Source of the DNA: Eledone cirrhosa
Taxonomy: Eukaryota
NCBI GenBank assembly: GCA_964016885.1
Contig: OZ024742.1
Location: 87,172,001-87,236,000 of the forward strand
Length of the DNA: 64,000 bases
Reading direction: 5' to 3'
Each line of letters starts with the position of its first letter. The first letter of the stretch is position 1. The position numbers and the translations under genes are program-made. The notes beneath the pieces are model-generated. The model was not told the DNA's origin and did not search any database. It was given only the letters and a program-made list of their open reading frames with translations. Below, piece after piece: positions 1 to 64,000 of the stretch.

Positions 1-109
1 CCACTTGTATTTGCGACCGTATATTTTCGGTCATTACACAAGATTCACGACTATATGTAAGCGTTGACATGAATAGCGAACACAAGATAGCAAGTTTAAC
101 TTTTATGCC

Positions 110-365
110 TACTTCCTTTCTGTTTACTGAATCATGATGCTGGTGCATTACGGCACCAGCTCCTGCAATTATTCCATTTAATTCAGCCTCTTGACTTCCA
201 TCTCTCATGGACACGGCGCTGAGTTACTTGAACTCGTTTGCCTGTTTCAGTGAAACTTCAATGACATGTCCAGTGTACTGACCAGGCTTCCGTGAGAGGA
301 GGAGTATCTCAGTTTTCAGAACACTGATTTTCATTTCAGCCATGCAAGCACTTGGTTTGCATTCG
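110..365 (-). mobile_element. degraded RTE-clade LINE fragment (RT C-terminal region)
   Basis: Minus strand reads LKQANEFK*LSAVSMRDGSQEAEINGIIAGAG, resembling the RTE 'LKQVEEFKYLG...DGRQEREI..RI..AG' segment. It contains stops. Confidence 0.5.
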
Positions 366-1630
366 ACTATTGTAAATAATGATAACCTGGTACTCACAGA
401 AAAATTGATACTGAATAGCAGAGCATAAGGATGGCTGAGAATATTTCTACTGATTTACATTGGACAACACTACATATAGTCGTATAGGAATTAATATTTC
501 CGAAATGGAAATTTGAGAACTTTAGAAAATAAACATCACAAATGATTTGACTGATGTTATCATACTTTGCTGTGCAGCAACTGACAAGCATCACACTGTA
601 CATTGAGTAAATAATAGACGAACGCATAAACATAACTACACAGATATTTGAGTAGTTTCAAATGTGACACCAGAGGTGCAATCAAGAGAACATTGCTGCA
701 AGTATGTTTGTCAGAAACAATATATATTTCTGAAATGAATAATACAAAATAAACAGCTAGTAAACACGTGAATTATAAAGGGCTTTATGAATCCGGATCG
801 AGGAAACCCATGTTCAACACAATATATAGGTTATCAACGATTATATTGTGTCTGAAGTGTCATTTCATGTATACACATTCAGCTTATGATCTTTATGATA
901 TATTATTTACAGAAACTGCTCCTTAACATATAAGCAACATAGATATCACTTGTATGAATGTATTTCAAATAAGCAGAGAAAACATCGCAGCTAAGGCTGT
1001 TGCAACCAGATTCAATTGAGCACTTATCGACACAATTAGTTCTTAATCTTATATGGATACCTGTGCCTATATACACAGACACATACACAGATATGTTAGC
1101 CTATATATGTACTGTTACTTTTTCAAACGAGCTGACACCTTTCTAAATCGTTTTACCGTGTATCATAAAATTCTGAATTGTCTGGGCTGTTCAGAAATAT
1201 ATCGTCAGATGTAAAATGAAATTTTGCAAATGTTACGAAGTTATGTGTCTACTCATTAATAATGTTCATTACCTTTCTGTATATTCGCCAAGCAATTCTC
1301 TGAAAAAGCCGTATTTAAATTAATTCATATACAATATTATATCATCATTAGTATTCATAAAGTCGGTGGGATGAATACAACTTAATCTATCCCGCTTATA
1401 CCTAACATTAAGATAGGTGCGTTGTGTCTGAATCGAATACACATACACATACATATATAGGCTAACATATCTGTGTATGTGTCTGTGTATATAGACATAG
1501 GTATCCATATAAGATTAAGAAGTTCACCTTATGTCAAGATCATTCAAGGCTAAGTAAAGGTGTGTCAACTATTTTAAATCCCAGTTGACCAATACATTGT
1601 GAATGGAATGTGGTAGATGAATATATCCGT

Positions 1631-1711
<81 letters not shown>

Positions 1712-1712
<1 letters not shown>

Positions 1713-2765
1713 TATAAAAGAATGAATAATAACAGGTTGACATCATAAAAAAGGTAATTTATTATATGTGCATACAAATGTTTCCACGGTGGTTATACAG
1801 GCTAGTTATGCTATGTGCAAATTTATAACTATTTGCAAAACTCAATTATCAAATGTTGTGTCCACTGTATCATCAGAGCAGAATGGTTAAAATGTAAAAT
1901 GTAAATACCCTTAAGTGAGGTTATTGGGGAAGATAGAGAGAAAAGGAAAAGAGAAAAGAAGGCGAGAGGGAGAAAGATATATATATATATATATATTCAG
2001 GGGTTGGAGAAATGGGAGAGAGTGGTTTGTAGATATCTTAATCAAGATGTAGTGGTAGGGGTTTTATTATACTGGTTACTCTTAAAGCGACCACCTTAAG
2101 CGATGCGTTGATAGTCAAGGTTGGAATTATTTATTGCCACAGATGGCAGGTTCATAGATGTGGAGAGGGAGGGAGGTGGACCTAGGGCGAGGGGGAGAGA
2201 GGAGGGAATGCAGAGAGAGGGAGAGATAGAGAGGGGACAGACGAAAGCCATGGGATGGGTGTACATTGAGTTCATAATAGTAGGCTACAAATTGTACTAA
2301 GTTTCCATTCATAGTGATAAGCAGGGTATTGTCTTGTAGTGTGGGGGAAGAGAAAGTGGTTAGCTGGAAAGCAATGTTATAGTTACGGGTCGAATGTTAA
2401 GTTATTTTATAGTGAGTGAATTTAGCCTTTAGTTTGTGGTTGCAGTATAATGATCGTTCGATTCTATCATTTAGTAATTTATTTTTGAATTTTAAGATGT
2501 AAAAGAGTTCAAGGTTACATAACCTACAGTACTTCAATCCACTCCGATATGCACTAGCGCTGGAAAGTATATCCCATGTCAAGGTGAACTGTTGGTTGCG
2601 TTCACGGAGTTGCCAGGTCTTGTTGGCGAGCGTTGTCACAAAACGGAGATTAGGATGTTTAATTGAGAATCGATGACAATACCAGCGAGATTTAAAGGAG
2701 GTAGTGGTAGACCCGATGTAATACCATTTCTGGTCGTTCCATTCAACAGTGCATTGGTAAACAAT
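1712..2765 (-). mobile_element. 5'-truncated Penelope-like element: GIY-YIG endonuclease, 3'UTR and hammerhead, bounded by (TA)n
   Basis: The non-repetitive end of ORF 2397-3044 reads [38 protein letters not shown]...CRLCNLE...CNH (GIY-YIG with CCHH). It is homologous to the C-terminus of ORF 20680-22044. Both ends abut (TA)n. Confidence 0.85.
1769..1880 (-). ncRNA. type I hammerhead ribozyme fold with 85-nt stem II (partly decayed)
   Basis: Minus strand: TGCT-CTGATGA-TACAGTGG...TGCAAAT-agttataa-ATTTGCA...CCACCGTG-GAAA-CATTTG-TA^TGCA. It aligns with the ribozyme at 19605-19721. Confidence 0.6.
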
Positions 2766-2778
2766 GTATATACCCACC

Positions 2779-2834
<56 letters not shown>

Positions 2835-2838
2835 TATG

Positions 2839-2871
<33 letters not shown>

Positions 2872-3972
2872 ATGTGTGTGTGTGTGAGTGTGTGTATATG
2901 TGCGTGTAAAAATATATGTATGTATATGCATATATATATATATATATATATATATGAATAAAGTGGTCTTTCATCAGTGATCTTCCAACCATCATCGGTA
3001 TTTCTTCGCTTTAAAGACCATATAACTCCGGTAGGTGCGAGCAACGGCTAAAGAAAGTCGGACGGACATGTAAATAAAGGGAACAGCGAGAGTGTAAACA
3101 AACAAAGATGGTGAAGCAACGAAAAGTGAGGAGGAACGAGTCAAGTCCAAAAATGTCCATGAAATTTCGGTGAAATCCTGAAGAAGAGAGAATAAAGACC
3201 ATCAAACCTGGTTGAAATGTGAGCAAGGAAGGAATTTCGCACAGGTCTAACGGGAGGAAGAAGGGTTCTAGTCTGTGAATTCGGTAAACATAAGTTATGT
3301 GAAATCGTAAACGAGAGGGAGAAACAATGCCGACCGGCCTGGTCAAGCGTGCGAAAGAAAAGAATTACGCACAGGTGAAACGGGAAGAGGGAGGAGGAGG
3401 AGAGGTAGTAACAGAGAGTGAGTGCGTGAAGGGTGAGGAAGAGGCTAAAAGAGAGTGTGACTGTTAGAGAGGGTAAAGATACAGAGAAAGAGGAAGCAGT
3501 AAGAACGAAATAGACGGGTCACAGCGGGAGAGAGAAATAGTGAGAGGAAGAGAGAGTGATAACTTCGTCTTACACTTCGATTTCTTGTCGCAATTCTACA
3601 TATATATATATTAAGTAACTAACAATTTCGAGTGCTAACTATATTCATATATGTAGGTCAACTTCAGATTAATATTCTGAGTGAATGGGTCATACAAGCC
3701 CATCAAGTAATTCTTTCCTTTTGGAAGTTGAGGTGATATGCACATCTTCTTAAAAGAGAAAAGGAAAGGTCCGAAAATCGAATAAATGTATTTAGTACCC
3801 TTTAAAATTAAAGGGAAATTCATGTTTTAAGCAAAGATACATGTCTATATATTGAAAAGTATATATTTATATACACAACAGTTAGTTTTCAGTCACCCAT
3901 ATACAACTTTATCCTCTCCCTCGGCAGCTACGACCAATTTATACACCCACAACACCCCCACGCCAACGCACA

Positions 3973-4034
<62 letters not shown>

Positions 4035-4035
<1 letters not shown>

Positions 4036-4193
4036 CGTACTCAATACTTAGGGTAGTAGAGTGGGTAATAGGAACGAGTAGGACCCCGACGGCTGAGCTC
4101 AAGCCGTTTCGACGGCTAATTCTGGACTAAAAAAAAAAGTCCAGAATTAGCCGTCGAAACGGCTTGAGCTCAGCCGTCGGGGTCCTACTCGTT

Positions 4194-4198
<5 letters not shown>
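4035..4198. mobile_element. short fold-back mini-element (about 61-bp perfect inverted arms, poly-A spacer) in (TA)n
   Basis: 4067-4128 is the reverse complement of 4138-4198. The same family occurs at 8531, 23915, 47255 and 55387. Confidence 0.85.
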
Positions 4199-4199
<1 letters not shown>

Positions 4200-4230
<31 letters not shown>

Positions 4231-5100
4231 GTGTGTATCTATCTATATACGTTTTAAATGTTTCGGTCTGACTTGGAACAGGCCATATCTCATTTAATAG
4301 CACTCCCATGTTTCAGATTATGATTCATACCTTAGTTATATTTTGGACACTATGGATAACGGCTAACAGATCCTTTTGAAACCAAACACTTTTTCCTTCT
4401 CTGTTGATGACTTTCTGAATATAGATTTATCTGCGAAGTTTATTATGTTGCTGACTGTGATGTTGTCAATAATGTCATTGTTATAAATAATGAAGCGTAA
4501 CGTACCCAAAACATTCCTTTGCGGTACTCCGCCACTGAACTTGGACGACATTATCGTATTCTGTCAACCACACCATGCTGGGCACTCTTTATCAGAAAAC
4601 AATTAATCCATTGTTATTGCTTTCTATAAACACCACTATTGAAACCTTACTTCAAGAGCGTGATGTGATCACCGCTTTCAAATGCCTTGCTGAACACAAG
4701 ATATATGACGCCAGTTTGTAATCCCTTACCCCAAACCATTACGATGTAATTAAGGCGATGCAGAAGCTTCGTTAGCCAGTCTTCTCGGTCAAGGAATCTA
4801 TGTTTGTTGGTGGTCAACAGATTGTTGCTTTCGAGGAAGTGAACAATTACTGATCTCTGCAGGCCCTCATATGATTTAATGGTATATGATTTAGTGAGAA
4901 TAGACGGCAATTCACTGCAATGGGCTTTCTTCCATTTCTGAAAATCGAGACACCAAACTGAACCACATATTTTTCAGCGATATAGGCGTCCCTTGACTTC
5001 CTCCACAGATTAGCGGGAAGAGATGCAAGTTGATGTTAACTCAACTTCAGGAACCTAGCAGGGTCTAGTAAGGGCCTACTGTTGCGGTGTATGTAATGTT
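4200..5100 (-). mobile_element. degraded CR1/L2/Jockey-type LINE RT fragment
   Basis: ORF pieces HFLESNNLLTTNKHRF...GVIYLVFSKAFESGDH (DFSKAFD motif) and SGGVPQRNVLGTLRFIIYNND...INFADK (GVPQGSVLGP and FADD motifs). Confidence 0.75.
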
Positions 5101-6403
5101 GTTTATTGACAAAAAATATCGGGAGTGCCAAACTATATATCTGATACAGTGGGTTGAAGGTTAACGTCATGTATATAGCCCAGATGAACTATATCAGTAT
5201 TGTTGGAATCAGATAATTATATTTCTGCAGTATCTCACCCATGTTTTAGCATGACCATGTAAAATGTTATTTTCACCACTCCGACGGCAAACAGTTGCAA
5301 CAGCGAACTTTTTTTTTGCCAATGAAGATAACACTTTTAGTTTCATTGTTCTAATGACACATTCCGCTTCGGGGCGATTTCGGTTAGTAATGATGGTCAT
5401 CATGAACTTTTTAAAAATTATAACTTTTCAATTCAAGCAGTGTAATAAGACTCGAATTGCTGAGTTGTTGCAAGGAGTATTTATTTTGTTGATTCGTTTC
5501 CTTTTTCCAATGACAGTGGCTTCTACAATTAGGGATTCTGCACTTAGGTTTGTTCACAGATCTTGATGTGTATGATTCGCAAATATATTTTAAACAACAT
5601 ATACATAGATCTTCCAAGATGTTTTGATATTTGTGGAGCTGTCTGAGTGTGAGTGTGAAAAAGCAATAACTTGTGAATGATAATTATACATGTATATTTT
5701 CGAATGGGTGGGCCGGAGAGAGATCACTGGAATTACATTTCGGCCTTTGAAATCTAAGGTTACAGACAACTATGGCATAATCTGAGAGGGCAATACGTTT
5801 CCAATTTGTGTGCTTAATACACTGTTGTTTGCGATATCTTCTATGTTGGCGCACAAGTTGAAACAAGAAGTGTTCATCGAGTAATTAAAGAATTGATTCT
5901 ACTGCTACTGCGTTATGTGTGTGTGGTGGCAATACACACGCACACCGACACATACACACACATTCACACACATGCATATACATATATATTTAGTATGCAT
6001 GCACGTAAGTGTATATGTGTGTGTGTGTTTAATATGCGTATGTACCTAGAGAGAGAGAGAAAGGCGGAAAACGATTTATGTATACATATATGAGTAAACG
6101 TGAGTGTGCGCGTGCGTGTATTAATATTATTCTATATATACATGTCTATGTATATAGACATGTTTAAGATGAAGTCTCCGATTATTTCCTGTATCTTTAT
6201 GCATCGACAAAAATGATATCGATACAATAAGTATCAGACTTGAAAAATGGTTTCTGGTGTGAATGTGATCGAATAAATCTAAGCAGAAAAGAATCGTGAC
6301 CACCATCTAATGACTGAAACATGTAAGAATGATAAACAAATGTTATATATATGTATGTATTCACACATACATTCACACCCAAACAAATATGATACTTTAT
6401 ATA

Positions 6404-6454
<51 letters not shown>

Positions 6455-7439
6455 TATCATAATTATTCGCTTATATAAATAAATGTAACAAGACCCCATA
6501 ATAGAAAACAAAACAGTATAAAATATAAATAAAAAATAGAGACAACTATTTGAAAACAGTAGATGTATTGAAAACAGATATCAATCAATGGCCGTATATG
6601 TTACAAAGTTATCAAATAATATATTGTTTACTTGAGAACGTCTCATTTCATTGATATCAATCGTACTATTTTGGAAAGCAAATATTTTCCCTGCTGTGGT
6701 TAGTTTAGATAATAATAGAAATAACAATATGTCGCGATTTTTGTTTTTATTAATCTGTAGAATAATGTACTATAACAAATGTTTCAAGACAATTTGTTCG
6801 CACGCATTTTCCTAAGCGCATGTTTTATTGTATACATTGCAATTTAAGATACTGTCATATAAATTGGAGAAAGTGTATCGCATGTGATTAACAGAAAAGT
6901 TAGTTGAAATGATGCATCCATTACTTTATTTATTATGAACTATCTCAATATGAATATATATATATATCAGTAGGTATGATATATATAGAGCTAGCATATT
7001 TACATGTTTGTGCAATTTGCGAAGTCATTCTACCTGTTGTTATTTGTAGTTGGAACTTTAAAAAGTTAGGTGTGTTTAGGAAAAAAAAACGAAAAAAAAA
7101 ACACATTAAATGTTAGCTTCCTTCGGCAACATGATCGTCTGTAATAATAATTGCCTAACATAGTTTTGAGAGCTTGCACACTCTTTTACGAAGTGAATGT
7201 CCGTTATGAATCCATATCAGCAGTATACACATGTATGGGCTTTTAAGAGTTATTCTAATTTGAACAGCTCTGATGATAAATCAATACAAACAATATATAA
7301 TATATTAAATCATATACATATGCGAGTTACTCCTTTTGAATACGGAAATTATTACATAATATCCCGCAGTTGATCTCAGAAAATCTCTTATGAACTCACT
7401 TCTGGTAACTTTAAATCCTTGTAGAGGACTAGAATACCA

Positions 7440-8130
7440 TGGGAGCATCATCAGTTAAACATTTAGCAAATAATAGAGCAGATCTTAAAATATTAACCTA
7501 TCTTCCTGATGGCAGGTGTGTAGGAAGACATCGTATTACGACGTCGCCAGATGGTCTGGGAGGACACTAATTGATGATCATAAGTTGGATTCCATCTTAA
7601 CCCCCAAATCGTCCCTCCTTTTACGTGTGTTACCGTTACTGTCTCTGCTGCGACTTTTCGCGTTTGATTTTACCAAAAGTACAAAATTGAGGACTTGTTT
7701 TCAAGCCAATGATTGAAGGCATCTTTCGTTGTTTGAATGGCATGTTTAAACTCTTCATTGAACCAAGGGATACCCCTGCCATCCGCCACCACACCAACAA
7801 ACTTTAACTCGCAACATTTAATAGCTGAAGCCAAAGCTAATGAGCTAAACAGGAACCACTACCTTAAAACGTCCTCAGTTTTCGCAGGATGTTCTCTGAA
7901 TTCGGGTGTAATAGTATCTGCATATCTAGTTTTTACGCATATACTAATGCTTCACACCACATCTCGTATATCCACCTATAACTTTCAGTTTTGGAGGCTT
8001 CTTTGCATTTAGGAAGTTGCGGATATCTGGAAGTGATTAGTTGACAGTTCAGCACTTGCCTTATCACGACATCCAGCACAGATTCAAAGACGTCCCAGAC
8101 AATAACAAAATCAATTATTGATCCCTCTTA
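7440..8130 (-). mobile_element. degraded RTE-like LINE fragment (endonuclease C-terminus and linker)
   Basis: Minus strand gives LIDFVIVWDVFESVLDV and SAELSTNHF, matching the RTE 'IDF...VLDVRVKRGAELSTDH' motif. Confidence 0.5.
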
Positions 8131-8491
8131 TTGATTCCCCTTAATCCATGTATAGTTACAGATGTCTCTGTGATGCAAGAAGTTGTTCATAATAGAGAAT
8201 ACATTGCTAGAACAAAACAATAATAAAGCCTCTCGATTTGAATTCAGATCTGGATTGCCGTTCGTTAAAATCACTAATTTCTATGTCAGGTAGTCAGTGC
8301 CATCATATACATTGAGGTCTCAGATTAGGATATATGATTGCCTTAATTGCATCTAATGCTGCAGTGATTTCACAAAGGAATGTTTAGTAGCTGGCCTCCT
8401 TCTTTGGGGTATACATTTGTACAACAAACACGTATCTTTCAGAAAACATTATAAAAGTCGGAGAGAGGGGCTCTTTTATACATAACACTCT

Positions 8492-8530
<39 letters not shown>

Positions 8531-8532
<2 letters not shown>

Positions 8533-8665
8533 CGGAAGAACTGTGGTAAGGAACCAGGTGGACCATAACGCACCAAAGAACTCAATACTTAGGGTAGTAG
8601 AGTGGGTAATAGGAACGAGTAGGACCTCGACGGCTGAGCTCAAGTCGTTTCGACGGCTAATTCTG
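8531..8665 (-). mobile_element. single-arm copy of the ~140-bp half-hammerhead mini-element
   Basis: Near-identical to 55387-55525 and flanked by TA repeats. Confidence 0.85.
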
Positions 8666-8780
8666 CAATATATATAATGAATAAAAGAGCCGCTCTCATC
8701 ATAATATTGTAGCTTAGGTTGACATCTTGCTGATTAAATATAAATCGGATGATGTACGTTTGTTTTAAAACAAGTGTCGC

Positions 8781-8833
<53 letters not shown>

Positions 8834-8939
8834 TATATATATATATTTGAAAAAAAGGAAAAGAATGACTTCACTTGTGGTGTCAAATAATTTGGTTTGA
8901 TTTTATAATATTATAATATTATGAGTTGGTAGATCTAGT

Positions 8940-9432
8940 AAGTTTTTGTTAACTTCGGTGGGAAGAATTTTAAAGATTCTTTGTTAACCAACGATCTCAC
9001 ATATTTTCCAATATATATATATATTCTTTTTTACCCAATTCGCCTCTACTGTTTTCTCCCCCTCTTAGCCAACCCTCCACCCGTGTTTTTTTCACTTCTT
9101 CTGTCGATCACTCCACATTTGTTTCTTCACCGTAAAGTTTGTCTTCTCAGATCAATACTACACACTCTCCCTACACTCACTCCTCCATATCTCACTCTAC
9201 ACAATGGCCGACTGAATACGCACGTGTGTTTTATTTCTCTCCATCTGTTTTTCTCCTTTTCCCGTTCCTCTCTATCACCACTCGTTTCTTTCTATTTATC
9301 TTTTAATTCTAACTCTTACATTTGAGGAATAAACAGTGTCCGAAACGTTTAAACTCTTGTCTTGCTCTGTCAAGCGTTAATATATTTCGACAATCTACTT
9401 TGCCGTTTCTGTTGTTATTTCTGTTTACTTAT
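8940..9432 (+). mobile_element. probable PLE 3' pseudo-LTR remnant with decayed minimal hammerhead
   Basis: Shares TGAATACGCACGTG plus a pyrimidine tract, and TGAnGAATA..CAGTG..CGAAACGTT, with 56650-57000 on the minus strand. Confidence 0.4.
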
Positions 9433-9584
9433 TACACACACACACACACACACACACACCCACACACACACACACCTACCCATACACACATACGCACACA
9501 CACACGCACACACACACACACGCACACACACACATACACGCACACCCACACATACACGCATACACACACACACACACACACACC

Positions 9585-9661
<77 letters not shown>

Positions 9662-12600
9662 TACCTCTGATATTTTGTCTTTATCCTATCATATATGTTT
9701 GCATGATTTCTGTAGTTTAGTGCATGTGTTATTCTAATATAGCATCCTTTAATATACATTATCCTTTCATATTTTCTCCTAAACATACATCTTTCCTAAA
9801 TTATATTAATGTTATGGTAGACTAACGTCAATATGCACATTAAAATATATAATAGAAAGAAGAAGAATTGACTGCGAAATGTATTCAATACTTTACTATT
9901 TATAATCAAGATAATTACTTTCGTAGACGCAAATATAAAGATTCGTTGATATGTCGACGTGGAATATCTGAATGTAAAAATTCTATGATAGTTATAATCC
10001 AATAAATATTCCTCGAGACAGCGACTCTGCGGCGCTCCTTATTTCACATCTTATGTCTCGCGGAAAATATGTGTCCGCATACATTTCGTACAAGTATTCA
10101 GTGTAACATGATAGATTTGTTGAGATTTTAATCCTGGGCAGTTTCTGCCCTTCAGTTCAACATTATAATTTCGAATAATCAATATTTCTCTACAGATTAT
10201 ATGATTACATATTTTATAGTAACGTTAATGTTGCCATCTAGCAAATATTTGATTTGGTTAAAATGAACATCCAATCCGATTATTATTGGCTCAGGCAAAG
10301 GATGAAGGTCAAATATATGGATCAGAGAAGGGTATATAATGATAAATAATACCTGACCATGCAAATAGTGACAACGCTATATTTTGCGTTACTAACTGCC
10401 ACTCAAACTACTTTGGCCACACTTAATTCTTGGGCAACAACCCTTACCAAATGTCCCATGGGATCCGATTTATGTCTAAGTTAAGTATTTTAAGAAAGGA
10501 ACATTTTGACCACACAGTTTTAGATATATATATTTACATCATCAAACATTACATGATATATTTGCATATGAATGACAAATATTTCAAACATAACCCATTT
10601 CTATCTCTATTATCCGAAAAATTACCGAAAACATATATCACAGAGGATATCACAATTTAAAGTTGTCTGGCCGGTGGTCGTTGAATTTCTAGGGTCACAG
10701 ACGAGGTGCATATATCCTTCATTAGCCAGCTTAGGAATGAAGCAATTCCGAACCACCTTATGTATATAATAGGCCAAGTCGATCCCCCACTCCGCAATGA
10801 ACGCTCCAGAAATCTTAATACCCACCTCCTAACCACTGATCACATGAAATGTAGTTATAGACAAACATAAATAATAATTCAAACGTAAATAAAACATGTA
10901 ATAATACCATTTTAGGTGTATGTGATTAATTTCCTCTTAGAATAACTTGATATTAATAATATAGTAAGACGGTCTTAGGAGATTAAATACTGAATTCAGA
11001 TACAAGTCATCAGTACTCCGTAGCATATGTTTTTTTTTTTTATTATTATATATGTGACACAGATTATTATACCATCAAATAATAATAAAATGCCTGATTA
11101 TCAGCTGTAAATTCTCTGTTAGGTTTCAGTATGAAATATATTATTGCTTCTGTTATATGATGTAAATAATATAATTCTATATACTACATAGTTACCTTTA
11201 CATGCACATGCCTGATAGAGTAAATGGGTATCTTATGCTCAAATGTTTTAAAAAGTTATCATTGAAAGAAAAATTGTGAGTTACATAGTTCACTAACAAG
11301 CAATGTTATATAGTTCTGTTTCCATATTGGCTACGTTAAATAATGTCATTATTGAATTGCTTATCATGAATTGTGTTATTAATAAGCTACACAATACACG
11401 ACGAACTAATTCGTGTTCAACCATATTTCCTAGACATTTCTGAACGAGGTTTTGATAGGAAAACGTAAATCATTGTATTGTCTTCCATTGCACATGTCTA
11501 TAGTATTCTATTGTTAAAAGCAATAACCACAGGGGACAATTTATATAACGATACCGTAAGCATGAAACAAGCAGATGAATATAATATTTAGAAAATATCT
11601 GGCAACATGATGATTAACTTTATAATTTAAAAAGCATCACTTTTCCATATGACGTATATCCGTTTTCGGTGCACATAACATACATACATCAAATAGATTA
11701 GCACAGATATCGGAAAGTTGTATTCCTCCAGCATTCTTTTCTCATCACTGTTTAACCAAAGAAGTATGGTGGGATTAAACAACATTGTTTCTTTGAGAAT
11801 GTCGCCACAGGTTTATCTGCTCTGTTCTGAAATGCAGCTGTTACACATTAGAATATTGATTTACCTAAAGCAATGCCGACTTTAGACGCTGTACAATGAA
11901 TAATATATATCTCTGCAGTGTATAGAATGTGAATGCTGTCGCCAGAGATCCTAAGTTTAAATTCTAGATGACAACACATATAATACCTAATCATATTGAA
12001 ACATTTGTAATGAATGCAAGTCGTAGGCTAGAATATTTAAATCTAAAAGACCGGATGTACTGAACATGTAATTGCACAGAAGTTGCTTGCGTTAAACTAT
12101 TAGAGGAATTGCTCCCAAAAGAAACAAACAACCATAGTCTTAAAAGTAAATGATCATGCTGGAGCCTTTTATTCTGTAAATATTTTGAATGGTATTTTCT
12201 ATTTCGAAAAACCATGGGTAAAGTATATTACTACACATATGTGCATGAAGTTCCAGTAGATGATAAGTATATGTTGAATCATTATAGTTAAATTATGATG
12301 ATGCATTGGCAGAGTCGTTAGCAGTATGGATACAATAGATTGTGTTATCTGTTTCGCTATCTCCATTATGACTTCAAATACTACCGGGCTCTACTTTGAA
12401 TGTAATACATTCGATAATCTGTTTTATGCTTTCTCTGGAAGGAATTTAAAATGTTCAGCCCTAAAAGGAATGTGTTTCGCCAGGTTCAAATGTCAAATAG
12501 ACGCCCTTTTTTACGATCATATTCCTACAATTGCATCTAGAATTAAGTGACCATGTTATTCCAAGCCATTCCAAAATCATAGTATGTGTTTGTAATATGA

Positions 12601-13909
12601 ACATCCATGAAACATATCGTTATACGGGGCTAAACCTAACATGAATAAATCTGAAGCATATAACAGCATTAACATCAGGAAAACATGTCTTAGTAGATAA
12701 GCCTAGAGCAATGGTATATATCTGCAGACATTGCAGTGACCGGTAAGATTAATATCCTTAATTCTCCAAACGAGGTGCAGTCAAAGTGACAACTACAAGA
12801 AAGTACATGCTTGGACAGAAATCAAAGGTCAATACATGTGTTTGAGCGGAAGCTGCGAATTATAATTCATGTAATACTGTTTTCTATAGACACTACGGGT
12901 GTTATGGCAGAACAGATATCCCCCTTTCAAGAGCCTAAGTAATTAAGGTAAATGAACAAATAGCTTCAACAAACAATCATAATTGAAATAGTGTTCCTGT
13001 AATGAGACCACACATATAATAGAATGAACAGAGTCATAACAGAAAACATGAACAGAATAGCAATAGTCTCACCACACATGCTAATGATTGTGAGGTAATC
13101 ATACGAAATATGGTGACGGTTGACATCGAAAGCATCTAGAGAGGTATTCAAACGACTGAGTGTATCAGGTATATACATGATGATGATGTCTACTTTGCAT
13201 CGCTCATATTCTAAAATGATTTCGTACACTGCTTTCACATACTTTCCTCTGCCTTATAAATGTTAGGCTTTTGAAATTCTTACAATCTTCCAAAATCAGT
13301 TAGATGCATCATTGAAGATTTAAACTTCGAAATATTTGGTTAAAGGTCGCTAACTAGATTATGGCAGCGTCTACACATATGTAGTGTTCAGTTACTCACA
13401 GCCCTCATTGAAATTTAATAGATGGAATTTCGTAAGTGCGAACTTAGTCAAAACTTATTGAATTGGAGGAGACATTTGGCAATTTAGATATCAGTATGGA
13501 ATTCACTGAACATTTTATAATTTATGAATACTTATATATTTTCATTTTTCCGTTCTCTTAATTTTACACGCAAAAATGTGCAACAAACACACAGACACAT
13601 AAACATAAAACACACATACACAAATATATATATATATATAGCTACATATATATATATCACAGAAAAAAAGAGAATCATTGTTGCGAGGAATGTGATTTAT
13701 TGGATATACTACAATCGTTTCTCTGGCGACCAGTTCGAAGCACGATCGATGTGATGCTCGAACCCGACTCTGACAATCTGTAATATGTCCAATAAATTCC
13801 ATTCCTCGCGACAGTGATTCTCTCTTTTCTGTGATATCATACTCTGCTCTATGAGGCATCGGGTGCTAATACGTCCTACCGCACACGGACGCTTTAAGCA
13901 TCCAACACC

Positions 13910-16232
<2,323 letters not shown>

Positions 16233-16247
16233 CTATATATATATATA

Positions 16248-16304
<57 letters not shown>

Positions 16305-17028
16305 ATAAGAATATTTATATTTATATTTATATATATTTATATTTATATATATTTGATACAACTATAAATATGGAAGGTAGTACGAAGTACTTGCCGGTTA
16401 CTAGCCTAATAACGGTTAATACAATCCCTAGAAAGGATAATTTGTATATAAGATGACATACCTACAATAACAACATGACCAGTAATTCGGTGGATTTTAC
16501 ATTTAACAAACACACACTGATTGACTATAAACGATTCATGGTTAATAGCTGTGAGTTACAAACAACATATACACATGCATACGAACTACAACACAAAAAC
16601 ACTTGAATGAAAATCAGATACTCAACTCTACCACTTGCTTTACATTACTCCTTACATAACAAATACTACATTATCACCACTTGCCTCTCTAACAGATTGC
16701 ACACAATCTTAAACATTTCTATTAATTATAACATGCTTTAACACCCCACAAAAAATATGTTTATTAAACTGCATTATAAATATGTCATCATACATGCCTA
16801 ATTGACTGTATTGACTCCTGCATTGTACACCGATTTTCCTTTTTATAACTTGTTTGCCTGTATTTTTTGCGAGGTTTCTTCTTTTTCGCTTATACCTCTT
16901 ACACTCTCAACCAGTGCTGTCTGCAATTGTGTTCTTTCAAGCAGAACATCTTTTTAACTCCTCACTCTCCACATATTGCCTACAATGATGTACCCTAAAT
17001 GTTCTAAACTAAAATGTGATCGTCTTCA

Positions 17029-17159
<131 letters not shown>

Positions 17160-17171
17160 GTGTGTGCGTCA

Positions 17172-17234
<63 letters not shown>

Positions 17235-17327
17235 TATGCATTTATCTTCACTTCTTTCTTAAAATATGCAATTTGCCCAACATGTATAAAGATAGAATAA
17301 TTATATTAATATTTGTTTCATTTTCAG

Positions 17328-17480
17328 CAACTACACGATTCAATGATGAATCGTGTCCTAGAGTGGAAAATGTTAAGAACCGGTCATGCCTAAAACGATG
17401 TGAGATTGATGAAGATTGTGTCAGCAGAAAGAAAAAATGTTTATGTGACGGTCAGTGTGGTATGAGCTGTGTTAATAAAA
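17328..17480 (+). CDS. internal exon encoding a WAP (four-disulfide core) domain; LEV-9/Hasp-like WAP-sushi protein
   Basis: Acceptor TTTCATTTTCAG ends at 17327 and donor GTAAGT starts at 17481. The exon is 153 nt with symmetric phase 1-1. It translates as (A)[50 protein letters not shown], with 8 Cys. The CLCDGxCGxSC variant is typical of LEV-9-like proteins. Confidence 0.85.
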
Positions 17481-17925
17481 GTAAGTAGAAAAACATTATT
17501 TTCCTCAGTCCAAATGTATGATATACTTCATAGTACTTTCATTTATTTCTCTTTTACAATTTTCTTTGTATCAGCCTGGACATATTAGCTTAACTGAGCT
17601 TTGAATATATGATTTATGATGTTATTATTGCAAACTTGACAGGACATCCTGGCCTATTTACCATTTAGAAAAAATAGAATCCACATAAGTAAAATTCTTA
17701 TCCATATTCTAAAGATGACAGAAATAGCATTTATCAAGCTATTTCATGAAATAGATTATGATTCACACGTATGTTATTATTTTACAAACATCCGTTTGTA
17801 TTTCAGAACGATACCTAATATGACATAATTATATTGTATATTTTCGTGACAAACGTGTAAAATGCTAATTTATGAGTACCAATCTACATAGTCACCAACA
17901 ATATATACATATATATATATATAAA

Positions 17926-18295
<370 letters not shown>

Positions 18296-18313
18296 CAGCA
18301 TGACTTAGCAAGC

Positions 18314-18449
18314 AGAACAAAGGAGAGGCACAGAAACAAATAAAGGAATCCCCACTCACTGAAGAGGTCACAGAGTGGCTGACGAAAGAACTATGACTAT
18401 ATATAAACAACTATCTGGTTGTGGAACCAACCAACCAACCAACCAACCA
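18314..18449 (+). mobile_element. short retroposed 3' fragment with minimal hammerhead-like motif, ending in (AACC)n
   Basis: TCA-CTGAAGA-GGTCA..TGAC-GAAA-GAAC-TA^TGA at 18356-18396, followed by (AACC)6 at about 18425-18449. Confidence 0.5.
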
Positions 18450-18554
18450 GAAATTTATAAATTTATAAATTTATTATAAATTTATTATAATAAATTGAAG
18501 TGAAAACAACTGGTGCGTGTGTTTCTTGTTGGCAACATGACCCTCCCAAAGTAT

Positions 18555-18640
<86 letters not shown>

Positions 18641-19364
18641 GAGATACTTGGTACAGTTAGGTATATTTGAGAAAAAGGAAAATAGTGGCATCACTTGCAG
18701 TGTTAAAATATGTATGATTCAATGTTATAATATAATATATTATTATGTTATATTATAACATTAAATCATAGTTTTTTTAACACAAATGATGTCATCATTT
18801 TCCTTTTTTTTAAATAAATATATATATATAAAGAAGCAAGTATTGCACCAAGTAAGATATAAACGTCGGGCTATGAATTTATTCTTTTTCCTGTCTATCA
18901 TAAATTGTCTACATATGGTGACTATAATATATGTTTGGTCAAATATATGCAATACTCAATTATGTATCACACTTCAGTAGCAAGCCTCTAGTAGTGGAAT
19001 TCAACTCCACACTACGATGTAGAAATCAGTATTGATATTTTATTTTAGGAAAATGTAAATAAGTTAAATATATATATATATATATATATATACACCCAAT
19101 TATATATATATATATATATATATACAATATTAAATGTCGAATATATTTATCTATAAAACTGTTTATATTGTATTTTGTCTGATGAAGGCATAGCATATTG
19201 TTAATATGATATCCCCGAAATATATATAATGAAATAAATATGGTTTTATAAATATAGTTTTCCATTTATTTAATATTGTAAATATACTCCAAATATTTGT
19301 CGAGTGCTTTTATATCAGTTATAAATATTTACTAGTTGTAACCCAACAATTTTAAATATAACTT

Positions 19365-19457
<93 letters not shown>

Positions 19458-19604
19458 TTTTTTCCGTTGTGTTGTAATATAAATATTACACACAGTAGAT
19501 TATCAGCTCACGTAGAGTTTGCTCGACGGTTCCAGTTGTAGTTCCAAAAGTAATCCGGAGAAAAATAGAAAGATTTGAATGGATACAGTTTAGTTGAAAG
19601 GAAT

Positions 19605-19721
19605 TTATTGACACGTGTTTCTATAACAGTTACATAACCTAAAACAGCTATCTACAAACTTTTAGTTATGCAGACATTCAATATTTCAATGTTATTGTTT
19701 ACTGTCATTTCATCAGAATAA
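19605..19721 (-). ncRNA. type I hammerhead ribozyme with 88-nt rod-like stem II (intact core)
   Basis: TTATT-CTGATGA-aATGACAGT...ACTGTTATa-GAAA-CACGTG-TC^AATAA. Stem I has 5 bp and stem III is palindromic. Confidence 0.8.
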
Positions 19722-20311
19722 TATTACTGAGGACCTATTTAGTTTTTATAGAGAATATTAGGAGGAAGGGGTGAAGTTGTTAGAAGAATAGTTGAAGGAG
19801 TGGTTTTTCGATAGCAGTGAGAATTCTTGGTGGCAGTGATTAATTAGATTCCCATCTGTTGTTTTGACATTTTTTATAGAATATATTATTGGTTATTTTT
19901 CTAAATCTATAGAAGGATTAGAGATAGTAAAGATATGCGTGGTTGGTTTTGTGTTTGCACTTAACATTCAGACTTAAATTTTTCTTTCAAGTGTACGTAT
20001 TCTTTCACCCACGCATTCACACACAAATATATTTGCACACCTCTACAAAATACATATACTCACAATTCACATATTCATACTTACATATATATACACATGC
20101 ATACACATATATATACACACATGTATTCATGTACATACATACGCGCTCATGTGTATACATTTTCATACTCAACTTATCTTTATATATACACACGTATAGA
20201 CACACACATATATACATACATACTCTAGTCCATGTGTACACACATACACATACATACACATCCATATACACATACATACATACACATATATATATACATA
20301 TATACATATAC

Positions 20312-20360
<49 letters not shown>

Positions 20361-20361
20361 C

Positions 20362-20410
<49 letters not shown>

Positions 20411-20679
20411 AGCACTTTAATACATGAATACACTTACATCTAACTATACACATCAAACATATATATATATTTACTTATTTATATACATTTTCACATATAT
20501 ATACATACTTATGGACGTTTTTAGACACATTCATTATCGCATATTTGTACCTATTCTCATCAGCATATCTTTTCATTATTAGTATGGTAATTTAAGGTTA
20601 TTAATATATGTTGAAAAGAGATTGTTTTTATATTTTTCTAACTAGATTAAGGTTTATATAGTTGGGGGATGTCCCTCTT

Positions 20680-22082
20680 TTATGTAATATTCGGCTTGTA
20701 GTGGGAAAAAAGGGTTTTAGTTCTGTGACGGCAGAATAATGTTCGTTCAATTCTGTTATTCAGCAGTTTCTTCTTGTGTGTGATTATGTAATAAATCTCA
20801 AGATTACACAATTTGCAGAAATTTTGGCTCCTGGAAAAGCTTTGGGTTTTAGCTAATTTTTCCCATTTTAGGGTAAACTTTTGATTGCTATCCCTGAGCG
20901 TCCAAGCTTTCTCTGCTAAAGTTGTTACATTTCTTTGGCTCTGGTGTTTTATTGAGTAAGAATGCCTATACAATCGAGATTTAAACGATGTTGCCGTTGA
21001 TCCCACGTAATACCACTCGTTGCCTCCGGATTTAATGGTACACTTATAAATAATATTTTTTTCCAGGCAGTTATTGCCGAGGGGGCAGTTGTCAGGATAG
21101 GTGCAGTTACAGTTGTGTACGTTGGGTTTTCTCTGGAGTAGTATTGCGGACGAACTTAGGTGTGGTTTATTTATGTTCTGTAGTGTATTGTCTACTGTTT
21201 TTTTGGGGTTCTTTGTACTTAAGTTCTTAGTGTTTTCGTTTAACCTTCTAGTATTGATCTTTTTTATGTGTTGTTCAAGGTTTAACGCTGTAGAGTATGA
21301 CAGTCTTATAGTGGTAGGGTTTAGGATTTTGTGGTATTTGTGTGATGTGGGAAAATGTCTTTTAATTATTTTAAAGAAGAGTACTGGTAAATTTGTACTA
21401 ATGGAGCTATTGTATTCGGGGTTATACCATAAGTACTCTTTGCATCGCTTTCTATTAGTTTTGTTTGTTGGTTTACTGGTGTGCATACTATGGTAGTAAG
21501 TGTGGTTTGGTGTTGTGTTATTATATCTACCTATGTGGGATTTATTTTGGGTGTTTTGATTGTTCCCATCTATGTACTCTATTTTGTTGAGGTAGCCTGC
21601 TTTACTAAGGGCGTTATCGTAGTACTCGGCGTGTTCCTTAAATACTTGTATGTTAGAAGATAGACCCGAGATTCTAAGGGAAATATTTTTAGGGATAGAT
21701 TTAATTATAGAGATGGGGTGGTTAGACCCAACATTTACGTATTTGAGATTTTCATTCAATTTATGAAACGGTTTAATCAAACCAGAGTTTAAATTGAGTG
21801 TGACATCCAGGAAGTTAACTACTTTAAGGTTGTATTCATATGTTATAGTTAGTCCTATTTCGAGTAGTAGTTTTCTTATATCTTTGCGTAGTTTTTCTAG
21901 TTTTTGGTTATTAAGGTTTTTAGCTAGGAGGAGAACATCGTCGCGGTATATTCCGCCGTGGAGATTGCTGAATTTTTCCTGGAGTCTAAAGGCGATAAAT
22001 AACCCCACAATATCAGTTATTTCCGCCGAATCGTTAGAGCCCATTGTTATGTCAAAGTTAGAGGGTCTATCTTTACGTACCC
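20680..22082 (-). CDS. 5'-truncated PLE polyprotein: RT C-terminal half, CxCx5C linker, GIY-YIG endonuclease
   Basis: FDITMGSNDSAEITDIVG, IYRDDVL, VNFLDVTL, SNHP, CNCTYPDNCPLGNNCL, IIYKC...YYVGST, CKLC...CRH. The frame is open to the stop. Confidence 0.9.
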
Positions 22083-22743
22083 AAACCCTACCACTATAAG
22101 ACTGTCATACTCTACAGCGTTAAACCTTGAACAACACATAAAAAAAAAAAAAAAAAAAAAAAAGATCAATACTAGAAGGTTAAACGAAAACACTAAGAAC
22201 TTAAGTACAAAGAACCCCCAAAAAACAGTAGACAATACACTACAGAACATAAATAAACCACACCTAAGTTCGTCCGCAATACTACTCCAGAGAAAACCCA
22301 ACGTACACAACTGTAACTGCACCTATCCTGACAACTGCCCCCTCGGCAATAACTGCCTGGAAAAAAATATTATTTATAAGTGTACCATTAAATCCGGAGG
22401 CAACGAGTGGTATTACGTGGGATCAACGGCAACATCGTTTAAATCTCGATTGTATAGGCATTCTTACTCAATAAAACACCAGAGCCAAAGAAATGTAACA
22501 ACTTTAGCAGAGAAAGCTTGGACGCTCAGGGATAGCAATCAAAAGTTTACCCTAAAATGGGAAAAATTAGCTAAAACCCAAAGCTTTTCCAGGAGCCAAA
22601 ATTTCTGCAAATTGTGTAATCTTGAGATTTATTACATAATCACACACAAGAAGAAACTGCTGAATAACAGAATTGAACGAACATTATTCTGCCGTCACAG
22701 AACTAAAACCCTTTTTTCCCACTACAAGCCGAATATTACATAA
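22083..22743 (+). pseudogene. inverted duplicate of the PLE linker and GIY-YIG region
   Basis: ORF 22417-22743 is identical to the C-terminus of ORF 20680-22044. There is a poly-A expansion at 22140-22163. Confidence 0.85.
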
Positions 22744-23012
22744 AAGAGGGACATCCCCCAACTATATAAACCTTAATCTAGTTAGAAAAATATAAAAACA
22801 ATCTCTTTTCAACATATATTAATAACCTTAAATTACCATACTAATAATGAAAAGATATGCTGATGAGAATAGGTACAAATATGCGATAATGAATGTGTCT
22901 AAAAACGTCCATAAGTATGTATATATATGTGAAAATGTATATAAATAAGTAAATATATATATATGTTTGATGTGTATAGTTAGATGTAAGTGTATTCATG
23001 TATTAAAGTGCT

Positions 23013-23061
<49 letters not shown>

Positions 23062-23062
23062 G

Positions 23063-23111
<49 letters not shown>

Positions 23112-23701
23112 GTATATGTATATATGTATATATATATGTGTATGTATGTATGTGTATATGGATGTGTATGTATGTGTATGTGTGTACACATGGACTAGAG
23201 TATGTATGTATATATGTGTGTGTCTATACGTGTGTATATATAAAGATAAGTTGAGTATGAAAATGTATACACATGAGCGCGTATGTATGTACATGAATAC
23301 ATGTGTGTATATATATGTGTATGCATGTGTATATATATGTAAGTATGAATATGTGAATTGTGAGTATATGTATTTTGTAGAGGTGTGCAAATATATTTGT
23401 GTGTGAATGCGTGGGTGAAAGAATACGTACACTTGAAAGAAAAATTTAAGTCTGAATGTTAAGTGCAAACACAAAACCAACCACGCATATCTTTACTATC
23501 TCTAATCCTTCTATAGATTTAGAAAAATAACCAATAATATATTCTATAAAAAATGTCAAAACAACAGATGGGAATCTAATTAATCACTGCCACCAAGAAT
23601 TCTCACTGCTATCGAAAAACCACTCCTTCAACTATTCTTCTAACAACTTCACCCCTTCCTCCTAATATTCTCTATAAAAACTAAATAGGTCCTCAGTAAT
23701 A

Positions 23702-23818
23702 TTATTCTGATGAAATGACAGTAAACAATAACATTGAAATATTGAATGTCTGCATAACTAAAAGTTTGTAGATAGCTGTTTTAGGTTATGTAACTGTTAT
23801 AGAAACACGAGTCAATAA
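23702..23818 (+). ncRNA. inverted-arm copy of the long-stem-II hammerhead (stem III CACGTG changed to CACGAG)
   Basis: Mirror image of 19605-19721. Confidence 0.7.
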
Positions 23819-23852
23819 ATTCCTTTCAACTAAACTGTATCCATTCAAATCT

Positions 23853-23898
<46 letters not shown>

Positions 23899-23914
23899 TT
23901 ATTTATATATAACA

Positions 23915-24048
23915 TAGGAGTGTGGTATGGAACCGGATGGACCATAACGAACCAGAGTACTCAAAACTGTGTGTAGTATAGTGGGAAATAAGAAAACGTA
24001 TGACTCCGTCGGCAGAGCTCAAGTGGTGTCGACGGCTATTTCTGGACT
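23915..24048 (-). mobile_element. diverged copy of the ~140-bp mini-element
   Basis: GGACCATAAC..GTACTCAA..GAGCTCAAG..GACGGCTATTTCTGGACT matches 55387-55525. Confidence 0.75.
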
Positions 24049-24069
24049 AAATATATATGCACATATAAA

Positions 24070-24114
<45 letters not shown>

Positions 24115-24784
24115 AACATTATTATTATTAGTATTATTATATATACACACGCACGCACACACAAACATATATATGTGTGGGTGTGTGTGTGTGTATGTGT
24201 GTGTATATATATATACAATCAAGATTTTGCAAATAAGAAAAATCTTAACAAAAATTTCAAAAGATTCACTGTACTTACTATGGTTACCATTACCGAAGGG
24301 TTTCGAGTCTCAAAAATAAATGAAAGATAAACTCTTGTCAGAAGGTTCTTTTCACTAGGAGAATATAAAATTCCTGAGTTCGAATTACGAACTGGCGGTA
24401 TTCAAAATTGTTCCCGAGATGAAAATGCATGGTGTGGAAGCAATTCTGTCCAGTCCCGTGTGTAAAATAGAAGGCAGAGGCAGGGAGGTCAATCTACTAC
24501 CACTATAAATAGTAGCAGTCAAAATGACCAAAATTTATCTCGACCAGGGGGGGATTAATAATAATAAAGTATATATCCCTACACGCAAAAAACATATAGG
24601 GACACATGTATTATCCAAACATATGCCAATGTGGTTCTATGGCAGGTTAATAAATTAACGAGGCAGAACATATATAATCAAGGTTTAGCAAATAAGAAAA
24701 AGTTTTAAAATAAATTTCAAAAATTTACTGCACTTACTATGGTTATATATATATATGTGTGTGTGCGTGTGGGTGTATATATAT

Positions 24785-27700
24785 AATAATAATAATAATG
24801 ATGATTTCTTTAAACAATAAACATGAACAATAAACAATAAACATGGAAATAGAAAAAATGAAACATTCTCCAATAGGGTGGAAACCTCCTAGGGTTACTC
24901 GCGGCGAAAACCACACAAAAGAACACGGCAACCTTGACCAACAGGGCAAGCGCCCTTTCTCAATTTTTACATTTCTCAAACTACAGGCGTATATTCAGAG
25001 TGGTCCCGTTCACTCCGACCATTCTCGCTACATTCACCCACCTTTCAACAAACTTGCTATAAGGCAGCAATTGCCTCTCCACCCTGATTTTCCTCTTCAA
25101 GTGAATCTTGAAAAAGTTAATTAGGGATTTGGCGAAGAGGAAAGTGTCTGTCTTTAACCCTTTCAACCTTGTACATCACACAATCTCTTTAGCCATGGCC
25201 ACCAGGGAGATGAAAATCGCCTGCCTTTCCTTCTCGAAGGAAGACGGTGAGACCATCTGCACAATGGACTCAGTCGATAACCGGATCAGTCCTACACGCG
25301 ACAGCAATTGTTCGACATAGATCCACAAGTCAGAAATGCTCGGGCACTGAATGAGTGCGTGCACGACGGTTTCATTGCTCTGCGCGCATCTTGAACAGGC
25401 TCAGCTGACGGCACTTCCGTGCCTGTAGAGCTTATCTAGAAGCGGCAACGCTCCCTGGTAGCACAGCCAGGCCAGGGATATTTGGAAGTTAACCATTGCC
25501 CCTGGGCTGAAAGTTAAGCAAACAGCTGATCTTCTTCGACGCCCAGTATCTCTCCGAGAACGTCGTCGCTCTTCCCCGCCACTAGTCCTCTATGGAACGC
25601 CGAGGTGGATGTTCCCCCGATACTGGTGACAAGCTGGCAGAAGGCGGTGAGTGCCTGGAGACATTCCACTTTCGAAGCGCTAACTATCGGTCTTTTCCTG
25701 ACCCAGGACTGCAGCTCCGTCAAGGTGACGAGCTGTGGGAAAACGTGCCTAGCGAACTGCGACCAAACCTGTTCACCCTCACGGAAGCACCAGATATGTC
25801 GCAGCCTCAGCGTATATTGCGCATCATCAGCCATGGCATGCCCAGTCCTCCATGCAACAGGTGGTGACAGCTGATGGATCGTCTGACCATGGGAGCACGT
25901 CCCATCCACAAAAAGCGGATGAGGAGGCGCTCTATTTTGGTGAGAGTTGGTCCGGGGCAAGGGACGACGGTTAGGCGGTAGAAGATGACGGATGCGATGT
26001 ACGCATTCGCCACCTCGGCGCGGATTTTCAGGTACAGCTTCCTCTCGGCCCATTTCTGGGTGAAGGAGGCCACACTGCTCGTCACCTCGCTGCAGTTTTT
26101 CTCTATCTGGAGGTCCGGTCTGAACCAGACACCGAGCAACACTATCGGTCCGTCCATCCAACGCCCCTCGTCGCTGGCGGACAGCGTGGACTTGGCTCTC
26201 TGCAAGCCGGTGGACATGCCTCTCTGCAAGCCCACCGACTTTTCCTGCTTCATCTTTGCTCCTGTCACCGCACTGTATTCCTTGAAGCGGGGCCGATCAT
26301 CTGGATGAGTCTGGTGCTCGACACCACCACGGTGAGGTCGAAAGCCAACGCTGATTTCCCGCATCCTAGTTCGCGTGGGACGACCCTCATCACCCTTAGC
26401 TTGTGCAGTAACGGCTCGAGAGCCAATACGTTCAAGGGGGACAACCCTGGTGGACCGAGCGCATGATGCCGAACGTCTGCGACAGGTGACCGTTCAACCT
26501 CACAACTGAGCACATGTCGCTGTACATCGCAGCGTTCCAACCGCTGATAACAGGCCAGAAACCGGCTGCCTGGAGGACCGCAGCCACGTACCGATGGTCG
26601 ACGCTATCGAATGATTTGGATTGATCCAAGTTGATCAGGGCTCCACCCGTGCGGGGTTCCTTAACCAACATCTCTGCGATGTATCGCATCAGCTGGAGGG
26701 TGTCGTGTATGGAACTGTCCGGAATGGCGCATGTATCGCCTCTCCCAAAGACACGCGACTAATAGCGCCAGCCTCGTCGCTAACACATTGGCCAAAATCA
26801 TGAACTCTCCGTTTATCAGGGTTATGGGCACGAAGTTATCGGTAACATCCACCTTGTTCGGATCTTTCCACAGCAGCGCCACCGCTGCGCAGTATACGTC
26901 TGCCTAAAGGTCACCGAACAAGTCTGCCATAAATGCATAAAGCTCGTCGGACAGACAATCCAAACCTGGAGATTTACCCCTCGTGCAGTTAACCATCGCT
27001 TCCCGTATTTCACCGGCTGTTATGGCTTTACGCAGCACCGTACTGCGGTCGTCGAGAGCTGAGGCAGTCAGTCGAGGTATGCACTGAAGTCCATACCTCG
27101 ATCCGGCCTGGCGCTGCTCCCGAACATTTCAGCAAAGTGCTGCTGAAAAACCTAACACATCTCCTCGGGTTCGAGCAACACGCGCCCGTTTTGGTCATAT
27201 AAAGACCGAATTGTGGTTTTTTTGCCACGTCGCGCCTCTGACACCCGGGCCCATCAGGCGGTTTTTGTCCCCTCGTGTTTCAGAACACTAGTTCTAGGTC
27301 TGACAACGCAGCCTTCGTGTTTTGTGTTGAAGAATTGGTCGAGTACCATACTCGCCGCAAGCACGTCGGTTGTGATGCCTGTACTAATCGCCTCTTCTAG
27401 CTTTCTGACTAGCTCTCCCTTTACTCTATTTTCCTCTATCAGTACTCCTTTGCTAAACCTAATCTACTCTACTTTAAGTGCCCTTTTCACAGCGAACCAC
27501 CACCTGTTGTTGACGACCGCTCCCGTCAACACCCGCTTAACTAATGAGCTGATCCGGTCTCTGTAGACTTTGAGCGCCTGGAAAGACGCGTTCAGCTTCC
27601 AGTAACTAGGCCCTTGTCTATGAAGTCTGTATATGTCGATCTCACAGATCACAAATATGTGGTCTGTGTAGTAGACTGTTTTAAATTGTGGACGACTTAT

Positions 27701-30240
27701 ACTAGCCTTATCTAGTTCTCCGCAGAATACCCTATCGAGATACGATATGGATGACCCGATACGGTTTGTCCATGTCCACATTGACATATACGGGTGATGC
27801 TCTCGATAACTGTCAGACAGTTCAAAATGTCTGAACATGTTGGTGAGGCTCCTGCACCCTCCTCCCCTATCCTCTAGCCCCACACAATCCCAGAGTGCAC
27901 CCAAGATAAGGTTCCAGTCGCCCACTAACACTAAAGACTAGGAAGTTCCAAGAAAGTTCTCTAGATGTCTGAAGAAATCTAGTCGTCCTACCCCAGTTGG
28001 AGGTAGACGGCTACTAGCCTATAAGTATTGTCTTCGCTGCCGGTCACGGAAGATGGCTCGTATGGCGCGATCCAAGCCTCTCCGAAAAAGGACGGCATCC
28101 CTCCCCCTGATGGCTGTTAGATGCGTATACATCGTAGCCGCCGAAGATCGGTGCGAAGGCCCGTGCTTCGGATATTCTGGTCTCGCTGACGGCCACCATA
28201 TCTATGTTTACTGACCTTAGGTCGTTGAGCAGGTGACCCTGCTTCCAAGATGACCCCAGGGCACTGCATGTATACTGCCTATTCTAAGTACGGCCATGTT
28301 GGATGAGAAACGGGGCAAGTGACAAAGAGTCACTTACCTTGATCGTGTGTTGAAGGGAGAGTGGAACCGTCCCTTTGGCTGGTCATGGGTGTTTCCAAGA
28401 TGATGTCAGTTTATATCGTCTTGGTAACTGACCCTCTGAAGTCTCCAAAAGTGTTTTGGAATTTTTGTTTTAAAAGTGTGTACTCTTCTATTTTGTTATC
28501 AATGATGCTTATGATTGTCGGGAGAGTTCTTGGTGTTGGTGGGGTGTAGTAGTTTTGTTTTCTGTGATGTCTGTGTGCTGCTTTATATATTGTATGAGTT
28601 CTTTATTTGCTATGTTTATTGTTGTGTATCTTTTGGGGAGGGGTGATTGTGTGGCTGTTTTCTTAATGTTGCTGTTGGGTGTGTGTGTCTTATTTTCTTT
28701 GCGTTCTTGGTGTTTTTGGTGATGCTGGTGGTGGTCTGGTTGTTGTTGGTGGTGATGTTGATGGTAGTGGTGTGGCTGCAACTCTCCTTGCAGCCTTTAC
28801 CCCTGTTTATGTGCCTTCGCCTTTGGAGGGTGAAGCTAAAGGTTTTTTTTCTTCTTTTTTCGGATTATGTGGCGTCTGGTGTGTGTATGTGCTCCACGGT
28901 TTTGATGGTGGTAGTGGAGCCCTCTCCGGCAATTTTGTTGCTGATGCAGCTACTGAAAATGTAGCTGCTGGTGTTGCCGCCACTTATGCTGCTGCTTCAG
29001 TTGTCCGTGGCATTGGTACGGGTTCCTACTCACCGTGGATGGGGTTTCTGCATCTGTTGCTTGCCCTGCTCTTGGTAGCAGCGAACCAGGTATTGGAAGG
29101 AGAAGGGCCGTCTTCTTCGCTGTCTTCTGCGGGCAAAAGGCCCTGATGTGACCCTTTGACCGACATAGTTAACATTTTGGCCGTCTTCCTTCTACGCTTA
29201 TAGGGAGTTGAAGTCCTTCCTCGATGTCTATGATATCGGGGATTGCGTCCATACATTCCAGGTCAGTTTGTATAAGCATTTGCATGCCTATACTTGACCA
29301 GTTCTCTCTCCCTATTTTCTCTATTTGCAGCATGGTCATCCTGTCCTTGATTCCAGCAAGGTCAGACGCGGCCAGCCAATGTATTGGCACGTCGGGTGGG
29401 ACCTGGGTCACGTTGACCCTCACAATTTTCTGCTCGCTGTAGGAGGACACCAAGACTATCTTCTCACTCTTTAGAGTTTCAAAAGCGTGAGACTTCGTTT
29501 TTTGGGGGGTGGGGAAAAGTACGTCTACTGTGGCGTACTTTCTGCCTCGAGTGATGTGGGTTTTGCGTGCCCAGACGCACCCAAGGCCGTTTGGAGTTGA
29601 GCCTCCGTGGCTCTCTCCACCTGATGTAACATTTTGCATAAGGTGCGGTATGTTACCGTCCGTAGCTGCTGGTCCTTGAACATATTTAGGTGGAGTTTTC
29701 AAGTAAACTATTGCCGTTTCTTGTCACAATGGCTCTTGCGTCTGCCATCTCCTCCAATGAGACTAACACTCTTTCCCTTTTTCGGCAGCACCACCATTGC
29801 TACCACTACTGGTCCTGCTGGTGGTGCTGAGACCGCTGTTACAGGAATCGATGTCATTGTTGATGTTTTCGTTGGTGCTGTTGCTGTTGTTACTGTTATT
29901 GTGGCTGTTGTTATTATTGTTGTTGTTTTTTATACTGTTCCTAATATCATTGTTGTTGTGGCTGTTGTTATTGTCATCGTTATTGTCGTTCTCGGCCTTA
30001 CCGCTCTTATTTTTGTTGTTGCTGTTGTTATTGATGGTGTTGTTGTTGGTGGTATTGCTGGTGATGTTTGTGTTAGAAATGTTTGATAATTTTAAATCTG
30101 TACAATATCATTACAAATGATAGTGTACCTCCTTTCCTTCGTAATATTTTCCTTTATATTTACCTTCGCTGGAACGCTGCCTTGTTGATATGTTGACAGA
30201 GTCTCCCTCTCTCTGTGTTGTCTGACAGCGCTCTCTCTCT
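24785..30240 (-). mobile_element. near full-length but disrupted L1/Tx1-clade LINE (ORF1 plus APE-RT-CCHC ORF2) with (ATT)n tail
   Basis: ORF2 starts near 28297 (MAVLRIGS...). Motifs LVGDWN, WTWTN...SYLDRV, YTDH, YWKLNAS, INLDQSKSFDSVDH, SVHQGCP and C..C...ETVVHALIQC are present. ORF1 remnants lie at 29169-29702. There are many frameshifts. Confidence 0.9.
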
Positions 30241-30475
30241 CTTTCTTGTGTTATCCATGTTGAAAGACATTTTTCTTTTGAAATATTATTTTTACACAAT
30301 ACGACACTCCGTAAAGGGGTGCCGTATTATTTACGAGTGAACCCCTGTATAAGGTAGTTCACTTCTTCTAAGCTTTTATCAAGTTTAAAACTTGAATAAA
30401 AGGTTTAGAACGGTTGAAAACGAGGTAAACTGTTGACTAAAAAACTGGAGGCGATAAGAAGCGTGGCTTCACCGG

Positions 30476-32190
30476 TAATAATAATAATAATAATAATGAT
30501 TTCTTTATTAACCACAAGGGTTTACATAAAGTAGACATTAAGGAAAGTACAGGACAATACAGGGCGGTACAAATGGGCATTTATGCGTGTAAAAAAACAA
30601 GAAACAGAGGATGTAATAATAGAACATTGAAAAAATTCCCCAATTGGGGGGAAACTTCCGAGGGACATTGGTGGAAAAAGCCCATTAAAAATCCACAGTG
30701 ACTCTGACCACCAGGGCAAGTGCATTCTCCCAGTTTTCCACCTTTAATTTCCAGACACATACTCAGAGTAGGCCCATTCAGTAGGGCCATTCTTGCCTCT
30801 CTCGCCCATCGTTCAACAAAATGCTGGGAAGAGAGCACTTCCATGTCTACCCTGATATTCCTTTTCAAATGAAATTTGAAAAAGTTAATCAGGGCATCAG
30901 CGAAGAGGTAAGTGCTCGTCTTCAGCCCTTTCAAACGTGTCCAACATACTATCTCTTTCGCCATGGCCACCAGACAGATAAAAACTTCCTGCCCTTCCCG
31001 GCTAAGGGAAATGGCGGGGCAATCCTCACGATGGACTCAGCTGATAGCTGGATCCGTCCCACACGCGACAGCATGTGTTAGACATAAACCCACAAGCCAG
31101 CAATGTTCGGACACTGGGCGAGTGCGTGCAGGACGGTTTCGTCGCCCTGCACGCATCTCGGACATGCCCGGCTGACGGCACCTCCATGCCTGTAAAGTTT
31201 ATCCCGAACTGGCAAACTCCTCGGTAGCACTGCCAGGCCAGGGATTTCTGGGAGTTGTCCATAGGCCCCGGCCCGAAAGTTCTTCCAAAGAGATTGGCTA
31301 GTTGATAGTCGTCGACACCTTGAGTTTCCCCAAGTACGTCGTCGCTCTTCCACTCCACTAATCCTCTATAGAGCGCCAAGGTGGAGTTTCCACCGATCAC
31401 ATTGCCCGATTGGTCGAGGGTTGTGAGCGCCTGAAGACATTCCAGTCTCCAAGCGCTCCCTCTCGGTCTTCGCTTGACCCACGGTTCCATACTTCTGCCC
31501 ACGTCTGATGTGGGGTTTTTTTGCCCACACATGTCCCAAAACTTTTTGGATTTGGGACTCAGGTGACTGTTCAACTCGGCGCGATTGTATGTTTATTGTC
31601 CAATAAGACACGGTGCATAGGCGACATTGCTCCATTTTATTAGGTGCGTGTGTGGGTGGGGTGGGGGTTCTGACCCTGTACACATATTTCTTTACCATTC
31701 CTTACGCTTCGTCTAATCCTTCCTGAGATACCTCGATCGCTTCGCACGTTTTTGCTACTCTGGCAAAACTCAGGGTAGTTTTCTTAATTTCATTGTTGCT
31801 GTTGTTATTATCGTTATTTTTGCTATTGTTAATTTTAGTTTCAGTTGTGGTGGTGGTGGCGTCATTGGTTTTCGGTGTGGAAGAGTTCATTTTGTTTGAA
31901 TTCATTTATATATCATGAGTTAATTTATTTATTTCTTTTGTTTCTGTTGTCTCTGTGGTGGTGGTGGTGGGGGGGGGGTTGTCGCGGTGGTGGTGGTTGC
32001 GGCTTTAACACCTGCAGTCATTGGTAATGGCGGGAAATGAACGTCTACCTGAGACAAATTTAAAATATTGCTACTGCTTACAATTCCAGTGTTGGCAAAC
32101 GTACCAATGTTTACAATGGTGGTGTCGGTCTGAGGTGTTGGATTGTGAGGAAGGAGTTAATCTGAGTAATCCATTATTTTTCAAAGAAAA
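30476..32190 (-). mobile_element. second, internally deleted L1/Tx1-type LINE with (ATT)n tail
   Basis: ORFs in 30581-31500 are homologous to 24981-25700 (CPRCVQGDETVLHALAQC; MAKEIVCWTRLKGLKT). They are joined to ORF1-like sequence (GHVWAKKPHIRRGQKYGTV, compare GCVWARKTHITRGRKYATV). The 3' end TAAAGAAATC is the same as in the first copy. Confidence 0.85.
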
Positions 32191-32390
32191 AAATGTGTGC
32201 TTCATAATTATAAAAAGTCTACATTTTGGGCTCAAGGCCGCAATATTTTTGAGTGTCCTTTTCAGAAATCAATGTATGTGTAGTTATATATAGTTAACAA
32301 TAAAAATTTTCCATAAATGGCAATTTTAAATAACTGAACATAACAAACATTGTGGAGCTCACGATGATACGATTTACTACGTAAGTCGCC

Positions 32391-32465
<75 letters not shown>

Positions 32466-33429
32466 AATAATAAGGGAAGTGGTCGGACTAAAGTTTTGAA
32501 ATCGCTCACGTAAGTTTTTGATTTTTAACATATTTAAAACAATTGTGATATAACAATTTTAAAACAAATGATACATAAACCAGCAGACTCTGCTCTCAGA
32601 AAATTCGACTCCATAATATTCTGTTATTTCGCTCAAATATTCAATTTTGTATTATACTTTTTATATTAAAAAATGAAAATTGTTATAAATGGAAGAAAAC
32701 CCCTGTCTACACTATATAGAACAGCAAAATAACAGCAATTTCACCAACACATCAAAATAGATACACCACCTATCCCATCACACCCCTGTGTAGACTAAAT
32801 TCAACAGCCAGATAACGGCAGTTTCACCACCACCACCACCACCACCACCACCACCAATCCCAGCATAATAATAATAATTACTATTATTGTATCTCAAGTT
32901 TTCTCAAAATGTTTAATTCAAATATTAAGGAAATATGTCAACAGATATATTAAGCATACGCGACAAACCGCATATATACACATATCAAACAAACGAATAC
33001 TACTACAATCTATACAAAAGAACTCAGTAACGACAACGCCATCACTATATTCACCGCCGCCACAACCCCATCATTGCTACCGCTATCCCATCACCGCCGG
33101 CACCACTCCTTCATTGCTACCACCACTATTTCCACACTAACAGGGGAATGTGGCGGAATCACTAGACATGGGAGAGGCTAGCAAAAGATATAAATAGACT
33201 GACTTACTGACCCAGTCAAACGTCAACGACTATGACACTGATGGCTCCCTCCTTCCCCACCAACAATAGAAAAAGCCCCATCACCACCAACGACATATCC
33301 AACAACAATAGCAGGCAACTTCAGCAAAAAGTATATCATATTATTAATAATTTCATTCTTAAGCCACACAATAGTCACATTAAGGAAGCAATCATGATAA
33401 TAACAATTTAAAATACAACACAAAAGAAA

Positions 33430-36400
33430 ACCCCGTGACCAAGTATTACCGGTATGGCGGCCGGTGGGGAATAGCCGTTTCTCTAAGGGAGGGCGACCCC
33501 TCTTGTCTTGGTTGACACTCATCCTAGAAGTGGTAACGCGAAATGATTACCCATTTGCGGTTAAGAATAAAACGCGACAAAATAAAGTAAATGTCTAATG
33601 ATAACATCTCATACCGGATCGGCCGTCACCCGGGTCAAAAAGGGCCGCGTCCACCAGAATGGGGGTCGAAAAATCAGCTAATGTTTCAAAGCTTCCCATC
33701 ACTTCGGAGCTGCAGACATCCCATAACCGGAATACTCCAACTGTTCGCCCTCCATGTTCACCACCAAGAAATCCAAAGAAAAAGAGAGAAAAATGGTCAA
33801 GGGAAGACAATAAAGAAGTCCTTGAGGCTTTCTACACTGGCATGTACTACTCATCTAATAGAGCGAATACAGAACAAACATATATCAACTGAAAAAAGAA
33901 ACATCCCGAAAACAGAGGCTATATTGACAGTAACAAACTATCCAATATACGAAGAAATATTGTAAAAAAAAAGTTACTAACTGATATACAAATTGATCAG
34001 ATCAAGCTATTAGCACAAAGTTAGCGAAGCGAAAATGAAACATGTGTCAGTGAAAACGAGGTAAATTGTAACACTGACAACAGAATAAATTAAAGAAAGG
34101 ATCGAAAAAGTGGAGGGAGTGCATGCTCAAGATAAAACTCAAAATGAAAACAATGAGATAGTATATGATGAAGAAATGAATGAGAATGAACTTGCCAAAT
34201 TGAAGGATGAAATTATGATCGAATGGATGAAAATGAAAGAACCTGACATGGGGGGAACGAGACACCCTCCCTAAGATCTAGAGCTCCAAACAGAATCAAA
34301 AGATAATACACAAGATTATTATCATCACCATTATCATCACAGACAAACTAAACATTACTGATTTAAATCATCTCTATTATGCAACGGCTAAAGTCACCAC
34401 TCACTTATGTGGGGTGAAAATGAAAAAAACAAAGGAATTCCCACAATAAATCTACTTGCCAAGAGAATATAATCGCCAAATAAACCTTCTCCGATCTGAC
34501 ATAGAAATATTAACAACAACAAAGTAGGTGAACATGTTAAACAACTAAACTTAGAAAATTGAAAAGAAAATGCAGTGTAAAATCAACAAATGACATAGTC
34601 ATGCTTGTAGAAATAATCACGCAAAAAGTGTCGGCCAAAGCACCTCGTATACGGCGCTTTGAAAAACGATCTAGATTCTATAAGGACAATAATATGTTGA
34701 AAAACAACCAAAGAAACTTCTACAGAAAAATTGTCATGTCAACAAATACTGCTAAATGAATACCACCCAAGGAGGAAGTGCAAGAATTCTGGGAAAACAT
34801 GTGGGCCGAAGAAAAGGTTCATGATATACATGCCCCATGGATAGACAGGCAAATGAAAGATACAGCTCAACTTGAGGAACAAATATGGGAAAATATAACA
34901 GTTGAACAGTTGCGTTTGGCTCTAAGAAAAACCAGCAAATGGAAATCCCCAGGAAAAGACAAATTACTAATTTTTTGGATAAATGCCTTCACAGAGTCTC
35001 ATGAGCTTTTAGCCCAACTTTACAATGAAATAGTTAAGGAGGCAGAAAAGATACCATCATGGCTAGTTAACGGCATTACAATCCTGCTTCCGAAGAATGA
35101 TGAGGCGAACAATCCCCAAAATTACAGACCGATAACTTGCTTGACCACAATGTATAAACTTTTAACATCAGTGCTAACTGAATATACATATGACCACCTG
35201 ATAACAAATGACCTTTTTACCAATGAGCAGAAAGGGTGTAAACCAGGCTCATATGGCTGTAAGGATCAGCTTTTGGTTAACAAAATGTTACTGGAAGATT
35301 GTCATAATAGAGATACAAATATATCAATTGCTTGGATAGATTATAAAAAAAAGCATTCGATAGTTTGCCACACAGTTGGATTGAAAAATGTTTAGAGATT
35401 TTCAAAATATCTCCAGTTGTCAGGAGGTTCCTGTCATTCAGTATGAAGACATGGAAAACGACACTCCTTTTGAATAGTGATAACAAATCACTGGAAGCTG
35501 GAGAAGTTAATATTAATTGTGGAATTTTTCAGGTTGACTCTTTATTACCGCTTTTATTCTGCATCGCAATTATACCATTAAATAAAGTGCTCAATGAAAC
35601 AAAACATGGATATAAAGTCTATGACATAACCTTTAACCACTTGTTCTACATGGATGATCGGAAGATTTTTGCAAAAAATGATGAACATTTGCAAGAGCTA
35701 TTATCCACTGTGGAGCAGTTCAGTGATGACATTAAAATGGAGCTTGGACGAGGTAAATGCGTCAAAGCAACGTTCACCAGAGGAAAGCTGCTGAAAAGTT
35801 CAGACATTAATCTTGATCAAGAGGAAACTTACAAATATCTAGGTGTTTGTGAAGGAGATGGAATCAAGCACTTGACAATGAGGGAAATGATAAGGAAGGA
35901 ATGGTACCGCAGAGTAAGAGCAATCTTAAGAACAGAATTGAAAGCAAGGAATAGGATCGATGCCATAAGCACGCTTGTCATACCAGTAGTAACCTACAGT
36001 TACAATATCATCATCTGGTCAAGCACGGGGATCCGTAGGCTCTATACAAACATTAGAAATGTCTTAAACATGCACAGAATGCATCACCTAAGGCAGATAC
36101 AGAGAGAATATAGCTCCCTAGGAAAGAAGGAGGACGTGGGTTAATCGAGATATATATTGCGTTGAAAACTGCAACAATTGGATTATCTACATATCTAAGG
36201 GATTCACATAATTGGATGATGAAACTTATTTTGAAACACGAAAGCATGAAAGGATCATACTCCATTACAAAAGATGCACAAATATACAGTAATGGACATC
36301 AAATTTCGGAAGTTCCATTTACTGATGACATGGAAACCACAGAAAAAGCAAAGTAGGTAAAAGTAACTGCAAAGAAAGTAGTGCTACAGAAACTGTCTAA

Positions 36401-36960
36401 GAAATGGCAAGAAAAGCCTCTCTATGGAAAATACCCAGAAAGAGCTAACAATCCTGATGTTGACAACACTTTACCCCATCAGTGGGTGGCATCCTCTGGA
36501 CTGAAATCGGAGACTGAAGAATTAATTATTTCAGCACAAGATCAGTGTCTGCCAACAAAAAATTACCAAGCCAACATAATAAATAATGGATGCAACCAAT
36601 TATGCCGTGTATGTAAAAAAACAACCAGAGAACATAGATCATATAAGTTCAATGTGCAGCCCTATAGCTCCAACCGAATACCTAAACAGGTATGACAGAG
36701 CTACACAATACATACATTGGATAATGTGTAAACATTTTGACCTGCCCTATCAAAAGAATTGGTGGGGGCATCAACCACCTCCCATACTTGAAAAAGATCA
36801 CATCTCAATCTTGTGGAACTTTACCATCCAAACAGACCGAACAATAGATGCAGATAGACCTGATATAATACTGAAGGTCTTTAAAAAGAGGGGATGCCTG
36901 CTAATTGATATGGCCGTTCCAATAGACAAGAATGTATCTATAAAAATATTTGAACAATTT
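33430..36960 (+). mobile_element. R4/Dong-type non-LTR element (RT, CCHC and restriction-like endonuclease), disrupted and 3'-truncated
   Basis: KWSREDNKEVLEAFY, WKSPGKD, NYRPITCL, EQKGC..GC.DQLL, AWIDYKK, HLFYMDD, CRVC...ENIDHI...C, RPDII...LIDMAVP. Confidence 0.88.
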
Positions 36961-37242
36961 ACGCGTTTTTAGCAAGTGAGAAAGTCTCATTGGCGGAGGG
37001 AGAGAGCGAATAACGTATTTGCTAGATAAAGCAGTTAATACACTCGTGATTAACTCGATCTTAGGGGAGACTGAGACAATAATAATGAAATAGCCACACA
37101 TGTATTCACATGTATGTGTGTTTTGTCCGCCTCAACACGTTTTGCTCAATGACCCAAAGAGCCAAGATAACTAAAATAATTAAATCAACACTATGATCAG
37201 AGCTAAAAATATGAGAGATTAATAGACACAAATATACCTATT

Positions 37243-37322
<80 letters not shown>

Positions 37323-40300
37323 TAGAGTGAGGTCTTTTTTTACAAAATGAAATCTAACCGAGTGAAAGTGTAAAGAGAAAAAGATGAAATCGAAAATGCA
37401 GATGGAGTCTTATTTAAAAAAATATATATATATTTATTTCGTTCCTTTGCCGGTTTCGCAGTTCTTCTGTTTTCAAAAGTAGAGTTGAGATGGAGGGTCT
37501 GTGCCTTTTCTCATCCCTCTAGCGATAGGAATAAAACGCCACCTGGTTCAACAACTACGAAATGGACTTCAAAAATGAACAACATACAGGTAACCCATTT
37601 TTAAAACAAACTAAAACTCACACACCACATGCACAACAAATAACAAAAAAAAGTAACAAAACATGCACAACAAATAACAAAAAAAGTTGACAAAGCGTCC
37701 AACATACCACCAGCAAGATTATAACGATAATCCCACAAACTATAGACAAAACTATAAGCCTACTAACAAAAACCGAAGATCCCCGAACACAAGGCAGGAC
37801 CCGATCCTTAGATTACAACCCACACAAAACCTATTCCAAAACCGTAGACCCCTGCTCACACAGAGCTTGTTCCAAAACCGTAGATCCCAACCCACACAAA
37901 GGAACAAAATCTACAACCCGGACTATCAACACACCGAACCTCAATACGTCCGAAACTTCTATACAAGACCACACAACAGCTGGGGAAATACCATTAGATA
38001 TAATAATACCATTGAAAAAACATTGCAGAAAAATCATTTTTTAGACCAAGGCTACAGGACCCTAGACACCCGGTGGCACACACTGATTTTGAAAAACCGA
38101 AAATAATCAACCTTTTAAATAAAAACCTCTCAGCCCAACAAGTGAAAATTCTCTCCAAAGGACTGAAATTCATACCAACACCACAATGAGATAAATGACG
38201 ATATCTCACAATTCTGTAGAAAATTACGTCTCACAGAGGAATTCTTTGACAAGGAGATTAACGACGAATCAATTGTACGGAATAAAAGCAGCTACAACCC
38301 AACAAAAGGTAGAAACAGAGTTCTGGACAAATTTGGTGACCACATAGCTACTTTCTCATACCATGAACTACCACAACCTAAACCCAAACCCAACACGAGT
38401 CGAAGGGAATGGGAGATTATCCATGAACTAAAAAACAATACGGACATTATAATTAAGGAAGCGGACAAAGTAAGTACTGTTGTCATAATGGAGGCTGAAA
38501 AATATAAAAAGTTCTATGTTCTCTCTCTTACAAAATACTAATTACTATGAAAGAGTAAAACACTACCAGCAATCAAAAACAATGATCAGATTAAACACAC
38601 TCATTTATCGATACCCGAAAGGCCTAACTAAAAAAGGAACGCGAATATTTAACACATTTTGAATACAAAACCAGCAACCTTTACGGACTTTCGAAGATCC
38701 ACAAGTGTAAAATAATTAACGATGCCTGTAAACAATCCACCTCAGCCTGCGTGAACACACATGAACCCACATACCTTAAATTAAGACCAATTGTAGCGGG
38801 CCCACAATGCGAAACACACAGACTGAGCAACTTTATAGACATACTACTAAAACCAATTCTCAAATACATATCAAGCCTTGTAAGAGACAATCTGCACCTC
38901 TTAAACCACCTCCCCAAACATGCCAACAACGACACTATTATTGTGTCTTTCGATGTAATGAATCTCTACACAACGATTCCACACCAATACGGACTAGAAG
39001 CAATAGGATTCGGGCTAGAAAAATATCCAAATGAGATACCTGGCATAATTGAAAAAAGCTTCATCCCTGAGGGATTAAAATTCATCTTACAGAACAACTT
39101 TTTTGATTTGGATGGAAGTACTTACAAGCCAATATCGGGGACTGTGATGGGTACAAAAGCCGTTCCAACGTATGCCAACTTAGTCATGGCATACTTAGAA
39201 GTCCAGATATATGAATATTCCAAATCAAAATACGGATTGAACTTCTACAAATATTTATCAGAGAATCGGAAACGCTACTTGGATGATTGTCTCATTCTTT
39301 GGTCCCACACACTCGACCAACTGAAGGTTTTCAAACACTTAATAAACGGCATCAATAACCTCATCCAATTCACAATGAAATACAGCCCAGATCAACTCCC
39401 ATTTCTGGACATCTTAATCTTTAAAAAAAGACACAAATATTGAAAATGACATACACTACAAACCAACAGATTCCAAACAATATCTGCTATTCACCTCCAA
39501 CCATCCAAACCACACGAAGACGAACATTCCTTTTAACCTAGCAAGAAGAATTTGCACAATTGTCGCCAATTATGAAACGCGAAATAAAAGACTTCAAGAA
39601 TTAAAGGAAATCTACTCGAAAGAGAGTACCCCCCATTATTATAAATAATGGAATAGAAAGGGCTAAAGCAATAGGCATTGATGTATTACGAAAACAGAAA
39701 CAAATTCAAGGTACGTCCAATATTCTATCATATATATGTCAACGCACAACCCAAGGAATGTGGAAGCTTACAACACTATTCACAAGAAAATCCCACTACT
39801 AAAACAAAACCCAAGAATGAAAAAAGCCCTTGAAACACACAAAATAATCAAAAGCAAAAGACAACCGACCAGCATTAAATATCGTTTGATATACATTATG
39901 TCAACACCATAATATGACATACACACACACTCATAACACCTGCTACTTTAGAAAATAAAAACCCGAACTAAATAAACCTTAACATACGTTTGCGCTAACA
40001 ATACAACAGAACAAATACGAATAAGTAAGGAAAATATGTTCATTCAAAAATATTCCTACTAAAGGAATCATTTTCCAACACACACACACACACAATATAT
40101 ATATATATACTCTCTTCATCTTAACATGCTAACCATACTCCCACATACATAATACCCATACACACACATAACAACCCCCGCCACCACACACACAGCTCCC
40201 TCCCCCATTTCTGCTAATTAAATAACTGTCCTACACACATTTATACAAACACACAAAATATATATATTCTCTCCATCTTAACATACTCCCACTCACATAC

Positions 40301-40424
40301 GCACACATAACACCCATATACACACTCACACAACTCCCTCCCCCATTTCTAATAATATAGTCATCTTCCAATACACACACACACACACACAAGCACACAA
40401 ATACACATACACATCTATCCTTCC

Positions 40425-40723
40425 TTTACTTCAATAGAAAATCTGAATTCTGACACCCCAGCGAACTAACCATATTCACTGAACCAGAACAATTATGCCA
40501 TCCAATTCCTCTTGACCATTATCTTTTGCTTGTCATAAAATTTTCTAAAAAGCTACAGAATAGATTTCCAAATAAGGACGCGAAAATGTAATGAAAACTT
40601 GTTCACGTGACAGCCATAAGTTCATTTATAACCAATCAAATTACGTTTATGAAAAAAAAGCCTTCGTGAGCCCCTTTTTTTAAGTAAAAATAAATTCAAA
40701 TACACACACACCCAACACACACG

Positions 40724-40755
<32 letters not shown>

Positions 40756-41060
40756 AATAAACATACATATCTCTACTTTCTTTATTCAATAGAAAATCTG
40801 GATTCTGACACCCCAGCGATCTAACCATATTCACTGAACCAGAACAATATCTCCCATCCAATTTCTCTTGAGCATTCTCGTTTGCTTGTCATAACATTCT
40901 CTAAAAAAGCTACAGAATAGATTTCCAAATAAGGGCGCGAAAATTTAATGAAAACTTGTTCACGTGACAGCCAAAATTTCATTTATAACCAATTAAATTA
41001 CGATTATTAAAAAAAAGCCTTCGTGAGTCCCCTTTTTTAAGTAAAAAGAAATTCAAACAC
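40425..41060 (+). repeat. ~360-bp-period tandem duplication inside the PLE 3' region
   Basis: CAATAGAAAATCTG.ATTCTGACACCCCAGCGA... begins at about 40432 and again at about 40787. Confidence 0.85.
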
Positions 41061-41276
41061 TCATATATGAAAAAACAACCTGTGTCACCCCCCACCCTTG
41101 TTTGAAAAACTCTTTGTAACGCTAACTGGCGCGAAATTTATTATAATTATTGACCAACCAATCAAATTACTTCTCTAAAAACATGGCATTTCGAGCCACT
41201 TTTTTCCATATAAAACCAGTAACATTCACAGACAACCAGATGTAAGAAAAAACACAGATCCTCCATCTCAACTCTA

Positions 41277-41312
41277 CTTTTGAAAAGCAGAAGAACAGCG
41301 AAACCGGTAAAG
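41277..41312 (+). ncRNA. minimal hammerhead with U3-A8 core
   Basis: CTT-TTGAAAA-GCAGaagaaC(A/T)GC-GAAA-CCGG-TA^AAG. The inverted copy at 37445-37479 supplies CTGC, which completes stem II. Confidence 0.6.
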
Positions 41313-41609
41313 GAACCAAATAAATATATATATATATTTAAAAATAAGACTCCAGTTGCATTTTCGATTTCATCTTTATTTCTTTATATATATATATATA
41401 TATATATAAAGGCCAAGAGCAGAGGGTCATCTCTGTACAAGCCCCCGCCTATGCTAACGGGTCTTATCCGTTAGTTTATTTAGGAGCTACAAATCGTCAT
41501 TATTTTATTATATTACACTATGTCTAGTTCTAAACCTCGCTACTGACGTAAACTTAAACATCGAGTCCTCACCTGGGTGAGCCTACAGTTACTTCTCGTT
41601 ATACTCTTT

Positions 41610-41654
<45 letters not shown>

Positions 41655-41658
<4 letters not shown>

Positions 41659-42006
41659 TATGTATCAGGCCACACCTTAATTAAATGCTACAGGTAACAT
41701 GGAGCCCTGTACAATATGTCACATGTTCGGGTCGTCGGTGACTAAACCTGCAACCCCACTAAGCTTGTTTGGTCATAGAGCGGAGGAAGTAGTGAGAGTC
41801 ATCAGCCATCCAGAATGTGTATATAGGTATATCTGTAATTATTTGTGGGTGTGTAAATGTTTATATATCGGTGTGTGGGGGATTGTTTGTGTGTGTGTGT
41901 GCAGAACTTTGACCTAAACGTTAGGAGAGGTCAAATAAAGCTGAACCAAACACTGTCTTTTCCAGCAACTTGCGTCTGATTGCATTTCATACCGGAAGGA
42001 AAATCA
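41655..42006 (+). mobile_element. possible solo LTR
   Basis: Starts with TG, has AATAAA at about 41934 and ends near CA. No target-site duplication was verified. Confidence 0.25.
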
Positions 42007-42049
42007 AGAAGAAAAATAGTAATTTTCCAAAAAAAGAATTGCACTGAAT

Positions 42050-43400
42050 ATTAGTATTACTACACATGTAGTATTAGAAAACTTCTTAACAGAAAATTAT
42101 CCACGAATACAGAACACGGTAATCCTACTCTTGGCAGTGAACTGAGAAGCCGTCATATTGATATAGCTGCACTCTCTGAAACCTGTCTAAGTGGGGAAGG
42201 TCATCTATCAGAGAGAGGTGCCGGCTATACTTTCTTCATTGAAGGGAACGTATACTGAGAGGAAAGGAAAGTAGGAGTAGGATCCGTTGGCCGGTTAGAG
42301 TTGACAAAGTGACTGGAGCAACAATAAGCATTAGTGACCGATTTACGTATCTAAGATTTCCACTTTCAAAGGGACGTTTCATGACTGCCATTTGAATATA
42401 TGTTCATATAGGCAGGAATCCATCATAGCTTTTTACCAAGTTATACGGGGGTGTATAATATCGATTCCAGATACGGTTAAAATCTTGCTTCTTCGAGATC
42501 TTAATGCATATGTGATAAAGGACGACCATATCTGGAAGGATTTAGGCTGTCATGGCGTGGGCAAGATCAATGATAATGAGCTACTCCTTTAGAAATTATG
42601 CATTGAGTTTGAACTGGACGTGTGCAATACTTTTTTAAGCAAACACAGATCCACAAGGCAACTTGACTTACACCCGAGTTCCAAACAGGAACATAACTTG
42701 TATTATGTTATCACCAGAAAGGATGATGTCTAGGAGTTTTGCTTTGTAAGAGTAATGACTGATGCAGTATGTGGAACAGAGCACACACTCGTCCGTAGCA
42801 AGATGGTGCAGATCAGGAGAACATTGTGGGCAGCAAGGGTACACGCACCAAAACGTATCAGAACTGCCATTTAAAACACGAAAGATGGTCAATAATTGGA
42901 CGTTTAAGTTTCAGCAGAGATGCATAAGAATTATATCTACAAAAATGTGAATGCATTATACAGTACAATAAAACAAGCTATTGTCCACAGCCCTCAAAAA
43001 TGGGACGAGTGAATTCAAAAGATGAGAACGTCCTCATCAAAAATCCAGCTTGAGTCATGAGTCGATGAACTGATCAATCTAAAGATCTGTTTGAAACCCA
43101 TGTGTAGTTGATGAGGAAATGATTAATGAGCTGCAGCAAAGGGAACTGTAACAGATATGATGAATGATCCAACCATTGGTGAGATAAGGTTTAATATCAA
43201 AGAGATAAACATCGGGAAAACCCAGGTGTGGATGGAATACCTATTGAGCTGATTCGATTTAGAGGAGATAATGTTACTGTGGCAGTCCTATCTGTGTGGT
43301 AAGCTAAACCTGTCCAGCAAGAATATTCATAGAGTCCACCAAAATATGAAAGCATACGTGAATGGGACAGTTTACAGGAAAACGACATCCCTGAACTCTT
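42050..43400 (+). mobile_element. degraded RTE-BovB-like LINE (endonuclease and linker fragments)
   Basis: ELRSRHIDIAALSETCLSGEGHLSERGAGYTFF, LLLRDLNAYV...GCHGVGKINDNELLL, and KPRCGWNTY at the GKxPGxDGIP site. Confidence 0.75.
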
Positions 43401-46400
43401 CGTCTATTTTGCCATTCTGCTGACATATGCCTTCAAAAACTTCGACATAGGTGTATACATAATTGTATGGGTGGAAAATAGTTATGCGGAAAGCTGGCTG
43501 GCTGGATAGATGGATGGCTATTTATGGTTATAGCGCATATGTGATTTGGGGTCAGCGATAGTATGTCATTACTAATAATCAACGTTTCTTTCAGATCACA
43601 TATAAATATATTTCTTCGTTTTCTTGTAATATTTGTTGTCGTCGCATATGGGTTGGAATTCTGCAAACTGTGCTGTTGATGCTTAAAAGACATATTTAAT
43701 ATCCTTCGCCTGCAGTTTTCTTTTCCTTTTGATTTACTGTTGATAATTTACTTCTTATTATTGAGCTCTTATCATCCCTGTGTACTTACAATTGTAACTT
43801 GGTTTACAATCAATTGATGTAAATATTATTATGTCAACATTTCAACTCATGCAGTTGTATTTTACGTGTATTTCGAGGAATTTGTTTTACTACATTGATG
43901 ACATTTAATTACTACCTATGCTGTACGATTTTATATACGTTCATGTTTGCAAATCAGGTTACAATGTTGTATACTGCTCCCTGTTCATCTTTCAAAACAT
44001 CATAATGAAATACTTTTGTGTTAAGCTGAAATGAAATCATTCTATATTATCTACACCTTCGGTATTCCTTTTTTTTAATGTTTGTTTTTTCATAGATTTG
44101 TTTTGTTTTCGTTCCTTACCTTTCCTTTTTTAGTGGCAAATTCTCTCATCTCTTCTAAAATAAACTATGTCTAGATTGAGATACCAATTGCTACTCTTCA
44201 CCATACACTGTAAAACATATCATTAGTAAATTAAGAGGCCCTAGACATGTAGAAATATATTTTGCAAAATATCCTTTGTCATTTTGCGCATTTCGTCTTC
44301 TTGGGGTAAGCCGGGATTAAATTAGAAGTGTATTTAAAATAAACCACATGAAATATAGTTTGCAGAAAATATTTTATATAAGAAATCACTATAAAATAAA
44401 CAAAATATGTTTAAAATTCCTCGAAGAATATGAGAACAGATTCTATAAATCAATTGTCAACATTTTCAGAATAACGAAAAGAAACACCAATAAATCAGTT
44501 TTCTATTAAAAGGGAATTGATTGTGTGAAACATGAAGAATGAGATTGCAGAGACAGAGAGCAAAGTATAAAAGGCAGCACATCACATGATAATCAATATT
44601 AAACTTCTAATAGATAGTACTAATAATATTAATCATAGTGATTATTACAATAGAGATATGACCACGCTGGAAGCTGTAGAAAACGGTAGCACAGAAATAG
44701 TGTTTATTTTGCCTCAGAAAATTGTCGAAATGCAGATATCTAATTCATACAAATAAAGTAAAAATCAGAAAAAAATCGATAAGGGACCAATCCTCTCAGT
44801 AAATTCGGGTTAATCCAAACATCATGATATTATGATGACAGGTGAAAGGAAAATGTGCCCATCCACATTCTCTAATTGTCTGTATATAATCACGTATTTA
44901 ATCACTCCAATTTCCCCCACCCACCCTCGTAATACAAACAAATCCTTCGCCCCACTCAGCATCCAATCACGCTGGCATGCGAAGTCGTCCCTGTGATCAT
45001 ATACGAACAGGAAAATTCTTGTTGGCGCTTCTTGCAGCATGCACGCAACACACCCCTACATTGTTTTTAACAGGCATTGAACAATAATAATTCAAGGTAA
45101 TAAGAACTTGGATATTCTATTGATATGATAACCTTGGCTCATACTTGGATGTATTCTAACCACGACACTATTTGTTCAACCGAATTTGTAATTATGCAAT
45201 ACACGGATATTTTATGTGTATGAAGTGTTGTAGAGTTTTGTACTTTAGTCCCGATATCAATGACTTCCTGAAATGTATTTCTTTCCTTCTCTCGTCTATG
45301 ACCAGGTTAACGTGATTCATCGTTCTATAAAAAGAAATGATTGTCGCTCCACCAATCGCATACACCTGGTACAAGTACACCTTGAGTGTCTGACTGTATT
45401 CTAAGTGCTGAACGCATGATTTCAATCGGTCAAAATATCAGGTGCTAGAGATGAGCTTGTGGGAATATATGATACTCTATCTGTGATCATGCATCGAAAA
45501 TGTCTTTGTTTCCCAGTAATTTCTGCAGATGTAGCTGTCAAACGCTTTGCCTGCGAGTCTTTAGCCACTGCAATTCAATAGATGAACGGAATTGTAATTG
45601 GCTACAAATTATTCTTCTTAAACCTTATCACGGAAAGAAATGGAAGAAGCGCTGACTCCAAATTTCTCTTGTGCTTTGTGTGAAGCAAAACAAAATGCTG
45701 GTATTACACTACCAAATCAAATTATGCAATGCCCAGCGGGCATTCTAATATATCTGCATTCATTGTCTAACACCGAATATTTCTAGCTAAATAACCTTGT
45801 TAAAACAAAATGTTTGTCTAAATGAATTTCCGTGTCTAAGAAGTACATGATCTCGTAAAATGGAGATGTTTATACATCAATAATGTCCATCAATTCGCAT
45901 GGAAATTATTCTATGAGCAGTGTGTTACACGTTACCTACAAACTCCGGTTGATTTATATTTCCCTTAGAATACAGTTATTTACCGTATTTACAAAGGATT
46001 CCTCAATTTGCAATGACATACACTGTTTCCATATTCAGACACTCACATTGTTTCGCTTCCAAAGTCATCAAAATATACAATGACGGTCCCAGCTCCCAAA
46101 AAAGCGTGGGGAGAACGTTTTGCTGACGAAAAAAGGTAGTGTTTGCACCAATGATGACACATGTTGTTTTTAAGTTTGATCCGATATTGAACGCAACCAC
46201 GGGACTTCGGAGCAATCCACGATCTGAGATTACTGACGAAATTGAGTGCTTATAGTATCCTGGAGAACCCTATAGACTGGTACAAGTTGCTTTAAACGGT
46301 TAGAGAATACAAATGTATTCCCGATTAGCTTTGTATATTCCAATGACTAAATGTTTGTGGTTACGAATTTTTGTGCCGACTGAAATCTGATAATAGCAGC

Positions 46401-47254
46401 AAAGTCATTCTCACGTGAAAAATATCATGTGGCTGGTATTTATGTTATACAGCTAACAACACAGTTGCACCTTTATTGTTCGTAATGCACCACACAGAGG
46501 CTCAGCGATCGCTTTCATATATTAGGCACACATTTTTGCGACATCATATTTTGATATCACGTATTTGTGATATTATGTATATTTCGCTGAGCCACAGCCA
46601 AATGTCAATGTAATAAATCTGAGTTTACGATTCTTAGTTCATTGCTTCTAATAAATATTCCAACAGAAGGCAAGAGGAATAAATCATAGCTACTTCCTTT
46701 CATTAATTTGGCAGCCGCAATAGTTCTTCAACGATTCAACATTTTGTTTGATGACATAATGGGGCTGTGTTCAAATTGCAAAAGGAAAGCTTTCTTTTAA
46801 TTGCGTTTAAGCCGACGCACCTAGAACGATCAACATACATCTGTGTTCCTCACCGATGGATGTGACACGGAACACTTGTCACATGGCATCATTAATCGAT
46901 TACTAATCGTTATATTAATGTTATATATTCGTACATTAAAAACAAATGATATTCGTCACTTTTATATCTGTTATGCGCGCTACAACAAAGTGTTAGCACG
47001 TATAACACAGAAGGTTATTTCATTATATGCAATTTCCACATATTTGAAGGTTTGAAGCGCTGCACCGGCATCAATGATATATGGAGTTCGATGCCGCATG
47101 GAAAAGAGTGATTACGTGTATAAAGGTGGCTCGGCTTCAACACAAGTAAAAGAAAGCGTTCTATGTGCAACGATAGCAGAGCTCCATTATGTAATCAGAA
47201 GTGATGCAGTAAAAACTACTTAGACGTGAGTTACTCACTTGAGTAAACGATTCT

Positions 47255-47322
47255 TGGTTTAGTAGTGGGATAATATGAACAATTCGGGACCCAAACGGTT
47301 GAGCTCCTGCCGGTTCAAAAGT

Positions 47323-47325
<3 letters not shown>
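47255..47325 (-). mobile_element. old diverged relic of the mini-element family
   Basis: Minus strand GAACCGGCAGGAGCTCAACCGTTTGGGTCCC...GTTCATATTATCCCACTACTA resembles GAAACGGCTTGAGCTCAGCCGTCGGGGTCC...GTTCCTATTACCCACTCTACTA. Confidence 0.5.
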
Positions 47326-47406
<81 letters not shown>

Positions 47407-47412
47407 GATAAA

Positions 47413-48370
47413 TCTATATATATAAAACTGTGGTTGTCTGTCTGTCTATCGATATTTGGCACACATCTCCTCTTAGAATCTCTGACGGAATTGCACCGAA
47501 ATTGCTATACTTGTACATTGAGCCCTAGCGAAGACATCGGAAAAAAAATATTTCAAATTGACCCACCCTATGTGACGAAATCGAATATAATGTAACGATT
47601 TTTGAGCGTAAGTTATCAGTTATTTCCCTTTGTTCTGTTTACATTGAGCGTCTTACGTAAAAAATTACGCTGTCTTTCTCAGCGTTTAAAATGACATTAA
47701 CACAATACATGAACAGTTGTCGAGCCAGCAAAATATTGACCTGCAAAATTCATCAGTTCGAACACTAAGCTTCCGTTTTGCTTCATTTCCATTTAAAAGC
47801 ATTTTAAAACAATATTTTTACTTGAAAACAAGTCTATTTAAAGACTACGTAAAACAAGCAAATATTTCGTCGTTAGGCGTGCAGACAGACAGTCGTGCAG
47901 ACAGACAGTCGTGCAGACAGACAGTCGTGCAGACAGAGAGTCATGCAGACAGACAGTCGTGCAGAGAGGTGATATAGGCGTGCAGACAGACAGTCGTGCA
48001 GAGAGGTGATATAGGCGTGCAGACAGACAGTCGTGCAGAGAGGTGATATAGGCGTGCAGACAGACATAACTGATAATTTGGTTACGCTAATGTTTTTCTC
48101 TGCGTTGCAGTGTTTACATTTTCGATCTTTGTTAATAAATAACCAGTGCAGTTTCTATCCCCAGCATCCTCTTTTGTTATAACATTCGGGTTATCGTTAT
48201 GTTTTCTTAACTTCATAAGGCATATTGTTGGTTGAGGGAATATTTATCAAAAACACCACATGCAAGTCTGCACAGTAGACACTACAGTTTTTAAGCCAAG
48301 AAAGAAACTTAACATTGTAACTTTAACACAGCTACTGAGCGACCCCGAGCAGCGCCGGGCTTTACTGCTA

Positions 48371-48371
<1 letters not shown>
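47413..48371 (+). mobile_element. non-autonomous Helitron
   Basis: 5' end A^TCTATATATATAAAA. The 3' end has the subterminal hairpin CCCG-agcagcgc-CGGG, an 8-nt spacer and CTAG^T. It sits between A and T with no TSD. Confidence 0.8.
47878..48066 (+). repeat. minisatellite: 16-bp unit evolving into a 37-bp higher-order repeat
   Basis: CGTGCAGACAGACAGT x5, then alternation with the 21-mer CGTGCAGAGAGGTGATATAGG x3. Confidence 0.9.
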
Positions 48372-48444
<73 letters not shown>

Positions 48445-48452
<8 letters not shown>

Positions 48453-50626
48453 TAAAATAACAGATTAAAGTTTAAGCAAAGAATCGCTGCTTTCACCCTT
48501 AACGGGATCTTCTGAAACTAACAAAGTCGATCTGTAAACGCAGAACTGGATATTTCAAAAAACGTTGCAACCGGAGGAAGACAGGAAGACGATACTTTGG
48601 TTTGTCGTGACGTTCGCTGGCAAAGAACGGGAAAAAACGAATAATACGTCATTAATAGGAGCGGTGAAAAACAATTACGCGCAAAGACAAAACCACGTTT
48701 ATGGTATAAAAGAGGTCGTAGACTAATGTTCTCGTAGGTGGTGCATAGAGACGTTATCTGGCAATGAACGAAAAAACGAAGATAATAAGTCATATGTGGA
48801 GCGTGGAGAATAATAGCACGCAAAGACAAAACCACGTAAATGGTATAGCAGAAATCGTAGACTAAAATTCTAACTAGGAGACCAAATGAATCTCCGCTAC
48901 AGAGTTAAGAACAAAGTAAATAAATACAATACAGAAGTAATAGGAACAAATAAATACATACACGCAAACAGATACGTACATACACAAGCATACGCAAAAC
49001 CTTACCATGGGTATACAAAACCACGTACATATAAATATGTGTGTGTGTGTATGCTTGTGTACAAATAAATAAATAATTATATAAACGTATATAAGTAAAT
49101 AAATACGTATATAACAAGCGCACACGCATACCTACATATAAATACACGAATGTTCGGAGTCGTAAGTCAACTAAAACAAGAAGTACACATATACACACAC
49201 CCACCATACGTACGAACCTGCACACTCACGCGGACGCAAAACTCCCGTATACACATAGCCAAACCCTAAATACCAGAATATGTAAAAATTATACGCTATA
49301 ACAGTCAAATATACGTACGAGAAGGTATACATACCTTCACAAAACATACGGGTAATATATACTTACCTATGCAAATACGTAAAGGAATAAACAAAACATA
49401 TACTTAGCTCCCACATCAAGACGTAAAATATCCACGTATAGATCGTGCTATCCGTTAGGGTATAACGTGGGGCTGTAATACAGGAAAGTTTTGTGCAATT
49501 TATGTTTACAAGCCGAAATTGTCTCAGATTCTTTGTTTAAGATGTGGTCTGTAGCGTAGAGTATTTCCAGGGCCTCAGCGGCGCAGAGGTCACATGGTCT
49601 TTTATTTCCGTTATACGATCTAGCCCTAGCTAGGATCTCCCAGTGTAACTTATATTGGGTGTGGTTGTCTTTTAGACTCCAGATATAAGGTGAAAGTGAC
49701 GTCATATTCCTTCTTAGAGGGTAACGAAAAGAATGGGTACGCATGTAAAGACGCTGCTTGAGACTATTGGCGGTTAACCCTATGTAGGCCCTACGGGACG
49801 TTGGTGTTACAACCTTACATATGTAGACAATGTTACTACAGAGGCATTTCCCGGATAGGGGCAATCAGCCCGATTCCTACAATTACAGTTAGTACTACCT
49901 AGAGGGTTGCACGTGTTCCTACGGCTAGGTAGTTTAGCTAAATTTGACACAAGCATACACACACACACACACATATTTATATGTGCGTGGTTTTGTATAC
50001 CTATGGTAAGGATTTGCGTATGCTTGTGTATGTAGGTATTTGTTTGCGTGTACGTATTTATTTGTTCCTATTACTTCTGTATTATATTTATTTACTTTGT
50101 TCTTAACTCTGTAGCGGAGATTCATTTGGTCTCCTAGTTAGAATTTTAGTCTACGATTTCTGCTATACCATTTACGTGGTTTTGTCTTTGCGTGCTATTG
50201 TTCTCCACGCTCCTCATATGACTTATTATCTTCGTTTTTTCGTTCATTGCCAGAGAACGTCTCTATGCACCACCTAAGAGAACATTAGTCTACGACCTCT
50301 TTTATACCATAAACGTTGTTTTGTCTTTGCGCGTAATTGTTTTTCACCGCTCCTATTAATGACGTATTATTCGTTTTTTCCCGACGTTACCACGAACCAA
50401 AGTATCGTCTTCCTGTCTTCCTCCGGTTGCAACCTTTTTTGAAATATCCAGTTCTGCGTTTACAGATTGACTTTGTTAGTTTCAGAAGATCCCGTTAAGG
50501 GTGAACGCAGCGATTCTTTGCTCAAACTTTAATCTGTCATTTTAATAAATATTTGCTCTACGGTTCTTATATATTTGATATATATTTTCCTTATCGAGCC
50601 CTCTTTGGATTTTACTCTTCAATTCT
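48445..50626. mobile_element. fold-back Hydra-like PLE: ~610-bp inverted arms, internal GIY-YIG, tail on right arm
   Basis: 48445-49060 is inverted relative to 49947-50552. The minus-strand frame reads NCNCRNRADCPLSGKCL...IVYICKV...AYIGLT...CDLC...CKH (49448-49893). Confidence 0.88.
50478..50528 (+). ncRNA. type I hammerhead-like fold with CAGAAGA core (mirror copy at 48469-48519, minus strand)
   Basis: Two-arm consensus AGTTT-CAGAAGA-tCCCgttaaGGGt-GAAA-GCAGcgattctTTGC-TC^AAACT. Confidence 0.55.
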
Positions 50627-50646
50627 ATTATTATTACTATTATTAC

Positions 50647-50677
<31 letters not shown>

Positions 50678-50696
50678 ATAATTATATATATGCATG

Positions 50697-50736
<40 letters not shown>

Positions 50737-51087
50737 TATATAAAGCACTGGAAATTATGCAAATACCTGAATCGTAGATGTGTTATCATGTAACTCGTAC
50801 GACACCGGAGTTACTTACTCGTTCAAAAGCATCCGAAAACCGGACTTGAAAGATTATTTGAATGTTTGATTTTGCGAAAACATTATAAGTATTTTAATGG
50901 CCATGTTTCATTATCCGATCAAGATGCAGGACGTGTGTGATTGCATCAGAAGTGTATTACAATGTATAACATGAATACGGTGAACATTAACTGAGAATAG
51001 ACGATAGTATAGATTCAGTGATGGCTCGTCAATTCGCGGATGGTTTGCCGTTACAATATCACCGAATTGGCAATCCAGAGCAAACCA

Positions 51088-51165
<78 letters not shown>

Positions 51166-51250
51166 GTATATGTATATATATATGTATATATACATGTATA
51201 TATATATATATATATATATTATATATGTATATGTATATATATATGTATAT

Positions 51251-51320
<70 letters not shown>

Positions 51321-51959
51321 GCACACACTTACTAGCATATGAATACGCATGCAAATATGTCTGCGTGTGTGTCAGGGGGAGAAATAGAGTGAGATAGATG
51401 AATATAGAATCATAGTGTCTGTTTTGCTTTACTGTATTAAGCTTGGATCGATATACAGGAAACAGTTTCAAAGTAAAAACTACTAACCACTTAAAGCATT
51501 AACTATTATAAGAAATGAATATAATAGAAAATCACAGTTAAGCTATTATATCTAATATACTCTAATGAAAATTATCAATTGATATATATTTCTCATGTGT
51601 CCGAATAATATTTAACTCAATACCAATAACATGTTTGAGAAACGTTCTACTAGTATAATGGAAATAAATAATTACAGTAATATGAGAAAATTACATAAAA
51701 TTAATATTTCAGGTATAAAAATATCTAATAATTTCGTTATGATAATATTTTAAATTTTGAATCCGATTTTTGGAAGTGTGTGTATGTGTGATGTCAGAAC
51801 GATTTTCCTCTACCTCCAACAATTTCACCTTCCCTCTTGGTCCAGGCTGACATGATTGGACATTGATACCCACGGACGACGGGAAAGGAGACGCGCTGAA
51901 ACAGCCACTCCTACTCACGAGGATTGCACCTGCGGGCAATCAACTTCAGGTTAACTGAG

Positions 51960-53400
51960 AAAGAATGTATTTCGTTGACAAGAACGCCGAAAGTCTCCAG
52001 TGCTTGAGCGTCTACCACAAATGTATCATATAGTGGCCGACATTTGGCCAGTTTACCGTCTTCCAGCTGTCAGTCATGGAAGTCTAGGTTGGTGGCGAAC
52101 GCAGAAAGTTACTTCAGGCGAAGTTATCATAGCATGTAGCATACATACCCACACGGAAAGGGAAGATTGTGTGTCGTCTGGCTTTTGCCATCTCCTAGTT
52201 TTAAGGCCCGCGTTCAGGCTATGTGATATGAACTCCAGTCGAGGTGCAAGACGTGCGAGGTGGCCGCAGCGGCAATTGTGAGGCACGAACAGCCGGATAC
52301 CGAACCGCTGGGAAACACTGAATCACAAGCAGTTGCTGTCAAACTAAGTGTGTATCCTAAGTGGTGGTACTGCGTGAATCAGGTATCACTGTGATGGTTA
52401 GGTGGCCAGCGAATACATCCCCGTCGGCGCCGGTCGAGCCGAAGCAGAAACAGTTCTAAGGATATGTTGCACAGGATGGTGTTCCAAATCTGATGGGGGG
52501 ATATGGGTCTACGGAAGGGAGAGTGGCATGGACGATCACAGGGTGGAGACCGAGCTGGTTCTATGTAACGTAATTCAACTAACGTTCCCCCAATCCAAGT
52601 AGTATATTCAGTTATGCTGTGAAGGAACATGTTGATGAACACACGGCAAAAGGTCATCGAAGAAAGGAAAAATGGTAGGAGAAGGGAGACTCAAAAGCGG
52701 TGTCCTCGGCCGCCATATCTGAGGAGTAAGATGCCCTGTGGTAAACTGGTGTCATCAAACCGGACGTTGCATATCTCTTCAGAGATATGTAAGGAGATAT
52801 GCTTGGCTGTAGCAAGGGAAACTGCGGATGATGTATAGGAAATTCAGCAAGGAAAACCATTTCCTCAACAGGAAAAATGCCAGGTGTTGTCGATCAGGTT
52901 CAGTACACACATTACAGCTTCTTCCTTGAGAAGACTGAAACTGACGGTAGACGGAATGACAAGCGAGAGACGTTGAATTCCATGCCAATGCTCGCCAGTG
53001 CTGGAACTGTTGATTGGAGATGATGACAGACAATGAAAACTTCGAACTAGTTGTGGTGCCATAAATATTAAGTAGTAGGAGAATTTGCTGATGATGATGG
53101 TAGCATTTTTCGTGGTTGATATGATTGCTCTCCTAGGGCATTCAGGGAAATTGGTGGATGGGAATTGAAATTTGTGAAAAATGTTTGACCATTCAATGAC
53201 AGTTCTATTGTGCCTAACCTTAGGATTGACTTTTCCTTGTAGTTATTGTGGTTTCTGTGGTGCTTGTTGGTTTTGTTGCCGTTGTAGTTCTTTTCGTTGG
53301 TAGTTTTTGTTGTCGTTTTTGTTGATTCGCTTGAAGCGTATTTGGATAAAATAGGTGGTGAAGTTTTTCAAATTGTCTCTAAATTCATGTGAAAGACACC
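51960..53400 (-). mobile_element. highly degraded L1/Tx1-like LINE remnant
   Basis: LEFISHSLNAGLKTRRWQ resembles an APE N-terminus (SLNxxGL), and a low-complexity ORF1-like stretch lies upstream. The support is weak. Confidence 0.3.
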
Positions 53401-55018
53401 TCGTATATGTTTCCGCTTACTCAGTATCGCCTTCTACCGATGGTTATTGAACTGTTGGGCTATTTTCATTTTTGTTTATGTGGGTCTTACAATATGATTT
53501 TGCAGCATCAAGCGTCTATATGTTTGGTTTGTGAGAGACACATCTATGCATTTGTCAAGAGATCGATTCGACAAAATGTTATCCGACAAAATGTATTAAT
53601 CATTTGACATACACACCCTCATTATGTAAACTGTAAGGGTTTGTCCTATACGGATGCATTTTAAATCCGAAGAATTTAATGTATGCTGTGTGTCATCGAG
53701 AAGAATTGTAAATTGCTGTAGGATGTATTAAATGTTTGTTCAGTATAGAAAAATTCCTAAAATTTCATATTTAAGATTAATACTGCATTGTTATTCCCTA
53801 GATATATCTTTCAAATATTAATCTGGAAAATGCCATGCCACATTTACAATTTAAATATTGTAACACGATATACCCAAATCTAATCTATATAAGAACATAC
53901 AAGCCACCTTATAAATTGTTTGTTTAAATTAATAGCAATTAGATTAAATGATTATATAATGTATTTACGATAAGCATATTAATAACTTAAACTGGTTTCC
54001 AACAGGGCTCCACCGTGGAGACGGCAAGTGCCCGACGGGAATATACTCGTTCCATTCCAAGAGCGTAAATCCTTACCTCGGACACCACACTCTGTGACAC
54101 GTCCTAAGCCTTCAACTTAATTGCTTCGGATACAAACCATGATACTGCGGCTCGAAATTCAGAAGACACGAATACAAATAGTGGAACTTATGCGGCTGAT
54201 TTCTCGTTGCACAGGTCGTTGTCGAAACATCAGGCCTCCTCAGTCCCTTTACTGCCGAGCCCCTCCGCAAAATAGGTGGTACATGAAATACTTTTGCAGT
54301 TTTGTCCGGTGAGGAGAATAAACACCACTCCGCCCTAGGGTCAAAGAACTTCCATCTCCCTTTCATCTTTGTCTCAAAAAGGCCTTGAATTTTCATTTCT
54401 CTTTTTCTTTCATTTATGGTATATATTCTATTTTCCCACACAGACAGATCTGCCATTCTTTATTCCTTCCCCTCTATGTCCCATTACTTTTTTTTTTTAG
54501 ATTATGCTATCCCGTTGTAAATCATAACAAACACTCATTTAAATATGTACAAAAATAGAGTAGCCCGAGTGGGCTACATCATAATGTGCTTTTGGAAGAC
54601 ACACACAGTAGAAATATTGTAATAAATAAAATAATGACAACAGCTAAAACAAAAGCAATGTATGTGCAATCAACAGCTAAAGACGCAACCCTGGCGGGCC
54701 CAGGTCATGTGTAATCATGTAACATGTACGAATGCGAACAATATATTGTTATCAAAAACAATATTAATCTCAATTATAAAGTTGACCCTTTTTGAGAAAA
54801 TACGGTGGCACAGAATTTCCGGCAATTTGCTTTAACTTATCAGTTCATTTATTTACTTTAAAAAATAGCATTACGCATTGTCCCTTGATATACATAAACA
54901 CATGGTCAGTCTATTAATGGATGGATTATTAGAATGATATCCATTATTTAGTACGCTGCAAACGCTAAGGCACATAATTAAATTATATTTCTATGCTCAT
55001 CTTATTTATATATATATA

Positions 55019-55305
55019 TAGTTGACTGTATATCTGGTCGATTTATACACGCTGTCGAACTACTCGATAAATACTCCATCGCAACCGCCGTGAAGGGCTG
55101 CTTTCGGTTATTTGTCGGAGATTTCTTCATAGGAGATTATATTCTTATAGCTAGGTCTAATTGATTTTTTATATGGTTAATTATGCTAATTGGGAGAGGA
55201 AACGGTATATATTTTATCTGGTGATTCTATCGACATGTTTTATGATATATAGCTCTGATTATTTAATTTATTAACAATTCATTCAGCCACAAAGTGACCC
55301 GTTGC

Positions 55306-55388
<83 letters not shown>

Positions 55389-55726
55389 CGAAGGAAATGT
55401 GGTAAGGAACCAGGTGGACCATAACACACCAAAGTACTCAATACTTTGGGTAGTAGAGTGGGTAATAGGAACGAGTAGGACCCCCACGGCTGAGCTCAAG
55501 CCGTTTCGACGGCTAATTCTGGACTAAACGAACATTTTTATCCTGGTATTTGAATAGCCGAGATTCTCAGGGGGTAATTGCATATATGGTAAAAGTGATT
55601 GTCACAAGGATTGGTCAACAGTTGGTTGTTGAGACATAATAATTCTATCATGGCAAGAATTCTATCATTTAGTCCAGAATTAGCCGTCGAAACGGCTTGA
55701 GTTCAGCCGTCGGGGTCCTACTCGTT

Positions 55727-55819
<93 letters not shown>

Positions 55820-56200
55820 CATAAAACATGTCTATAGAATCAACAGATAATACACATACCGTTTCCTCTCTCAAATAGCATAATTAACCATATAAAAAAT
55901 CAATTAGACAAAGCTATAAGAATAAAAGCTCCCATGAAGAAATCTCCGACAAATAACCGAAATCAGCCCTTCGCGGCGGTTGCAACGGAGTATTTATCGA
56001 GTATTTCGACAGCGTGTATAAATCGACCAGATATACAGTGAACTAAACAGGATTAGGTGTAAAATAAACTAGAAGGAAGGTGAACATATTTTGTTACCTC
56101 TACCATGGTTTCGTCCGCATTTTAGGATATCCGATAACATTGGAAATCTAGAGCACCGGAATCTTCATGAGACAATTAATTGACCCGCTGCAAAACACAT
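55019..56200. mobile_element. non-coding fold-back element with ~230-bp inverted arms and tail on the right; hosts a nested mini-element
   Basis: 55019-55250 is inverted relative to 55815-56045. The direct repeat TGACCCG(T/C)TGCAAAACAC occurs at 55295 and 56181. Confidence 0.8.
55387..55730. mobile_element. fold-back mini-element with ~140-bp spacer
   Basis: The long arm is 55387-55528. The short inverted arm 55668-55730 ends CTCGTTCCTA+(TA)n, exactly as at 4198. Confidence 0.85.
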
Positions 56201-56250
<50 letters not shown>

Positions 56251-57165
56251 CTTTATATATATATATACATACACATATATATATGTGTGTGCATATAAGT
56301 ATTTATACTTACATACTACTGTATACATATATGCATGTACGTATGCATACATATATGTATGTACGTATACATACTTATATTAAAGTATGAGTCGTACTAT
56401 GAGTGAGAAATGATATTTCATTTGTTCCATATATTTATATATATAACTATGATGGCTTTCCTGACGATTTCCTTCGAATGAAACAGTTCTAGTCTTGTAG
56501 AAGCCATTTCTATATAAAATGTCATACTCTGCTATGTATTTATTGAGTACCTTACTTACTGTGGTTATCCCCGATCGAATGCGAGGTATGCACACATATA
56601 TATATGGCTGTGTGTGTATGCGCGTGTGTGTATGTAAATAGTAAAAGATACCGTACGTTGAACAAATCTATTAGTTTAACATTCGATATTGCAGGGAATG
56701 TCTTAACGTTTCGCACTGTGGGTATTCATCACAGAATTAATTTAAAAAAGAAAGAGAAAAGAAAAGAGAAAGATCAAGGGTAGGAAGGGAAGGGGAAATG
56801 GAAAACGAAAGTGAAAAGAAAGGGGAAAAACACGTGCGTATTCATACCGCCAAATTTGCGATTTGCATGTCAAGGCGTATCTTACCCGTTAGAGAAGTTT
56901 AGAGAGAGAGGTTATCAGGGTCAAATGTGTGTATCCGCGCCTGTGGTTTTCTTTGAATGCTTGCGGGGGTTTGTGTGTGAGCGCATGCATGTGTGTTTGT
57001 ATGTGTGTTGGATTAGCGTTGGACCATGGCAGACTATTTGCTGTAAGAGTGTTGATGATGGATTGAACAACATAGTTGTATGTACTAGAATGCATACGAA
57101 TATCTACATATACATATATTCACACATAGTATCAGCCGAGAAGGGCTATGTAGAAAGGAGATGAT

Positions 57166-57258
<93 letters not shown>

Positions 57259-57410
57259 CCAGAGAGTGAGAAAAGAGAGTGTGAACAAATGAGGTGTGAG
57301 ACAGAAACAGGGTAACGATTAATTAGTTGCATAGCAATCAGTGCGGATGAGTATGAAAAAATATTCTTAAGCGACATATTAAGTAACCAGACATTTCAGA
57401 AAGTAAGGGG

Positions 57411-57570
57411 AACGTCAATGATATCGATCTCACTGGGTAACAGGTACATTGTTTTATCGAAACCATAAAGACGAAATCGTAGCTAACCTCGATGGGGATT
57501 TAAACTCCGAACTTAAACTGCCGTGACTATATACCGCAATAACCTACTGACACAGACAATCTAGAGCCCT
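57411..57570. mobile_element. SINE-like repeat remnant
   Basis: GGTAC..TTTTATCGA..CC..AAGACGAAA....CCTCGATGGGGATTTAAACTC.GAAC resembles a common octopod SINE segment. This is recalled similarity, not a search result. Confidence 0.3.
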
Positions 57571-57656
57571 CTGAGTATCCAATAATAAAATGCATTCTAT
57601 GTAATATAACACAGGTCTGTCAATATTGCATATATACATATACATATACATATATA

Positions 57657-57841
57657 TCATCATCATCATTCGTCGACTACTGTCGAGATGACGGATCTCA
57701 CTCTCATGCCCCAGAATTCCCTGTCCCCCATCGCTGGCCCCAGGTCCTGTCTACTGATTCCCGTATCCCTAGAGATAACGTCAGGGAATGACAGCTTCCT
57801 CCTCCTAGTCAGGCTGGAGTCAGGGTCCCAGAGCAATAGAG

Positions 57842-57845
<4 letters not shown>
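57657..57845 (-). mobile_element. RTE-type LINE 3' end with (GAT)n tail
   Basis: Minus strand WDPDSSLTRRRKLSFPDVISRDTGISRQDLGPAMGDREFW..., then a stop and (ATG)n. Confidence 0.7.
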
Positions 57846-57887
<42 letters not shown>

Positions 57888-57976
57888 ATATTTCTATTGC
57901 ATTACATTTATTTATATATATATATATTTTTTTGCATTTCTTGAGGAGACTTTCCAAATATTTCACTATGTTTTAT

Positions 57977-58054
57977 ATTGCCTTGTCCGACGAACGAATG
58001 AGGACGTTTCTTTCGTGTTCGTCTTATTCGGGAAACCTCTGGTAATGAGGTAAT
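57977..58054 (+). ncRNA. type I hammerhead fold with CCGACGA (U4C) core in a short TA-bounded cassette
   Basis: ATTGCCTTGT-CCGACGA-aCGAATgAGGACG...CGTCTTATTCGg-GAAA-CCtctGG-TA^ATGAGGTAAT. Stem I has 10 bp including G-U pairs. Confidence 0.65.
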
Positions 58055-58171
58055 TATATTGTATTGTTTATTATACATTAAATTTTGCTCTGCTACTTAC
58101 ATAGAGCACTCTTCACTCCTATGACTTTTTCAATTCCAATATATGTATATGTATATATGCAATATTGACAA

Positions 58172-58286
<115 letters not shown>

Positions 58287-58498
58287 AATATAAATTAGCG
58301 AAAATCGTATTTCGGCTTTGGAATTAGCGAAATACAACTTCCCAGATGTTTGGCAGGCGCTCAATAATTCGGACGAACCAGAGCTACAACATATGTTAAA
58401 GGCCAAACATACTGAGACGAGGGTTAAACCGACATCCGCATAGCCATAGAAACGCCCAAGTAATTCGGGTCAAACAAATAAAAATATGTGATTGAAAA

Positions 58499-58543
<45 letters not shown>

Positions 58544-58670
58544 CATACATACTACTGTACGTGTGTATACATATATGTATGTACGTATACATACATACAT
58601 ACTTACGTTTAAGTAAGTGCCGTACTAAGAGAGAGAAATGAAATTTCGTTTCATTCTATTCCATTCATAC

Positions 58671-58884
<214 letters not shown>

Positions 58885-58886
58885 CT

Positions 58887-60636
<1,750 letters not shown>

Positions 60637-61020
60637 TATATATATATCATATATATATATGTATGTGTGTGACAGAAAAAGTCAGAGAGACAAAGGATAT
60701 CGAATATCTATTTATAAGGAAGTATGTAGAAAAAAACTGTTTATTTGTGCGCTTAAATACGTAGGGTTCTTTAAAAGTTTGTTTTTGTTTGTACTTTCAT
60801 GCGTATTCATTTACCAACTCAGTTTATATATTGGAATTGAAACATAATCATCGCTTACATATTCGCACACGCCTAAGCTTCCTTTAGATTTGCTGGTGTA
60901 TATTCCATCGAAATACACATTAGAGGAAAATGGATTTAAATAACCATAACATACGACATCAAACATCAGATATAAAACATATTTTTACAGAGAACGCATA
61001 TACGTTATAGTGAAGATTAA

Positions 61021-61058
<38 letters not shown>

Positions 61059-64000
61059 ATATATATATATATATACATGTATGTTGTGTGTGGGTGTGTT
61101 TATGTATGTATGTATATATGTATATATATATATTTAACCGTCCACATACACGTACTTCCTGAATGTCCATAATGTTCTTTCATAGTGACTTCTTTTCACT
61201 TATTTTGAAATAAAAAATAAAAAAATCATTTCCGTTTAATTTTATATCTCCTGTAATCAAGAAGCATTGAATAAATATTTCTACGGAAATGTATCCTAAA
61301 CCTAGATTTTGTTTGTGGTTATTATTATTGTTATTATCATTATGATCATCATCATCATCGTCGTGAACATCGTCATCACCATCTCCAACATCATTTTTAA
61401 GGTTGTCGTTGTTATTGTTTTTATATGGTTACGTGGCTTTGCAGGTGATGATGCTGCTGTTGATGATTATCTTGATGATGATGTTGATGATGAGGAATCA
61501 TGCTTTGATTTCTCCAATAAACGGATTCCCCTTTGCAAAAAAAAAACGTTATTCATTCACTATTCCTCCGTTTGAGTGCTCGTAATTAACTGAATAATGG
61601 GTATGGTTTTATTTGCTTGATATAACGTCAAGTTAGTCATTACTGCAATTTAAATGGAAAACCTATAGAATCGAACTGGGATTTTTTAGTTCAAAGCCTA
61701 TTTCCAATTCCCTTCCCCGATTAATCTCTTATCCATTGTTGACATATATTGAAAGAAAAAAAAAGCAATCGTAAAGATCCAAAATATATCTATAGAGGAT
61801 ATACAATCTCACATACATTCTATTCGCGCAGCTAACCTAGGATTGGAGAAACTACAAGTAAAACAGATACGTCAAATACAACTAAGAACTAAATAATAAT
61901 GTTTAAATATTGTATGAGATTAATGTTAAAAAAGAAATCTTCCTAATCTCTTTTTAAAATATCATCGAATGTTGTGCGAAATCCTATTTCAAAATGTTTA
62001 AATGAATTATTTTTCATTTAATCTAAAAATCCGTTGTCGTACATACAAGAATCATTAATGTGTAGCAACTGCACATTAACATTTGGTTGAAATTTCAAAC
62101 ACAATAGAACAAAGAAAAAAATAAGCAAAATAAAGTTTCACAAGTAAAAGATGTTAAGGTAACATTACTGAGAATCAACACTTGTCCACTTAGCAATATT
62201 CATGTAGGGACTTCATACATCCATAATAGCCTATTCTAAACTATTTCCATTGGATGGCTGCTTGCTTGCAGCCTTGCTTTTATTGTATCCCCATACATGG
62301 TCAGTGGAATTTTAGTTAGTAATATTTCCAGAATTTCTCTGCCAATAGCCGCACGTACTTTTAGGTCTTTGTAGTTGAACCTCACACAATAAATATAAAC
62401 ATGCGGTGGCTGACTTCAAACTTGTGACCTAGATTGTTTGACTGGGTATTTCAGTGTTTGAACCGTATATTATCCTTCATATCTTTTCACAATGATATGA
62501 TGCTGATGAGCTATTTTCTCCTTCATACAACGTGACATTGCTCATCAGCTTAAAGTCAGGCGCATCCTTTTCATAGTATTTTTTAATCTTTAAATACGTG
62601 TATGATTGCAATATATAGCCCGCCTTCCTGAACCAACAAACGTGATAGAATGATACACCAGTTCAAAATGTGTGCATGTAAGAGAAGGTGAAACAATGAA
62701 CTTCACTAGAAGATATACACAAGTGTCATAGACATTTGGTCGACTGCATATCTTCTTTTCAGAATATGAGCCATATATTTGGTATTTATTAATAGTATCA
62801 TGGACAGATTCTCATTTTAACATATATCTTAGTAACCTGTACTGTACTGCTCTAATATATGAGATGTTTGTATAGCAGACTTAGATGTATTTTTTTTTTT
62901 TTTTTGCCAATTTTGAAGTATACACTCTTGACAAGAACAATCCATTAGAACAGGCATACAATATTTAAGTAAGAAGTAAGTGTGCAACAAATAATACATA
63001 ACTAACACTTCTGATGCACAACATTAACATAATTGATAGGTACAGAGTAGAGTTAGATATGTACTGCAATATTTGGGAAATGATAAGGTTTCGATTGGTC
63101 ATTATTTGGTCATTATTTTAATCCTTTATTATAAACTGTTACATGTTTGTAAAAATTAAAAGAACGTGTATATGCCCACAATCTCAGCTTGAAGCATTCT
63201 TACTTAGTAATTGTTACTAAATTATTTTCCGCAAAGTTTGAAACGTAGCCTCATTGTCAGAAACCATTTGTGATTAGTACCGGTATTGGAATCATATATT
63301 TTATATCTGCCATGGGATTTTTTGCCACTTTTGAAAAAATGATCATAGCAATTTCTATTCACTTCAAATAGAATTGGCATTAACTTGGCATTAAAATGTA
63401 GATGACAACCATGTATTTCAAGTGTAGAACCTGGAATCGACCCCCCCCCCCCCCCCATATGTTTATTATAAATAATCCTAATAGGCATATATTGGCAGGT
63501 ATCTTAACTGAATCTCTAGAGCATGGGGCAAAATACCGAAGGCATTTTATAACGACTAGTTATGTTCTAAGTTGAAATTGCTCGAAGGTCTGTTTTCCTT
63601 TTCATATCTCCAATATCAGGAAAATGCCAAACAGTCAGGTATGTGAGTTGATATAATCAGCAGTATGTTTCCATAAAATACAACATTTCTGATACCCAGT
63701 TTACGATTATCACTCATTACCGAGCGATTCAGCTAATTCCTGCTGTTTATCCGTACTCTTGCGTGAGTCGAGTAAATATTAATTAAAATGGCGTGCATAT
63801 TTCGATGTTTATATCTACTTACATAAATAATGAATTGGATAGAACCGTGATATAAATCCCAACACAGAGGAAACTTGTAATGTAGTATAATATAATTATA
63901 TGAAAATCAATATCTGTTTTCTCTTGAAAGACAACATCATGGTATTTCATTATAATCAAATCAGGAGAGGTCGTAACTCGGAAATAGAAGCACACGCAGG

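Follow-up and report, generated by a model that had tools for sequence, protein, structure and literature searches.

A conserved class of hammerhead motifs with long stem II arms in Hydra-type PLEs of Eledone cirrhosa

A hammerhead motif whose two core halves lie 88 nt apart, found in a Hydra-type PLE in the window studied here (the whole stretch of 64,000 nt from contig OZ024742.1 of Eledone cirrhosa), raises the question of whether so long a stem II arm is a genuine and conserved part of the structure and, if so, what it may do for the element that carries it. Type I hammerheads are marked by the CUGANGA and GAAA core segments, the A15.1-U16.1 pair, an NUH triplet, stem III and a paired position 10.1-11.1. 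The layout of the motif, the main copy of family 1, is the following:

19605..19721, minus strand: type I hammerhead motif with an 88-nt stem II arm
19721-19717, minus strand: stem I 5' strand, TTATT
19710..19716, minus strand: core CUGAUGA
19622..19709, minus strand: stem II arm, with A.A at its foot, followed by a basal helix of 8 bp, an A-rich internal loop, both modules and an apical hairpin
19688..19690, minus strand: module 1, 5' strand A-U-U, opposite A-G at 19640-19639
19676..19678, minus strand: module 2, 5' strand A-A-U, opposite A-G at 19649-19648
19610..19621, minus strand: GAAAC-ACGU-GUC, core and 2-bp stem III with palindromic loop (GAAAC 19621-19617, loop ACGT, GTC 19612-19610)
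19610, minus strand: predicted cut, 3' of this C
19609-19605, minus strand: stem I 3' strand, AATAA
19604..19609, minus strand: AAUAAA abutting the predicted cut and doubling as the stem I 3' strand

CTGATGA, the 88-nt spacing and stem I TTATT/AATAA, on which the original prediction was built, are all present on the minus strand, and the four arm helices that it named all occur in the minimum-energy fold of the main copy. In the ensemble fold the pairs of the basal helix have probabilities of 0.89-1.0, and the arm folds with z = -3.86 against dinucleotide shuffles (z = -1.99 for the whole 131-nt region). Both core segments, the A15.1-U16.1 pair, the NUH triplet and stem III are present in family 1, the A15.1-U16.1 and stem III pairs being invariant in 38/38 related copies, and loop III is the palindrome ACACGUGU, a palindrome being found at this place in 17 of 20 families. 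The junction is closed by a stem I of 5 bp, whose pairing is family-specific (p<=1e-5) and whose probability in the free monomer fold is 0.0. Stem II begins with an A.A mismatch instead of the 10.1-11.1 pair, a mismatch that is expected to reduce activity; this position is mismatched in 10/20 families. A canonical loop II near the core is absent from the arm of family 1.

This architecture is repeated throughout the genome. When CTGATGA followed by GAAAC-N4-GTH was searched for, with the reversed pattern as control, 5,285 matches were found at a spacing of 60-84 nt (control, 131) and 7,440 at 85-114 nt (control, 160), that is 12,725 against 291 for the combined range, an enrichment of about 40-fold; a further 11,038 matches (control, 875) carry another base at core position 7, with 72-101 nt between the halves. 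Short arms of 8-37 nt gave 3,000 matches (control, 173), and length-limited searches overlook most hammerhead-like cores in this genome, in which there are about four long arms to one short for the CTGATGA core. The existence of a conserved long-arm class, as originally proposed, is supported by this enrichment together with the pairing tests across families described below. The proposal that standard models overlook the class also holds, as no hammerhead family was found in the best 150 of 172 Rfam matches at E<=5, these 150 being only microRNA matches driven by microsatellites.

The 263 copies fetched (163 distinct) fell into 29 groups, nine of which have a Hydra-type frame upstream. For G4, G6 and G8 none of 22, 6 and 4 tries, respectively, found a protein upstream, and the follow-up query for G4 matched a different repeat. 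The arms vary from 60 to 104 nt and are linear or branched. Branched, three-way stem II arms are seen in G4 (L103, L119; 84 nt) and in G2 (L123, L248; 95 nt); the latter family is linked to a Hydra-type frame, and none was found for the former. Hydra-type families with short arms also thrive in the same genome.

The conservation of pairing was examined in 20 representatives, taken from groups with at least two distinct copies or a linked frame, with the largest group split in four and 12 singletons excluded. Although their arms are on average just 47% identical, each half of the basal helix pairs better with its own partner than with that of another family (6.45 vs 5.03 of 8 pairs; duplex energy -17.4 vs -10.5 kcal/mol), and the same is true of the distal arm (-10.3 vs -7.0) and of stem I (3.15 vs 1.99 of 5 pairs), all with p<=1e-5. 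Against shuffles of their own halves, controlled for base composition, 13 of 24 arms reached z<=-2, family 1 having -4.9, and four lay at or above 0. Furthermore, in 38 copies of one super-family aligned by sequence only, the named structure is 85% paired, compared with 31-44% when it is slid along the alignment, and the helix between the modules swaps G-C, A-U and U-A pairs while remaining 92% paired. The motif is very probably real, with a conserved arm.

The covariation check asked for with the original prediction found no significant base pair. In a tree-aware test of three family alignments, one row being left out of the first, no base pair reached E<0.05, the power being limited by the small number of independent lineages; the best value, E 0.49 in the 38-copy set, belongs to a pair outside the structure, and RNAalifold recovered just 6 pairs. 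Covariance and sequence-only models both find the window copies (with pairs, E 6e-5 for family 2 and 0.047 for family 1), and this is not counted as structural evidence because the scores of the two models are not comparable.

The second family in the window is represented by two features:

1769..1880, minus strand: family 2 hammerhead with an 85-nt arm and both modules, decayed copy
2406..2765, minus strand: remnant of the family 2 endonuclease, sharing 53% identity with family 1

The second long-arm PLE that had been read at 1769-1880 is thus real in its 85-nt spacing, but this copy is decayed, with z = +0.97 and the first stem I pair mismatched; the commonest form among 30 fetched copies of family 2 regains the pairs lost in it. 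Covariation between the two families, as first proposed, cannot be drawn from the window pair alone, since the arms are 58% identical and the second copy folds no better than shuffles; the evidence comes from the pairing seen across many families.

Other elements lie in the same window. Upstream of the family 2 remnant, at 4300-5000 (minus), there is by eye a stretch resembling a decayed LINE reverse transcriptase. A third Hydra-type family occupies 48445-50552, with a core-like segment at 48480-48520 (minus), an endonuclease at 49463-49861 and a stem II of 13 nt; it is young, with 1,443 candidates and copies 98-99% identical. Its core is degenerate: six copies inspected all have CAGAAGA and GAAAG, and a further one, L414, has CTGAAGA. 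This is a spreading family whose hammerhead is apparently impaired. Decayed hammerhead-like matches to the model occur at 45974-46083 (minus, E 0.011) and 19167-19239 (plus, E 0.056), a short-arm core of the type CTGACGA-12 nt-GAAAC, frequent genome-wide, at 56461-56490 (plus), and nested inverted and direct repeats with a 595-nt period, 99% identical, at 58886-60512.

Within the linear arms, a particular internal loop, A-N-U on the 5' strand opposite A-G on the 3' strand, occurs twice, with a distance of 11-12 nt between the two on the 5' strand. N varies, whereas the A, U, A and G do not, with one exception, a family in which G replaces the first A of loop 2; N is therefore probably the extruded base. 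Judged by a positional rule, 10/10 protein-linked families of one clade with support 1.0 (families 1, 2, G11, G12, G7, G1.1-1.4 and L404) contain both loops, as against 0/5 long-arm families that are linked to a protein and fall outside this clade (G2, G9, G28, G30 and L397), single loops being found near the tip in G9 and G30 and near the base in G8 and G16. The rule was drawn up after most families had been seen; the held-out family L404, found later, has both loops and is placed beside family 1 in the clade. Shuffling each of seven arms of the module clade yielded both loops at a frequency of 0.01 or less, whereas a loose, position-free scan was noisy and gave a weak result, with 19/24 arms against a shuffled mean of 10 and maximum of 17. 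The separation of module 1 from the core is nearly fixed (5' side, 15-22 nt; 3' side, 16-19 nt). Since the loop bases are invariant while the adjacent pairs swap, the pattern is that expected of a recognition site. The twin module is not required for mobility in general, because short-arm families thrive and other long arms lack it.

Relatives from other sources show short arms. In 77 metagenome contigs encoding relatives, a strict scan found the core in 34, with arms of 10-29 nt, and a relaxed scan by eye, added because the strict one would pass just 7/20 long-arm representatives, found it in 29 of the remaining 43, with arms of 8-25 nt, two of them doubtful. A convincing long arm was seen in none of the 77: the 63 with a core have arms of 8-29 nt, and in the 14 without one the flank is often missing. 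In trees built from genome copies, homologues and one Argonauta protein, with supports from FastTree, the long- and short-arm families outside the module clade are intermixed and their common ancestor has support 0.52; with this topology, one gain of the long arm followed by losses and several gains are both possible.

The motif lies in the end repeat of its host element, about 960 nt 3' of a 5'-truncated frame, and the element is accompanied by an inverted copy:

20680..22104, minus strand: RT-endonuclease ORF with Hydra-type motifs, truncated at the 5' end to 474 aa (full frame, 785 codons)
19455..19564, minus strand: tail of 110 nt, lying between the 3' end sites at +45 and +155 as counted from the predicted cut
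22148..23858, plus strand: this element in inverted orientation, a 5'-truncated copy whose end lies in (TA)n, 45 nt beyond its own predicted cut
23702..23818, plus strand: mirror hammerhead copy, C17 at 23813, T>A at 23810

The arms of the inverted repeat measure 1,711 nt, and (TA)n flanks it on both sides. The GUC of the mirror copy had been correctly located (C17 at 23813); the T>A change at 23810 destroys the palindrome of loop III, weakening the duplex from -11.7 to -2.0 kcal/mol. At the inversion junction, about 25 A in a row occupy 22139-22163; the A run at this place is short in the intact frame. Family 1 is very young: 150/150 scored endonuclease matches are 99-100% identical, many of them inside 785-codon frames, and the 3' half of the core has 3,012 exact genomic copies. 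Tandem units have a period of 3,597 nt, the predicted cut falling 209 nt ahead of the next ATG. The protein of family 1 has a length of 773 aa.

The RWK, DKT, CxCx5C, CxxC and CxH motifs that mark the Hydra clade (Craig et al., PMC8557442) are all present, which upholds the assignment of the element to Hydra-type PLEs. RVRWK and ADKTS are found in the N-terminal RT region of the full frame, and, as read by eye, CNCTYPDNC as the CxCx5C linker with CKLC (CxxC) and CRH (CxH) in a C-terminal GIY-YIG-like endonuclease. Pfam assigned no family to the 474-aa piece. Insertion at (TA)n, tandem and inverted copies and a tail also agree with the clade; the unit exceeds the trend of less than 3 kb, which is descriptive and not diagnostic, because of a 3' region of 1 kb. 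Of the two named proteins among at least 120 homologues one is from Argonauta; it clusters in the tree with families of the present genome, and contigs of four sequencing runs contained near-identical copies only.

The original prediction had suggested the arm as a possible priming signal, and the ends of the inserted copies speak against this. Family 1 copies end at +45 from the cut in 23/44 cases and at +155 in 18/44, with three nearby or between and none of the 44 at the predicted cut; as these positions lie on the opposite side of the cut from the arm, the arm is ruled out as the site of priming. From the distribution of these ends we infer that reverse transcription begins 3' of the bond to be cut, its template being RNA that is uncut or has been re-joined. 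At the other end, five of 16 copies without C17 start exactly at the cut, and 5' breaks occur at every neighbouring position as well. Breaks at the cut or one base beyond were counted in 4/25 scored loci and, by eye, in 16/80 (93 rows minus 13 indels), most of them joining (TA)n by way of a matching TAT. In 12/20 families A[AT]TAAA is found no more than 24 nt past the cut, and in 0/20 ahead of the core, which suggests that cutting may compete with polyadenylation.

Two kinds of rearranged copies were seen in addition. In L439, L440, L441 and L184, belonging to several families, head-to-head copies are joined 11-15 nt upstream of the core, which suggests that the RNA may preferentially begin, or be brought to a stop, close to these junctions. 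L536/L537 are perfect fold-back insertions turning at the loop III palindrome ACACGTGT.

Much of this architecture is familiar. In Hydra-clade PLEs the hammerheads likewise sit near the 3' end and have a type I core, with stems I and III that are short and a stem II whose base is often mismatched, and the elements insert at (TA)n and encode the same protein motifs (Craig et al. 2021, PMC8557442); a U.U at that base is frequent among those described and is tolerated (PMC3088659). The difference lies in the arm: the relaxed core descriptor of that study permitted 7-17 nt between the core halves, and in the Hydra rows of its File S2 26/26 have about 26 nt or less (22 nt in Hydra-1_oBim, counted by eye), whereas here there are 60-104 nt and a twin-loop module. 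The unit is also longer, 3.6 kb instead of less than 3 kb, as is the tail, 110 nt instead of 30-40 (PMC8557442). Minimal, dimer-type PLE hammerheads share with the present motif a weak palindromic stem III, a stem I of 4-5 bp and a low expected activity as monomers, but their 'large' helix II means 6-8 bp with a conserved G10.1-C11.1, in contrast to the A.A mismatch and rod of about 30 pairs seen here (Cervera and de la Pena 2014, PMC4209133). An enlarged stem II of 9 bp with a 34-nt loop, flagged as deviating, is listed for another PLE, PLE-X1_sMoe of the spike moss, which is of a different clade and a single family, with about 52 nt and no conserved module in the table (PMC8557442 File S2). 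In the literature searched, which may have gaps, no description of PLE hammerheads with stem II arms of 60-100 nt was found, the 52-nt spike-moss case being the nearest.

A functional parallel is offered by PAc, a Poseidon element of the anole (Frangieh et al. 2024, PMC11167929), whose hammerhead cuts only with the protein, predicted to be dimeric, and which has two internal RT start sites defining the tail and uses uncut RNA as template. Its protein-binding region lies inside the ORF, cleavage is dispensable and hammerhead mutants were still inserted; its hammerhead overlaps the ORF start, and no long arm is described in the available text, unlike the 88-nt arm found here.

The reading that we prefer, with a probability of roughly 0.45, is that the arm is a selected hairpin, at which the element's own RT-endonuclease likely docks, in a motif that is predicted to cut only as a pair. 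Tandem units, with their period of 3,597 nt, would be transcribed through the repeat, and the arm would fold first, keeping CUGAUGA beside GAAA. The protein, perhaps dimeric, would bind the two loops about one helical turn apart, and dimer binding fits because the loops are alike and so spaced; the docked protein would thereby be loaded just upstream of the internal RT start sites at +45 and +155. Cutting would be slow and require two copies paired through ACACGUGU, probably with assistance from the protein, so that most inserted copies would derive from uncut or re-joined RNA; where it took place, it would remove the adjacent AAUAAA and open the RNA of the next unit 209 nt ahead of its ATG. 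Docking is made less likely by the anole element, because there binding maps inside the ORF and hammerhead mutants still insert. A more elaborate version, to which we would give about one chance in four, is that of a natural protein-sensing ribozyme in a cephalopod-type Penelope lineage, in which a two-site stem II aptamer for an RT-endonuclease dimer would load the enzyme for internal priming and switch between a polyadenylated message and a cleaved form.

Other explanations of the arm compete with the docking site. The arm and its loops may instead tune the ribozyme itself through folding or tertiary contacts to stem I or to a partner hammerhead, no protein being involved; a helper would be needed because stem I has just 3-5 bp and is absent alone, module 1 stands at a near-fixed distance from the core, and natural hammerheads do use contacts between stems I and II (PMC3088659). 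We nevertheless regard this as doubtful, as the usual contacts are a few bp from the core and the modules 15-30 nt off, and a conserved partner for such a contact upstream of stem I was not seen, the identity of this flank (0.49-0.50) being near background. Somewhat less likely still is the binding of a host factor for export, translation, stability or 3'-end processing, by which the arm would either decide between self-cleavage and polyadenylation at the adjacent AAUAAA or act as a leader element of the ORF downstream. It would account for the A[AT]TAAA that follows the cut, in family 1 as a strand of stem I, and for the appearance of long arms in the present host lineage only, as compared with the metagenome relatives scanned, and viral 5'-leader hammerheads are known to influence translation (PMC13725137); AAUAAA follows short-arm hammerheads too, however, and so leaves the arm unexplained.

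That the arm is a tolerated insertion, selected only as a fold-back closing the core and with shared loops inherited but functionless, seems improbable. Such a history is compatible with the wide variation of the arms in length and branching, with the interspersion of short-arm relatives in the tree and with the absence of any pair passing the tree-aware test; it sits poorly with loop bases that stay constant although the proteins are about 40-55% identical, the flanks unalignable and the adjacent pairs swapped, and a neutral insert would more simply shrink. Use of a nearer register, in which the 4-bp AAUG/CAUU helix present in family 1 is followed by GAAA, or a chance match, would be very surprising. 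This short register was rejected, its ensemble probability being 0.0 and its constrained energy -13.5 against -21.1 kcal/mol, 7.6 kcal/mol less favourable than the long one and without stem I, while any internal GAAA is found in just 6/20 arms; chance is opposed by the 40-fold enrichment of the long spacing.

The long-arm hammerhead of Eledone cirrhosa is a real, abundant and lineage-restricted structural variant of the known pairing between ribozyme and retrotransposon, and it bears on the role of hammerheads in PLEs and on the recognition of RNA by a telomerase-related RT. The family offers a direct experimental handle, being young, with copies that are identical, frames of 785 codons that are intact and an RNA module that is both compact and specific to one clade; this handle comprises one protein, one RNA of 117 nt and defined loop mutants, and the short-arm relatives found in this genome can serve as controls.
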